This document shows positions 1 through 54,354 of a stretch of 54,354 bases of DNA, one piece after another; the stretch's first letter is position 1, and each line of letters begins with the position of its first letter. The DNA is from an uncultured Elusimicrobium sp. (GTDB lineage Bacteria > Elusimicrobiota > Elusimicrobia > Elusimicrobiales > UBA9959), in NCBI GenBank assembly GCA_902783485.1, contig CACZRG010000099.1, positions 1 through 54,354 of the forward strand. The letters run 5' to 3'. Under the pieces are notes generated by a model, which worked only from the letters and a program-made list of their open reading frames with translations, was not told the origin of the DNA and did no database searches. Position numbers and translations under genes: made by a program.

Positions 1-193
1 AAGCGTAACAACAAGTATATGAAGACTTGGCCCGTAAAATGCCCCGGAAGACATAAGATAATGCTGAGGTTCTTCAGGAAAATCCGGCGGCTGTATAAGA
101 AGCCGGCCCGATTTGTCACTTAAAAACCAGCGTCCACAGTCATCCGAATGAAAAATTCCGGCTGAAGTAGCAGTTGAATTAAACTGAAAATTA

Positions 194-1336
194 TTAGACA
201 AGTCCATCCAGACTCTCCCCATGACCTGTAAGATATGCCTCCTGCGTAAGATCAGGAAGTGTACGGAAAAGATCCCTGCGCTCATTTTCCGGAATCACGG
301 AATAATAGGGCTCCGGTTCCTCTGTTACAGCCTTAAATTCGGAATATCCGAAAAGTTTAACATAATTAGCTTCAACGCCACAGCAGCGGCTTCCCCATAT
401 ACAGCCTGTACAACAGGGAAGGCGCACCCTGCCTCTGTATGAGACATCATATGTTTTTGAGAAATCAAAACCAGGCTGTATCAGCGTCTCAGAACCGGCG
501 TCATCCGTATCCTGAATGAAATCTATAACTCTGGATGCGTATTTTCCCATGATGCACGGAGGTATTATCTCCACAAAAGGAGGGACAATGCCCTCTGCCA
601 CACAATAATCTGTCATACGGAAAACACCTTCTGCCGCAGTGCTCATCGGCACAGCTATTGACCTGATGTTTTCAGTATTTTCTTTCTCGTCCGGATCCAG
701 ATTTCCAAGGAATTTCGTATAATGAACCATGAAAAAACGCACCCCCAGGCTACGATAGAAAGCAGCATAATCCGCGAGACTGTCACAGTTCTGCCTGGTA
801 AGCACACACACTGCTGTTGTAACTATATTGGCACGGCGAAGGTTTTCCAGCGCTTTTACTGCCCTTTCCAGCCCGTTTTCCGATCTTGTAAGATAATCAA
901 AGGTTTCGGGATCATGCGAAGGAAGATTTATCTGAACCGCATTAAGTTTAAGTTCAGCCATTTTCTCCGCATATCCAGGTTCCGCAAAGCGGAATCCGTT
1001 TGTAAATAACAAAGAACCTACATAGCCTACCCGGTTTGCAAAAGACAATACTGCAGGAAGATCCCGGTAAAGTGTAGGCTCTCCGCCCAAAACAGCAATA
1101 GTCCGGCTTCCTTCCTGATGATATGATTTGTAAATCGTCTCACACACTGTACGGAAAGGAAGCGGGTCACGATATTTTTCCCGGTCCCTCCGGGAAACAA
1201 AACAGAAACGGCAGGAGCGGCTGCAGGCATATCCCGGGTATATTTCCAGTTTACGGAATCTTTCATTGCATGGCTTATTCAAAGACGGTTTTCCACCCTC
1301 AGTCATACATTTCGCTCCATTTCCTGAAAATCTCAT
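194..1336 (-). CDS. radical SAM enzyme, mid-size class; paralog of 4105..5127 and 6248..7276; last visible gene of the operon
   Basis: CX3CX2C in YPGYACSRSCRFCFV. GGEPTL motif present. The C-terminal Cys cluster LPCCTGCIWGSRCCG aligns with PSCAGCVYADRCYG and PRCAECAYSDMCMG of the two paralogs. It overlaps the upstream gene by 38 nt; an alternative Met at 1306 gives an 8-nt overlap. Confidence 0.8.
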   Translation of the reverse strand: MRFSGNGAKCMTEGGKPSLNKPCNERFRKLEIYPGYACSRSCRFCFVSRRDREKYRDPLPFRTVCETIYKSYHQEGSRTIAVLGGEPTLYRDLPAVLSFANRVGYVGSLLFTNGFRFAEPGYAEKMAELKLNAVQINLPSHDPETFDYLTRSENGLERAVKALENLRRANIVTTAVCVLTRQNCDSLADYAAFYRSLGVRFFMVHYTKFLGNLDPDEKENTENIRSIAVPMSTAAEGVFRMTDYCVAEGIVPPFVEIIPPCIMGKYASRVIDFIQDTDDAGSETLIQPGFDFSKTYDVSYRGRVRLPCCTGCIWGSRCCGVEANYVKLFGYSEFKAVTEEPEPYYSVIPENERRDLFRTLPDLTQEAYLTGHGESLDGLV

Positions 1337-2747
1337 ATTTACAGGGATCGGAATTCATTGATGAAAGCAGTTCATAAACACTGCGGTAAAGGCGGCAGCG
1401 CTCATTCACCGCCATATTTCCTGCAATGCTATGCTGTGTAATGTAATTATATACAGGTGGAACGCGGCAGTAAAGCGACGACGGGCAGCGGGAACACATA
1501 GGCTGCCGCAGTTCAGTAAGCGCTGAAGCCACAAGTCTTATTGCCAGCGGCCTGCGTATTATTTTCCTGAATGTGTCAGAATATACGGAACCAAGACGGA
1601 AAGTTTCATCGCCACTGTTTGAAAGCATACGGGCCTCGTCGGAACCATATATTCCGCCGTCCCAGTTATATGCAAGCCGGTATAATATATCCAGATTCTG
1701 ATACCGTGGTCTGACCGTTCCATGAAGCTGCTTTGCGAAAGCGAGTGCAGCCTTCTCATACACGGGAATACCCCGGCTATTCAGCTCCAGCATATAGTTT
1801 ACTGCACGGCCATAAAAATCAAGAAATTCATCTGAAGAAACACCTATTGTGTTCCACGCTGCCGCTGCGCGGCCAAGCGGATCAACCGGTCCTAACTGTA
1901 CACGTTTAAGTCCGCAGGACAGAAATTCGTCAACAATCTCCCGTGCATAAGGCAGCGAATGCTTTGTGACAGTGCATATGGCATTAGGTGCCTCGGTATT
2001 ATTACGGGCAGCATAATCAGCGAAACGTTTCAGCCACGCAGACGCGCGTTCATGCGGCCCGGCATTAACCAGCTCTGCTCCGGTGGCAGCAGAGGAGCAT
2101 GGGCGGTTTCTGTCGTGAACAAACCGTGGCCCGTCAAGAGATGCACATACGGTAACATTGTTTTCAGTAAGAAAACGGAATTTTTCCTCGTCACATTCCC
2201 AAAGATTGGTAACCACGGAGAAAAAAACCTGTTTTTTCTTACCAATCGCCTTTTTTTTCGCTTTAAGCACGATGTATTTCAGCAATGGAAAAGTAACAAG
2301 AGGTTCTCCGCCCTGAAATTCTATCAGATATCTTTCCGGGTCAAGGGAAAAAATAAAATCCAGTATACGGTCCGCCGTTTCCTTGTTCATTCTGCGGCGG
2401 TCCACCGGCGAAGCAGAAGCACAGCAGTAAACACAGGAAAGCCTGCATACCGCACTAAGCGATATTATATGTACATGAGGAGACTTCCAGCCTTCAAAAT
2501 AACGGTTTAAAATCTCTTTCCTGTAAATATTCCTGTCAGCTGTCTCACTTACAAACCCCTGCTCAGAAAGCCCTACGGGCATTTCATCGAAAGGAAGTCC
2601 GCCATGAATGAATCTGTCAAATATTTCTCCGGAAACAACTATATTTCCGCCTGCCGCGTTTGTCAGAAGTACTTTGCCGCCGTTCAGGCGGCGGAATGAA
2701 AGATAATATGGATGCACAATTCTCTGTGCGTCGTACTGAATACTCAC
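1299..2747 (-). CDS. radical SAM enzyme, HxsB-like/anaerobic-sulfatase-maturase-like, with a degenerate SPASM domain
   Basis: CX3CX2C in SAVCRLSCVYCCAS. It is collinear with 9134..10585 over its full length: N-terminal LLTN..GGN..V.GE.F region, FQGGEPL, and C-terminal MCSRC...YC. It lacks the upstream SPASM cysteines: YGSDEA replaces YTCDEG. Confidence 0.8.
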   Translation of the reverse strand: MSIQYDAQRIVHPYYLSFRRLNGGKVLLTNAAGGNIVVSGEIFDRFIHGGLPFDEMPVGLSEQGFVSETADRNIYRKEILNRYFEGWKSPHVHIISLSAVCRLSCVYCCASASPVDRRRMNKETADRILDFIFSLDPERYLIEFQGGEPLVTFPLLKYIVLKAKKKAIGKKKQVFFSVVTNLWECDEEKFRFLTENNVTVCASLDGPRFVHDRNRPCSSAATGAELVNAGPHERASAWLKRFADYAARNNTEAPNAICTVTKHSLPYAREIVDEFLSCGLKRVQLGPVDPLGRAAAAWNTIGVSSDEFLDFYGRAVNYMLELNSRGIPVYEKAALAFAKQLHGTVRPRYQNLDILYRLAYNWDGGIYGSDEARMLSNSGDETFRLGSVYSDTFRKIIRRPLAIRLVASALTELRQPMCSRCPSSLYCRVPPVYNYITQHSIAGNMAVNERCRLYRSVYELLSSMNSDPCKYEIFRKWSEMYD

Positions 2748-4054
2748 AGTCCGTTCCTCCGTATTATTCTTTCAAGCATTTCCTCTCCGTAAAGTGCCGC
2801 AGTCACCCCCAGCCAGTCCTGCATACGCATTTCACATTTCCATCCACCGTCTGATTCCTCTATATAACCGCGGCAGGCCATATCTGCAGCTTTCCTGCGG
2901 AAAAACTCCTCACCTGCTGCGCCAAATTTTTCACGGACTTCCTCAGGCATAACAGTTACGCCGTGCAGCAGTGTATTCATGAGATAATGGATCAGTTCCT
3001 CTTCAATGCCTGTTTTCATATAAAGCTGTGAGAAAGCCCCGCCCGACAATGCTGATTCAGAATATTCGGCAGGGGAAACAATATTGCGGCTGCGCAGCCT
3101 GCCCCAGGCATGAGACATGGCTCCGGAACCAAGCCCAAGCAGAGAATTATCAAGATGAAAAATATAATTCCCCTGCTGGTTTCTTATTCCGTCAAGACAG
3201 GCACTTTCCTCGTCAAGCACAGTATAGCCTGCGCGACGCAGTATCTCAAGTCCGGCCTGCTGCCATGAGTAAAGTTCTTTTTTTATTTCAGGCGGCAGCG
3301 TCCCCGCGAGCGGCTTTATCCTGTTAAGATGAATCTGCGTAGGGCGAAGCCTGGAAAGCAGCAGTACATCACGTATGAAATCTTTTTTTGTCTGTCCTTT
3401 AAGCCCGCAGAGCAGATCTGCGTTTATATGTTTTATACCTGCACGCCTTACAAGATCAAAAGCATCTTTTATCCTTGTAACATCCTGAGCCCGTCCGTTA
3501 TCCCTGTTCACCGTGGCGCTGAAACTCTGTATTCCCATAAGCAGCATGGAAACACCGCATTCCGCCACAGCCACAGCTTTTTCCTCATCGAAGAAATCAG
3601 GATTTGATTCCATCGATATCTGGGCTCCAGGCTTTATCCTGAAATAATGTTTAAGTGAAATAAGAATTCTTTTCAGCAGTGATGCGGGAAGGAAATTAGG
3701 CGTTCCTCCGCCTATGTATACACAGGATATTTCCTTTTCCGCGAATACCGGGGCAAAAAAAGCCATTTCCTTTTCAGCAGCCAATATATATTTTTCCTGT
3801 TCTTCGTAAACAGAGCCCCCTTTAACATCGAGAAAACAGAAGGCGCATTTTTTTCTGCAGAAAGGTATGTTCAGATATATTCCGGCTTCACGCTGGGGAT
3901 TTTCACGCAGGCTTTCAGTCCAGAGCATACTCTGTTCCGCACGGGAAAGAGGACCGCTGTCCCAGGCAGTCAGCGAAGGGAAATGGGTGGGCAGACCGCC
4001 GTAACGGACATCATGCACAAGTGAAACTGCCTTTTCAATCTGTTCCTGCGTCAT
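2744..4054 (-). CDS. HemN/HemW-like (class C type) radical SAM enzyme
   Basis: CX3CX2C in IPFCRKKCAFCFLD, followed by the HemN-family hallmark VYIGGGTPNFL. Its length (436 aa) is typical of the coproporphyrinogen-III-oxidase-like family. It has a 4-nt ATGA overlap with the downstream gene. Confidence 0.85.
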   Translation of the reverse strand: MTQEQIEKAVSLVHDVRYGGLPTHFPSLTAWDSGPLSRAEQSMLWTESLRENPQREAGIYLNIPFCRKKCAFCFLDVKGGSVYEEQEKYILAAEKEMAFFAPVFAEKEISCVYIGGGTPNFLPASLLKRILISLKHYFRIKPGAQISMESNPDFFDEEKAVAVAECGVSMLLMGIQSFSATVNRDNGRAQDVTRIKDAFDLVRRAGIKHINADLLCGLKGQTKKDFIRDVLLLSRLRPTQIHLNRIKPLAGTLPPEIKKELYSWQQAGLEILRRAGYTVLDEESACLDGIRNQQGNYIFHLDNSLLGLGSGAMSHAWGRLRSRNIVSPAEYSESALSGGAFSQLYMKTGIEEELIHYLMNTLLHGVTVMPEEVREKFGAAGEEFFRRKAADMACRGYIEESDGGWKCEMRMQDWLGVTAALYGEEMLERIIRRNGL

Positions 4055-4104
4055 GTAATTACCTTGGTAAAATCCGGATTAAAATACCACCGGGACTTAT
4101 TGAA

Positions 4105-5127
4105 TCAGGGATAAAGAGTTTTATAAGGAAAATTTTTTTCCTCTTTATAATGCGGTATGAATTCGCTTCCGCCGTAAATCTTAACATATCCTGAATCCGG
4201 GCCATAGCACCTGTCTGCGTATACACAGCCGGCGCACGACGGCAGTCTGGTCTTGCGCTCCGGATAACTTTCCTTCACCTCACGTACTTTTCCGCCTATG
4301 CCCACCTTGGAAACAGCCTCCGGCCCGCTGAAACCCCAGTCGCTCATAAGGTTTGTCAGTTCCGGGGCCACGCATGGGACAAAATTACTGAGCATTTTTG
4401 ATTCTATCACTATATTTTTTACTTTCATATAGCGCAAAGCCAGCCTCAGATAAGGCACAGCTGCAGAATATTTTACACCGAGGCCTCCGGCCTCTTCAAG
4501 CATTCCTCCGGAATAAAAACTGAACATGAAGCAGAATCCTGTTACTCCAAGCCTGCTTCCGGCCAATCTGGCGAAAAGCGGCATCTGCATATAATTTCTT
4601 GACGTTACAGCAAAATTGAATGAAGCCTTTATCCCGGCACGGTTCAGATTCTCTGTTGCAATAAAAGCATTGTCAAAAGCTCCTGGAACCTGCATAAGCC
4701 AGTCATGCGTGGCAGCGTCGGTACCATGCAGGGAAATTTTCACCTCGTCTATCCCGGCATCTGCAAGCCTGCGCACATAATCATAATCACGCAGTTTAAG
4801 TCCGTTGGTAAGAATCTGTACAGATTTAAAACCGCGTTTTTTGGCGTACGCCGAAATTTTCTCCAGCCCCGGATACAGTGTCACCTCACCGCCGGAGAAT
4901 GTGACAAGCCAGGCTCCTTCAGAAGCCCATTTATCAATACGTTCCCTTATTAGTGACTCCGGCAGCCATACCGCTTTTTCCTGTAAATCTTTAGCACAGC
5001 AGAAAACACAGCGTGCATTGCAGGCATCGCCTAAAAGGAGCTCGCGGGAAATTATCGGCGAGCCAGGTTCCGGCCAGCCGAATTTTTTTACGGCATCAAA
5101 AATAGTAAGTGCGGGATATCTGCTCAC
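4105..5127 (-). CDS. radical SAM enzyme, mid-size class (HxsC-like candidate)
   Basis: CX3CX2C in GDACNARCVFCCAK, plus GGEVTLYPGL. The C-terminal CX2CX5C is PSCAGCVYADRCYG. It is a clear paralog of 6248..7276 (KKFGWP/RKYGWP, LSNFVPCV, GGSEFIP/GGDEFVP). Confidence 0.8.
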   Translation of the reverse strand: MSRYPALTIFDAVKKFGWPEPGSPIISRELLLGDACNARCVFCCAKDLQEKAVWLPESLIRERIDKWASEGAWLVTFSGGEVTLYPGLEKISAYAKKRGFKSVQILTNGLKLRDYDYVRRLADAGIDEVKISLHGTDAATHDWLMQVPGAFDNAFIATENLNRAGIKASFNFAVTSRNYMQMPLFARLAGSRLGVTGFCFMFSFYSGGMLEEAGGLGVKYSAAVPYLRLALRYMKVKNIVIESKMLSNFVPCVAPELTNLMSDWGFSGPEAVSKVGIGGKVREVKESYPERKTRLPSCAGCVYADRCYGPDSGYVKIYGGSEFIPHYKEEKNFPYKTLYP

Positions 5128-6248
5128 TTTATATCAGAACTCCCGTAATCCTTGTACTCATTTTTTCTGCACCGGGCAAGAAAACGTGCATATTCAGCAA
5201 AAGTCTTATCTTTTTTTGCTGTTTTAAGAATATCAAAGAAAATTCTGCGTAACAGTGCAGTACGCAGTGAATAAGCCTCTGCCCCGTCTGAAAGACCTGG
5301 AATGCGGTAATATGATGAAACACATTCAGCACAGCGTTTTTCGTCTTTGTTCTGTTCACAGTCCCTGTACCTTTCAGATAAACCTTTCTCCGCAGAACCT
5401 ATGCACACTTTATCACGGCTTTCCTTGTAATCAAGGAAGGCGAAAGGATAAAAAGAAAGAACTCCGTCCGGATACATTTCCAGATCCCTGTACATCGGGC
5501 AGAATACCGGCGTATCTGGTCCGCCTGTGCGGAAAAATTCTATAAAAGGCTCTGGAATAATAAAATTATGTTTTGATATTTCACCAAACAAAAAATCAGC
5601 AAACCTGCTTATGGAATCAGAGAGGGCGTCATATTGCCCGTCAGTCCATTCCATGCCATGTACACATTCTATATTTATAACACGGAAACCTCTTTTCACA
5701 AGACTGCACAGATCCGTAAAAAGCCTGGAAGCCCCTGCCGGCGCCACACATTCAAGCGCAACTATATCATAAGGGTTCATTTTTCCGAGAATATAGTCTA
5801 TTTTCGGTTCAAGAGCATCCCAGCTGCCATGTCCATCAGGAAAAATACGGCATGAATCATGATTTTCCTTAGACCCGGATACACTTATTGAAAGATTTAT
5901 CCTGTATTTACGCAGAAAATCAACAATTTTTTCATTCAGCAGAATTCCGTTTGTTGCTATGGAAAGAGACAGCAGTTTCTTTTTTTCTGCTGAATATCCG
6001 GCAGCAAATTTCACTGATTTTTCCAGAAGTTCCATTTTCAGGAAAGGCTCGCCACCATAAAGTTCAAGCCGCTTCTGTACTCCGGGGGAATCCATAAGCA
6101 TTCTTATTCCCTTTTCTGCGTATGAAAAGGGAAGTTCAAGCCCTGCTTTCTTGTCTATATTACAGTGATGGCACTCAAGCACACAGTCCGTGGTAAGCGC
6201 AAGTTTAAGTTTCTGTATCTCTTTGGCAGCCATCACTGTTTCACTCAT
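5124..6248 (-). CDS. radical SAM enzyme, distinct subfamily
   Basis: CX3CX2C in TTDCVLECHHCNID, plus LYGGEPFL. C-terminal cysteines occur in RDCEQNKDEKRCAECVSSYY. It overlaps its neighbours on both sides by 4 nt and 1 nt. Confidence 0.75.
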   Translation of the reverse strand: MSETVMAAKEIQKLKLALTTDCVLECHHCNIDKKAGLELPFSYAEKGIRMLMDSPGVQKRLELYGGEPFLKMELLEKSVKFAAGYSAEKKKLLSLSIATNGILLNEKIVDFLRKYRINLSISVSGSKENHDSCRIFPDGHGSWDALEPKIDYILGKMNPYDIVALECVAPAGASRLFTDLCSLVKRGFRVINIECVHGMEWTDGQYDALSDSISRFADFLFGEISKHNFIIPEPFIEFFRTGGPDTPVFCPMYRDLEMYPDGVLSFYPFAFLDYKESRDKVCIGSAEKGLSERYRDCEQNKDEKRCAECVSSYYRIPGLSDGAEAYSLRTALLRRIFFDILKTAKKDKTFAEYARFLARCRKNEYKDYGSSDIK

Positions 6249-7276
6249 TAATCACTGCTGTAGCAGGTTTTTAAAGGAAAATCCTTCCGTATTTCCTTAA
6301 GCGGCACAAACTCATCTCCGCCAAAATAATTATAATATTCACGCTCAAAACCCATGCACATATCAGAATATGCACATTCCGCGCAGCGTGGCACCTTCAT
6401 ACGCTGGCTTTCCTTCATCTCATACACTTTCATCGGTTCATTATTAGGCACAAAAAGCAGATCATCACGCTTCTGATATTTCCATTCAGCCATCAGATTT
6501 GCATATTCAGGAAGCACACAGGGCACAAAATTGCTAAGACAGGCACTTTCAAGTACAATACCGTTTTTCTCAAAATATTGAAGGGCTTTGCGCAGATAAG
6601 GGACATAATCCCTGTACTGTATTTTGTAAATATTGCCATTGGTTTTCATGGCGCCAAGGTAATGAGGAGAAATAAACAGATACGCATCTATGCCAAGCTG
6701 TCCTGTTACAAGCGCAGGCAGCTCCGGAAGGTATTTGTAATTAAGCGGAATTATGACATTGTTTATTCCGGCGCGGCAGTCAAGCTTAACAATATTTTCA
6801 AGTGCTTTTACGGTTTTGCGGAAACCGCCAGGCACACCGGTTATTCTGTCGCTCAGATCTTCACGGCTTGCATGAAGCGACATACGGAAGACATTTATTC
6901 CGGCATCAACCAGTCTTTTGGCATAATCATAGTCGGCAAGCAGTAGCCCGTTTGTTGTTATCTGAACAGCTTTATAACCCAGCTTGCGGGCAATGCGGCC
7001 TATTTCAGGCAGGTCTTTTCTTAATGTAACTTCGCCTCCAAGTATATCAGCAAACCAGGCCCCTTCCTCCCTGCCTTTGGCCAGAGACCTCGCTATCTCC
7101 TTAAGCGAAAGCTCCCCTTCACTCCATTCAGGCTCAAAATTCGGGTTATAGCAGAACAGACACCTGGCGTTGCAGGTAAAATTTATAACGAGCTCACATA
7201 TCTTTGGACGGTCAAGCGGCCAGCCATATTTTCTGGCAGCCTCTATCGGTCCCAATGCTTTCTTTTTATCTTCCAT
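6248..7276 (-). CDS. radical SAM enzyme, mid-size class (HxsC-like candidate); first gene after the peptide gene
   Basis: CX3CX2C in NFTCNARCLFCYNP, plus GGEVTLRKDL and a C-terminal PRCAECAYSDMCMG. Confidence 0.8.
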   Translation of the reverse strand: MEDKKKALGPIEAARKYGWPLDRPKICELVINFTCNARCLFCYNPNFEPEWSEGELSLKEIARSLAKGREEGAWFADILGGEVTLRKDLPEIGRIARKLGYKAVQITTNGLLLADYDYAKRLVDAGINVFRMSLHASREDLSDRITGVPGGFRKTVKALENIVKLDCRAGINNVIIPLNYKYLPELPALVTGQLGIDAYLFISPHYLGAMKTNGNIYKIQYRDYVPYLRKALQYFEKNGIVLESACLSNFVPCVLPEYANLMAEWKYQKRDDLLFVPNNEPMKVYEMKESQRMKVPRCAECAYSDMCMGFEREYYNYFGGDEFVPLKEIRKDFPLKTCYSSD

Positions 7277-7292
7277 GATATATTATTTTAAC

Positions 7293-7329
7293 AAAAGAAG
7301 AGGGAATCCTGCCGGATCCCTCTTCTTTT
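7293..7329 (-). terminator. stem-loop between the peptide gene and the downstream radical SAM genes; candidate partial terminator/attenuator
   Basis: aaaagaagagggaatcc-tgcc-ggatccctcttctttt forms a stem of about 16 bp with one bulged A and a 4-nt loop. On the minus strand the stem runs into TTTTGTT. It lies 36 nt after the peptide stop codon and 17 nt before the next start codon. Confidence 0.5.
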
Positions 7330-7364
7330 CAGCTTATTACAAGACAGTCAGTTGGCGGATAAAA

Positions 7365-7721
7365 TCAGCACCATCCGCCACGCGCATGGGAGCCATGAGA
7401 GCCATGAGAGCCATGAGAACCGTGCGAACTATGAGAATTATGCGCCACATGACTATAATGGGAATTCGCAGGTACACTGGAACTGTAAGACCAGTTTAAA
7501 TGCAAGGTGTTAAAAACGTTATGATTTATTGACAAATTTGTATGGGCAGTCTGATTATGCTGAAAAAAATTAGCATGATTGTTTGTTCCGGCAGAAACAA
7601 CATCCGCATCAGAAATTGCAGCCCCAATTATGCCTAAAGTAACTCCAAGTTTCACAACATCTGAATTAAGGATTTTACCTTCTTCGCTGTTAAGAAATCT
7701 GCTTATATCCTTTTTTTTCAT
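7365..7721 (-). CDS. His-Xaa-Ser repeat peptide (HxsA-like), putative radical SAM substrate/precursor
   Basis: The C-terminus reads SHYSHVAHNSHSSHGSHGSHGSHGSHARGGWC, with nine His at strict 3-residue spacing. There are 14 His in the last 72 residues. The Lys-rich N-terminus (MKKKD) is followed by a hydrophobic stretch LGVTLGIIGAAI. The gene sits inside a radical SAM operon. Confidence 0.7.
   Translation of the reverse strand: MKKKDISRFLNSEEGKILNSDVVKLGVTLGIIGAAISDADVVSAGTNNHANFFQHNQTAHTNLSINHNVFNTLHLNWSYSSSVPANSHYSHVAHNSHSSHGSHGSHGSHGSHARGGWC
7383..7462 (-). repeat. 9-nt periodic coding repeat (His codon every 9 nt)
   Basis: The plus strand shows catgggagc catgagagc catgagagc catgagaac cgtgcgaac tatgagaat tatgcgcca catgactat. 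The atg/gtg triplets are reverse complements of CAT/CAC His codons. Confidence 0.85.
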
Positions 7722-7745
7722 AATTTTCTCCTCACGCTTAGTATA

Positions 7746-8837
7746 TTACTTGCCTTTTCCATTGTTAAAAACTATGCTTTTGTGGCGCGGACTTCTTGAT
7801 TCTGAATATTTGCCACCACTACAGTAGTTTTTGCTGAGCCTGTCCATATGGGACTTGCATGCATCAGGACTTTCCTTTGCGAAATACGCCATACATATAA
7901 CACCAGCTCGTCCTGAAGGACAGAGTTTAACATTGTCATACTTAACTGCCTGATAAATTTTCATGTTTTCGCGGCAGTCTTCAGCAACAGCACCTGTCAG
8001 CCTGGAACAGTCCGATTCCTGTTCAGGGAGATAGGAAAGACATTTCTGTTTTCCATCTTCATTCAATCCAAGCGAAGAACAGAGTGATTCGCCTCTTTTC
8101 TGCTGCGACAGCACACATATATCGCCGTCTACTCCAGGTGCATGAAACAAATCACATAACCGTCTACTGGCTTTTCCAACAGAATATAATGTAAGATAGA
8201 AATTCGCAAGTTTTTCCCTGCATGTATCTGTAATTCCTTTAAATTCGTGAGCAGCAATATTTTCGAATTCACTGCTATTCAAATCAATAACAGAAAGCCT
8301 GTCGCACACATTAGGGTCATTTGACGTAACAGCACGGCAGGCAGTATAATCTGTAAGCCCGTTCGCAACAGCTTTATACCATTTCTCATCATGCGGAGCG
8401 ACTGACATTCTGCCCCATACGCTTCCGTATGAATCTATTATCTCAGCAAAAGTTGCAGTTTTGCAGGGCCAGTTAAGTCTGGGACCTGATGTTCCAGCAA
8501 CAAATGGAATTTCTTCAACGGGTTTTATGTTTTCCATCTCCATCAGGCGCATTTCTTCCTGACGGTGTCGTTCCTCTTCACGAACCTGCTCTTCTATACG
8601 TCTTGCCTGTTCTTTGTCCGCATCAGTTAGAAAGCCCTGGAAATTATCATCCTTATGCTCGTTTTTGATTTCATCAACAAGCCCCTTTGCCGAATCAGGA
8701 AGTGCCTGCTGATCCACATCTATTGTAGTACTGGAAGAAGCAGTTTTTCCTACATCCTGTATTTTAGGCTCATTAAGTTTTATATAGGCAAGAATGGCGA
8801 TAACAATAAGAATTACAACTATACCGGTTTTACTCAT
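7746..8837 (-). CDS. membrane-anchored, Cys-rich protein of unknown function
   Basis: N-terminal TM helix GIVVILIVIAILAYI, then a charged coiled segment EEQVREEERHRQEEMRLMEMEN, then a domain of about 240 aa with roughly 16 Cys. It has a 4-nt overlap with the upstream gene. Confidence 0.6.
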   Translation of the reverse strand: MSKTGIVVILIVIAILAYIKLNEPKIQDVGKTASSSTTIDVDQQALPDSAKGLVDEIKNEHKDDNFQGFLTDADKEQARRIEEQVREEERHRQEEMRLMEMENIKPVEEIPFVAGTSGPRLNWPCKTATFAEIIDSYGSVWGRMSVAPHDEKWYKAVANGLTDYTACRAVTSNDPNVCDRLSVIDLNSSEFENIAAHEFKGITDTCREKLANFYLTLYSVGKASRRLCDLFHAPGVDGDICVLSQQKRGESLCSSLGLNEDGKQKCLSYLPEQESDCSRLTGAVAEDCRENMKIYQAVKYDNVKLCPSGRAGVICMAYFAKESPDACKSHMDRLSKNYCSGGKYSESRSPRHKSIVFNNGKGK

Positions 8838-9130
8838 TCCCGTTTACCTCCACCTATAGCAGAAATAAGGGCTTTTGAAACAATAAGTTTTGTAAGCCCT
8901 GACGACACTTTGGAAACATCTATCCTGCACTGCTGATTAAGCACTTCATTTGCAAAAATTTCCGGTTCATTTTCAGAAAATTGATTAAATGTTACTTCCA
9001 TGCCATTATCTTTTCTCTCAATGACAAAATCAACTTTATCCTCAAGAATGAACGCAGCCATATCCACCGCCTCTGCAGAATATACAGAAGAAGCAAAAAA
9101 AATTTTTTTCTCTATTATTTCCGAAGCCAT
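8834..9130 (-). CDS. small protein, HxsD-like candidate
   Basis: It is 98 aa and lies immediately downstream of an HxsB-like enzyme. It shares a pattern with 10575..11024: S.Y(S/T)AEAV..AA(F/Y), then ..EV.F, then F.(N/E)E(V/L). Confidence 0.4.
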   Translation of the reverse strand: MASEIIEKKIFFASSVYSAEAVDMAAFILEDKVDFVIERKDNGMEVTFNQFSENEPEIFANEVLNQQCRIDVSKVSSGLTKLIVSKALISAIGGGKRE

Positions 9131-9133
9131 TTT

Positions 9134-10585
9134 CTAATAACTCCCCGTTATCCATTTTTTCAGGATTGCTTCATTATCTTTTTCTTTAAGAAGTTCCAGT
9201 ATAAAATCTATCTGTCCTCTGTTGACAGCACAGCGCATGTTATTAGCCATATCTCCGGCAAAAGACCCCTGCGTTGCATAATTAAACACCGGGCAGGTAC
9301 CGCAGTAAGGCATATATGCACAGCGTGAACACATAGCCTGTGCATTAAGCTCAGATGCGCATTTGCATGCGCGGACAGCATCGGCTGTAAGTACTTTTTC
9401 AACCGGATCATCTACAGAACCAATGCGGAAAATATCATCTCCTTCCATGGCAAGCATACGGCCTTCATCACAGGTATAAATGCTGCCATCATAGTTGTAC
9501 GCAATCTGACCCGTACCGGCACCGCACGGGGAATCAACATCGTAATTGCCTCCGTTTCCTGCATCAAATATTTTACTGCAGAAAATAATACAGGCCTGCT
9601 CAGATATGGTGACGCCTTTTTTATTTAGTTCTATGATATGTTTTAAAGCCTCAGAATAAAAATCAAGGTATTCCGCAGGGGTTATTCCTATTGTATTCCA
9701 GTTCCTGCCGGCATATCCTATTTTTGAAACCGGGCGCAGATATATTGACTCCAGTCCGGCCGACACATATTCATCTACTATTTCCTTAGCATGACCAATG
9801 GAATTTTTTGTAACCGTAACAATAGCGCCTGGTTTAAAAATTCTATATGAATTTCCTTTCTGATTATCATGGCGTTCTTTAAAATATTTCAGCCATCTGC
9901 GTACTGTTCCATAAGAAATATCATTCTCTGAATGCCTGTTTTTAGAATGAACATATTCAGGGCCGTCAAGAGAAGTACACAACGTGATTTCATTCTTTAG
10001 CAAAAAGTCAGCTTTCTGCTCATCCATAAGAATGAAATTTGAGATAAGAGATATTGATACTGTTCTTGCAGATTTTTTTTCTTTTTCCCTGATATATTCT
10101 ACTGTATCAGCAAGAACTTTCCAATTGAGCAGAGGTTCCCCGCCTTGGAATTCAAAATTCAGCACAGGCGAAGATGTATTAAATGCAAAATCTACAGCTT
10201 TCTTCGCTGTTTCCAGGGACATATCAAGAACCTTATCCTGCTTGCCCGGTGACCCTGCCTGACAGTATACACACTGCATATTGCACCGTCCAGTCATAAC
10301 CATAATATGAAGAACTGGCGCCATCATCACATTACAATGTCTTTTGACCCATGAAAGAGAATGTTTTTCCGGGTCAATCATTTCAGCTGCAAAACCTTTG
10401 TCCAAAAGTTCTTGTGGGATATCAGATACTGCCAAAGAACAATCTTTTGAACAAATACTTTCAAATTCCTCTCCTGGAATTTCAACATTTCCGCCAAAAT
10501 CATTTGTCAGTAAAATTTTATTCTTATATTTTTTCCAATGCTGAAAAAGAAGAGTAAATTTTTCAGGTTTCTTCTTATTTTCCAT
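9134..10585 (-). CDS. radical SAM/SPASM enzyme, HxsB-like
   Basis: CX3CX2C in TGRCNMQCVYCQAG, plus FQGGEPLL. The SPASM cysteine set is complete: SPCGAG...GSIYTCDEG (GX4C), MCSRCAYMPYCGTC (CX2CX5CX2C) and a downstream MRC. An N-terminal extension of about 95 aa precedes the core. Confidence 0.85.
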   Translation of the reverse strand: MENKKKPEKFTLLFQHWKKYKNKILLTNDFGGNVEIPGEEFESICSKDCSLAVSDIPQELLDKGFAAEMIDPEKHSLSWVKRHCNVMMAPVLHIMVMTGRCNMQCVYCQAGSPGKQDKVLDMSLETAKKAVDFAFNTSSPVLNFEFQGGEPLLNWKVLADTVEYIREKEKKSARTVSISLISNFILMDEQKADFLLKNEITLCTSLDGPEYVHSKNRHSENDISYGTVRRWLKYFKERHDNQKGNSYRIFKPGAIVTVTKNSIGHAKEIVDEYVSAGLESIYLRPVSKIGYAGRNWNTIGITPAEYLDFYSEALKHIIELNKKGVTISEQACIIFCSKIFDAGNGGNYDVDSPCGAGTGQIAYNYDGSIYTCDEGRMLAMEGDDIFRIGSVDDPVEKVLTADAVRACKCASELNAQAMCSRCAYMPYCGTCPVFNYATQGSFAGDMANNMRCAVNRGQIDFILELLKEKDNEAILKKWITGSY

Positions 10586-11024
10586 TCCTGTTGACCTCTT
10601 CCCATGTCTGAGTTATATGCATAGGATCATTATTCCTGCTGCTGTTCATTTCATCCTGAAGCTCTTTTTCAACCTCTGCAATCAGATCATCAAGCTCCTG
10701 CTCCTGTTCCGCTGATAAAGCCGGCTGTTCATCATGAACAAATGAAGGATTGAATCTGGATATAGCATTCCTGATTATCATTTCAGAAGTAGCTATATTC
10801 TGCATTCTGCTTTTTTCACGGATTTTTTCATCAGCAAGTTCTTCTGTGAACCTTTTTTCTACCTGATTTATATTTTTATCTTTCTTGGAAGAAAAAATTA
10901 CTTCAAGAGCATTATTGCCAGAAGGCTGAATCTGAACCCAGAAATCATCAGTACATACATATGCAGCATATCTGACAGCTTCCGCTGTGTTTTCAGACAG
11001 AGAAACAATAATTTTTTTATTCAT
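10575..11024 (-). CDS. small protein, HxsD-like N-terminal domain plus acidic tail
   Basis: It is 149 aa. The N-terminal ~100 aa resemble 8834..9130 in pattern, and the C-terminus is acidic (EQEQELDDLIAEVEKELQDE). It has an 11-nt overlap with the HxsB-like gene. Confidence 0.4.
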   Translation of the reverse strand: MNKKIIVSLSENTAEAVRYAAYVCTDDFWVQIQPSGNNALEVIFSSKKDKNINQVEKRFTEELADEKIREKSRMQNIATSEMIIRNAISRFNPSFVHDEQPALSAEQEQELDDLIAEVEKELQDEMNSSRNNDPMHITQTWEEVNRNGK

Positions 11025-11035
11025 ATACTTTTAAA

Positions 11036-12148
11036 TTAATTTTCTACCGGCAGGTACAATGCACAACAGGTCAGATATCCCTGAGCACTAAATCTTGTGT
11101 CCTGACTATAAAACATAGGAGCACCTGCATAGGAGCCTGTATTATACGCATTGCCATCAGTTACAGTACGCGAGGCTGAAGTCATGTTATTATGAGGCAA
11201 AAAACCGATTGCCACATAACCGCTTTTACATGATGTAACACCGCCTAAATACCGTTTCTGATAGCATAAATTCTGAATTTTTGTTTTGGATGTGCTACCG
11301 TTAGACCAATTACCAAGGATAATATCTCCTTCAACTGTAAGCTGGCCGTGAATAGTTATATAAAGAGGCTTAATTCTATCAGCTGTAATTGCTGGATACC
11401 CGTCAGATATAATTCTAAGACGCGTACCGCTACCTGCACCAATAACAGCCTCAGTTCCAACCGTTCCGTCGTTATCAAGATCAAGAAAAGCTGAATAATT
11501 GTTTTTGGCAACCAGAATACCGGAAGGACCACCATCTGATGAATTACTATAGCCGGTAAGATTAACTAATAATTTTGCATCATTGGAATAAGGGAATGAT
11601 GAAGATACGCCCTTTCCACTTTTTTTCTGAGTACTACCTCCGTCACTGCCTATATATATATGTTTGTTTGTGGCCAAAGGCACATTAGAAAACAGACCAG
11701 AATAACCAGTGGCAGTAGTGGCCTGTGAATAACTGTTGCTGTAACCGACATAAACCTGACCGCTGTTGTAGCCTATGTGCGTAGCACCAAATTGATTAGT
11801 AGAAGTAGGCGTTGTTGTAGATTCGCTCATCATGCCCAAATAGCCGTATCCATACTGATACATATACGACCCGCCTGCACTTCTTGTTGCATTTTTACCT
11901 ATGTATGTATAACCACCGTTCCTGTTGGCATACACAGACGTCCACGCCGTATCAGCCAGATATGTTGTACTTTTTGAAACCAGCTGATAATATCCACCGT
12001 ATGGGGCAGGATAATAACTGGTCATAGTCATGGTCTGCGCACTGTCCAGAAGAGCAGGACGCCATAGCATAAGAGCCAGCACAAGCAGTACATATACTTT
12101 CCTGGCTGTCAAATTCACTTTCAGAGCAATTTCTTTAGTCTGTTCCAT
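11036..12148 (-). CDS. membrane-anchored Tyr/Gly/Ser/Thr-rich protein of unknown function; first gene of the operon
   Basis: N-terminal hydrophobic anchor VYVLLVLALMLW. The low-complexity aromatic region includes SYYPAPYGGYY and YMYQYGYGYLG. The C-terminus contains YLTCCALY. Confidence 0.55.
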   Translation of the reverse strand: MEQTKEIALKVNLTARKVYVLLVLALMLWRPALLDSAQTMTMTSYYPAPYGGYYQLVSKSTTYLADTAWTSVYANRNGGYTYIGKNATRSAGGSYMYQYGYGYLGMMSESTTTPTSTNQFGATHIGYNSGQVYVGYSNSYSQATTATGYSGLFSNVPLATNKHIYIGSDGGSTQKKSGKGVSSSFPYSNDAKLLVNLTGYSNSSDGGPSGILVAKNNYSAFLDLDNDGTVGTEAVIGAGSGTRLRIISDGYPAITADRIKPLYITIHGQLTVEGDIILGNWSNGSTSKTKIQNLCYQKRYLGGVTSCKSGYVAIGFLPHNNMTSASRTVTDGNAYNTGSYAGAPMFYSQDTRFSAQGYLTCCALYLPVEN

Positions 12149-12202
12149 AATAGTACACTCCGGATATATAGCTTTTCACGCAGATTAAGGACAGTTTAAA
12201 AT

Positions 12203-12231
12203 ATTATACCACACGGGACTGTCTTTTTCAA
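12203..12231 (-). promoter_or_regulatory. sigma70-like promoter for the radical SAM operon
   Basis: The minus strand reads TTGAAA-17 nt-TATAAT, with TGG immediately upstream of the -10 (extended -10). The -10 lies about 55 nt upstream of the start codon at 12148. Confidence 0.45.
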
Positions 12232-12269
12232 TAAAGACAGTTTCAAGACTCACTCAATAACAGTACGGA

Positions 12270-12641
12270 TTATCTGTTTACCAGAACAAGTTTCTTTTTA
12301 AACACTTCTGAAATAAAACCGGAAGCCTCATAAAAAATTTCTTCAAAATCTTTTCTGCACTGCGGTTCGTCAGACAAAAATGATCCACTATTTTTTACAG
12401 ACAGAATAAAAACATCCCCTTCAAGCTCATCGGGGAGCGAGCGCAGACAGTCAAGCATTGCGTCCCAGTTATTACCAAAATAAGCCGGAAAGTGGAATGC
12501 AGAGGAAACCGCTTTCATAAGATTTTCTTTGTTCTGTACCGTGCGTCCGTCTATTTCTGCAGTAAAACACACGGAAGCCGGAAAAAGTTCTTCCGGCTTC
12601 CGATGTTCCGACAGTCCGATAAAAACTTCGGATTTCTTCAT
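12270..12641 (-). CDS. barstar-like ribonuclease inhibitor
   Basis: FPAYFGNNWDAMLDCL matches the barstar core PEYYGENLDALWDCL. The gene starts 15 nt after the ribonuclease gene ends. Confidence 0.8.
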   Translation of the reverse strand: MKKSEVFIGLSEHRKPEELFPASVCFTAEIDGRTVQNKENLMKAVSSAFHFPAYFGNNWDAMLDCLRSLPDELEGDVFILSVKNSGSFLSDEPQCRKDFEEIFYEASGFISEVFKKKLVLVNR

Positions 12642-12656
12642 TTTAGTATCCGTATA

Positions 12657-13247
12657 TCAGTAGACCATCTGCAGCTGGATGAATGTGCGGTAATGGTCAG
12701 GAGTATAGTAAATATATCCTCCGCCGCCGACAATAATGCGCTCAGCTCCACGTCTGCCTAACTTTTCGCTCAAAGCATAGGCAACGCCACCGATAACTAC
12801 ATGGGAAGGATAGGCTCCAGGCGGAAGCAGCGTATACTCATGGTAGAAACCATAAGACTGGGCAGGCAGTCTTCCCTCTTTGTTCTGGAATACTACACCG
12901 TCCTGCTGATAGGGAAGCTGCTCCCCTCTGTAAATTTTACCGATAAGTTCAAGAATGGAACTTACACGAATCTGGTCTTCAATCTTCGGATAAATATCTC
13001 TGCCAGGTGCCGGGCATGGAGGATTGTAATCGTACTGCCCGCGTGTGGCAGGCTGCTCATTTTCAACAGCCATAGCTGCAGCAGGGGCAGGAATAGCTTT
13101 TTTGACTTTTCCGGAAAGCGAAGCTTTTGCCGATATGGAAGTTTTCTTTGGCTGCGCATTCTGGGCACTGATAACGTTAGCAAACAGCGGTGCAATAAGC
13201 AGGGCAAAGGCAATAACCAGAAATTTTTTCAGATTTTTCATTTTCAT
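12657..13247 (-). CDS. secreted guanyl-specific ribonuclease (RNase Sa/barnase, N1/T1 superfamily)
   Basis: Signal peptide MKMKNLKKFLVIAFALLIAPLFANVISA. The catalytic core QQDGVVFQNKEGRLPAQSYGFYHEYTL...RGAERII...YYTPDHYRTF is collinear with RNase Sa (SQDGVVFQNRESVLPTQSYGYYHEYTV...RGTRRII...YYTGDHYATF). Confidence 0.85.
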   Translation of the reverse strand: MKMKNLKKFLVIAFALLIAPLFANVISAQNAQPKKTSISAKASLSGKVKKAIPAPAAAMAVENEQPATRGQYDYNPPCPAPGRDIYPKIEDQIRVSSILELIGKIYRGEQLPYQQDGVVFQNKEGRLPAQSYGFYHEYTLLPPGAYPSHVVIGGVAYALSEKLGRRGAERIIVGGGGYIYYTPDHYRTFIQLQMVY

Positions 13248-13441
13248 TTCCTCTTGTTGTGAATTTTACACTATACTCTTTCTTTTATTATAGTCTTTGG
13301 GATACAGGTTTGAAAGGGCCGAAAGTCCTATCTTCCGGACAGACCCCAGAAGACCCTGCAGAAAAACAGCATCTGATAAAAGACATTTTTACGAAATACA
13401 GTTGATAAGTATAGTATGCAAATTGCTAAAATAGGAATAAT

Positions 13442-16012
13442 ATGTATTTTATCTGTATTTTATTGAATCTGCTTTTTTCAAATGTTGCCACAGCTCAGTC
13501 TGTCATTCCGCAGGAACCGCAGAACAACGCCGTTTCCTCACAGGCTGATAATGAAGAATCCAGGCCTGCTTCAGCAGAAGACAGTAACAGCGTAATCCCT
13601 GAGACAAACGGCACCCCGGAAAATTCAACTGGTACTGAGCCAGCCTCTGACAATTCCGCTCTTACCGAGGAGGAATCTGCCGCAATGAATGCTACCGGTC
13701 CGGATGAAGACAGCAGCGAAGATATCAGCAGTAGTACAGATTTATCCTCATCATTAGGAAACGGCCCATGGGAAACAGGTGAAATAGCCGTACGCGGAAA
13801 TAAGAATATAAAAACAAAGGTCCTGATAAAAACCGGAAGTGCAAAAAAAGGCAGGCTTTACAGAAGCAGTGATGTCTCCAAAGACGTTGAGACATTCATG
13901 GGGCTTGGCAGCCTTGAAAATGTATCTGTTGATATAGAACCCCTTGATGACAGGGAGGTATCGGAAAAGAACAGGAAAGAAACATCTTTTCCGCGGCAGG
14001 TAAGGGTTGTTTATACCGTTGAAGAGAAACCGGCAATAAAGAAAATTAATATAAAAGGCTACAAACGCCTTTCCTCATCTTCCATAAAAGACGCCATGGA
14101 TACAAAAGAAAAAGATTTTCTTGATGAGTTCCGGCTTGGCGAAGACATGAGGAAAATAGAGGAAAAATACAACAGCAAAGGCTTTATCGATGCTAAAGCC
14201 TCATATGAGAAAATCTGTTCCACGGAAACCCTGCTATGCGTTATAGACGTAAATGTGACTGAAGGGCCCAAAGCCATAGTGGAAGCAGTGGAATTTACCG
14301 GCGTAAGCGCTTTCAGGGAAAAGAAACTGCGCAAGAAATTACAGAACAGGCCGAAAAAGAAATACGATCCCAAAATGATACAGAAGGATCTGGCAGCACT
14401 ATCCCTGTTCTACAAAGACAGAGGATACGCAGATTTCAAGTTAAACAGCTCATCAGTTACTTTCAATGAAACACGCTCAGGCGTTACATTTCACATAGAT
14501 GTTGAAGAAGGTGAAATGCAGTATTTCGGAGCCACATTCTTTTCAGGGAATGAAATTTATATGCCCGGAGATTTCACAGGGGATATAGCCTATAAAAGAG
14601 GAAAGAAATACAATCAGGAGCTTTTCTCTGAAACCCTCGCCGCAATACAGAACAGATACGCAGACAAAGGTTATTTAAAAGCTGATATCTCCTATGACCG
14701 TTCCAAAAATGAAAAAACCGGAGAAACAGACATTACATTTTATATAGCCGAACACGACCCGGTTTATGTAGGACATATAGACATTGCAGGGAACGAGGCC
14801 ACAAAATCCTATGTTTTCCGCCGTGAAGTGGCACAAAAGGAAGGAGAAGTGTTCAGTGCGAAAAAGGTACGCCGCAGTCAGGAGAAAATTTTCAACCTGG
14901 GTTTCATAGACGATGTCCGCCTCGCCATAAATCCCACGGAAGAGCCTGACAAGGTTGACCTTGTATTTGATGTCACTGAAGGCAAGCCGGGAATGTTAAC
15001 TGCCGGAGCAGGAATATCCTCCACCGAGGGTTTCGTTGGAACGATGTCACTTACTCATCTGAATCTTTTCGGCCGCGCGTACAGAACCTCTCTTTCATAC
15101 AATTTCGGCAAGAATATACAGGATTACAATTTCAGCATATCCACCCCATGGGTGGGTGAAAAACCAGTGCGTCTTGGTCTGGATATGTACAACACAAGGC
15201 ATTACAAGCCTTATCAGACCACGCTGCACGCATACACGGAAAAACGCACAGGCGGCCGTGTATCCGTAACACCACGTTTCGAAGATGACAAGTATTATAT
15301 AACCGCAGCATACAGTCTTGAACGTATACGCGTATATGACGTGGATTCAGCTTACAGGGAAATACTGAAAGACGAGGAAAACATGACTTCCACGGTTTTC
15401 CTTGAGGCGGCCATAGATACACGCGACAGCGTATGGGATCCTACACGTGGACAGAAATTATCTATCGGCATAGAATATGCCGGCGGTATTTTCCAGGGAG
15501 ATGTAAATTTCTACAAGCCTACGCTCTCATACAGTTTCAATCAGAAACTGTTCTCGATAGGTGAATATCCTTTTGTTCTGGCAGTAAGCAACCGTTTCGG
15601 ATTCGCGGAACGTTTCGGTGACACAAAAGAGGTACCTGTTTATGAAAGATACTTCTTAGGAGGAGCTGACACAATACGCGGATACAAGAACAATGGTCAG
15701 GTAGGCCCTGAAAACGGTGGTCTGGTATATGATGTGATGAATGTGGAATTCAAATTTCCGCTTGCCCGTGAAAAACGCAGGACAATAGTTCAGTGGGCAT
15801 TCTTTTTCGACATTGGCAATTCATGGAACAAATTCGATGAAATATCCATGCGTACCGGCACCGGTGAGAAACAGCTTAAGACAGGTGCAGGCTTCGGTCT
15901 GCGATTCACAACCCCGGCATTTCCTATAAGACTTGACTGGGGCTACGGCTTCAACCATAAAAAAGGTGACGACCTGTCGGACATATATTTCACAATGGGG
16001 ACGATGTTCTGA
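13442..16012 (+). CDS. bamA: outer membrane protein assembly factor BamA
   Basis: 856 aa. After a signal-like N-terminus and a low-complexity linker come POTRA-type repeats. The C-terminal Omp85 barrel ends in an aromatic residue (TMGTMF). The gene is followed by skp-lpxD, the conserved synteny. Confidence 0.9.
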   Translation: MYFICILLNLLFSNVATAQSVIPQEPQNNAVSSQADNEESRPASAEDSNSVIPETNGTPENSTGTEPASDNSALTEEESAAMNATGPDEDSSEDISSSTDLSSSLGNGPWETGEIAVRGNKNIKTKVLIKTGSAKKGRLYRSSDVSKDVETFMGLGSLENVSVDIEPLDDREVSEKNRKETSFPRQVRVVYTVEEKPAIKKINIKGYKRLSSSSIKDAMDTKEKDFLDEFRLGEDMRKIEEKYNSKGFIDAKASYEKICSTETLLCVIDVNVTEGPKAIVEAVEFTGVSAFREKKLRKKLQNRPKKKYDPKMIQKDLAALSLFYKDRGYADFKLNSSSVTFNETRSGVTFHIDVEEGEMQYFGATFFSGNEIYMPGDFTGDIAYKRGKKYNQELFSETLAAIQNRYADKGYLKADISYDRSKNEKTGETDITFYIAEHDPVYVGHIDIAGNEATKSYVFRREVAQKEGEVFSAKKVRRSQEKIFNLGFIDDVRLAINPTEEPDKVDLVFDVTEGKPGMLTAGAGISSTEGFVGTMSLTHLNLFGRAYRTSLSYNFGKNIQDYNFSISTPWVGEKPVRLGLDMYNTRHYKPYQTTLHAYTEKRTGGRVSVTPRFEDDKYYITAAYSLERIRVYDVDSAYREILKDEENMTSTVFLEAAIDTRDSVWDPTRGQKLSIGIEYAGGIFQGDVNFYKPTLSYSFNQKLFSIGEYPFVLAVSNRFGFAERFGDTKEVPVYERYFLGGADTIRGYKNNGQVGPENGGLVYDVMNVEFKFPLAREKRRTIVQWAFFFDIGNSWNKFDEISMRTGTGEKQLKTGAGFGLRFTTPAFPIRLDWGYGFNHKKGDDLSDIYFTMGTMF

Positions 16013-16014
16013 TT

Positions 16015-17085
16015 ATGAAAGCCTGGTTTCCTGCCCTGCTGACAGCACTGCTTGCACTCCCATATGCGGAGGCCGGGGCACTTGAGATTTTTCTTAACGA
16101 CAACCGCAGTGAAACAGGCACCATAGGCTTTGTTGACATAGACAGGGCTTTCAGATCATATTCCGGCACAAAGAACTCAAAAGATGAGATGAGCCGCGAA
16201 ATAAAGAAAAAAGAAGAAGCCATAGAAAAAAGACGGAAAAAAATATATGAACAGAAAGCCAGGGCGGCTAAACTCCGGCAGGAAAGGGAGCTGGCCGTTA
16301 TTCTGCCGGAAATGCTTGAGGCAAGACAGAAAACAGATGAGGCAGCAGAGAAATTAAGACAGGATGCCCAGACAATTGAACAGCAGAAAAAAGATCTGGC
16401 AAAACAAAGTGTGGAAGCCGAAAAACAGCGCTTCATAATAGAATCCAGGCAGCAGGGCCTGCCGGAAGACGCTATACAGGCCATGCTGAATGAGCGATAT
16501 CCGGCTGACAGCAGCAATACGGCAGGCACGTCAGATATATCCGCCACGACCACAGGGGCAGACACAGCTGTTTCAACAGGGGCATTATCCGCTGTATCTT
16601 CGGAAAACGGAAGAAACTCCAGCCAGACGGAACTATATTCACCCGGAACAGGCAGGGAAATGGAAGCTTATGAAAGCATCCCACTTCCTGATATGCCATT
16701 AAGCCCGTACGGCAAAGAAGCAGAAGAAGTAAGGAACGCACCGGCATACAGACTAAATGTTCCCGGCATAGGGGATTTCTCTTTTACCGTATCTACCGAG
16801 CCCGCAAAAATAGCGGAGGAAATAAAATCACTGGAAGTTAAAATACAAAACAGTGAAGAAGAACTTGCAGATTTCGAGAAAAAGGCAGAAATGGAACTTG
16901 CCGAATACGAGGAAGCCAGCACACGCCAACTTCTGGGTAAAATTTATACTGCGCTGAAAAAACTGTCAGAGCAGGAAGAAATAAGCGTAGTAGTAGACAA
17001 ACGCAATATATTATATGGAAAGAAAACAGTGGATCTAACAGAAAAACTTCTGTTTCTTTTAGAGACACCGGAGGAAGAAGAATGA
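16015..17085 (+). CDS. Skp/OmpH-like periplasmic chaperone, unusually long
   Basis: It sits between bamA and lpxD and has a signal peptide. Lys/Glu-rich coiled segments flank a Ser/Thr/Ala-rich insert, giving 356 aa. Skp proteins are about 170 aa as I recall. Confidence 0.6.
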   Translation: MKAWFPALLTALLALPYAEAGALEIFLNDNRSETGTIGFVDIDRAFRSYSGTKNSKDEMSREIKKKEEAIEKRRKKIYEQKARAAKLRQERELAVILPEMLEARQKTDEAAEKLRQDAQTIEQQKKDLAKQSVEAEKQRFIIESRQQGLPEDAIQAMLNERYPADSSNTAGTSDISATTTGADTAVSTGALSAVSSENGRNSSQTELYSPGTGREMEAYESIPLPDMPLSPYGKEAEEVRNAPAYRLNVPGIGDFSFTVSTEPAKIAEEIKSLEVKIQNSEEELADFEKKAEMELAEYEEASTRQLLGKIYTALKKLSEQEEISVVVDKRNILYGKKTVDLTEKLLFLLETPEEEE

Positions 17086-18266
17086 GATTTTTTGTGGAGA
17101 TAATAGCAGAAAGACTGCATGGGGAACTGCAGGGCGATCCCAAAAGAATAATAGAAGGCGTTGCCCCCATAGAAAAAGCCGGGGAAAAAGATATTTCATT
17201 TCTGGCAGACCCGAAATTCCTTGAAGCAGCAAAAAACAGCAGAGCTGCCTGCATACTTGCCCCTGATACGGCAAAAAAAGAGCTGGAATCGTTCAAAAAC
17301 TGTGTTATATATGTAAAGAACCCAAGATATGCGTTCATGCTGCTGCTGCGCGAAGCAGAGAAGGCCATGCGCCCCATACATCCGGTCGGTATCGACGACA
17401 AAGCTGCGGTAAGCCCGGCTGCAATAATAGGGCACAGGGCACACGTTGGTCCATGCTGCACGGTTGAAGCCGGAGCCGAGATAGGCCCAGGAGCCATAAT
17501 AGAAGCCGGATGCTATATAGGTCATAATGTCAAAATAGGTGCAAGAACACGCCTTTATCCAGGTGTAAAAATAATGAACAGCTGCTCCGTAGGAGAAGAC
17601 TGCATACTGTTCCCTGGCGTTGTAATAGGCAGCGACGGTTTCGGCTATGTTTTCAACAACGGTGTCCATGAAAAAATTCCGCAGATAGGCCGCGTAATAA
17701 TAGGAAACAAGGTTGAAATAGGCGCAAACACCTGTATAGACAGGGCCGCCATGGAAACAACCAGAATAGGTGACGGCACAAAGATAGATAACCTGGTGCA
17801 CATAGCCCACAATGTACAGATAGGAAAAGGCTGCATAATCCTGGCACACAGCACCATAGCCGGATCTGTTGTTCTTGAGGATTATGTTACATTAAGCGGC
17901 CAGAGCTGCGTTGCCGACCATGTAAGAATAGGCGCAGGCGCTACGCTTATGGGTAAAAGCGGAGTAATGAGCGATGTGAAGCCCGGAGCACTGCTGTGCG
18001 GTTTCTTCGCCAAACCCCGCGCTGAAGCTTTCAAGATAGAAGTTCTGAAAGGCAAACTGCCGGAAATGTATAAAGAACTGAAAAAAATGAAAAAGATAAT
18101 TGAAAAATTATGCCCAGAGGAAGCCGCTGCTCTTGAAAAAACAACAGACATAGGACAGAAACCAGCACTTCCTGCAAGACCTCCGGAAAAGCCACCGGTA
18201 CCTTTAAAAACAGAAACAGAGAACATAGAAACAAAGCCTTCAGTTTACTCTCCGGAGAACAAATAA
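17082..18266 (+). CDS. lpxD: UDP-3-O-acylglucosamine N-acyltransferase LpxD
   Basis: The N-terminal LpxD-type domain is followed by a long left-handed beta-helix of hexapeptide repeats. It has a Pro-rich C-terminal extension of about 50 aa. Confidence 0.9.
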   Translation: MRFFVEIIAERLHGELQGDPKRIIEGVAPIEKAGEKDISFLADPKFLEAAKNSRAACILAPDTAKKELESFKNCVIYVKNPRYAFMLLLREAEKAMRPIHPVGIDDKAAVSPAAIIGHRAHVGPCCTVEAGAEIGPGAIIEAGCYIGHNVKIGARTRLYPGVKIMNSCSVGEDCILFPGVVIGSDGFGYVFNNGVHEKIPQIGRVIIGNKVEIGANTCIDRAAMETTRIGDGTKIDNLVHIAHNVQIGKGCIILAHSTIAGSVVLEDYVTLSGQSCVADHVRIGAGATLMGKSGVMSDVKPGALLCGFFAKPRAEAFKIEVLKGKLPEMYKELKKMKKIIEKLCPEEAAALEKTTDIGQKPALPARPPEKPPVPLKTETENIETKPSVYSPENK

Positions 18267-19102
18267 TGTCCAGGAAAACCATAAAAAAAGAAGCTTTTAT
18301 CGAAGGTATTGGGCTGCATACCGGTAATGCCGCGAAAGCAGTTTTTCACCCGGCACATGGAACAGGTATCAGATTCACCGGCCCTGGTTTCACCCGGCCT
18401 GTACGTGCACTGCTGTCCTCCGTTTCAGGAACTGTACGTGGCACAACTATTACAGACGGGACACATTTCATACATACGGTTGAGCATATTCTGTGTGCGG
18501 CATCAGCCCTCGGCATAGATGACCTGGATATAGAAATAACAGGAGAAGAACCGCCAATAGCAGACGGTTCAGCCAAACCTTTCGCAGATATTATCATGCA
18601 GGCCGGAATACAGGAAACAGCCGGAGAGCCGGATATACGCCGTATAACAGTTCCCGTAGAGGCTTCTTTTGGAGATGTTACATACCGCGCTGTTCCTGTG
18701 GAGAAAGGATTCAGGGTTTCGCTTGTTTATGAAAACCCGCATCCGCTTGTAGGCCGGCTGCATATAGAACAGGATATAAACCCTGAAACATTTCTTGCTG
18801 AAATAGCCCCTGCAAGGACTTTTGGCTATGATTTTGAACTTGATATGCTACGCAAGGCAGGGCTGGCAAAAGGCGGCTCACTCAAAAATGCGCTTGTCAT
18901 AACAAATAAGGAAATACTGGCGGATGGCGGCCTGCGCTATCCTGATGAACTTGTCCGGCACAAACTTCTTGATTTTCTCGGAGACATGGCTCTTTCAGGC
19001 TGGCGGCCGGAAGGAGTATTTATAGAAGCGGTACGATGCGGACACTCCGGCAATGTAAAATTCGCCAGACTTCTTGAGGAAAAAAACAGCAGACAGATTT
19101 AA
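18266..19102 (+). CDS. lpxC: UDP-3-O-acyl-N-acetylglucosamine deacetylase LpxC
   Basis: Diagnostic motifs GIGLHTG, HTVEHILCAASALGIDDLDIEITGEEPPIADGSAKPF and HKLLDFLGDMAL. Confidence 0.9.
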   Translation: MSRKTIKKEAFIEGIGLHTGNAAKAVFHPAHGTGIRFTGPGFTRPVRALLSSVSGTVRGTTITDGTHFIHTVEHILCAASALGIDDLDIEITGEEPPIADGSAKPFADIIMQAGIQETAGEPDIRRITVPVEASFGDVTYRAVPVEKGFRVSLVYENPHPLVGRLHIEQDINPETFLAEIAPARTFGYDFELDMLRKAGLAKGGSLKNALVITNKEILADGGLRYPDELVRHKLLDFLGDMALSGWRPEGVFIEAVRCGHSGNVKFARLLEEKNSRQI

Positions 19103-19113
19103 GGAGATAATTT

Positions 19114-19935
19114 ATGTCATCTATACATCCCACAGCAAAAATACATTCAACGGCAATAATACACGAAAGTGCAGAGATTGCCAGAGATGTGGAAATCGGG
19201 CCTTACACTGTAATCGGTGAAGATGTTCAGATAGGTGAGGGAACAAAAATAGGTCCTCACTGCATATTTGAATTCTGCACCATAGGAAAGAACAATCTTT
19301 TTACCGGCGCCGCCTATGTCGGCATGCCACCGCAGGACTGGTCATATCACGGCGAACACACACGCTTTGTGATGGGAGACAACAATGTCATTCGCGAAAG
19401 CGTAACTTTCCACCGTGGCTCAACAGCCACAAATCTCACTTCCGTAGGCAATGGCTGTATGTTCATGGCAAACTCCCATGTGGCTCATGACGGCAGAATA
19501 GGCAATAATGTAATTCTGGTAAACTGCTCGTCTCCGGCCGGACATGTGCACATTGACGACCGGGCTACTATTTCCGGTCTATGCGGCATACATCAGTTCG
19601 TAAGAATTGGAAAACTGGCCATGGTTTCCGGTGGCGGCATGGTAAGCCAGGATATAATTCCTTATGTTACCGCCAAATCAAATCCCGCCCGTCCCTTCCG
19701 TCTTAATTTAGTCGGAATGAAACGTGCCGGAATGACCAGGGAGCAGATACAGGCTGTAAAGCATGTTTATAAAACCCTTTTCTTCGAACATCTGCTTCTG
19801 GATGAAGCCATAGCCAGACTCCGCGCGGAAAACCTTCCGCCTGAAGCCACGCTGATGCTGGACTTCATAGAAGCCTCAAAACGTGGAATAGCACGCCCCA
19901 GGGCAATACGCGGCACAGCAGACTCAGAAGAATGA
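19114..19935 (+). CDS. lpxA: acyl-ACP--UDP-N-acetylglucosamine O-acyltransferase LpxA
   Basis: IHPTAKIHSTAIIH hexapeptide repeats with a helical C-terminal domain. 273 aa, located in the lpx cluster. Confidence 0.9.
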   Translation: MSSIHPTAKIHSTAIIHESAEIARDVEIGPYTVIGEDVQIGEGTKIGPHCIFEFCTIGKNNLFTGAAYVGMPPQDWSYHGEHTRFVMGDNNVIRESVTFHRGSTATNLTSVGNGCMFMANSHVAHDGRIGNNVILVNCSSPAGHVHIDDRATISGLCGIHQFVRIGKLAMVSGGGMVSQDIIPYVTAKSNPARPFRLNLVGMKRAGMTREQIQAVKHVYKTLFFEHLLLDEAIARLRAENLPPEATLMLDFIEASKRGIARPRAIRGTADSEE

Positions 19936-19948
19936 ACAGGAATAGGGC

Positions 19949-20788
19949 ATGACTGAAAGAATAGGTCTTATATGCGGCGCAGGAGAGTTCCCGGTTCTGC
20001 TGGCAAAAGGGGCCATAAAAGCCGGCAGGGAGGTAGTAACAGTCGGCTTTAAAGGCATAACCCCTCCGGATATTGAAGAATATTCCGTAGCAGTGGAATA
20101 TTTCCGGCTCGGCAAAATCAGTGATCCGATAAAATTCATGAAAAACAACGGTGTCCGCCGGGTTGTAATGGCGGGCTCCGTGCCGCATGTATCAATATTC
20201 GGCGGAATCATGCCGGATCTCCGGGCAATAAAAATACTTGCAACACTGAAAGACAAAAAAGCAAATTCCCTGCTGGGAACAATAGCGGACGAGTTAAAAA
20301 AAGACGGACTGGAACTTATAAATTCGGCAACATTTCTCGAAGACATGATAGCAAAACCAGGTCTTGTATGTGGCAGTAAATTAACCGCCGACCAGAAGGC
20401 CGCAGCAGCATACGGCTGGAAAGCTGCAAAAACCATAGCGGAGCTGGACATAGGACTTACAGTGGTGCTACGCGAAAAAATAGTATATGCCGTAGAAGGG
20501 CAGGAGGGGACAGACCGCTGCATACTACGCGCCGGGGAACTTATGAAGCAGAGTGGCGACAAAGGTCGTCTTATGGTAGTTAAAGTAGCGAGACCCGGGC
20601 AGGACATGCGCTTTGATCTTCCTGTAGCAGGAATACCAACCCTGAAAACCATGGAGAAAGCCGGAGCTTCCATATTGGTACTGGAAGCCGGCAGGACACT
20701 TATATTCAATCCTGATGCCTTTGCTGCCGAAGCAGAAAAAGCCGGCATAACAGTATTTGCCGCTGAAAGCATTGAAGATCTGAATTAA
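19949..20788 (+). CDS. lpxI: UDP-2,3-diacylglucosamine pyrophosphatase LpxI (DUF1009 family)
   Basis: N-terminal IGLICGAGEFPVLLA resembles the LpxI GGGxLP start. The size (279 aa) and the position directly after lpxA both fit. Confidence 0.7.
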   Translation: MTERIGLICGAGEFPVLLAKGAIKAGREVVTVGFKGITPPDIEEYSVAVEYFRLGKISDPIKFMKNNGVRRVVMAGSVPHVSIFGGIMPDLRAIKILATLKDKKANSLLGTIADELKKDGLELINSATFLEDMIAKPGLVCGSKLTADQKAAAAYGWKAAKTIAELDIGLTVVLREKIVYAVEGQEGTDRCILRAGELMKQSGDKGRLMVVKVARPGQDMRFDLPVAGIPTLKTMEKAGASILVLEAGRTLIFNPDAFAAEAEKAGITVFAAESIEDLN

Positions 20789-20803
20789 TACGGTATACAA
20801 GGC

Positions 20804-21502
20804 ATGGAAAACAAAAACATTAAAGAATTTTTCCGCAATCTCCTGCTGAAAACAGTAGGTACAGCAGGCGCTCTTGCCATACGCATTCTTATGTCTGCAT
20901 CAGGAACAGGCATGAAAGGCGAATGGGGAAACGGCGGAAAACCATGCATATACGCGCTGTGGCATAACAGACAGCTTCTTCATATAGGAATGCATCGTGA
21001 TGAAGGCCTGTGCGCTCTTGCGAGCGCCAGCAGGGACGGTGATTATATAGCGGCAATACTGGAAAAACTGGGTTATAATATAGTCCGCGGATCAACAGAT
21101 ACAAACAAAGGCAGTTATAAAAAAAGTCTTTCCGCCGCACGGTCAATGATCAGAACGCTGAAAAGCGGCAGAAGCGTGGCTGTTACTGTAGATGGCCCTC
21201 TTGGGCCTAAGTATTCAGTACAGCATGGTGTTATCTTTCTTGCCAGAATGACAGGCTGTCCTATTATTCCTACAGCAGCAGCCTCAAGTGCCAGAATAAA
21301 ACTCGGTACCTGGGACAATTTTGAAATTCCTCTGCCATTCGGAAGAATCGCCATAGTAAATGCTGAACCATACACAATCCCCGGTGATTCAGATCAGGAG
21401 GCTGAAGCTGAAAAGCTCAGGCAAAAGCTGATACAGCTTACGGAGGAAGCCGAAAAAACAATCAGTGCTGGTACGAAGACAGATAACCACAGTCAGCCCT
21501 GA
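20804..21502 (+). CDS. DUF374-type lysophospholipid acyltransferase family protein
   Basis: Motifs WHNRQLL, SRDGDYIA and VDGPLGP are typical of the DUF374 family often linked to Kdo/lipid A genes. Confidence 0.6.
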   Translation: MENKNIKEFFRNLLLKTVGTAGALAIRILMSASGTGMKGEWGNGGKPCIYALWHNRQLLHIGMHRDEGLCALASASRDGDYIAAILEKLGYNIVRGSTDTNKGSYKKSLSAARSMIRTLKSGRSVAVTVDGPLGPKYSVQHGVIFLARMTGCPIIPTAAASSARIKLGTWDNFEIPLPFGRIAIVNAEPYTIPGDSDQEAEAEKLRQKLIQLTEEAEKTISAGTKTDNHSQP

Positions 21503-21544
21503 TTTCCAGCAGCTTCAATACATTTTCAATACAAGGTTCTTGAC

Positions 21545-22048
21545 ATGAAACAGAAAACAGCAGTGTATTCAGGAAGTTTCGACCCGGTGCATTTCGGACA
21601 TCTGGACATGATAGAGCGGGCCTCCAAAGTTGTTGACAGGCTTATTGTAAGCATATTCAACAATCCGGCAAAAAAATGTCTTTTCACCGTAGCAGAACGT
21701 AAAGCCATGCTGGAACAGCTGCTGAAAGGACACTCAAATATAACCGTAGACTGCTTCGAAGGACTGCTGGTAAACTATCTGCGCAGCAAAAATCTCAGGG
21801 TTGTTATACGCGGTCTGCGCGCAGTAACAGATCTTGATTATGAATTCCAGATAGCAGCAACAAACAGAACACTGTTTCCTGACATAGAAACACTTTTTCT
21901 TATGCCCCGGCAACGTTACACATATCTTTCATCAAGCGCCGTACGTGAGGTTGCAGCCTTTCACGGTGACCTGACAAAACTTGTACCGCCGCTTGTTGCC
22001 ACACAGCTCAAAAGAAAATTTCCTGAAAGAAGTGATAATCAGTTATGA
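21545..22048 (+). CDS. coaD: phosphopantetheine adenylyltransferase
   Basis: AVYSGSFDPVHFGHLDMIERA (the HxGH-type nucleotidyltransferase motif) and 167 aa. Confidence 0.9.
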   Translation: MKQKTAVYSGSFDPVHFGHLDMIERASKVVDRLIVSIFNNPAKKCLFTVAERKAMLEQLLKGHSNITVDCFEGLLVNYLRSKNLRVVIRGLRAVTDLDYEFQIAATNRTLFPDIETLFLMPRQRYTYLSSSAVREVAAFHGDLTKLVPPLVATQLKRKFPERSDNQL

Positions 22049-23076
22049 AAAACATTTTATCATTTGCCCTGATGTTTTTTTCCCTCTCCATTCCTTGTAT
22101 ATCCGTGGCGGAAGACCTTATTCCTTATCCGGACGGCAAAGGCAGATGGGGCTACTGTGATAAAAAATCAGACATTAAAATACCACCCCGGTACGATGCA
22201 GTCAGGCCGTTCACAAATGGGACAGGTATCGGTTTCAGGAATCCGTATACTGTTTTCATTTCTACGGACGGAACTGAAATACTGAAAGGACGCTGGCAGG
22301 ACGTACGGTTAAGTGACAATCACGGCTTCCCGGTAAAAATACGCGGGTTATGGGGCTATTCCGACCCGGAAGGCCGGATTATCTTTCCCACAGAATATGA
22401 TGAATTCTATAATTTTCATGGTGATTATGCTCCTGCCAGAAAAGACGGAACATACGGATTCGTAAACTTTAAGACAGGTGCTTTCACACCCTGTGGCTGC
22501 GATTCACTAACGCCTTTTTCCGAGGGATATGCGGTATTTGGCAGAAACGGCAGATACGGACTTTTTGATTCAAATGCGGAAGAGGTTTTTCCACCAGCGT
22601 TCGAAGAACTGTACCCTTTCTCCGGAGGATTCGCCACAGCGAGGCTCAACGGCAAATACGGTTTTGTTACAGACAAACTTCTGTTCAAGGAACGCGATTA
22701 CATAAGGATATGGCCTTTTTCCGGAGGTTTCGCAGCGGCTTCCGCACTGGATTCAGATAATAAATGCGGATACATAGACCATGATGGAACAGTTTCTGCT
22801 GAATTCATATACGCTGAATGCGGGCCTTTCTCTGAAGGTATGGCAGCCGTAAGAAAGACGAAAAACGGAAAATGGGGATATATAGATACAAAAGGACGGG
22901 AAATGACGGAATTTACATATGATCACGCATGGCCTTTCATAAATGGAGCTGCATGGACCGTTATAGGCGAAAAAGGAATATGGATAAATAATGAAGGCCG
23001 CCCTTATGACAAGTTTTTTAAACTGAAAAAGATAACAGACAGAAGGATAAAAAAGAGTGAGTCTTCCGGAAAATAA
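22045..23076 (+). CDS. WG-repeat (KWG-type) protein, exported
   Basis: Signal peptide present. Repeated GRWGY / GLWGY / GTYGFV / GRYGLFD / GKYGFV / KCGYID / GKWGYID motifs occur at roughly 30-aa spacing. Confidence 0.7.
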   Translation: MKNILSFALMFFSLSIPCISVAEDLIPYPDGKGRWGYCDKKSDIKIPPRYDAVRPFTNGTGIGFRNPYTVFISTDGTEILKGRWQDVRLSDNHGFPVKIRGLWGYSDPEGRIIFPTEYDEFYNFHGDYAPARKDGTYGFVNFKTGAFTPCGCDSLTPFSEGYAVFGRNGRYGLFDSNAEEVFPPAFEELYPFSGGFATARLNGKYGFVTDKLLFKERDYIRIWPFSGGFAAASALDSDNKCGYIDHDGTVSAEFIYAECGPFSEGMAAVRKTKNGKWGYIDTKGREMTEFTYDHAWPFINGAAWTVIGEKGIWINNEGRPYDKFFKLKKITDRRIKKSESSGK

Positions 23077-23162
23077 ATTCTTTCAATTATTGATTATATT
23101 ATTATAGAATATAAGAACGCCCTTTCCCGGGCATCCATTTATTTTTATTTGAGGTGAGAAGC

Positions 23163-24023
23163 ATGGCAGAAAAAAATTTAGCAGAAATAGGAGTGATCGG
23201 CGGAACCGGTCTTTATGCAATAGAAGGTCTTTCCGACATACGTGAAGTAGAAATAGACACTCCTTTCGGCAAACCCTCTGACAATCTCATTTACGGGAAA
23301 CTGTCAGGAATACCGGTTGTGTTTCTTCCCCGGCACGGCCGCAAACACGCTTTTCTTCCCGGAGAGATAAACCAGCGCGCCAATATGTGGGCGCTTAAAT
23401 CCGTTGGAGTAAAAACGGTTATATCTGCAAGCGCCGTAGGCTCACTGAAAGAGGAAATAGCCCCTACGCATTTCTGCATCCCGGACCAGTTTGTTGACGA
23501 AACAAAAGGCCGTGTTTCTACATTCTTCGGCGACGGAATAGTAGGCCATGTACCCATGGCACACCCGTTCTGCACAGAACTGCAGAAAATGATATACGAT
23601 GAGGCAGTAAAATTAGGAATCACAGTGCACATGGGCGGAACATACTGCTGCATGGAAGGCCCGCAGTTCTCAACCAGAGCCGAATCCGAAATGCACCGTA
23701 AACTTGGCTATTCCGTAATCGGAATGACCATGGCCACAGAAGCAAAACTCGCCCGTGAGGCCGGCTTCCATTACGCTCCGGTTTCCATGATAACAGATTA
23801 CGATGCTTGGAAAGACGAGGAAGAAGTTTCACAGGAACTCGTAAGCGAAAGAATGAAAACAAATATTCTTCATATGAGAGCATTGCTTATAAAGATAATC
23901 CCTCTCATCGCCAAAACATCGTGCAGGGATGCCTGCGACAAGATGACAAAAGGCTGCATGCTTACTCATAAAGAGAATTTCCCGCAGGAAACTTACGACA
24001 GACTCCGCCTCATTATCGGCTGA
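23163..24023 (+). CDS. mtnP: S-methyl-5'-thioadenosine phosphorylase
   Basis: IGVIGGTGLY and FLPRHG motifs, a purine nucleoside phosphorylase fold pattern, and a Cys-containing C-terminal tail. I prefer the ATG at 23163, preceded by GAGGTGAG, over the GTG at 23154. Confidence 0.85.
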   Translation: MAEKNLAEIGVIGGTGLYAIEGLSDIREVEIDTPFGKPSDNLIYGKLSGIPVVFLPRHGRKHAFLPGEINQRANMWALKSVGVKTVISASAVGSLKEEIAPTHFCIPDQFVDETKGRVSTFFGDGIVGHVPMAHPFCTELQKMIYDEAVKLGITVHMGGTYCCMEGPQFSTRAESEMHRKLGYSVIGMTMATEAKLAREAGFHYAPVSMITDYDAWKDEEEVSQELVSERMKTNILHMRALLIKIIPLIAKTSCRDACDKMTKGCMLTHKENFPQETYDRLRLIIG

Positions 24024-24074
24024 TAAACAGAGGCCTGACAACAGAACAGCAAAAAGTCAAAACGGAGAAACACC

Positions 24075-24500
24075 ATGACGAATATCGACCAGGAAACAAA
24101 GGAAAAACTGATTAACGGTGCCATTGAGGCACGCAAGAAATCATACAGCCCGTATTCCAGATATCCAGTGGGCGCCGCCGTAATAGCCGGTTCCGGTAAA
24201 ATGTATACAGGCTGCAACATAGAAAATTCCTCCTTCGGGCTCACCAACTGCGCTGAAAGAACCGCCATATTCAAAGCGGTAAGCGAAGGTGAAAAAAGAA
24301 TTCTCGCTATAGCAATAGCGGCCAAGGCCTCTGCGCCTTGTGGCGCATGCCGCCAGGTGCTTTCCGAATTTGCAGCCGCAGAAATTCCCGTAATATTAGT
24401 AAATCTTGATGATAAAAAAGGTACAAAAGAAATACAGGAATTAACACTTGGGCAGCTGCTGCCTTTTTCCTTCAATCAGGAAGACGCCGGTCTCTGCTGA
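24075..24500 (+). CDS. cdd: cytidine deaminase
   Basis: Zinc-ligand motifs CAERTAIF and PCGACRQ. 141 aa. Confidence 0.9.
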   Translation: MTNIDQETKEKLINGAIEARKKSYSPYSRYPVGAAVIAGSGKMYTGCNIENSSFGLTNCAERTAIFKAVSEGEKRILAIAIAAKASAPCGACRQVLSEFAAAEIPVILVNLDDKKGTKEIQELTLGQLLPFSFNQEDAGLC

Positions 24501-24513
24501 CACCGGAGCTGTT

Positions 24514-24891
24514 ATGGATGTTACAACACTTACCGCTTTAAGCAAATGGATGGAAGATACTGACCTCGATGAAGTCACATGGCGTCACGGAAAAGACAGT
24601 ATAAGTTTGAAAACCGGAAACATACAGTCGGAATCCTGTGTGCCGGTTTCCAGGCTTCAGCCTGTTCTTTCACCTTCAGTCGGAATTTTCCGTTCCTCCG
24701 TACCGGGACATACCAGTAATCTTCAGGAAGGCTCAAAAACAGACAAGGGGGCAGAATTGGGCTGGATAGAAACAGGAAAGAACAGAGAATCTGTGCAGTC
24801 CCCATGTGCCGGCATATTAAAAATCATAGCCATAAAGGACGGACAGGCCGCCGAATACGGACAGCCTCTTTTTTTCGTAGAGACTGAATAA
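24514..24891 (+). CDS. accB: biotin carboxyl carrier protein-like (AccB) with non-canonical biotinyl-Lys context
   Basis: N-terminal MDVTTLTALSKWMEDTDLDEVTW resembles the BCCP N-terminus. SPSVGIFR and the C-terminal hairpin GAELGWIETGKNRESVQSPCAGILKII...GQPLFFVE align with BCCP [28 protein letters not shown]...DEPLVVIE. The ATG at 24514 is preferred over 24448, which overlaps cdd. Confidence 0.7.
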   Translation: MDVTTLTALSKWMEDTDLDEVTWRHGKDSISLKTGNIQSESCVPVSRLQPVLSPSVGIFRSSVPGHTSNLQEGSKTDKGAELGWIETGKNRESVQSPCAGILKIIAIKDGQAAEYGQPLFFVETE

Positions 24892-24904
24892 AACCGGAAG
24901 AATC

Positions 24905-26785
24905 ATGGAAAATCTGGAAGAGTACGGCATAAATCTTAAATGCAGCCAGTGTGGAAATATTCCTTCCACACCGGCCAGACACTGCGGCAAATGCGGTGGC
25001 AGCATTAAGATAAAATGCGGTCAGTGCGGACATCTGAGCGAATGGGGGCGTCATTACTGCGAGAAATGTGGCAATCCGCTGCCAAGAATATCCGAACCTC
25101 CGGAAAAACCCTCCTCTCCTTTTTCCTCCAAGGCCAAATCTGCGGCACAGCCCGGTACACCTGATAAACCGGCAGCACCCTCCAGACCTGTATTCAGTCT
25201 TAAGCTGCAAAGCCTGCAGGAAGCCGTTGATGAAATAGGTGACTCTTTCAGAAAAAAACTCCGGGATCTTTCCAGCAGGAAGAAAAAGGAACAGGACAGC
25301 ATAAACAGAAACACCCAGGAGAATAAGAAAAATCCGGAAAAAACAATGGCGGACAAAAAAAACAGCCAGAATCCGCCCAATATAAGTTTTACGGAACCTG
25401 ATGACAGGAAAAAGAAGGATTCAGGCAGGAAGAAACAGTTTCCATCCGAAGACAGGGCAGAAAAAAAGAAAAAAACTGATGTCCCGGAGAACACTGACAG
25501 AAATAATGCTTCCACGGGAAATAGCGATTCTGCACGAATTTCCGCCAGAGATAGTTCACGGATATCCGATCCTTCCGAGAAATCATCAGTAAAAAAGATT
25601 TCATTCTATGCACTTCTTATAGGTATAGTAGCAGCGCTTGCGGGCACGCTTTACTATGTACTTGTAAGGCCATACCTTCCAAAACTGCAGCTCACAATAG
25701 CAGCCAAAGATTATCTGACTGCTTTCACACAGGGGAGATATGAAGACGCCTACAAAATGCTTTCAACCAATTCAAAACTCATATGTCCGCTGGAAGATTA
25801 TCTTTATTACAACAAAAATAACTTTTCCGGTTCCAGAGAGTTCAGAAACATAGAAGTTCATTCAATAGCCCCCACGCACGCACTTGTAAAATATCAGATC
25901 CGCGATGACAAAGGCGAGTGGACAGACGATTATACATCTTTTTTAAGAGAGCAGGACAAGTGGACCAGACCGTATGCCTGGACACTTTATCAGCCAATAC
26001 AGGATTCGCTCAACCGCAGGGATTATATTCAGGCGCTTTACCTTGCGCAGAAACTTTATATGACAGATCCTGCCAATCCTGTGTCCTCTGCCTACCTCTG
26101 CATGGCAGAATACCATTCAGGGCTTTATGACAAATCAGCAGAATCCTGCGACAGTACACTGCAAAGCATTGAGGACTATCCTGTAAAAATGAATGCGGAA
26201 GAACTTAACTGGGTAATGGTGTATCTTGGTGGCAGTCTTGTACAGCAGAACCGCAAAAGGTCAGCTTTCGATGTATTCGACAGACTTGAAGAAAAAAACA
26301 ATCTTCTGCCGGAGCAGCAGTGCGCATACAGATATGACCGTGCTGAACTCTTCCTTAAAAACAGCGACTCTGAAAAAGCAAAAGCAGATCTGCGTATAGC
26401 CTCTGGAATATGCAGGGAGAAAGATCCTGTGAGACAGAAAGTATCTTTTCTGCTGAAACAGCTTGACGGTAAAGCCTCTTCCGAAGCAATTGCATTTGCC
26501 CAGAGATCAAAAATCAGAGAAGATCTGCCTACGGTTGAGGATCTGCGCAGGCAGATAATAAAATCGGAAGCAAGGAAAAGAGGTTCCGGCAGATATGCAC
26601 CTTCCGATGCATGGAAAGCAGAGTACAAGGGTAATGCCAACTACAGGGTAAGGCTTGAAAGCACATATCTGAATACCGAAACCGGTAAACCGGAAACAAA
26701 CGACATTTTCGTTGTAATAGTAAATCTGTGGAAAAACACAGGTACAATAGAAAAACCTATGGAGCTGCCTGAAGAATTCAGATAA
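24905..26785 (+). CDS. double zinc-ribbon, single-pass membrane protein with helical-repeat ectodomain
   Basis: N-terminal CSQCGN...CGKCGG...CGQCGH...CEKCGN gives four CxxC pairs. A Lys/Ser/Pro-rich disordered linker follows, then the TM helix FYALLIGIVAALAGTLYYVLV. The C-terminal domain of about 380 aa has TPR-like helical content. Confidence 0.6.
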   Translation: MENLEEYGINLKCSQCGNIPSTPARHCGKCGGSIKIKCGQCGHLSEWGRHYCEKCGNPLPRISEPPEKPSSPFSSKAKSAAQPGTPDKPAAPSRPVFSLKLQSLQEAVDEIGDSFRKKLRDLSSRKKKEQDSINRNTQENKKNPEKTMADKKNSQNPPNISFTEPDDRKKKDSGRKKQFPSEDRAEKKKKTDVPENTDRNNASTGNSDSARISARDSSRISDPSEKSSVKKISFYALLIGIVAALAGTLYYVLVRPYLPKLQLTIAAKDYLTAFTQGRYEDAYKMLSTNSKLICPLEDYLYYNKNNFSGSREFRNIEVHSIAPTHALVKYQIRDDKGEWTDDYTSFLREQDKWTRPYAWTLYQPIQDSLNRRDYIQALYLAQKLYMTDPANPVSSAYLCMAEYHSGLYDKSAESCDSTLQSIEDYPVKMNAEELNWVMVYLGGSLVQQNRKRSAFDVFDRLEEKNNLLPEQQCAYRYDRAELFLKNSDSEKAKADLRIASGICREKDPVRQKVSFLLKQLDGKASSEAIAFAQRSKIREDLPTVEDLRRQIIKSEARKRGSGRYAPSDAWKAEYKGNANYRVRLESTYLNTETGKPETNDIFVVIVNLWKNTGTIEKPMELPEEFR

Positions 26786-26786
26786 T

Positions 26787-28163
26787 ATGTTCAAGAAAGT
26801 TCTTATAGCTAACCGCGGTGAAATAGCCGTACGGATAATACGGACTCTCAGGGAAATGGGAATTTCGCCGGTTGTTGCCTATTCTCAGGCGGACATAAAT
26901 TCCCTGCCACTGCGGCTTGCTGACAAAACTGTATGCATAGGGCCAGCATCTGCGTCCCAAAGTTATCTGAACACAGACGCTATAATAGCAGCTGCAGAAA
27001 TAACAGGTGCAGACGCCATACATCCCGGCTATGGTTTTCTCTCTGAAAATGCTGATTTCGCACAGGCCTGCAGTGACTCGGGCATAACATTCATAGGCCC
27101 CTCTGCTGAAACAATACTTAAATTAGGCGACAAGGCCGGAGCAAGACGCATGGCCGTACAGGCAGGCATACCGGTCACTCCTGGGACAGACGTTTGTGTA
27201 ACACCAGAAAATTACGAACTTGAGGCGGCTAAAACAGGCTTTCCTCTTATGATAAAAGCAACAGCCGGCGGAGGCGGTAAAGGCATAAGAGTTGTACGGG
27301 ATATGGCCTCGCTTAAAAACGAACTTCAGATAGCTTCTGCGGAAGCGATGTCCGCTTTTGGAAACAGCGATGTGTATTTTGAGAAATATCTTGAAAACCC
27401 ACGGCATATAGAAATGCAGTTTGTCCGGGATTCAAAAGGGAACACTGTAACATTCCCGGAAAGGGATTGTTCCATACAGCGAAGGCATCAGAAACTTATA
27501 GAGGAAACTCCTTCCTCAGCGGTTTCGGAACAGCTCCGCAACAGACTCAGCAGAGCCGCGATGAAACTTGCGGATACTGCCGGGTATGTTGGCGCCGGTA
27601 CCGTGGAATTTCTGCTTGACAGGGAAGGCGGGTTCTGGTTTATGGAAGTCAACACACGTCTTCAGGTTGAGCACCCGGTAACAGAAGCTGTCACCGGGAC
27701 AGATCTTGTGCGCGAGCAGATCCTGGCAGCAGCAGGCGAACCGCTTTCCATACCAGCCGGGAGCCTGGCCCCACACGGACACGCCATTGAATTCAGGATA
27801 AATGCGGAAGACCCAGAAGAGGATTTCCGGCCAGGCGCAGGAATAATACAGAATCTGTTCCTTCCAGGTGGTCCCGGGGTGAGAACAGATACCCATCTCT
27901 ACACCGGGTATTCACTGCCTGTATTTTATGACAGTCTTATTGCCAAACTTATAGTTCACGCGGCTGACCGGGGACAGGCAGTAAACCGCGCCGCCAGAGC
28001 ATTGCGTGAATTAGAGATAACCGGAATAAAAACCACTGTTCCATTCCATATGTCTATTATACAGGATAGTGATTTCCGTTCCGGTCACACCCACACCGGC
28101 TTTGCTGAAGCTTTCATCGCAGGCATAAAGAAGAATAAAAAACAGGATCTGACAAACAATTAA
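26787..28163 (+). CDS. accC: biotin carboxylase
   Basis: N-terminal MFKKVLIANRGEIAVRIIRT, ATP-grasp GGGGKGIR, and EMNTR-like MEVNTRLQVEHPVTE. 458 aa. Confidence 0.92.
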   Translation: MFKKVLIANRGEIAVRIIRTLREMGISPVVAYSQADINSLPLRLADKTVCIGPASASQSYLNTDAIIAAAEITGADAIHPGYGFLSENADFAQACSDSGITFIGPSAETILKLGDKAGARRMAVQAGIPVTPGTDVCVTPENYELEAAKTGFPLMIKATAGGGGKGIRVVRDMASLKNELQIASAEAMSAFGNSDVYFEKYLENPRHIEMQFVRDSKGNTVTFPERDCSIQRRHQKLIEETPSSAVSEQLRNRLSRAAMKLADTAGYVGAGTVEFLLDREGGFWFMEVNTRLQVEHPVTEAVTGTDLVREQILAAAGEPLSIPAGSLAPHGHAIEFRINAEDPEEDFRPGAGIIQNLFLPGGPGVRTDTHLYTGYSLPVFYDSLIAKLIVHAADRGQAVNRAARALRELEITGIKTTVPFHMSIIQDSDFRSGHTHTGFAEAFIAGIKKNKKQDLTNN

Positions 28164-28181
28164 AAACGGACAGAAAGATTT

Positions 28182-29384
28182 ATGAAAGACTTATTTCAGA
28201 AATGTTATGATTTTCACATTGCCAAAGACCTTATAGCGGCAGACCGCTATCCGTATTACAAGGTACTGGAAACCGAGCAGGCGCCGGAAATAGTTATAGA
28301 CGGCAAAAAAATGATAATGTTAGGTTCCAATAATTACCTTGGTCTGGCAAATGATCCGAGAATGAAACAGGCTGCGATAAAAGCTGTTCTGGAATTCGGT
28401 ACAGGCGTGGCAGGCTCAAGACTTCTCAATGGAAATACCATTCTTCATCAGAATCTTGAAAAAAAGCTTGCCGCTTTCAAAAAACGCGATGCAGCACTTG
28501 TGTATGCCACTGGATACCAGATGAATGTGGGAGTAATTTCCTCCATAATAGGCAAGGGTGATTATGTCATTCTGGACAAACTGGACCATGCCAGCATTAT
28601 AGACGGCTGCAGACTTTCACACGGTGAAATAAAACGCTACCGCCATAATGACATAAAAGATCTTGAGAAAGTACTTGCCTCCATAGGACCTGACCATGGA
28701 AAAGCGGTTGTTATAGACGGTGTTTTTTCCATGGAAGGCGATATAGCGCCACTGCCTGAAATAGTAAAAACAGCAAAAGCGTATGGTGCGCGCGTAATTG
28801 TCGATGACGCTCACGCAACTGGTGTTCTGGGCGCTACAGGCGCAGGCACATGCGAATATTTCGGTCTTGAAAACGGCGAAGTGGATCTCGTTGTCGGAAC
28901 CTGCTCCAAATCTTTCGCATCCGTAGGCGGTTTCGTAGTTGGAGATGCTGATGTAATACACTATATACGCCATACATCACGCTCAATGATTTTTTCAGCA
29001 GCACTTCCACCCGGTCCGGTTGCCTCAATATCCAAAGCCATAGATATAATACAGCAGGAGCCACAGCGGCGCAGACAGCTTTGGGACAATGCCGCGTATC
29101 TGAAAAAAGCCTTCGAGGATATGGGACTTGACACCGGAAAGACACAGACTCCGATAGTACCGGTAATCATAGGAGACGATGAAAAAGCATTCACGCTGTG
29201 GCATGAACTTTTCAACAACGGTCTTTTTACCAATTCCGTTGTCTCTCCTGCAGTACCGCCCAACAGGGCACTGCTACGTGTAGTAGCAACAGCGACACAC
29301 ACAAAACAGCATCTTGACAGGGCCCTGAATATCTTCGAACACGCGGCGAAGAAAATTCTTGGTTCACGTATGTCATCAAAATAA
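28182..29384 (+). CDS. PLP-dependent alpha-oxoamine synthase, serine-palmitoyltransferase-like (Spt/Kbl/BioF family)
   Basis: SNNYLGL, GSRLLNG (Spt-like; compare GSRMLNG), YVILDKLDHASIIDG, and the PLP-lysine motif GTCSKSF. 400 aa. Confidence 0.85.
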   Translation: MKDLFQKCYDFHIAKDLIAADRYPYYKVLETEQAPEIVIDGKKMIMLGSNNYLGLANDPRMKQAAIKAVLEFGTGVAGSRLLNGNTILHQNLEKKLAAFKKRDAALVYATGYQMNVGVISSIIGKGDYVILDKLDHASIIDGCRLSHGEIKRYRHNDIKDLEKVLASIGPDHGKAVVIDGVFSMEGDIAPLPEIVKTAKAYGARVIVDDAHATGVLGATGAGTCEYFGLENGEVDLVVGTCSKSFASVGGFVVGDADVIHYIRHTSRSMIFSAALPPGPVASISKAIDIIQQEPQRRRQLWDNAAYLKKAFEDMGLDTGKTQTPIVPVIIGDDEKAFTLWHELFNNGLFTNSVVSPAVPPNRALLRVVATATHTKQHLDRALNIFEHAAKKILGSRMSSK

Positions 29385-29390
29385 TGTTTT

Positions 29391-30503
29391 ATGAATCTGG
29401 AAATCAAGGAAATACCTGACAGCAAACTGCATCATTTTGTTAACTTTCCTTACCGGATGTTCGCACGGGATCCATACTGGACAGGTGAGTTCATCAAGGA
29501 TACGACGCATCTTTTATCTACCTCCCACCCATTCTGGAATCATGGTGAAAGAAAACTGTTTCTGGCATGGCGCGACGGCCAGATAACAGGCAGGATAGCC
29601 GCGATAATAAACAGGGCACATAACTCATTTCACAATGACAACTGCGGATTCTACGGTTTTTTTGACTGCGAAAACAGAAAAGAGACAGCAGCAGCACTGT
29701 TTGAAGCCGCTGAAAGCTGGCTGAAAAAGAAAGGCTTTGATAATATTATAGGCCCGGTAAATCCGTCCACAAATGAAACATGCGGAACGCTTATTGATTC
29801 TTTCAATATGCCTCCGATGATAATGATGCCTTACAATCCTCCGTATTACGCGGAGCTTACGGAAGCCGCCGGATATACAAAAGCCAAAGATCTTTTTGCT
29901 TTCCGTATTGATCCTAATGCCGGTCTTCCGGCGAAGTATCAGAAACTTCTGGACCGTATTGTAAAACGCAATGAAGGATTAAGAATACAGAAAGTTGATA
30001 TAAAGAATATTGATACCGAGATATCCAGGCTTAAATCAATTTATAATGAGGCATGGGAAAAAAACTGGGGTTTTGTTCCTATGACCTCAGAAGAATTCGA
30101 CGAGCTGGCACGTTCCGTAAAACAGGTTCTTAAACCCGAACTGCTTTATTTTGCCATGTATGGCAATGAGCCTGCCGGCTTCGTGCTGATACTGCCCAAT
30201 CTGAACCCGGCGCTAAAGACAGCAAATGGAAAACTGAACATATTCAATATATTCAGATTCCTTATGGCAATGAGGAAAACCGACTCCGGCAGAATGCTCA
30301 CTCTCGGTGTAAAAAAAGAATACCGTAACCGCGGGCTGGAACTGCTGCTGATAAAACAGGCAATGGTCTCTGCTTCTGAACTGGGCTGGAAATGGGGAGA
30401 GATGTCCTGGACTCTTGAGGACAATGACCTTATAAACAATACCATTTACGCAGTCGGCGGAGAAAAATACAAAACTTACAGACTATACAGCAAAAAACTG
30501 TAA
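29391..30503 (+). CDS. GNAT-fold-like N-acyltransferase candidate, function unknown
   Basis: 370 aa. The C-terminal third (GFVLILPN...MLTLGVKKEYRNRGLELLL) has the R/Q-x-x-G-x-G/A-like acyl-CoA binding pattern of GNAT enzymes. It starts 7 nt after the alpha-oxoamine synthase gene. Confidence 0.45.
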   Translation: MNLEIKEIPDSKLHHFVNFPYRMFARDPYWTGEFIKDTTHLLSTSHPFWNHGERKLFLAWRDGQITGRIAAIINRAHNSFHNDNCGFYGFFDCENRKETAAALFEAAESWLKKKGFDNIIGPVNPSTNETCGTLIDSFNMPPMIMMPYNPPYYAELTEAAGYTKAKDLFAFRIDPNAGLPAKYQKLLDRIVKRNEGLRIQKVDIKNIDTEISRLKSIYNEAWEKNWGFVPMTSEEFDELARSVKQVLKPELLYFAMYGNEPAGFVLILPNLNPALKTANGKLNIFNIFRFLMAMRKTDSGRMLTLGVKKEYRNRGLELLLIKQAMVSASELGWKWGEMSWTLEDNDLINNTIYAVGGEKYKTYRLYSKKL

Positions 30504-30528
30504 TTTGTATTTGGTCGTAAATAAGCAT

Positions 30529-30556
30529 AAAAAAGGCTCCGCATGGAGCCTTTTTT
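30529..30556. terminator. bidirectional rho-independent terminator between convergent genes
   Basis: aaaaaaggctcc-gcat-ggagcctttttt: the two arms are perfectly complementary (GC core ggctcc/ggagcc), with A6/T6 runs at the outer ends. Confidence 0.75.
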
Positions 30557-30582
30557 ACGCTTATTTTCCTGTTCAAAAATAA

Positions 30583-32112
30583 TCAGAACAGCAGCGAGAA
30601 TGTGAAAGACGCACCGCCGTGTGTCGGATATTCCTTTTTATCAATTTCCGTGGTACTGGAGGAAATCATTCCGGCAAAATCAAATGCCATATGCACAAAA
30701 TGCAGACCGAAACCGGCAGTATATGCCATATCTGAATCACTTTCGGCGATATTCTTCATTATTCCGGCCCGCAATGGGAAATTGAAGGTGAGACTGTGTC
30801 CAAGATTAAATTCTGCTCCCAGAGCAAGCTGGCGGGATTTGAAATTGTCCACCAGTGTTTTATTCTCAGTAACATCGATATCGGCAGCCACAGTAATCCA
30901 TGATACCGGGGTAACAGAAGCGCCAGCACGTACCTGACGGTCATATTTATACTTATTACCAGTGACATATTTGAATTCCGGGCTGTTGATATTGCGTGCG
31001 ACAATACCGGCCTTTACAGGCACGGAAAGCGAGGGAACATATTTTGTGATATTCCACAGCACACCTATATCAGCCGCCGGCTGCCAGGTTGATTTAACAT
31101 CCCTGTCATAATCAAAATCATCCGGCTTGCCATCCTTCATGAAATCATATGTATAGGCAGCCGTGTAACCGTTTATCATTTTAAGATTGCCACCTACTGA
31201 CAGACCTGGGACCTTTTCAATATCCCAGGCATAGCCCACGGCAACTTCCATCATGGATGCCGCCTTAGCTTCAAGGCGGGATTCATTATTCTTATAACTG
31301 TGCGCATCGCCTCCACCTGCGGCGGCTTCCACGACAGACTGTACATGCGGGGCATAGCCGGCAAGAATATTGGCCGCCTCGGTTATCTGACTGTCTGATA
31401 GACTGTTATCTCTTGCTGTCTTAAGCAGGAAATTGGCAAGCCCTTCCGCTGTCAGTCCGGGGGGATTACCAAGAAGAGTCTTAAGATTATCAAACCCCAG
31501 TGCATTAATAGCGCTTACGATCATGTCATACTGGGACTCAAGACCCGCCGGCGTAGAACCCTCATTATTCACGGTGACACCGCTCAGGCCGTCCGAGTTA
31601 TCAAGGGCAATATTCTTAGTATCTATATCCGGTATAAAACCGACCGTGGTAAAATTGTTTATCGAAACGGAAACCTTGGAAAATTTAAAGTCAAGCCCCG
31701 CATTTACATCTGCGACAAGCCCCTTGTCCCCATCATTCGCAATATCTTTAAGAAGGGAAAGTGTTTTGACAAATGCTGCTATATCGTCAGCATCTACCGC
31801 ACCGCCGTTTTTCTGCAGATCGTTTATGCGTTTGAATTTATCCGCCATTTCGGATATTTTGCTGGCATTTTTTGCAAGTTCACCGGTAACCTCCGCCTTT
31901 ACACCTACAGGAAGCTGAAATCCTGAATAATTGTCATCATCATGCGGAACAAGGCCTGCAGGATTCCAATACTGTGCTACAGGTCCCTCAGCAACACCGA
32001 CAAATGCTCCGCCCATTCCCATGGGCCGGGTTCCCATTATCTGCCACTGTGCGGCAGATGAATAACCGGCAGAAATAAAAACCATTGATAAGAACAGAAG
32101 AATTTTTTTCAT
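30583..32112 (-). CDS. outer-membrane beta-barrel protein (PorV/TraF/FadL-like N-terminal signature)
   Basis: Signal peptide present. GTRPMGMGGAFVGVAEGPVAQYWNPAGL motif near the mature N-terminus. The C-terminal half has alternating amphipathic strands and ends in an aromatic residue (FSLLF). Confidence 0.55.
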   Translation of the reverse strand: MKKILLFLSMVFISAGYSSAAQWQIMGTRPMGMGGAFVGVAEGPVAQYWNPAGLVPHDDDNYSGFQLPVGVKAEVTGELAKNASKISEMADKFKRINDLQKNGGAVDADDIAAFVKTLSLLKDIANDGDKGLVADVNAGLDFKFSKVSVSINNFTTVGFIPDIDTKNIALDNSDGLSGVTVNNEGSTPAGLESQYDMIVSAINALGFDNLKTLLGNPPGLTAEGLANFLLKTARDNSLSDSQITEAANILAGYAPHVQSVVEAAAGGGDAHSYKNNESRLEAKAASMMEVAVGYAWDIEKVPGLSVGGNLKMINGYTAAYTYDFMKDGKPDDFDYDRDVKSTWQPAADIGVLWNITKYVPSLSVPVKAGIVARNINSPEFKYVTGNKYKYDRQVRAGASVTPVSWITVAADIDVTENKTLVDNFKSRQLALGAEFNLGHSLTFNFPLRAGIMKNIAESDSDMAYTAGFGLHFVHMAFDFAGMISSSTTEIDKKEYPTHGGASFTFSLLF

Positions 32113-32259
32113 ATTCCACCTCTGTAAATTTTAAAAATTATAACATATTTCACTATCAGGATATGCCTGACAGTTATAAAACAGAAATTTCCCGACGTGC
32201 TGTAAGACGGCACTTGTCAGCAGGTAATTATCTGCAAAGGCATAAAAAATTTCTGTACT

Positions 32260-33762
32260 TCACCGCGGTGATCCGTCAGCAGCTTCCGCACTGATTTTTT
32301 CCAGCAGGGTTTCAGTATATTTATCCCCCGGCTGAAATTCAAGTTCCTTACGCAGTTCTGAAACGGCTTCTTTTATTCTTCCCTTTTTATACGCTATAAG
32401 AGCGAGTTTTCCGTGAATCACAGGCTGTGAAGGCTGTATTTCAAGCGAACGGCGGTAATAATAATCAGCAGCGCCGTAAAGCATTCTCTGCTCCTCAAAT
32501 AACCCAGCCCATACGCATAAATCAAAATCAGCAGGTGAATCCTTTACAAGCCTGCCCCAGAAAATTTCCCTGTTTTCATAAAATGTACTGTGACAGAATG
32601 ACACCGAAGCGGAAAAGACTGCAAAAACCAGGGCTATCACTATACCGGTAAAACGAGATTTAAACGGCAGTACCGCCTGCGCAGCCATAAGAAGCATTCC
32701 GGCCAGTGGAACATAAAGCCTGTGATCAAAATAACTTCCACCGAAACTTATACCCTGTCCGGCGGCCATTGTTGGAGCAAGAAACACCAGAAACCAGCAT
32801 ATGCCAAAAATATATTTTTTCAGACATTCTTTTTTCTGTGGTGGAAGCAGAAAGTATACTGCCACCGGAAACATCAGTCCCAAAAGTGAATAAAACATTA
32901 TATGTGGCAGATGTACGTATGTAGCAGAAAGCACTGGCTCCGCCGGGAACAGGGCACGCCCGGCCAGGGCAGGCAGATACAGCATGTTCGACAATGTTGC
33001 CGCTATTTCCGGCCTTACAATTACGGTATCAGACAAAGCACGCAGAACGGCCCATAATATTACCGGCATGATGGAAAAAATCATAAACATCAGTATTTTT
33101 TTCTTTTCCGCATTTCCGCCGTTCATAAACAGCCAGAGAAGACATAAAAAAGGAAACAGGACAGATGATTCCTTTGAAAACAGCGCCAGCATAAAGAAAA
33201 AAGAGTAAAGCAGAAGATTTTTAAGACCTCCGCCGTTACGGTACTTTTCAAAGAAAATAAAAGCCGGAAATACAAATGCCGCCAGAAGCGTATCATTCCG
33301 GCCAGGTATCCATGATACGGCCACTGCGGCGGCAGGATGCGTTGCAAATATACATGCCAGCGCAGCGGCTGTATATTTCTTAACTGAAAAAAGCCGCAGG
33401 AAATGAAATATCAGGCATACGCCCAACGCATGAAAAACAATATTTATAAAATGGCTGAAAACAAATCCGGTCCCGTTAAGTCTTACATCAGCCATAAAGG
33501 TAGCATTAAGCAGCGGCCTGTACATATTACCAGAATTATTTATAAGCACGCCTTTTGTAAACAGCTGAAAAAAATTAAGCGGGTCGGCAAGAAATCGGGC
33601 CGGCTGAACAAGAAGATAGTAATCATCCAGCCATGTAATGCCGTAATAAAGCGTATGCCTGTAAAGGACAAAGCACAGACAGACAAGCAAAAGACATATC
33701 ATCCGGTCCGACAGAACAAAACCGGAGTCTGTCTGCAGCACATCATCAGCATTCACAGCCAT
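32260..33762 (-). CDS. multi-pass membrane protein with C-terminal TPR repeats (GT-C/PMT-like glycosyltransferase candidate)
   Basis: About 10 predicted TM segments. N-terminal YGITWLDDYYLL, FMADVRLNG and HPAAAVAVSWIPGRND motifs. The C-terminal TPR-like part reads AADYYYRRSLEIQPSQP...AYKKGRIKEA. It is a paralog of 34522..36003. Confidence 0.6.
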   Translation of the reverse strand: MAVNADDVLQTDSGFVLSDRMICLLLVCLCFVLYRHTLYYGITWLDDYYLLVQPARFLADPLNFFQLFTKGVLINNSGNMYRPLLNATFMADVRLNGTGFVFSHFINIVFHALGVCLIFHFLRLFSVKKYTAAALACIFATHPAAAVAVSWIPGRNDTLLAAFVFPAFIFFEKYRNGGGLKNLLLYSFFFMLALFSKESSVLFPFLCLLWLFMNGGNAEKKKILMFMIFSIMPVILWAVLRALSDTVIVRPEIAATLSNMLYLPALAGRALFPAEPVLSATYVHLPHIMFYSLLGLMFPVAVYFLLPPQKKECLKKYIFGICWFLVFLAPTMAAGQGISFGGSYFDHRLYVPLAGMLLMAAQAVLPFKSRFTGIVIALVFAVFSASVSFCHSTFYENREIFWGRLVKDSPADFDLCVWAGLFEEQRMLYGAADYYYRRSLEIQPSQPVIHGKLALIAYKKGRIKEAVSELRKELEFQPGDKYTETLLEKISAEAADGSPR

Positions 33763-33785
33763 ATATTCAGCCCTGTCACTCCCTG

Positions 33786-34544
33786 TCAGAACCTGTACCC
33801 GGAAAAATCACTGATGGCCGGCCTGCAGGTAAGATCAAAATGCAGTGGAGTTATGGAAATATATCCTTCCGATATGGCTGTCATATCACTTTCCGGTCTG
33901 CCGTCGGATACTGCCCTGTATTCCCCCTCAAGCCAGTAGTGACTGCGTCCATGATAATCTGTGTGCGAAGCATACCATTCATTATACCGGTACATACTCA
34001 TTTCCGTTATTCTGACACCTTTTATATCTGCTGCCGGAACAGCCGGTACATTTATATTTGCGAGAACACCACGTTTAAGAGGCCTGTCCTTAACAGCCTG
34101 TGCAAATTTTACGGCGAAATCAGCCGCAACGCTGAAATCCGTGTTTTTAACCGCGTCAAGCGAAACAGCCACCGCAGGGATACCTCTTAAAACAGCTTCC
34201 GCAGCAGCAGCGACCGTGCCGGAATAAAGTGCGTTTATTCCGGCATTATTTCCCGGATTTATGCCAGAAAATACAATATCAGGCGGATTGTCCTTCAGCA
34301 GTGTGGAAACCGCCAGCCTGCAGCAGTCCGCCGGACTGCCTGAGACAGAGTATGCCTCTATTCCACACGGATAATCAATCTTTTTAACACGCATGGAATC
34401 ATATATATTAATCATATGGCTCACTGCACTGCACTGTGCCGAAGGTGCCACCACAATAACCTCACCTGTCTGCCTAAGTGCAAGTGCAAGCGCCTTGATT
34501 CCCTCTGCGAAAAAACCATCATCATTCGTCACAAGAATTCTCAT
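33786..34544 (-). CDS. surE: 5'/3'-nucleotidase SurE
   Basis: MRILVTNDDG start and GINPGNN motif. The Met at 34544 is chosen as the start; it overlaps the upstream gene by 23 nt. Confidence 0.9.
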   Translation of the reverse strand: MRILVTNDDGFFAEGIKALALALRQTGEVIVVAPSAQCSAVSHMINIYDSMRVKKIDYPCGIEAYSVSGSPADCCRLAVSTLLKDNPPDIVFSGINPGNNAGINALYSGTVAAAAEAVLRGIPAVAVSLDAVKNTDFSVAADFAVKFAQAVKDRPLKRGVLANINVPAVPAADIKGVRITEMSMYRYNEWYASHTDYHGRSHYWLEGEYRAVSDGRPESDMTAISEGYISITPLHFDLTCRPAISDFSGYRF

Positions 34545-36003
34545 TTGAAACCTCTGCTGATTCCTTTTCCAGCATTTCAAGCCATCTTATTCCGGGTTCA
34601 TACCCGGGATTAATCTTAAGTTCCGCAAGCATTTCCTTTTCAGCCTTATTCAAATCGCCTTTTCTGCGGGCTATACCTGCAAGCGATGCGTGCAGAAGAG
34701 GCTGCTCCGGATTGAGTTCCAGCGCCTTCCGGTAATAGTACTCTGCCATTCCATACAGCTGTCTCTGTTCCTCGAACATTCCGGCACGCACAAAATTGGA
34801 AAAATCCTCAGGTGAATCCTTAACCGCCTCCTGCCAGAAAATATTTCTGTTCTCATAATAACTGCTTACACAGAATGAGACACATGACAGAAAAACAACA
34901 AATACAGATAATGCCGTTCTTACAAAAGCAAGCCTGGCGGCCGGAATCCTGAAAGCCGTCAGGGTTATTATAATACCAATAAACGGGACAAATGAACGGT
35001 GCTCAAAGAAAAGTGTACCGGAAACTATTCCATCTCCGGCAGCAAACGTTGGAAGCATAAAAAGCATGAACCATGCCAACCCGAGAAACAGCCGGTTCAT
35101 TGCCGGCTTATCTTTATCCCTATGCGCCACAGCAAACATTTTTATCACAAGGAATATGTAAGCGGCGGCAGCCAAAGCGTAAACAAAACTATGCCCCAGC
35201 AGTGAATATGGTGAAAAAAGCACCGGGTCAAACGGGAAAATATTTCTTCCAAGAATAAGTGGAAGATAAAGGATATTTTTAAAAGTAGCCGCTATGGAAA
35301 CCGATGTTCCGCCTGTGGAGGAAAGTGCCCTGAGCCCTGCCCATGCCAGAAACGGAACCGCCGAAAAGAAAATGATAAAATTCAGATCAGTCCTTGAATT
35401 ATCACGTCCTTTTATAAAAAGCCATAAAAAACACAGAACAGGCAGCATCACGGCAGATTCCTTGGTAAACATTGCCGCAGCAAACAGCAGAGAGTATTTA
35501 AAAAGGGATTTCAGTTCACCGGTTCTGCGGTAATCCTCAAAAAAAATGAAGGAGGAAAGTACAAACAGTGCCAGAAGCGGGTCATTACGTCCGGGCACCC
35601 ATGACACAGCCGATGCTGCTGCCGGATGTGCGGCAAACAGCAGGGCCAGAATACAGGCAGTAAAAGCTCCGGTCTCAAGTTTTCTAAGCAATGCAAAAAG
35701 CAGGCATACCGAACCTGCGCAGCATAGAATATTGGAAAGGTGCGTAAAAAACCAGCTTCCGCCATTCAGCAGCGTATCGGCCATAAAACTCATATTCAGT
35801 ACAGGCCGGTAAAAACCGACAGGCGCGGTTATAAACACATCAGTAAAAAACAGTGCGAAGAAATTCCTTATATCAGAAAGGAAAGGTTTTGCTTCTATAA
35901 GCAGATAATAATCATCAAGCCAGGAAAGGTCAAAAGACAGGGTCCGGCAGTAAAGCAGGAAACAGAAAAAGACAGGAAGCAGGCATATTTTTCTGTCGGA
36001 CAA
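34522..36003 (-). CDS. multi-pass membrane protein with C-terminal TPR repeats (GT-C/PMT-like candidate), paralog of 32260..33762
   Basis: Shared motifs are LSWLDDYYLL, FMADTLLNG and HPAAASAVSWVPGRND. The C-terminal part reads AEYYYRKALELNPEQP...ARRKGDLNKA. Confidence 0.6.
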   Translation of the reverse strand: MSDRKICLLPVFFCFLLYCRTLSFDLSWLDDYYLLIEAKPFLSDIRNFFALFFTDVFITAPVGFYRPVLNMSFMADTLLNGGSWFFTHLSNILCCAGSVCLLFALLRKLETGAFTACILALLFAAHPAAASAVSWVPGRNDPLLALFVLSSFIFFEDYRRTGELKSLFKYSLLFAAAMFTKESAVMLPVLCFLWLFIKGRDNSRTDLNFIIFFSAVPFLAWAGLRALSSTGGTSVSIAATFKNILYLPLILGRNIFPFDPVLFSPYSLLGHSFVYALAAAAYIFLVIKMFAVAHRDKDKPAMNRLFLGLAWFMLFMLPTFAAGDGIVSGTLFFEHRSFVPFIGIIITLTAFRIPAARLAFVRTALSVFVVFLSCVSFCVSSYYENRNIFWQEAVKDSPEDFSNFVRAGMFEEQRQLYGMAEYYYRKALELNPEQPLLHASLAGIARRKGDLNKAEKEMLAELKINPGYEPGIRWLEMLEKESAEVSNENSCDE

Positions 36004-36017
36004 ATGTTTTTCCTTTT

Positions 36018-37448
36018 TTAAATTCCTTTAAGAAGCAGAATAAGAAGTACAAGAAAAACAAGGCAAAGCAAAGCCTTTGTAAGCCCCAGGTATTTCTTAA
36101 GGAAGGCATTGAAGCCTTTGGCTTCATATCCCGCAATAGTCAGAGCCAGTACCGCAACAAGCGGAACTATGAACATCAGATTGTAAATAAGCAGATATTC
36201 AGCCGCACGCCAGAAATAACCGCTGCCGGTATCTTTAAGTATAAGGGCTATTGTGGGAAGATATACCTGCCCGGTGCACACTGCTTCCACAAGAGAAATT
36301 ATTATGCCGGAAACAAATGCCGCGCAGGTAAGCCTGAACAGGCTCTTTTCCTTGTCCCGCATGAAAAAACGCGTTACCTTGTGTATTCTTTCCTTGTTTT
36401 TTCTGGAAAGCTGCAGAAGAACCCTGTCAGCATTCTTAGTCTTCTGATATATTATGAAATCATACAGCGTAAGAAGGAAGAAAACAGCACAAAGGGCAAT
36501 AGTAAGATACTTGAAAGCCAGCATTACGGCCTGAAAACCCTGAAAGGCGTAAAGAAAACGGAACAGACCAAGACCTAAAAGCAGATAAGTAAGAAAAACG
36601 GCAAAGCAGTAAGCACCGCCTACGGCTATTATCTCCCTGCGGTTATATTTATAAACAGCAAGGAATGATACAAAGAAAATTATTACGGCAAAGGCGCAAG
36701 GGTTTATGCCATCTGCGAGCCCGGCGCTTATTATTGCCCATAATGTTATCTCACTGAATTTAGAGCGGTAATAATCCCTGCTCTGTGAAGCCCCGGCCGT
36801 ACCGGAATCACCGGCATTTCCCGAAAGTGTGAATGAGGCTCCGTGCACCCCGTCATCCGAAGGTTTCTGTTCAGACTCATTTTTTTCAACAGAACCGTTA
36901 TCATCTTTTACAGTGTTTTCCTGTGGGGCCTGTATGGAAGCCGGAACAACGGCACCTTCCGCTATCTGTGGCGCATTGTTCTGCGGAACGAATTTCATAA
37001 AATCAGGCAGATTCTTATAAGAGGAAATTTTCCTTACCGCCCCCATTCTGGTAACTTCACCATTCTCAAGTGCTTTATTAACGGCCTCATCAGCCTTGCT
37101 TCCTATATCATCGGGATAGCCGATAAGGAAAGAGTCTCCTATAAATACAGCCGGGACACCATCATCCTTCTGTCCGTAAAGTTTTGCAGTTTCGGCATAC
37201 GCTATACTGCCATCAGCAGTTGTTGTATCAAAATCATGTACAGTTATTTCATCTTTATGACGCCTGATGAAACGCTGCAGAAACTCCCTTTTCATTTTCT
37301 GGCAGTGGCCACAGTAAGGCGATGTAAAAAAAAGCACATCAACTTTTTTTACAGCCGTAGAGTCTGGACGCGCCTGGGCAAAAACTCCCGAAGCAAAGAA
37401 AAACATTATAAAGCCGGAAAATAGAACCGAAGCAAGTTTAGGAAACAT
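36018..37448 (-). CDS. thioredoxin-fold domain fused to a DsbD/CcdA-like thiol-disulfide transporter membrane domain
   Basis: Signal/anchor sequence, then SPYCGHCQKM (the CxxC thioredoxin motif). The C-terminal multi-TM domain has conserved Cys in GINPCAF and EAVCTGQ. Confidence 0.7.
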   Translation of the reverse strand: MFPKLASVLFSGFIMFFFASGVFAQARPDSTAVKKVDVLFFTSPYCGHCQKMKREFLQRFIRRHKDEITVHDFDTTTADGSIAYAETAKLYGQKDDGVPAVFIGDSFLIGYPDDIGSKADEAVNKALENGEVTRMGAVRKISSYKNLPDFMKFVPQNNAPQIAEGAVVPASIQAPQENTVKDDNGSVEKNESEQKPSDDGVHGASFTLSGNAGDSGTAGASQSRDYYRSKFSEITLWAIISAGLADGINPCAFAVIIFFVSFLAVYKYNRREIIAVGGAYCFAVFLTYLLLGLGLFRFLYAFQGFQAVMLAFKYLTIALCAVFFLLTLYDFIIYQKTKNADRVLLQLSRKNKERIHKVTRFFMRDKEKSLFRLTCAAFVSGIIISLVEAVCTGQVYLPTIALILKDTGSGYFWRAAEYLLIYNLMFIVPLVAVLALTIAGYEAKGFNAFLKKYLGLTKALLCLVFLVLLILLLKGI

Positions 37449-37488
37449 AATAACTCCTGTATATAAATTATACTTTTATTGCACACGC

Positions 37489-37529
37489 AAAAAAAAGGGA
37501 CGTCCCATATGGGAAGCGTCCCTTTTTTT
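37489..37529. terminator. rho-independent terminator, bidirectional in form, after the His-repeat protein gene
   Basis: A8-gggacgtccca-ta-tggga(ag)cgtccc-T7: an 11-bp stem with a 2-nt bulge. It lies between the stop at 37548 and the next gene's start at 37448. Confidence 0.65.
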
Positions 37530-37547
37530 AATGTCCGCGGATTTATG

Positions 37548-38657
37548 TTATTCCGCTTCTATCTTGTCCGTGCGGTCTTTTTTCACGAATCTGTCTGTTG
37601 ATACTCTGCCGAGGCGCTGGAAAGCCCATTTTACATAATACTTTTTATTTGCGCGGGTTTCCGGCTCATTCGCTTCTTCTGCGCTCACGCTCTTGTCGTT
37701 CCCGTTGAATTCATCACGGGTAAAGCGTATCTCATAATCGGAAGCGGTATCAAACTCATAATATTTAACACCGAGGCTCTTGTCAGACAGGAATTTATCC
37801 TTGAAAAGCTCCACTCTTACACGCAGTCTTTCACCGTTGTACTCATAAGACCAGCGGTCACTAAGACGCATAGTGAAATAAGGAGCGTCATAACGGAATT
37901 CCGTTACATTGACCCCATCAGCATCGGGATCAGTTGGATTTCTGTACTGAGGTTTCAATTCAAAAGTTTCGGTACCATAGGAAGCATTAGGTGTATACAC
38001 ATTATAGCGGTAAGGGGAATCCTGGCGTGACATCCATACCCTGTCCTGCTCTGCGCATACAGTAAACTCCTCACTCTCCCATGGATACAGATCACGGCGG
38101 TTCACATTAAGTCTTACATTGTGATAAAAAGTTCTGCCAGGTCTTGCGCGGCATACAAGCTGCTGGCCTTTTGTGTCCTGCATTTCCACAGCGGCAGATT
38201 TGTGGTGTCCTGGTTTGGGACCATGACCAGGCTGGGGGCCGTGACCGGGCTGGGGACCGTGGCCCGGCTGGGGTCCGTGGCCCGGCTGGGGTCCGTGACC
38301 CGGCTGGGGTCCATGACCCGGATGTGGTCCGTGACCCGGCTGGGGGCCATGCCCCGGATGCGGCGGGTGCGGATCCGGCACATAAACATAATGACACTCA
38401 TTCAGAAATTCATGGCTGGTAAGACGGTATACATTTGTAGTTATGGAAGAATTGGAAGGCGACAGCCTGAAAGTGTGGCAGTCAGTTGTAAAACGGGCTG
38501 TCACAAATCCTGTCGGCGGAGGTGGCGGAAGAGGCCGGGACTCCATGCTCTCCTTGTAAAGTTCCAGATTGACTCCTCTGTCAAAATCCATATATTCTTC
38601 GGCGAAAGAGGGTGAAACAAACGCCATAAGCGCGAGTATTGAAAAAATCTTTTTCAT
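37548..38657 (-). CDS. secreted protein with tandem GHGPQP (His/Pro/Gly) repeats
   Basis: Signal peptide MKKIFSILALMAFVSPSFA, preceded by an AGGAG RBS. I prefer the start at 38657 over the ORF-track start at 38702. The repeat reads HPPHPGHGPQPGHGPHPGHGPQPGHGPQPGHGPQPGHGPQPGHGPQPGHGPKPGHH. Non-repetitive domains flank it on both sides. Confidence 0.7.
   Translation of the reverse strand: MKKIFSILALMAFVSPSFAEEYMDFDRGVNLELYKESMESRPLPPPPPTGFVTARFTTDCHTFRLSPSNSSITTNVYRLTSHEFLNECHYVYVPDPHPPHPGHGPQPGHGPHPGHGPQPGHGPQPGHGPQPGHGPQPGHGPQPGHGPKPGHHKSAAVEMQDTKGQQLVCRARPGRTFYHNVRLNVNRRDLYPWESEEFTVCAEQDRVWMSRQDSPYRYNVYTPNASYGTETFELKPQYRNPTDPDADGVNVTEFRYDAPYFTMRLSDRWSYEYNGERLRVRVELFKDKFLSDKSLGVKYYEFDTASDYEIRFTRDEFNGNDKSVSAEEANEPETRANKKYYVKWAFQRLGRVSTDRFVKKDRTDKIEAE
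38203..38382 (-). repeat. about ten tandem 18-bp coding repeats
   Basis: Plus-strand units are of the form tccgtg(a/g)cccggctgggg. Units at 38275-38292, 38293-38310 and 38329-38346 differ by at most one base. Confidence 0.9.
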
Positions 38658-38805
38658 CAAAGTCTCCTTTAAAACAGAATTTTTCTGCCGATATACATAC
38701 ATATCATACCATATTTAATCAGATTGTCAAGAAAAGATATAATCATATAATACAGTTCCGCCCGGACTGTAGAATATAAAAACAACGACATACTTTAAGG
38801 AACAT

Positions 38806-40824
38806 ATGATGGTAAAAAAAATATTCATCACTGCGCTGTCTTTCTGTCTTGCCTGTGGCTGCGCAAAAAACAGTCAGTCTGAATTCTACAATGTGGAAAG
38901 ATTCGCAGATCTTCAGATTCTCCGCTACAAAGTACCCGGATTTGAGGAATTAAGCCTTCAGCAGAAAATGCTGGTTTATTACCTTGCTGAAGCCGCACTT
39001 GAAGGCCGTGATATTCTCTTCGATCAGAACGGGAAACACAATCTGACAATACGCAAAACACTTGAAGCCATTTATACTGAATATAAAGGAGACCGAAGTT
39101 CAAAGGATTTCAAGGCACTTGAAACCTATCTTAAACGTGTCTGGTTCTCAAGCGGAATACATCATCATTACGCCGAAGATAAATTTCTTCCGGAATTTAG
39201 TGAAAAATTCTTCAGGGAGGCGGCAAATGCAGTACCTGCGGAAAAACTTCCGCTCAGGAAAGGCCAGACAACAGAACAGCTTACAGATGAAATAATTCCA
39301 GTAATGTTCGATCCTGCAATAATGCCAAAAAAGGTAAACAAAAAAGATGGAGATGATCTGGTACTTACTTCAGCCGGAAACTATTATGACGGCGTAACAC
39401 AGAAGGAGGCAGAGACATTTTATAACAGAATGCACAAGGCCGGAGATACAAGGCCTCTTTCATACGGTTTAAACAGCCGGCTGGTAAAAAAAGACGGAAA
39501 AATTATCGAGGAAGTGTACCGTGAAGGTGGAAAATACTCTGCCGCAATAGAAAAAATAAACAGCTGGCTTGAAAAAGCACTTGAAGTCGCGGAAAACGAC
39601 GCACAGAAAGCAGTTATAAAAAAACTTATAGAATATTACAAAACAGGAGATCTGAAGGCTTTCGACGAGTATGCCATACTCTGGGTAAAAGACCTTGATT
39701 CCCGTGTGGATTTTGTAAACGGGTTCACGGAGACATACGGGGACCCTTTAGGCATTAAGGCAAGCTGGGAAAGCCTTGTCAATTTCAAAGACCTCGAAGC
39801 CACCCGCCGCACACAGCTTATAAGCGAAAATGCGCAGTGGTTTGAAGAAAATTCCCCGACAGACAAAATATTCAAAAAAGAAAAAGTACAGGGAGTTTCC
39901 GCCAAAGTCATAACAGCCGCCATTCTTGCCGGAGACCTTTATCCGTCCACAGCCATAGGAATAAATCTGCCCAACGCCAACTGGATACGAAAAGAATACG
40001 GCTCAAAATCCGTAACCCTCGGCAATATTACAGACGCCTACAATAAGGCAGCGCGTGGCAATGGTTTCAATGAAGAATTTGTAATAGGCAGCACAGAACT
40101 TAAGCTTATAAACAAATATGGCGACCTCACCGGTGACATACACACCGACCTGCATGAATGCCTGGGCCACGGCTCCGGCAAGCTTATGCCCGGGGTGCAT
40201 GAAAAAGCACTTAAAGCATACAGCTCTTCAATAGAAGAAGCCAGGGCAGACCTGTTCGGTCTGTATTTCATAGCAGACCCAAAAATGACGGAGATCGGCC
40301 TGCTGCCTTCACCAGAAGCCTACAAAGCCGAATATTATTCCTATATGATGAATGGCCTGCTTACGCAGCTTGTAAGAATAGAGCCGGGCAATAATATAGA
40401 AGAAGCACACATGCTCAACAGGCAGCTTATAGCCAGGTGGGTGCTTGAAAAGGCAAAAGACACAAAAGCCGTGGAATTAGTAAAGAAGAGCGGAAAGACT
40501 TTCGTAAAAATAAATGACTATGTGGAACTGCGCCGTCTGTTCGGAGAACTGCTAAGGGAAATACAGCGTATAAAATCCACAGGAGATTTTGAAACAGCCA
40601 GAAACCTTATTGAGAAATATGCTGTAAAGGTAGATCCGGAAATACACAAGGAAATACTCGCGAGAAATGCGAAGTTAAATATTGCGCCGTACAAAGGTTT
40701 TGTGAACCCGGTTTACAGGCTGGTCAAGGACGAAAATGGAAAAATAACAGATGTAACCGTTAATTATACAGAAGGCTATGCGGAGCAGATGCTACGCTAT
40801 AGCCGCGAATACGGCAATCTGTAA
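38806..40824 (+). CDS. dipeptidyl-peptidase III family (M49) zinc metallopeptidase, lipoprotein
   Basis: Lipobox-like ALSFCLACGC. Zinc motifs HECLGH and EEARAD match the bacterial M49 signatures HEXXGH and EEXRAE/D. Confidence 0.85.
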   Translation: MMVKKIFITALSFCLACGCAKNSQSEFYNVERFADLQILRYKVPGFEELSLQQKMLVYYLAEAALEGRDILFDQNGKHNLTIRKTLEAIYTEYKGDRSSKDFKALETYLKRVWFSSGIHHHYAEDKFLPEFSEKFFREAANAVPAEKLPLRKGQTTEQLTDEIIPVMFDPAIMPKKVNKKDGDDLVLTSAGNYYDGVTQKEAETFYNRMHKAGDTRPLSYGLNSRLVKKDGKIIEEVYREGGKYSAAIEKINSWLEKALEVAENDAQKAVIKKLIEYYKTGDLKAFDEYAILWVKDLDSRVDFVNGFTETYGDPLGIKASWESLVNFKDLEATRRTQLISENAQWFEENSPTDKIFKKEKVQGVSAKVITAAILAGDLYPSTAIGINLPNANWIRKEYGSKSVTLGNITDAYNKAARGNGFNEEFVIGSTELKLINKYGDLTGDIHTDLHECLGHGSGKLMPGVHEKALKAYSSSIEEARADLFGLYFIADPKMTEIGLLPSPEAYKAEYYSYMMNGLLTQLVRIEPGNNIEEAHMLNRQLIARWVLEKAKDTKAVELVKKSGKTFVKINDYVELRRLFGELLREIQRIKSTGDFETARNLIEKYAVKVDPEIHKEILARNAKLNIAPYKGFVNPVYRLVKDENGKITDVTVNYTEGYAEQMLRYSREYGNL

Positions 40825-40855
40825 ACAGAAATCCTGGCAGAATACTGACACACAT

Positions 40856-40887
40856 AAAAAGAGGCGGCTTAAAAACCGCCTCTTTTT
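40856..40887. terminator. bidirectional rho-independent terminator between convergent genes
   Basis: aaaaagaggcgg-cttaaaaa-ccgcctcttttt: a 7-bp GC-rich stem (12 bp if A/T pairing is included), flanked by A5 and T5. Confidence 0.75.
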
Positions 40888-40929
40888 ATCAGTTCCATTG
40901 GGAACTCCCGGCTGAAATCAGTCGCCCCC

Positions 40930-42156
40930 CTATTTTGTCTTTTTCTCCGTTTTATCTCCGGCTTCAGGTGCTGTAGCGCCTATACGCTTAAGTGCATCTT
41001 CGGCCGCCTTCAGTCCATTGGCTGCAGCACGCTGGTAATAGAACACAGCCATGTTCTTATCTGCCTTTACCCCGTCGCCACGTTCATACTGCACACCGGC
41101 ATTGTACAGGGCCGGAGCGTATCCGGCTTTCCCGGCTTTTTCAAACAGTTCAAGTGATTTTCTGTAATCCTGTTTAAGTTCCTTTCCGGAATAATACCAT
41201 TCGCCTAATTCAAACTGAATCTGCGGATTACCGGATGCTGCAGCGCGTTTCTTCCATTCTTCCGCCTTAGCTGTATTTTTCTTTGTTCCCTCGCCACGCA
41301 GATACATCCCGGCCATAAGATTCTGCGCTGCAATATCGCCTTTGGCGGCAGCCTGAACAGCCCATTCAAAAGCACGTTTGTAATCCTGTTTCACACCATC
41401 ACCGGTATAATACGCTATTGCCAGACTGCTCCTTGCAGTGGTGTTGCCTTTAGCCGCTGCCTTTGAGAGAATCCCAACCGCTTTCTTCTTATCCTGCCCA
41501 ACCCCTCTGCCGGATGAATAAAGACTGGCAAGAAGTACAGCCGCCTCGGTGTCACCGTCTTTGTATGCGCTCTCAAAAAGCTCAAAGGAAATTTCAGGAT
41601 TTACATTTACGCCACGGCCTTCAAGAAACATAATACCCAGTATTCTCTTGGCCTGGATAATTCCGCCTCTCGTGGCATAAGCAAAATGTTCTGCAGCCAG
41701 TGTAGGGTTCTGCTCTACGCCATCCCCGTTCATATACATAAGCGCCACATTATACCGCGCTGCAAGGCTGCCCTGCTCCGCAGATTTCATATACCATTCA
41801 AAAGCCTTGTTCATATTCCTCGGCGCACAGGTTCCAACTTCGTACATTCTGGCGATAGTCTCAGAGGCAATAAAATATTCTTTTCTGTCCAGCTTCTTCA
41901 GCAGATCCATGGCCTCGTCACATTTTCCGGAGTAGATAAGCGGCCCCACAGTTTTGTATTCCTTCTCGCAATCCCCGCATTTTTTCTCTTCAGGAAGTTT
42001 CGCTGTTCCCTTAAGAATGCTTATAACCTTTTCATCGTCAAATATCTTTCCGGCCTTCTTTTGTTCCTGTCCGCCACAGGCGGCGGAAAACAATGAACAC
42101 ATGACAGCCGATGCAATCATAATATAATTAGTAACCTTACAACCTGTTTTTTTCAT
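40930..42156 (-). CDS. Sel1-like repeat lipoprotein
   Basis: The start at MKKTG is preceded by a GAGG RBS. Lipobox LFSAAC. Many approximately 36-aa repeats with A..W(Y/F)..AA..G...A...L(G/A).(M/Y)Y..G.GV..(D/N)...A. Confidence 0.8.
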   Translation of the reverse strand: MKKTGCKVTNYIMIASAVMCSLFSAACGGQEQKKAGKIFDDEKVISILKGTAKLPEEKKCGDCEKEYKTVGPLIYSGKCDEAMDLLKKLDRKEYFIASETIARMYEVGTCAPRNMNKAFEWYMKSAEQGSLAARYNVALMYMNGDGVEQNPTLAAEHFAYATRGGIIQAKRILGIMFLEGRGVNVNPEISFELFESAYKDGDTEAAVLLASLYSSGRGVGQDKKKAVGILSKAAAKGNTTARSSLAIAYYTGDGVKQDYKRAFEWAVQAAAKGDIAAQNLMAGMYLRGEGTKKNTAKAEEWKKRAAASGNPQIQFELGEWYYSGKELKQDYRKSLELFEKAGKAGYAPALYNAGVQYERGDGVKADKNMAVFYYQRAAANGLKAAEDALKRIGATAPEAGDKTEKKTK

Positions 42157-42210
42157 AGACACCTCTGAGAAAGCATAACATAACCCTGCCACAGATATGG
42201 GGGACAGAAT

Positions 42211-43638
42211 CTACAGTCTGCCTCCACCGGGAAAGTCCTTTCCGTCAATGCCTTCCTCATCGTATATTTCCTTAAGAAATTTTTCAGCCTCAGGATCCCC
42301 CAGTGCAACAGCCCTGCGAAGCAGCTCAAGCGCCTTATTCATATCCTTATGCACGACGCAGCCATCATAATACATGACGGCCAGTGAATACAATGCGGGA
42401 GGATAATCCCTTTCTGCCGCCATCCGGAACCATTTCAGAGCCGTATTATCGTCTTTTTCAACTCCCTCTCCCTCTGAATACCGCACCCCAAGAGCGTTCT
42501 GTGCATACACATCGCCAAGTTCCGCCGCACGCCGGTAATATTCCACTGCCTTTTCAGGATTTTTCTCCGTGCCTTCTCCGGCAAGATACATTCCTGCAAG
42601 CGCATTCATGGCCTGGGTCTCTCCCAGCTCCGCTGCTCTTTCATTCCACATAAAGCTGTTTTTAAGATCTTTTTCCCCGCCCTCGCCTTCATACAGCATA
42701 TGGGCAAGACTTGTCATGGCGGGAACATATCCCTGCAAGGCGGCAAGCGTATAAAGTTTCCTGGCTTTACCGTCATTGAACCACACTCCGCGCCCCTCAT
42801 AGTACAGGTCCGCGAGATTGCACTGCGCAGCAGCATATCCATGATCTGCCGCTTTTTTAAACCATACCGCGGCTTCCTTATTGTCCGCCTCAACCCCTTC
42901 CCCATCACAGTACATAAGCCCTATCTGGTTATATGACCCATACTCGCCAAGATCTCCGGCCTTTTTATAAAAATCCATAGCGCTTAGCGCATTTTTTTCA
43001 CAGCCTTTGCCCTCGCGGCACATTCTTGCGAGGTTTACTATGGAATCAATATCGCCTTCCTCTGCAGCCATGGCAAAAAAAGAAAAAGCCTCTTTTTCAT
43101 TCTTTGCACATGCTTTTCCCTCAAGATTCAGATGCCCGAGAATATTAAGTGCCTGAACCTGTTTCTCAGAAGCTCCGCGCATGGCCCACCTGCAGGCCTG
43201 TTTATAATCACGCTTTACATGTTCGCCGTAATAATATAATTCCGCAAGCACTCCCGCAGCAGGCGGATATCCGGCTTCAGCAGCTCCTTTCAGATAACCC
43301 ACAGCCTTTAACTCGTTCTTTGCCACGCCACGGCCAAGCAGGTGCATAGTGCCAAGCCAGTATGCGCAGACAGGGTCAAGGAGTTTTTCGCCACGGCGGA
43401 AATAAACAGCGGCCTTTTTGGGATCAGCCGTCATTCCATGACCAAAAAGATACATACAGCCCAGAGCAGAACAGGCATTGGCATACCCGGCTGCTGCCGC
43501 TTTTTTAAGCATTTCTGCTGCTTCCTGTTCCTTTCCGCTGTCCAGTAGAAGCACCGCCTGCTCAAACACGTTTTTTTCTTTGTTTTTCTTCCCTTCCGCA
43601 ATCTGCCGGGGTTCTTTTTTTCTTTTATTCATACTCAT
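42211..43638 (-). CDS. Sel1-like repeat protein
   Basis: It has 11 or more Sel1-type repeats, for example AVWFKKAADHGYAAAQCNLADLYYEGRGV. No obvious signal peptide. Confidence 0.8.
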   Translation of the reverse strand: MSMNKRKKEPRQIAEGKKNKEKNVFEQAVLLLDSGKEQEAAEMLKKAAAAGYANACSALGCMYLFGHGMTADPKKAAVYFRRGEKLLDPVCAYWLGTMHLLGRGVAKNELKAVGYLKGAAEAGYPPAAGVLAELYYYGEHVKRDYKQACRWAMRGASEKQVQALNILGHLNLEGKACAKNEKEAFSFFAMAAEEGDIDSIVNLARMCREGKGCEKNALSAMDFYKKAGDLGEYGSYNQIGLMYCDGEGVEADNKEAAVWFKKAADHGYAAAQCNLADLYYEGRGVWFNDGKARKLYTLAALQGYVPAMTSLAHMLYEGEGGEKDLKNSFMWNERAAELGETQAMNALAGMYLAGEGTEKNPEKAVEYYRRAAELGDVYAQNALGVRYSEGEGVEKDDNTALKWFRMAAERDYPPALYSLAVMYYDGCVVHKDMNKALELLRRAVALGDPEAEKFLKEIYDEEGIDGKDFPGGGRL

Positions 43639-43657
43639 TTCAGTATCTGATAATCAA

Positions 43658-44170
43658 TCAGAACCGTGGTTTGTTCAGATTTTGCGGAGTAATGGCAGCA
43701 GGCTTTTTCCCCCACACTCCCATATCCTCCAGCATTGCCAGCAGAAACCAGAAAGCAAACACTGCAAAAATAAGCGCTGTTTTCAATGATTTTTTAACTC
43801 GCAGCAGAAAATCATGCTTATTGTCAAAATAACGGTTAAGCAGAATGTCATTAACCGTAGTATTACTGTTAAGTGCGATATAATTATCCGGAAATTTACT
43901 GGTTATATTGTTTTCTTCATCAACAAGCGCAAGCACATCCCTGGTTCTGTACCTGCCATTGGCACGGTATGTCTCCCTGACAATGGCAGCGTGATGTCCT
44001 GAGTAGGATTTTGACCTTCCGCCAATAAGACCTTTTTCCTTAAGCCCACAGTAATATGAATCAGCCAGAGGCTGATAAGTACAGTATAATTCCCCTCTGG
44101 TCATAAAACTGTTCACAGCCATGAATAACAGCAGGGCTGCTATCAGAAAAAAACAAAGTCTCTTTAACAT
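43658..44170 (-). CDS. small N-terminally anchored membrane protein, unknown function
   Basis: The Met at 44170 gives MLKRLCFFLIAALLLFMAV, a TM helix, and there is a second TM near the C-terminus (ALIFAVFAFWFLLAML). The longer ORF-track start would overlap the divergent phosphatase gene. Confidence 0.45.
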   Translation of the reverse strand: MLKRLCFFLIAALLLFMAVNSFMTRGELYCTYQPLADSYYCGLKEKGLIGGRSKSYSGHHAAIVRETYRANGRYRTRDVLALVDEENNITSKFPDNYIALNSNTTVNDILLNRYFDNKHDFLLRVKKSLKTALIFAVFAFWFLLAMLEDMGVWGKKPAAITPQNLNKPRF

Positions 44171-44233
44171 AAATATCGCAATATGCCACGGGTATTTCCC
44201 AGGCATTCTCTGATATTTTATTATAATATTTTT

Positions 44234-44707
44234 ATGAAGAAGACCGGAATTCTGTTTGTATGCCATGGCAACATATGCAGAAGCCCAATGGCTGAAAGGA
44301 TTATGAAACATATGGTGCGGGAAGCCAGGCTTGAGGAAAGTTTTTATATTGAATCAGCTGCCGCTACTTCCGAGGAAACAGGAAACGGCATTTATCCCCC
44401 GGCGCGCCGCAAACTTAATGAACATGGAATAAATGCCGAAGGACACTCGGCGCGGCTTATGACCCGCGCAGATTACAGCCGTTTTGACCTGCTTATTGGC
44501 ATGGATAACGAAAATATTTGCGATATGCGGCGCATATGCGGTGGCGACCCGGAAGGGAAAATACATATGCTCATGGAATATACAGGTTCCAGGCGTGAGG
44601 TGGCGGACCCATGGTATACCGGTGATTTCGAGGCCACATGGTGCGACCTTCTGGAAGGCTGCAGAAAACTGCTTGAAATATACGGTGGGAAAGACGGCAA
44701 CAACTGA
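44234..44707 (+). CDS. low-molecular-weight protein-tyrosine phosphatase
   Basis: ILFVCHGNICRSPMAE contains the CX5R(S/T) P-loop near the N-terminus, and a DPWY/DP motif lies near the C-terminus. The ATG at 44234 is chosen as the start. Confidence 0.85.
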   Translation: MKKTGILFVCHGNICRSPMAERIMKHMVREARLEESFYIESAAATSEETGNGIYPPARRKLNEHGINAEGHSARLMTRADYSRFDLLIGMDNENICDMRRICGGDPEGKIHMLMEYTGSRREVADPWYTGDFEATWCDLLEGCRKLLEIYGGKDGNN

Positions 44708-44887
44708 CAATAAACAGGAACTACCGCACGGCGTTTCTATAACAGATATATTGCCAGCTCCGTAAAAATTCCCGACGTAAAGCTACTATCAACAAGTCCG
44801 GCGAATGCATCTTACACATTAGATATGCTGATAAACGAATGGGACAGCAGTTTGAGGCCGTATTTACTAGTGAAACGCTGATAAAGT

Positions 44888-46105
44888 CTACTTTATCTGC
44901 GTTTCACTAATTCTATTTCCTGCCCAGGCGGATATGTCGTATATTTTGATTCCCTCGTATTGATATGCCTCATTTCTTGTGCGGGCGAGTATTATTTTTG
45001 GGTAGGCATCACGCACTGCAAGCAGAGGGGCTGTTTCCCTCGCAAAAGTTTCCGGGCGGGAAATGTCATCGGAAACCTGAACATATATTTTCTCGTCTCT
45101 TTTGATTGCGACAAAATCTATTTCTTTTTTGTAAAGAATGCCGGCATATATTTCATATCCACGTCTTAAAAGCTCCATAGCGGCGATATTCTCAATTATA
45201 TGACCATAATCCATATTTCTTGTGCCAAGCCTGGCATATTTAAATGAATGGTCAGCAAGATAATATTTGTCTTCCGAGCTTAAATATTTCTTTCCTTTTA
45301 TGTCATAACGACGGACTTTGTAAAAAGCGTATGCCCTACAAAGATAATCTATATATGCCCCTATGGTGTTTCCGTTTGTCTTTGATTTTTGCGAAACAAG
45401 CGTATCTGCTATTTTTCTTGACGAAACAAGAGATCCTGCGTTATCCATAAGATAATCAGTCAGCCTGTAAAGAATATCCTGCTTTCTTATCTTATGCTTA
45501 TGTAGAATATCCCTGACTATAAGGGAATCAAAAACCTCGCCGCTTATATACCCATATTTTTCCTCAGGCGTAGAATAAAGATAAGAACCTGGCATTCCTC
45601 CCTCTTTCATATAGGAGGAAAAAGCATCATATATATCATTCCGCTGAAAATACTGCAAATATTCAGCAAAAGAAAAAGGAAAAACCTCTATGGAAAAAGT
45701 GCGTCCGGTGAACAGCGTAGCAAGGTCGCTGCCCATAAGAAAGGCATTTGAACCGGTGAGATAAATATCATATTTTCCGCTGGCATGAAGGCTGTTTATG
45801 GCTTTTTCAAAAAAAGGACACATCTGCACTTCGTCAATAAGCAGATAGTTGTTATTATCAGGCCTGTGATGTGATTCAGCATACTCATGAATGGCATGAT
45901 ATTCCGCAATTTTCTCGTATTCAAGAAAATTAAAATTTATGTGAATTATGTTGGCTTTGCTGTCCTGTTTTTTAAGCAGGGAAATAAATGCCTCCATAAG
46001 TTTGGATTTTCCGCAACGGCGTATTCCGGTTATTATCTTTATATCCGGAGTGCCTTTCGCGCGCATAAGTTTTGACAGATAATGCGTTCTTTCTATAAGC
46101 CTCAT
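44888..46105 (-). CDS. AAA-type ATPase with DUF4143-like C-terminal domain
   Basis: Walker A ITGIRRCGKS and Walker B-like YLLIDEVQ. The architecture is typical of the AAA_14/DUF4143 family. The ATG at 46105 (MRLIERTHYL) is preferred over the TTG at 46132. Confidence 0.8.
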   Translation of the reverse strand: MRLIERTHYLSKLMRAKGTPDIKIITGIRRCGKSKLMEAFISLLKKQDSKANIIHINFNFLEYEKIAEYHAIHEYAESHHRPDNNNYLLIDEVQMCPFFEKAINSLHASGKYDIYLTGSNAFLMGSDLATLFTGRTFSIEVFPFSFAEYLQYFQRNDIYDAFSSYMKEGGMPGSYLYSTPEEKYGYISGEVFDSLIVRDILHKHKIRKQDILYRLTDYLMDNAGSLVSSRKIADTLVSQKSKTNGNTIGAYIDYLCRAYAFYKVRRYDIKGKKYLSSEDKYYLADHSFKYARLGTRNMDYGHIIENIAAMELLRRGYEIYAGILYKKEIDFVAIKRDEKIYVQVSDDISRPETFARETAPLLAVRDAYPKIILARTRNEAYQYEGIKIYDISAWAGNRISETQIK

Positions 46106-46181
46106 ATTTAAATTATAACTTCTGTTTAGCAATTTTGCAATATTTTCATTTTTGCTAAATAGGATTCAAATGATAAAAACA

Positions 46182-47161
46182 GGCTTAATGTGCAAAATAG
46201 TTGGTATAGACGACGAGAAAATGATTTAATATTATTTTTGGAGTAAAAATGATTAAAAATATTGCAGGAATTGTGGCTGCACTGACCTTATAAAATGGGG
46301 CAGACAAAGTGGTAAAAAACGATACAGATGCAAAGCCTGCGGAAAGGTTTTTCACTTAAGCGTATTTTGGGCGGAGGATGCTTTCACAGCATATTGTTTT
46401 GATGAATTAAAACTGCATGTTTTGTCCCAAATGTCTGGCAAGGACATCTCTACCATACGCAGACAATTTGACAAACTGACTGTACAAAAAGTTTTCCAAA
46501 AAAACTCAGACAATCATATAAATTTAGTGTTTGACGGAGTTTATTTCGGACGTTCGCTGTGCTATATCGTATTCAGGGCAGAAAGCAAAACAATATATTT
46601 CAGGGAATGTCCTGAAACGATAGAGAATATAGGGATTGTTCTTGACGAACCTGAACGCATGGGATATGTGTTCAGGAGCTTTACCGTAGACGGCAGGAAA
46701 GGAGTTAAGGAGTATCTTAAATGGCGTTATCCAAATGTTCCATTGCAGCACTGCATATTTCACCAGAAAGTAGCAATAACACGGTATCTGACAGGCAGTC
46801 CAAAGACAGAATGCGGCAGGGAATTAAAGGCTCTGGCCAGCACTTTTGGGAATAACAAACAGAACGTGTTTTGAATCAGAATTTAAGGCACTAAAACAGC
46901 GTTATGAAGCTTTTCTGAAAGAAAGAAATGAGAATTGGCAATTCAAACACAGAAGGCTACGCAGGGCATTCAGGAGCATAGACAGGAATATGCCTGTTCT
47001 GTTCACATGGCGTGAGCATCCGGAACTGGAAATAGAAAGCACGACAAACAGCTGTGAGGTATATTTCAGGCAGATAAAGACTAAAATAAGAGTTCACATA
47101 GGAGCGTTTATTTTTGGGCAGATAAAAATCTAATGTCACCAACTATTTTGCCTATTAAGCC
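46182..47161 (+). mobile_element. 980-bp insertion sequence with 24-bp terminal inverted repeats (family uncertain)
   Basis: Left end ggcttaatgtgcaaaatagttggt (46182-46205). Right end accaactattttgcctattaagcc (47138-47161). These are reverse complements at 22 of 24 positions and enclose transposase-like reading frames. Confidence 0.7.
46257..47133 (+). pseudogene. transposase, disrupted (zinc-ribbon N-terminus plus catalytic-core-like region split over frames)
   Basis: The frame open from 46257 encodes KYCRNCGCTDLIKWGRQSGKKRYRCKACGKVF but has no in-frame ATG. The nearby ATG at 46249 is in another frame. The reading frame changes again around 46846-46874 (+1 relative) into ...TNSCEVYFRQIKTKIRVHIG. 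Confidence 0.6.
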
Positions 47162-47432
47162 AAGATTTAGAACGGTTATGTTAAAGAACAATTTAAAGCA
47201 GCATTGTCTACGTAACAGATAGAACGAAAAGTTTTCCGTATAAAAACAATCAATGTTTTTATGAAACTCTTCGCTTAATCATTTAAAGCGTCACATCGTT
47301 GATTATTAACTTCAGCAGTACACTGATAATACTGTTCTGCCGATGTTACTGATAAATCAGGTTTAATTTTAATATAGGATTTCAGTGGGAATATTCACAA
47401 CCGGCTGATTATAAATCTGCCATGTTTACTGC

Positions 47433-47509
47433 TGGGGTAGGTGAAGGGGTTCGAACCCTCGACCTTCCGGGTCACAGCCGGACGCTCTAACCGCTGAGCT
47501 ACACCTACC
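47433..47509 (-). tRNA. tRNA-His (anticodon GUG)
   Basis: The reverse complement folds as a cloverleaf: G-1, acceptor GTAGGTG/CACCTAC, D-arm GCTC/GAGC, anticodon stem TCCGG/CCGGA with loop CTGTGAC, T-arm GAGGG-TTCGAAC-CCCTT, discriminator C, and an encoded CCA. Confidence 0.9.
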
Positions 47510-47567
47510 ATCACAGCGTATATAACATTATAACTGTTTTAAAGGAGTGTTTGCAAATAAAGAACAA

Positions 47568-49646
47568 TCATGACAGATCTATAAGATTCCATTTTCCGGC
47601 ATACTGCTCTATAAGTTTTTTGCGCACTCCGGCATTTTCCGGCGCAGAAAGGTCCGGATCTATGGACAGAATTCCATCCTTGTCATCTATTGCCTGCCGC
47701 AATATGTTTCCGTCACGGGAAAGATCTGCAAGCCTGAATCCCATATCACCGTGCTGCTCTTCAGTGAAAATATCCCCGGCTCCACGCAGATAAATATCTT
47801 TCTCACTCAGTTCAAAACCGCCGGAACAGTTCACAAGCGCATCAAGTCTCTCTGCAGCTTCCGGAGTACGGTTGCCGCAGACAAGCAGGCAGCGTGAAGG
47901 TCTGTTCCCCCGTCCAACCCGGCCTCGGAGCTGATGAAGCGCTGCGAGGCCGAAGCGTTCAGCATTGTTTATAACCATCAGTGTTGCTTCTGGCACGTCA
48001 AGACCAACCTCAACAACCTGCGTGGCCACAAGTATCTGCGTACGGCCCATGGCAAAATTATCCATGGTTCTTTTTTTGTCGGCGCTTTTCATTCGGCCAT
48101 GCAGCAGCTCTGCCTTAAAACCAGGAAAACGGTGGCATATTTTTTCATATTCAGTCTTAACAGCCTTTAACTCTGCGTTTCCACTTTCCTCTATGGCAGG
48201 GTAGACTATGTAAACACGGTTTCCGGCAGATATTTCCTCATTTACTGCCTCAAAAGCTGTTTCCTCATCTGTTTCAAGCGTACTGACAGGCTTTCTTCCA
48301 GCGGGCATCTCTTTTATGGTGGAAAGATCCAGATCACCATACATGGCAAGGAAAAGGCTGCGCGGTATAGGTGTTGCGGTCATTACAAGCACATCGGCAA
48401 GTTCTCCCTTGTCGCGCATGGCGGCGCGCTGCCTTACGCCAAAACGGTGCTGTTCATCCACCACGGCCAGCCTGAGATTTCTGAATTTAACACCGTCACT
48501 TAGAATGGCGTGAGTACCTATCACTATATCTATTTCACCACAGGCAAGCCCCTCAAGTATCTTTTTTCTTCTGGCCGCAGGTGTGCTGCCTGTAAGAAGT
48601 TCAAAACGTACCTCAAGCCCTTTGAGGAATTTTTCAAAAGTGAAATAATGCTGGGAAGCGAGTATTTCCGTGGGTGTTATGAATGCGCTCTGTGCGCCAT
48701 TCTCTGCCGCCAGCAGCATGGCAGAAAGCGCAACAACGGTTTTTCCGGAACCGACGTCGCCTTCAAGCAGTCTGGCCATTGGCACCGGGGACCGCATATC
48801 TCCGAAAATCTCATTTATGGCTTTTTTCTGGCCGCCTGTAAGTTCAAAACCGAGATTCCTCCGGAAAGGCGTAAGCAGATGCCTTTTTATCTCATAGCTG
48901 AAATGTTTAGGTATTTCCCTTATCTGGCGGCGGCGTATGGCGCATGCCAGAGCAAAAAGCAGCAGTTCCTCGTAAATAAGCCTCCTGCGGGCAGATGCCA
49001 GCTGAAAATAATTTTCAGGAAAATGTATGCAGCGCAGAGCCTCGGCACGATCGAACAACGCCCGCTTTTCACGTATACGTGCCGGGAGAAAGTCACCAGC
49101 ACCTTCAATGGAAAACGGAAGTCCTGCAGCTACTGTCTCACGCATGAGCCTCGCTGTAATACCTCCGGTAAGCGGGTAAACAGGAACAATACGGCCTGTG
49201 TGATATTTTTTTGCGGTGGGATCATCATCACGATAATATTCCTGTGCGCGTATTTTCGTAAGGAACATATTTTCTTCGCTTTCACCCACAATCCACACAC
49301 GGCTTCCACGCCTGAAATCCTTCCGCATGGAACCAAATACGTCAAAACCACGCGCACGCCGCTTGAAGAAAACAGCCTCCGCTTCTCCGCCACGATCATT
49401 TTTTATCACAACTTTAAACAGGACAAGGCCACCGGCTGTATATGTTTCCCTCGCTGCCACTACTTCCCCGCATACAACATCCTGCCTGACAACATATGGT
49501 GGCGTGTTACTTTCCTTATCAGGCCTTCTGTCAATCCATTTGCGCGGATAATAAAAAGCGAGGTCCTCAATGCTGTTTATGCCTAATTTGCCAAACAGTC
49601 CGGCTTTTTTAGGGCCAATGCCTTTTATAAAACGGAGCGATGTCAT
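47568..49646 (-). CDS. recG: ATP-dependent DNA helicase RecG
   Basis: 692 aa. N-terminal wedge/OB region; helicase motifs GDVGSGKT (Walker A) and DEQHRFG (DEQH box); C-terminal LHQLRGRVGRG. Confidence 0.92.
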   Translation of the reverse strand: MTSLRFIKGIGPKKAGLFGKLGINSIEDLAFYYPRKWIDRRPDKESNTPPYVVRQDVVCGEVVAARETYTAGGLVLFKVVIKNDRGGEAEAVFFKRRARGFDVFGSMRKDFRRGSRVWIVGESEENMFLTKIRAQEYYRDDDPTAKKYHTGRIVPVYPLTGGITARLMRETVAAGLPFSIEGAGDFLPARIREKRALFDRAEALRCIHFPENYFQLASARRRLIYEELLLFALACAIRRRQIREIPKHFSYEIKRHLLTPFRRNLGFELTGGQKKAINEIFGDMRSPVPMARLLEGDVGSGKTVVALSAMLLAAENGAQSAFITPTEILASQHYFTFEKFLKGLEVRFELLTGSTPAARRKKILEGLACGEIDIVIGTHAILSDGVKFRNLRLAVVDEQHRFGVRQRAAMRDKGELADVLVMTATPIPRSLFLAMYGDLDLSTIKEMPAGRKPVSTLETDEETAFEAVNEEISAGNRVYIVYPAIEESGNAELKAVKTEYEKICHRFPGFKAELLHGRMKSADKKRTMDNFAMGRTQILVATQVVEVGLDVPEATLMVINNAERFGLAALHQLRGRVGRGNRPSRCLLVCGNRTPEAAERLDALVNCSGGFELSEKDIYLRGAGDIFTEEQHGDMGFRLADLSRDGNILRQAIDDKDGILSIDPDLSAPENAGVRKKLIEQYAGKWNLIDLS

Positions 49647-49775
49647 AGTAATTTTATAGCAAATATCAGGCTTTATGCACTGTAAAATTACAGAATTCAG
49701 GTCCGTTTTTGATTTAGTGCTATATTTTTTATATTATAACTATAGAAAAATATATAGTCTCCACAGGAGCTTATT

Positions 49776-50462
49776 ATGGCAGTGAAAATATTAATAGTAG
49801 ACGATGACAAAGACCTTGTGCTTGTTTTAAGAAAATATCTTGAAAGCCACGGATTTGAAGTATCTACTGCCTCAAACGGCGCCACAGCCATAAGTGTCAC
49901 GGCAAAGAAAAGGCCGGATCTGATTCTCGCTGACGTGGATATGCCAAGAATGGACGGTCTTACATTCTGTCGTAAAATAAAAGAATCGGAAGTTCTTTCC
50001 TCAATACCGCTCATAATAATGTCCGGCAAGAAAATTTCCGAAATGGATATGGTTTCGGGATATAATTTCGGTGCAGACGACTATATTTCAAAGCCTTTCT
50101 CATATCAGGTACTGATAGCAAAAATAAAAGCTATATTAAAAATAACCGGTGCCTATTCCGAAAAAAGCAGTATTCTTACACATCTTGATCTTGAGATAAA
50201 CACAAAAAGCAGGACAGTTACCATATCCGGAAATGCGGTAAAACTTACAACAAAGGAATTTGATCTGCTTAGCGCCCTTGTGGAAAACAGAGGTGCAATT
50301 CTCAGTGCGCAGGATCTTCTTGAAAGCGTATGGGGATACAATACAGATGACTACAACAATTTTCATACGGTTGAGGTTCATATGTCCAACCTGCGCAAGA
50401 AATTAGGCAGCTACTCCAAAAATATTATCGCAGTGCCAGGGCACGGATATAAAATAGACTAA
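49776..50462 (+). CDS. OmpR/PhoB-type response regulator
   Basis: Receiver domain ILIVDDD...DLILADVDMP. C-terminal winged-helix LTTKEFDLL...VWGY...TVEVHMSNLRKKL. Confidence 0.9.
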   Translation: MAVKILIVDDDKDLVLVLRKYLESHGFEVSTASNGATAISVTAKKRPDLILADVDMPRMDGLTFCRKIKESEVLSSIPLIIMSGKKISEMDMVSGYNFGADDYISKPFSYQVLIAKIKAILKITGAYSEKSSILTHLDLEINTKSRTVTISGNAVKLTTKEFDLLSALVENRGAILSAQDLLESVWGYNTDDYNNFHTVEVHMSNLRKKLGSYSKNIIAVPGHGYKID

Positions 50463-50490
50463 TGACATTCCGCGTATCAAATAAAGCCTA

Positions 50491-53400
50491 ATGACACCTA
50501 TGCAGAGAAGTATGAAGGATATGAACGAAACAACCAGAAAAAAATCTGCTTCCGCCGGAAATAAAAACAATCTGAAAAAACAGCCCTGCCATAAAACAAT
50601 CTTTGAACTTTTATCACTACTGAACACCAGTACCGGGTTTTATGAATATTTTGACGAAATGGCCGCGCTGCTAAGCAGAAACGATGTACTGGGCGAAGGA
50701 ACAGGCATACTTATCAATATAGAGACAATCGCCGGAAACAGACATGTTCATAAAAATATTTCCGATAAAACAAGAGCGGAACTTGTAGCCGCATTCCGTG
50801 ATGGCGTTTCTTATGAAAATGCACTTTTAATTCCGCTTAACATAAACAATGATTCTGCCTTTATTGCCATACTTCCGGCAGAAAAAGACAGAAAATTCAC
50901 AAAGGATGAAGAGCTTGTAATACGTTCAGCTGCTGAAATAACAGCCGGCAGAATAGACAGATGCCGCAAGGACATAAGCATAGCAGCCGCTCACGAATCC
51001 ACAGCCTCGGTTGCACAGCTTGAAACATTTTTCGCCTCTTTCAAGGACCTGCCTTTTGAACTATGTTCCAGGACACTGCTTGATGAAACAGTCAAAGTGG
51101 CAAAATGCGATGCCGCATATGCATGTACAGCAGACAATGAAGGCAGAATAATCAGCGAGTCAATATCCTCCTCTGACAAACAGACAGGTGAACAGTTAAG
51201 AGAGGAGGCCAGAAGAATACTGCCACAGATAAAAAGCAGCGCAGGGCCTTATACCGGAGAACTCTCCTGTAGTCTTTCTGACGGACCTGAACATTCAACA
51301 GACAAAACAAACCGCTATACGGCGGTTCCTGTAATTTATGCAGGTCATGTGAACGGACTTCTCATAGCTACAAATTCAGACCTTTCCTACTCTCTTGAAC
51401 TGCCCAATATACTGTCACGCATGGCCCGTCTTTACTCAACACTTACGGCAATAAAAAAAGATTCCAGCAGAATGGCCATGAAGCAGGCAGAGCATTCATC
51501 AATTCTTGAAGGCTCATGGGACATGATTTTCGTGCTTAATGAAAAAGGTGATATAACCTATATAAGTCCCTCCGTACAGAAATTAGGATATAAAGTATCC
51601 GAGGTGGAAGGGCACAATTTCAGGGAATTTGTTCCGGAAGAGGATCTTGAGCAGCTTACATCAAAACTTAACATTACATTCAAAACAGGCAGATTAAGCC
51701 CGACAAATATATGCCGCATTATAAGCAAGGATGGGCGTGAACTTCTGACACAGCTCAGAATGTCAGTAAACAAGGTGGAAGGGATGCCCTTGTCCATTTC
51801 CGCCATTATACGTGATATTACCAGCGACATCGAGAAGCAGAAACAGCTGCATGAGAAAAATCTTTTCTACAAGACCATATTCTCAAAAAGCCCGCAGGCA
51901 ATTTTTATAGCGAATCCAGAAACATGCACGATTCTGCGTGCCAACAATAATGCCGCCAGATTCTTCGGTATTCCACTTTCAGAACTGGCAGGGCATGATA
52001 TTATCCCGCTTTTCCCGGAAGAAGACAGACAGGGCATATCAGAACTGCTTGAAAAAAACAAAATCCGCGCAAAAGCAAGCAGCAAAGCCGGGTTCAGCCT
52101 AAAGAAAAGAACAAGGCTGCTTGGTGCCGGAGATGTGATAACAGATGTAAATCTCACCCTGACATACCTGAATATCCAGCACGGGGATATGGTTCTGCTT
52201 GTTATAATAGAAAACCTTTCCGCAGAGAAGAAGTATCTTGAAGATACCGCCTTCCGCATTGCACTGCTTAATAACAGTCCTGATTTTCTGTTTGCGGTTG
52301 ACCTGGATTCTGCCAGCATTGTATTTGCAAATAAAGCCATGTGCGCGCTTACAGGCATAAGCGAAAAAGACATATCAGCAGGAGCTCCTTTTGAAAAACT
52401 CTACAGTTCAAAACAGGCTGCGCGGCGCAGGCTTGAGGAGCTGCGTGTCAGGCAGAAAACCCATACAATACAGACTATCATGGGAACTGGCGGAACTGCA
52501 ATACAGGTAGAGTCTTTTTCCTCAAAGACACGTTTCAATGACAGGCCTGTGGCCATTATCGCCAGCCGCGACATAGGTGAAAAACTGGCGCTGGAAAAAG
52601 AACTTCATAAAACAAATGAAACCCTTTCCTCCCTGCTTGCCTCACTACCGGATCAGGTACAGATACTGAACGCAGAAAATATCGTGACCTATGACAATCA
52701 TACCAGGAAAACAAAGCATGGTGATACCGCAGCAAAGAAATCATATATTTTCAAGCAGAATATTTCCTATATGCACGGAAAATATCTTGAACAGGCCATA
52801 AAAACCGGGGCCCCGGTTACATTCATGGAAGATGTCACTGGTGAAGACGGCAGACAGCTTTATCTGGAAAGAAGAATTGTTCCAATACACGATGCAGATG
52901 GAAACATCAGCGGAACCGGTATCATAACCCGCGATTACACATCAAAAAAACAGGATATAGAAAAAATAACCTCCATGGAGTTTATCCTGAAACATATTTT
53001 TGAGACATCGCAGGATTTCATTTATGTAATAGATTCTGAAGGACGTTTTCTGATGATAAACCAGGCCGCTGCCGCATACTATGGCAAAACCGTTGCCGAA
53101 ATGAAGAATAAGACATGGAAAGAACTGGGACTTACAAAACAGGCTACACCCCGCAAGGTAATACATAAGATTTTTGAAACAAAGAAGAAGGCATTCTTTA
53201 CAAGGGAATATGTGTTCCGTGGCATAAAACATTATGAAAGTCTCTCATGTTCACCTGTACTCAGCGCTGACGGCAATGTAACAAGTGTTGTTGTGGCCGG
53301 CAGGGATCTTACCAAAGCACATACGGAAGCCACGGACAAGGCCATAAATGCAGCGAAGGAAATTGTAAGCATGAAAATGCGGCCTATAGGCCATGATTTC

Positions 53401-53655
53401 AATAATGTACTTACAGTTATAAACGGATACGCAACGCTTTTAAGTGAAACATCAAAAGATGATACACGTGTTATAGCCGGATTGAGACAGATAATAAAAG
53501 CTGTTGACCGCGCTACCAGATTAACGGAGAGATTCCAGACTTTCGCGCGGAATCCTGTGCTTACAGATAATACAGAAAACGGTATGCAGCAGAAACAGGA
53601 AGAAACATCAAACGGCAGACAACCCGCGCAGATAAAAGAACAATCAGGAAAATAA
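50491..53655 (+). CDS. multi-PAS sensor protein ending in a HisKA (DHp) H-box, without a catalytic ATPase domain
   Basis: After an N-terminal region of about 330 aa come several PAS-like modules. The H-box HDFNNVLTVINGYATLL lies about 90 aa from the C-terminus. The stop at 53655 is followed 11 nt later by the end of a convergent gene, which leaves no room for N/G1/F/G2 boxes. Confidence 0.75.
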   Translation: MTPMQRSMKDMNETTRKKSASAGNKNNLKKQPCHKTIFELLSLLNTSTGFYEYFDEMAALLSRNDVLGEGTGILINIETIAGNRHVHKNISDKTRAELVAAFRDGVSYENALLIPLNINNDSAFIAILPAEKDRKFTKDEELVIRSAAEITAGRIDRCRKDISIAAAHESTASVAQLETFFASFKDLPFELCSRTLLDETVKVAKCDAAYACTADNEGRIISESISSSDKQTGEQLREEARRILPQIKSSAGPYTGELSCSLSDGPEHSTDKTNRYTAVPVIYAGHVNGLLIATNSDLSYSLELPNILSRMARLYSTLTAIKKDSSRMAMKQAEHSSILEGSWDMIFVLNEKGDITYISPSVQKLGYKVSEVEGHNFREFVPEEDLEQLTSKLNITFKTGRLSPTNICRIISKDGRELLTQLRMSVNKVEGMPLSISAIIRDITSDIEKQKQLHEKNLFYKTIFSKSPQAIFIANPETCTILRANNNAARFFGIPLSELAGHDIIPLFPEEDRQGISELLEKNKIRAKASSKAGFSLKKRTRLLGAGDVITDVNLTLTYLNIQHGDMVLLVIIENLSAEKKYLEDTAFRIALLNNSPDFLFAVDLDSASIVFANKAMCALTGISEKDISAGAPFEKLYSSKQAARRRLEELRVRQKTHTIQTIMGTGGTAIQVESFSSKTRFNDRPVAIIASRDIGEKLALEKELHKTNETLSSLLASLPDQVQILNAENIVTYDNHTRKTKHGDTAAKKSYIFKQNISYMHGKYLEQAIKTGAPVTFMEDVTGEDGRQLYLERRIVPIHDADGNISGTGIITRDYTSKKQDIEKITSMEFILKHIFETSQDFIYVIDSEGRFLMINQAAAAYYGKTVAEMKNKTWKELGLTKQATPRKVIHKIFETKKKAFFTREYVFRGIKHYESLSCSPVLSADGNVTSVVVAGRDLTKAHTEATDKAINAAKEIVSMKMRPIGHDFNNVLTVINGYATLLSETSKDDTRVIAGLRQIIKAVDRATRLTERFQTFARNPVLTDNTENGMQQKQEETSNGRQPAQIKEQSGK

Positions 53656-53666
53656 AGTATACTGAA

Positions 53667-54354
53667 TTATATTTTCAGAATATCCCTGAGCGGAATACGG
53701 AACAACTGTCCCTTCTCATTTGCTACGGATATATTATCTGGGCTCTCAAATTCAATTCCCTCGCACTGTCCGGCGCTGAATGAATATTTTACCGGTTTTC
53801 TGAAATATTTTATCTTTCCATTCCTGCCATATGAAATTTCAAACAGTGTTATGCCATAATATGTAAGCACGGCCAGATATCGTCCGTCAGGACTTACGGC
53901 GGCATCAGTTACCATTCCGCCTATATTTATCTTTTCCACCTTTTTAAGCACATGCGGTCTGGACGGGTCAAGATTCTCAAAACGGTAAAGTTTTGTATCC
54001 GTGTCATAACGATGCTTCGTAAGCAGATAGAGATATCCTTTATTCCAGAAGCAGGCCTCTGAATCAAAATTCTTCTTCTCTGGTGGAAATTTTTTCTGGT
54101 CCATGTATGAAAATTCTATTTTCTGAGCCGGGAGCGTTTCATAAGCAGAATACGGATCAGGTTCAGGAACAACATAAACCGCAAGATCCCTGCGCCGGTT
54201 TTTATTATTGCCGGAATCGCAGATTATAAGATTACCACTGTCATCAGCGGCCACTGCTTCCCAGTCGCGGTTTCCGGCATTTTTTACGAGAATACCCCGG
54301 TATGTTCCGGTTGGGTTTTCTACGGAAACAGGATGAACAAGGCTTCCGTCCTGT
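53667..54354 (-). CDS. beta-propeller-like protein (SdiA-regulated/phytase-like pattern), 5' end outside the window
   Basis: The reading frame stays open upstream of the track's GTG start to the window edge (QDGSLVHPVSVENPTGTYRGILVKNAGNRDWEAVAADDSGNLIICDSGNN). A repeated D.EG/DxxG strand pattern is present. Confidence 0.45.
   Translation of the reverse strand, partial: QDGSLVHPVSVENPTGTYRGILVKNAGNRDWEAVAADDSGNLIICDSGNNKNRRRDLAVYVVPEPDPYSAYETLPAQKIEFSYMDQKKFPPEKKNFDSEACFWNKGYLYLLTKHRYDTDTKLYRFENLDPSRPHVLKKVEKINIGGMVTDAAVSPDGRYLAVLTYYGITLFEISYGRNGKIKYFRKPVKYSFSAGQCEGIEFESPDNISVANEKGQLFRIPLRDILKI

Follow-up and report, generated by a model that had tools for sequence, protein, structure and literature searches.

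The window, that is the whole stretch of 54,354 nucleotides of DNA from an uncultured Elusimicrobium sp. that was analysed, contains an operon on the minus strand in which the gene for a short His-rich peptide lies among genes for small partner proteins, exported or anchored proteins and radical-SAM enzymes. The features of the locus, in the order of transcription, are as follows.

12203..12231, minus strand: best sigma-70-like promoter match (TTGAAA-17-TATAAT with TG; 11/12, a consensus match only)
11036..12148, minus strand: 370-aa exported protein with a C-terminal Cys-Cys, encoded first in the operon (conserved in 10 related loci)
10575..11024, minus strand: second, longer HxsD-like protein, 149 aa (TIGR03976, 40.4 bits, cut-off 50)
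9134..10585, minus strand: HxsB radical-SAM/SPASM maturase, HxsB-1 (TIGR03978, 429.8 bits, cut-off 370; CX3CX2C intact)
8834..9130, minus strand: HxsD-like small protein, 98 aa (TIGR03976, 36.8 bits, cut-off 50)
7746..8837, minus strand: 363-aa protein (N-terminal membrane anchor, coiled region; 14 Cys invariant in alignment A2)
7365..7721, minus strand: HxsA3/A4-like His-Xaa-Ser repeat protein, 118 aa (translation, NCBIfam scores, homologues and dN/dS)
7293..7329, minus strand: terminator- or attenuator-like hairpin with a U-run (fold −27.6 kcal/mol, z = −2.95; terminator scan match)
6248..7276, minus strand: radical-SAM enzyme, 342 aa, distantly HxsC4/HxsC-like (CX3CX2C, C-terminal CX2CX5C)
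5124..6248, minus strand: radical-SAM enzyme, 374 aa, PapB-like (NF047865, 118 bits, cut-off 340; CX3CX2C intact)
4105..5127, minus strand: radical-SAM enzyme, 340 aa, HxsC4/HxsC-like (profile scores, CX3CX2C)
2744..4054, minus strand: HemN/HutW/STM4012-like radical-SAM enzyme, 436 aa (profile scores, CX3CX2C)
1299..2747, minus strand: second HxsB-like radical-SAM/SPASM enzyme, HxsB-2 (TIGR03978, 335.6 bits, cut-off 370; CX3CX2C intact)
194..1336, minus strand: radical-SAM enzyme, 380 aa, HxsC4-like (profile scores, CX3CX2C)
1..207, minus strand: third HxsB-like gene, 5' part only, truncated at the window edge (frame open to position 1)

The promoter match stands upstream of the first gene of the operon. 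The seven radical-SAM genes in the window all carry the CX3CX2C motif and are tightly packed or overlapping. Close relatives have nine radical-SAM genes in total; the cluster runs past the edge of the window, which accounts for the smaller number there. At the orthologous locus L001 it continues with genes for a 450-aa HxsB (421.6 bits) and for an HxsC-like protein of 302 aa (152.8 bits). The count of two HxsB-like enzymes given in the earlier note is therefore too low, as the full cluster has three together with six other radical-SAM genes. Residues 70–436 of HxsB-1 align with CteB (5wgg), the closest solved structure, with E = 2e-19, and the 374-aa enzyme resembles PapB. Maturases of the CteB and PapB type cross-link ribosomal peptides that are recognised via an N-terminal leader. 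The likeness to the CteB (SCIFF) and PapB systems does not extend to the substrate, which has no Cys-rich core. The 342-aa enzyme scores 89 bits with the HxsC4 model (NF038332; cut-off 500) and 77 bits with HxsC (cut-off 268), and neither cut-off is reached by any of the HxsC-like enzymes of the window, the orthologous cluster or L005. The last of these is a true HxsA4 locus whose best HxsC4 score is 208 bits, so that the narrow HxsC4 model is a poor general criterion.

Homologues of the 98-aa HxsD-like protein carry the Pfam domain PF27806 (HxsD), as does the orthologue of the 149-aa protein, the gene for which lies directly upstream of HxsB in most loci. Compared with the PDB, the AF2 model of the 98-aa HxsD-like protein (pLDDT 85.5) is closest to two-layer folds of the Pcc1/KH/ferredoxin-like kind, with a best E of 0.056. 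A role for HxsD as an RRE was considered and is unsupported, the model having no PqqD/RRE match in the PDB. No family match was obtained for the 370-aa protein, which has a conserved TLTTYYPAPYGGY motif, or for the 363-aa protein. The gene for the latter is conserved directly upstream of the peptide gene and is syntenic in the Elusimicrobia loci; its AF2 model (all-alpha, pLDDT 65.5) gave no match in a Foldseek search of the PDB (best E = 0.5). Two conserved neighbour proteins bear N-terminal anchor or signal sequences. No protease or ABC-transporter families were found in the operon or the orthologous clusters. A PADLOC search (2023 release, which has no HXS model) with eight cluster proteins returned weak viperin-type radical-SAM matches only, and Rfam returned one tRNA only, far from the peptide locus. 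The hairpin sits in the 88-bp gap 3' of the peptide gene, the largest intergenic gap of the operon, and the L002 locus has a hairpin of other sequence in the same position (z = −3.4).

The gene order 370-aa protein, HxsD-like protein, HxsB, HxsD, 363-aa protein, peptide and two to eight radical-SAM genes was found in Elusimicrobia, Omnitrophota, Patescibacteria and unclassified MAGs, and the cluster architecture also recurs in DPANN archaea. In 17 of the 20 related loci that were examined and judged genuine, from at least four phyla, the peptide gene comes directly after HxsB. The homologue at L004 has no adjoining radical-SAM gene, and the sole one in that 20-kb locus is partial and lies about 10 kb downstream. 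In several genomes bamA-skp-lpxD adjoins the locus in conserved synteny, and two systems of this kind are present in some genomes.

The translation of the ORF at 7365..7721 (minus strand) agrees exactly with that in the earlier note, with nine in-register H-x-x triplets and a GGWC end, and 14 His are indeed present among the final 72 residues. A GAGGAG ribosome-binding site ends 7 nt 5' of the ATG. In 300,000 shuffles of the peptide residues the longest in-register His run was seven (three cases), and runs of eight or nine never occurred. Part of the His array is covered by a 9-bp DNA tandem repeat (CATGAGAGC, 5.8 copies, 7385..7436), and slippage has thus contributed to the array. Compared with the L002 orthologue, the repeat region has 14 synonymous and two non-synonymous changes; dN/dS is approximately 0.016 in the repeats and 0.05–0.19 in the N-terminus, and orthologues use differing codons for one H-x-S pattern. 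These substitution patterns indicate that the gene is under strong purifying selection, at the level of the protein, despite the slippage. An identical 118-aa gene, called independently, is found on six near-identical metagenome contigs with nine repeats each time, and a six-frame scan of the window yielded no further HxS or GGWC ORF. The ORF is a real, selected gene. Homologues keep both the His periodicity and the N-terminal region, so that the condition named in the earlier note for its refutation does not hold. The proposal of a genuine short protein that goes with radical-SAM enzymes of the HxsB type is supported.

The following parts of the encoded protein were distinguished.

7674..7697, minus strand: N-terminal motif F-L-N-S-E-E-G-K, residues 9–16 (homologue conservation, dN/dS)
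7611..7649, minus strand: hydrophobic stretch LGVTLGIIGAAIS, residues 25–37 (13 residues, KD19 maximum 1.51)
7461..7586, minus strand: N/Q/T/H-rich middle region, residues 46–87 (alignment A1, fast evolution)
7380..7460, minus strand: nine in-register H-x-x repeats, mostly H-x-S, residues 88–114 (regex, six-frame translation)
7368..7379, minus strand: C-terminal G-G-W-C tail (endings of 93 homologues)

An N-terminal motif of the FLxSEEGK type is present in 80 of the 93 homologues; in alignment A1 E13 is invariant and F9, L10, S12, E14, G15 and K16 are conserved at 90% or above. This motif probably serves as a recognition element for the maturation enzymes. The KD19 value of the hydrophobic stretch is close to those of the Skp and BamA signal peptides, which are also encoded in the window, and the stretch, whose median length in the family is 13 residues, often precedes an AxA-like site and a conserved His. 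Judged by sequence, it is a signal-peptide-like h-region that is too short for a stable membrane helix. The N-terminus of the peptide is basic, whereas residues 46–118 contain no Asp, Glu or Lys and one basic residue besides His. The hydrophobic stretch and its flanking charges are signal-like in sequence. The N-terminus had previously been described as either a recognition leader or a weak signal sequence, and it looks like both. Two observations count against export. The n-region comprises 24 residues and includes a conserved acidic motif, which is atypical for a Sec signal, and members of the family are found in CPR bacteria and DPANN archaea as well, neither of which has a classical periplasm.

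The middle region evolves rapidly (dN 0.38–0.99 for residues 46–86). It is an insertion of approximately 40 residues that is specific to the closest relatives and separates the signal-like region from the repeats. Its five His residues (49, 55, 60, 67 and 74) are spaced by 6, 5, 7 and 7 and show no three-residue periodicity. In the repeat run that follows (HYS-HVA-HNS-HSS-HGS-HGS-HGS-HGS-HAR) seven of the nine units are H-x-S, and the x-position is occupied by Gly four times and by Tyr, Val, Asn, Ser and Ala; the Arg of the last unit is the single one in the whole C-terminal part. H100, H106, H109, H112 and S105 are invariant in alignment A1, and the number of HxS repeats in the 93 homologues ranges from 4 to 30. 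The protein terminates four residues past the repeats, and in 86% of homologues the repeats stop no more than six residues from the C-terminus. The ending is GGWC in 40 of the 93 homologues and GQW in 17; among the last four residues, directly past the repeats, an aromatic residue is found in 83, Trp in 74 and Cys in 45. The conserved C-terminal feature is Trp, or at least an aromatic residue, with Cys optional. A Trp-Cys cross-link pair, suggested in the earlier note, is not borne out by these frequencies, given the large subgroup that ends in GQW.

The peptide gave a score of 34 bits with the NCBIfam model HxsA4 (NF038313; cut-off 55, E = 4e-8), in an alignment restricted to residues 58–113, and 26.4 bits with HxsA3 (NF038309; cut-off 65) over residues 3–72. 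HxsA3 and HxsA4 are bioinformatic families. The N-terminus of the peptide thus fits the HxsA3 model and its repeat region fits HxsA4, although both scores differ from those of true members in being under the cut-off. The sub-threshold scores are attributable to the middle region. The closest orthologues also fall under the HxsA4 cut-off (27 and 20 bits), while shorter homologues without the middle region exceed it; P0012, P0019, P0027 and P0074 do so with 58.7–95.5 bits and align full-length with the window protein. Among the 33 homologues of alignment A1, all match HxsA3 (best E-value 1.4e-17) and 32 match HxsA4. The architecture of the HxsA4 type, with the motif and hydrophobic stretch followed by C-terminal HxS repeats and an aromatic end, is present in the window peptide, and a true HxsA4 locus in Omnitrophota shares its neighbourhood of HxsD-like protein, HxsB, peptide and many radical-SAM genes. 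The HxsC4-like enzymes of the window differ in scoring far under the HxsC4 cut-off. The 93 homologues found, and at least 760 representative clusters, are lower bounds, since the word-indexed search missed an identical sequence that is present in public assemblies. The clusters have three features in common: FLxSEEGK with a hydrophobic stretch of approximately 13 residues, 4–30 HxS repeats and a C-terminal aromatic residue, usually Trp. The proteins of the family are built in three parts, in which a variable spacer lies between the N-terminal motif with its hydrophobic stretch and the C-terminal array. On these sequence comparisons, the peptide is a divergent His-Xaa-Ser repeat protein of the HxsA3/HxsA4 type. 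It had earlier been placed with the HxsA family proper, an assignment that we do not retain: there was no match to canonical HxsA (TIGR03979) at E ≤ 0.01, no BLASTP alignment with the canonical Aeromonas HxsA and no Pfam match of any kind, and hence no peptidoglycan-binding domain. Matches in Bacillus and Streptomyces from the genome scan (L016 and L022) were discarded as repeat-only similarity. A literature search on HxsA3, HxsA4, HxsC4 and radical-SAM clusters in Elusimicrobia returned nothing relevant.

The characterised relative is the canonical HXS system, an anti-phage system comprising HxsA, HxsB, HxsC and HxsD (models TIGR03979, TIGR03978, TIGR03977 and TIGR03976, respectively) in which the HxsA effector blocks the entry of phage DNA (Li et al., Nat Commun 2026, PMC13128918). 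Canonical HxsA requires HxsB, HxsC and HxsD for its N-terminal processing, for a +8 Da modification that maps to the last HxS repeat and for its periplasmic localisation, and its peptidoglycan-binding domain is essential for defence (PMC13128918). The genes are ordered D-B-C-A and include two for radical-SAM enzymes, and 99.7% of the systems are in Pseudomonadota (PMC13128918). Like this system, the window locus encodes a protein that combines HxS repeats with a signal-like N-terminus, and it has a bona fide HxsB together with HxsD-like partners and with radical-SAM enzymes that resemble HxsC; both proteins have an Arg in the last repeat (SHAR here, SHRSS in the canonical protein). By analogy, radical-SAM-dependent maturation is to be expected here as well. 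The differences are considerable. Canonical HxsA is a protein of approximately 190–214 aa that carries a peptidoglycan-binding domain as well as central, Arg-rich repeats (x is Arg in four of seven), whereas the window peptide has 118 aa, no such domain in Pfam and C-terminal, Gly/Ser-rich repeats; it also has the FLxSEEGK motif and the terminal Trp, neither of which is found in canonical HxsA. The operon has the order D'-B-D-X-A-(radical-SAM genes), with nine radical-SAM genes in the full cluster and two extra exported proteins, and it occupies a core-like chromosomal setting in Elusimicrobia, CPR, Omnitrophota and DPANN. The curated cut-offs for HxsD and HxsC are not reached: the HxsD-like proteins score 36.8 and 40.4 against 50, and the best HxsC-like scores, 77 within the window and 152.8 for the orthologous cluster, compare with a cut-off of 267.9.

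We consider it probable, with a probability of about 0.62, that the ORF encodes the substrate of a radical-SAM maturation system, an expanded one of the HXS type and of the HxsA3/HxsA4 kind, and that this substrate is modified in the cytoplasm and then exported. The relationship of HxsB to CteB, a peptide-modifying enzyme, was counted in favour of the ORF being a substrate gene, as was the conservation of the hairpin in position and not in sequence. The hairpin would partly terminate the transcript after the peptide gene, giving more message for the peptide than for the enzymes. In the cytoplasm, the conserved N-terminal motif would be bound by HxsB, through its N-terminal extension, and/or by the two HxsD-like proteins, and HxsB together with the HxsC-like, PapB-like and HemN-like enzymes would modify the HxS array and the R-G-G-W-C tail covalently. 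By analogy with the +8 Da of canonical HxsA, the last repeat (SHAR) and the neighbouring Trp are the prime candidates for modification. Repeated cross-links along the array, as suggested in the earlier note, are not supported, the one characterised HxsA having a single +8 Da modification, in its last repeat (PMC13128918). The hydrophobic stretch would then act as a Sec-type signal, to be cleaved off or to stay on as a weak anchor, and through it the C-terminal part, His-rich and uncharged, would reach the cell envelope and act there with the two co-encoded exported proteins. Candidates for the final function are a barrier to phage or DNA, as in canonical HXS, metal binding and an envelope or surface role. 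Some of the radical-SAM genes might serve another, merely adjacent pathway.

The locus could instead be a functional equivalent of anti-phage HXS, with the matured HxS peptide blocking phage DNA entry in the periplasm. The two systems have in common an HxsB above the cut-off, HxsD-like proteins and a repeat effector with a signal-like N-terminus, and the canonical system works in this manner (PMC13128918). We nevertheless regard this as unlikely, because the peptide lacks the peptidoglycan-binding domain that is essential in the canonical system and because the gene order, the number of radical-SAM genes (nine against two) and the phylogenetic range all differ from the canonical form. The x-position of the repeats holds Gly, Ser or Ala and not Arg, and residues 46–118 have one basic residue besides His; an electrostatic model of DNA binding is weakened by this. 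Further, the conserved synteny at bamA-skp-lpxD offers no mobile or defence-island context, and the cluster has no PADLOC match (in a release that has no HXS model).

It is somewhat less likely still that the gene encodes a classical RiPP precursor, from which the leader is removed and a cross-linked small peptide is secreted as an antimicrobial or signal. A short ORF in one operon with SPASM-type peptide maturases akin to CteB and PapB and with many tailoring enzymes would suit such a pathway, as would the hairpin 3' of the gene, since a hairpin after the precursor gene is common in RiPP operons. However, neither a leader peptidase nor an ABC exporter was found in the operon, and the N-terminus carries a Sec-like hydrophobic stretch. 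A defined bioactive scaffold would hardly have a core of approximately 70 residues and, across its family, anywhere from 4 to 30 repeats, and the locus is conserved and non-mobile, with two systems possible per genome.

The position of the aromatic residue directly after the repeats in 83 of the 93 homologues raises the question of a sacrificial precursor in the manner of PqqA or MftA, in which radical-SAM enzymes would remodel the aromatic residue at the C-terminus, alone or together with Cys, for excision as a small redox cofactor or metallophore, and the HxS array would be a handle. PQQ (PqqA/D/E) and mycofactocin (MftA/B/C) likewise combine a small peptide ending in an aromatic residue with a radical-SAM/SPASM enzyme and a small accessory protein, the HxsD-type partners recalling PqqD and MftB, and the many radical-SAM enzymes here include one that is HemN-like. 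This is an analogy only, and we think such a precursor improbable: the HxS array is the most strongly conserved part, PQQ and mycofactocin have no counterpart of the long array or of the signal-like stretch, which speaks for export of the polypeptide, the AF2 model of HxsD has no PqqD-like fold, and cofactor pathways typically include a peptidase or an oxidoreductase, neither of which lies in the operon.

It is very improbable that the peptide is a plain His-rich protein for the binding or storage of Ni, Zn or Cu, resembling Hpn, with incidental radical-SAM neighbours. General chemistry makes HxS and HGS arrays good chelators, and the 72-residue part with 14 His has no acidic residues; against this, the peptide follows HxsB directly in most related loci across at least four phyla, and simple chelation needs neither the conserved N-terminal motif nor the C-terminal Trp. 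That the ORF is a chance product of the 9-bp tandem DNA repeat is refuted by the selection on it (dN/dS far below 1, with one H-x-S pattern written in different codons), by its homologues, which number in the hundreds, and by its ribosome-binding site and conserved synteny.

A broader reading of the locus, which we offer tentatively and hold to be possible rather than probable, is that of a distinct, chromosomally fixed envelope system, not one for phage defence, of small-celled and mostly uncultivated Elusimicrobia, Omnitrophota, CPR/Patescibacteria and DPANN. Its exported peptide would be hyper-modified by up to nine radical-SAM enzymes and would act with the two Cys-rich exported proteins, with new peptide chemistry and a new surface or metal-related function. 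A function was first assigned to the His-Xaa-Ser system in 2026, for the four-gene proteobacterial form only (PMC13128918). The radical chemistry of the canonical system is still unsolved, and the window locus represents a second, far more elaborate form, with three HxsB paralogues, several HxsC-like enzymes, PapB-like and HemN-like enzymes and two HxsD-like proteins. Its small peptide substrate should suit mass spectrometry far better than the insoluble 214-aa HxsA, and reconstitution could reveal how enzymes of the HxsB and HxsC types act on His and Ser. The locus could further reveal roles for HxS arrays beyond phage defence in poorly known phyla.

The 118-residue product described in the earlier note was confirmed by translation of the ORF at 7365..7721 on the minus strand, and the reported count of 14 His among its last 72 residues was borne out. 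A GAGGAG Shine-Dalgarno sequence lies upstream of the ATG (7 nt from its end to the ATG). The C-terminal part of the peptide consists of two elements:

7380..7460, minus strand: nine-triplet run HYS-HVA-HNS-HSS-HGS-HGS-HGS-HGS-HAR
7368..7379, minus strand: GGWC tail, from the translated sequence

When the residues of the peptide were shuffled (300,000 shuffles), the longest in-register His run was seven, and runs of eight or nine were seen in none. At the DNA level, part of the His-Xaa-Ser (HxS) array is a tandem repeat of a 9-bp unit (7385..7436), and slippage therefore probably contributes to building such arrays. No second HxS-type ORF was found anywhere in the window, the peptide ORF being the sole example.

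The ORF is a real gene under selection. The repeat region differs from that of the orthologue at the related locus L002 by 14 synonymous and two non-synonymous changes (dN/dS of ~0.016), such that the H-x-S pattern is the same and the codons are different. The dN/dS of the N-terminal 45 residues is 0.05-0.19, and residues 46-86 are fast-evolving. The gene was also called independently at the same place on six near-identical metagenome contigs, two of which are identical at the nucleotide level. The remaining copies carry the changes V41I, Q57E and S98G (the last at an x-position), and the nine repeats are constant in all six.

A word-indexed search returned 93 homologues of the peptide; homologue counts for such proteins are lower bounds, since this search missed the identical 118-aa sequence, probably because of its low-complexity repeat, although public assemblies contain that sequence as a called gene. 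When 1.84 billion representatives were searched with a profile, 760 clusters were recovered at E <= 1e-3 and 100 at E <= 1e-10, almost all of them 80-150 aa long. The family alignment has a three-part design. An N-terminal motif, rich in Lys or Arg and followed by F-L-x-S-E-E-G-K (80 of the 93 homologues), precedes by about eight residues a hydrophobic stretch (13 residues at the median), beyond which an AxA-like site often lies, together with a conserved His. A variable spacer then leads into 4-30 in-register H-x-x repeats (median of eight), in which Gly, Ser or Ala fills the x-position and ~85% have Ser as the third residue; in 86% of members no more than six residues separate the last repeat from the C-terminus. 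The His periodicity, on which the earlier note had made its reading depend, is thus kept. Its idea of Trp and Cys as a pair finds support for one of the two residues only: Trp occurs among the last four residues of 74/93 homologues (an aromatic residue in 83/93), but Cys in only 45/93, and the endings include GGWC (40), GQW (17) and others such as SW, SY and SF.

In three distant members (P0210, P0169 and P0185) the N-terminal motif and HxS repeats are fused to a Hint/intein-like domain, with P0210 scoring above the Pfam cut-offs for PT-HINT and Intein_splicing. The first Cys of this domain directly follows the repeats, the position of the terminal Cys of the window protein, and in P0185 the domain is preceded by the repeats and followed by an RGCGW..GW tail at the C-terminus. 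These fusions suggest that, in part of the family, the end of the HxS array is a site of thioester or autoprocessing chemistry. Two further homologues, P0108 and P0109 (470-484 aa), have an HxS array, a Cys and then a ~330-residue domain that starts SCPF[LV]xVW and has no Pfam match.

The window protein scores 34 bits with the NCBIfam HxsA4 model (NF038313; cut-off 55) and 26.4 bits with HxsA3 (NF038309; cut-off 65), and has no match to TIGR03979, the canonical HxsA model. Among 33 aligned homologues HxsA3 matches all 33, HxsA4 matches 32 and TIGR03979 only five. Four homologues pass the HxsA4 cut-off (P0012, P0019, P0027 and P0074; 58.7-95.5 bits), and the alignment of P0012 to the window protein spans 100% of its length; what keeps the window protein and its nearest orthologues below the cut-off is a ~40-residue insertion rich in Asn, Gln, Thr and His. 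In contrast, a canonical HxsA encoded on an Aeromonas plasmid (L007) carries a signal peptide, Arg-rich repeats in its central part (HRSHRSHSSHRSHSSHRSHYS) and, at its C-terminus, a peptidoglycan-binding region; BLASTP detected no similarity between it and the window protein. Because of this different layout and lack of similarity, the window protein is treated as a divergent HxsA3/A4-type protein outside HxsA proper; it is a sub-threshold member of this bioinformatically defined group.

The gene lies in a run of 12 minus-strand genes, spanning 12148 to 194, that overlap or are separated by at most 50 bp, with the exception of an 88-bp gap 3' of the peptide gene:

11036..12148, minus strand: gene 1, 370-aa exported protein, no family match
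Gene 2, minus strand: 149-aa HxsD-like protein (40.4 bits; cut-off 50)
Gene 3, minus strand: HxsB (429.8 bits; passes the cut-off of 370)
Gene 4, minus strand: 98-aa HxsD-like protein (36.8 bits; cut-off 50)
7746..8837, minus strand: gene 5, 363-aa membrane-anchored protein, directly upstream of the peptide gene, a conserved position
7365..7721, minus strand: gene 6, the 118-aa peptide
7293..7329, minus strand: strong terminator-like hairpin followed by a U-run, in the 88-bp gap (-27.6 kcal/mol, z = -2.95)
Gene 7, minus strand: 342-aa radical-SAM enzyme, HxsC4/HxsC-like
Gene 8, minus strand: 374-aa radical-SAM enzyme, PapB-like
Gene 9, minus strand: 340-aa radical-SAM enzyme, HxsC4/HxsC-like
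Gene 10, minus strand: 436-aa radical-SAM enzyme, HemN/HutW-like
Gene 11, minus strand: 482-aa radical-SAM enzyme, second HxsB-like (335.6 bits)
Gene 12, minus strand: 380-aa radical-SAM enzyme, HxsC4-like
1..207, minus strand: start of a further gene, the cluster being cut by the window edge

The CX3CX2C motif is intact in all seven radical-SAM proteins of the window. At the orthologous locus L001 the cluster continues with genes for a third HxsB, which scores 421.6 bits, and for an HxsC-like protein, which scores 152.8 bits (cut-off 267.9); counting these, the full cluster has nine radical-SAM genes. None of the HxsC-like proteins of all loci compared reaches the HxsC or HxsC4 cut-off. The 370-aa protein, found in at least ten related loci, has a strongly conserved E-T-L-T-L-T-T-Y-Y-P-A-P-Y-G-G-Y sequence directly behind its signal-like N-terminus; its C-terminal end, ...G-x-M-x-C-C, is also conserved. 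The 363-aa protein has a membrane anchor at its N-terminus and also contains an invariant DQQALPDSAKGLVDEIK motif, a coiled segment rich in charge and an all-alpha domain in which 14 Cys are invariant; it matches no family, and the PDB holds no structural match to its AF2 model. The best promoter-like site of the minus strand is upstream of the first gene. The position, not the sequence, of the hairpin is conserved among Elusimicrobiales orthologues (that in L002 has another sequence at the same place), and it is absent from the Omnitrophota and Patescibacteria loci. The flanks, barnase-barstar and bamA-skp-lpxD, are kept in related Elusimicrobiales genomes. The former (12270..13247, minus strand), between the operon and bamA, comprises a secreted barnase-like ribonuclease (196 aa, clear signal peptide) and a barstar inhibitor, and such a pair is found at the same position in related genomes.

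A recurring order of HxsD-like (~150 aa), HxsB, small HxsD, ~300-360-aa protein, peptide and two to eight radical-SAM genes was seen in Elusimicrobia and unclassified MAGs, in an Omnitrophota genome, where the peptide is a true HxsA4 (95.5 bits), and in Patescibacteria, Moraniibacteriota and Saccharibacteria genomes; a DPANN archaeon has a related arrangement. The Elusimicrobiales MAG GCA_024681855.1 has two HxS-peptide systems (L003 and L023), of GGWC and GQW type, with about nine radical-SAM genes apiece. The second comes with a separate HxsD-like protein and HxsB and with ~8 further radical-SAM genes (nine in all), some of them fused to flavodoxin-like domains or carrying B12-binding domains. 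The homologue at locus L004 has no adjoining radical-SAM gene; a partial one is found ~10 kb downstream, where the locus ends. What is established is the gene itself, the design of its family and, across phyla, a tight linkage to HxsB, to HxsD-like proteins and to numerous intact radical-SAM enzymes.

The conserved FLNSEEGK, on the cytoplasmic side, would be the handle recognised by the maturation machinery, and the C-terminal HxS array and R-G-G-W-C tail would be the targets of the radical-SAM enzymes. The 13-residue hydrophobic stretch, whose length falls short of a stable transmembrane helix and whose KD19 value (1.51) equals that of the window's Skp and BamA signal peptides, would then serve as a Sec-type signal. 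The uncharged His-rich part (no Asp, Glu or Lys, one Arg and 14 His) may thereby reach the envelope, beside the two co-encoded exported proteins, and the hairpin would increase the ratio of peptide to enzyme message. The closest solved relative of HxsB is the SPASM peptide maturase CteB, in an alignment that covers only HxsB residues 70-436; the CteB structure carries an N-terminal RRE. The HxsD model (pLDDT 85.5) predicts a small beta-alpha-beta-beta-alpha fold with no significant match in the PDB and no PqqD-like match.

Only one experimental study of HXS proteins was found, and nothing at all on HxsA3, HxsA4 or HxsC4. The four-gene HxsD-B-C-A system of Pseudomonadota is anti-phage and blocks DNA entry (Li et al., Nat Commun 2026, PMC13128918). 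HxsC binds HxsD, and HxsB, HxsC and HxsD are each required for HxsA to be processed at its N-terminus, for its periplasmic accumulation and for a +8 Da modification localised to the final repeat, SHRSS (PMC13128918). By analogy, the last repeat of the window peptide, SHAR, would be the prime candidate site. At the system level the window operon is a markedly expanded variant of canonical HXS. Rival readings see in the peptide a secreted RiPP, the precursor of a cofactor or a plain metal-binding protein. A role in defence, as in canonical HXS, is a possible, weakly supported reading, against which stand a peptide without a peptidoglycan-binding domain or the basic repeat residues, a locus outside a mobile context, no PADLOC match and lineages that differ from those of canonical HXS.

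The core claim of the earlier note, an HxsA-like radical-SAM substrate, was read correctly and the finding is real. The existence of such a peptide will not surprise curators who have already modelled HxsA2 to HxsA4; its system is an attractive and tractable way into the unsolved chemistry of HxsB and HxsC.
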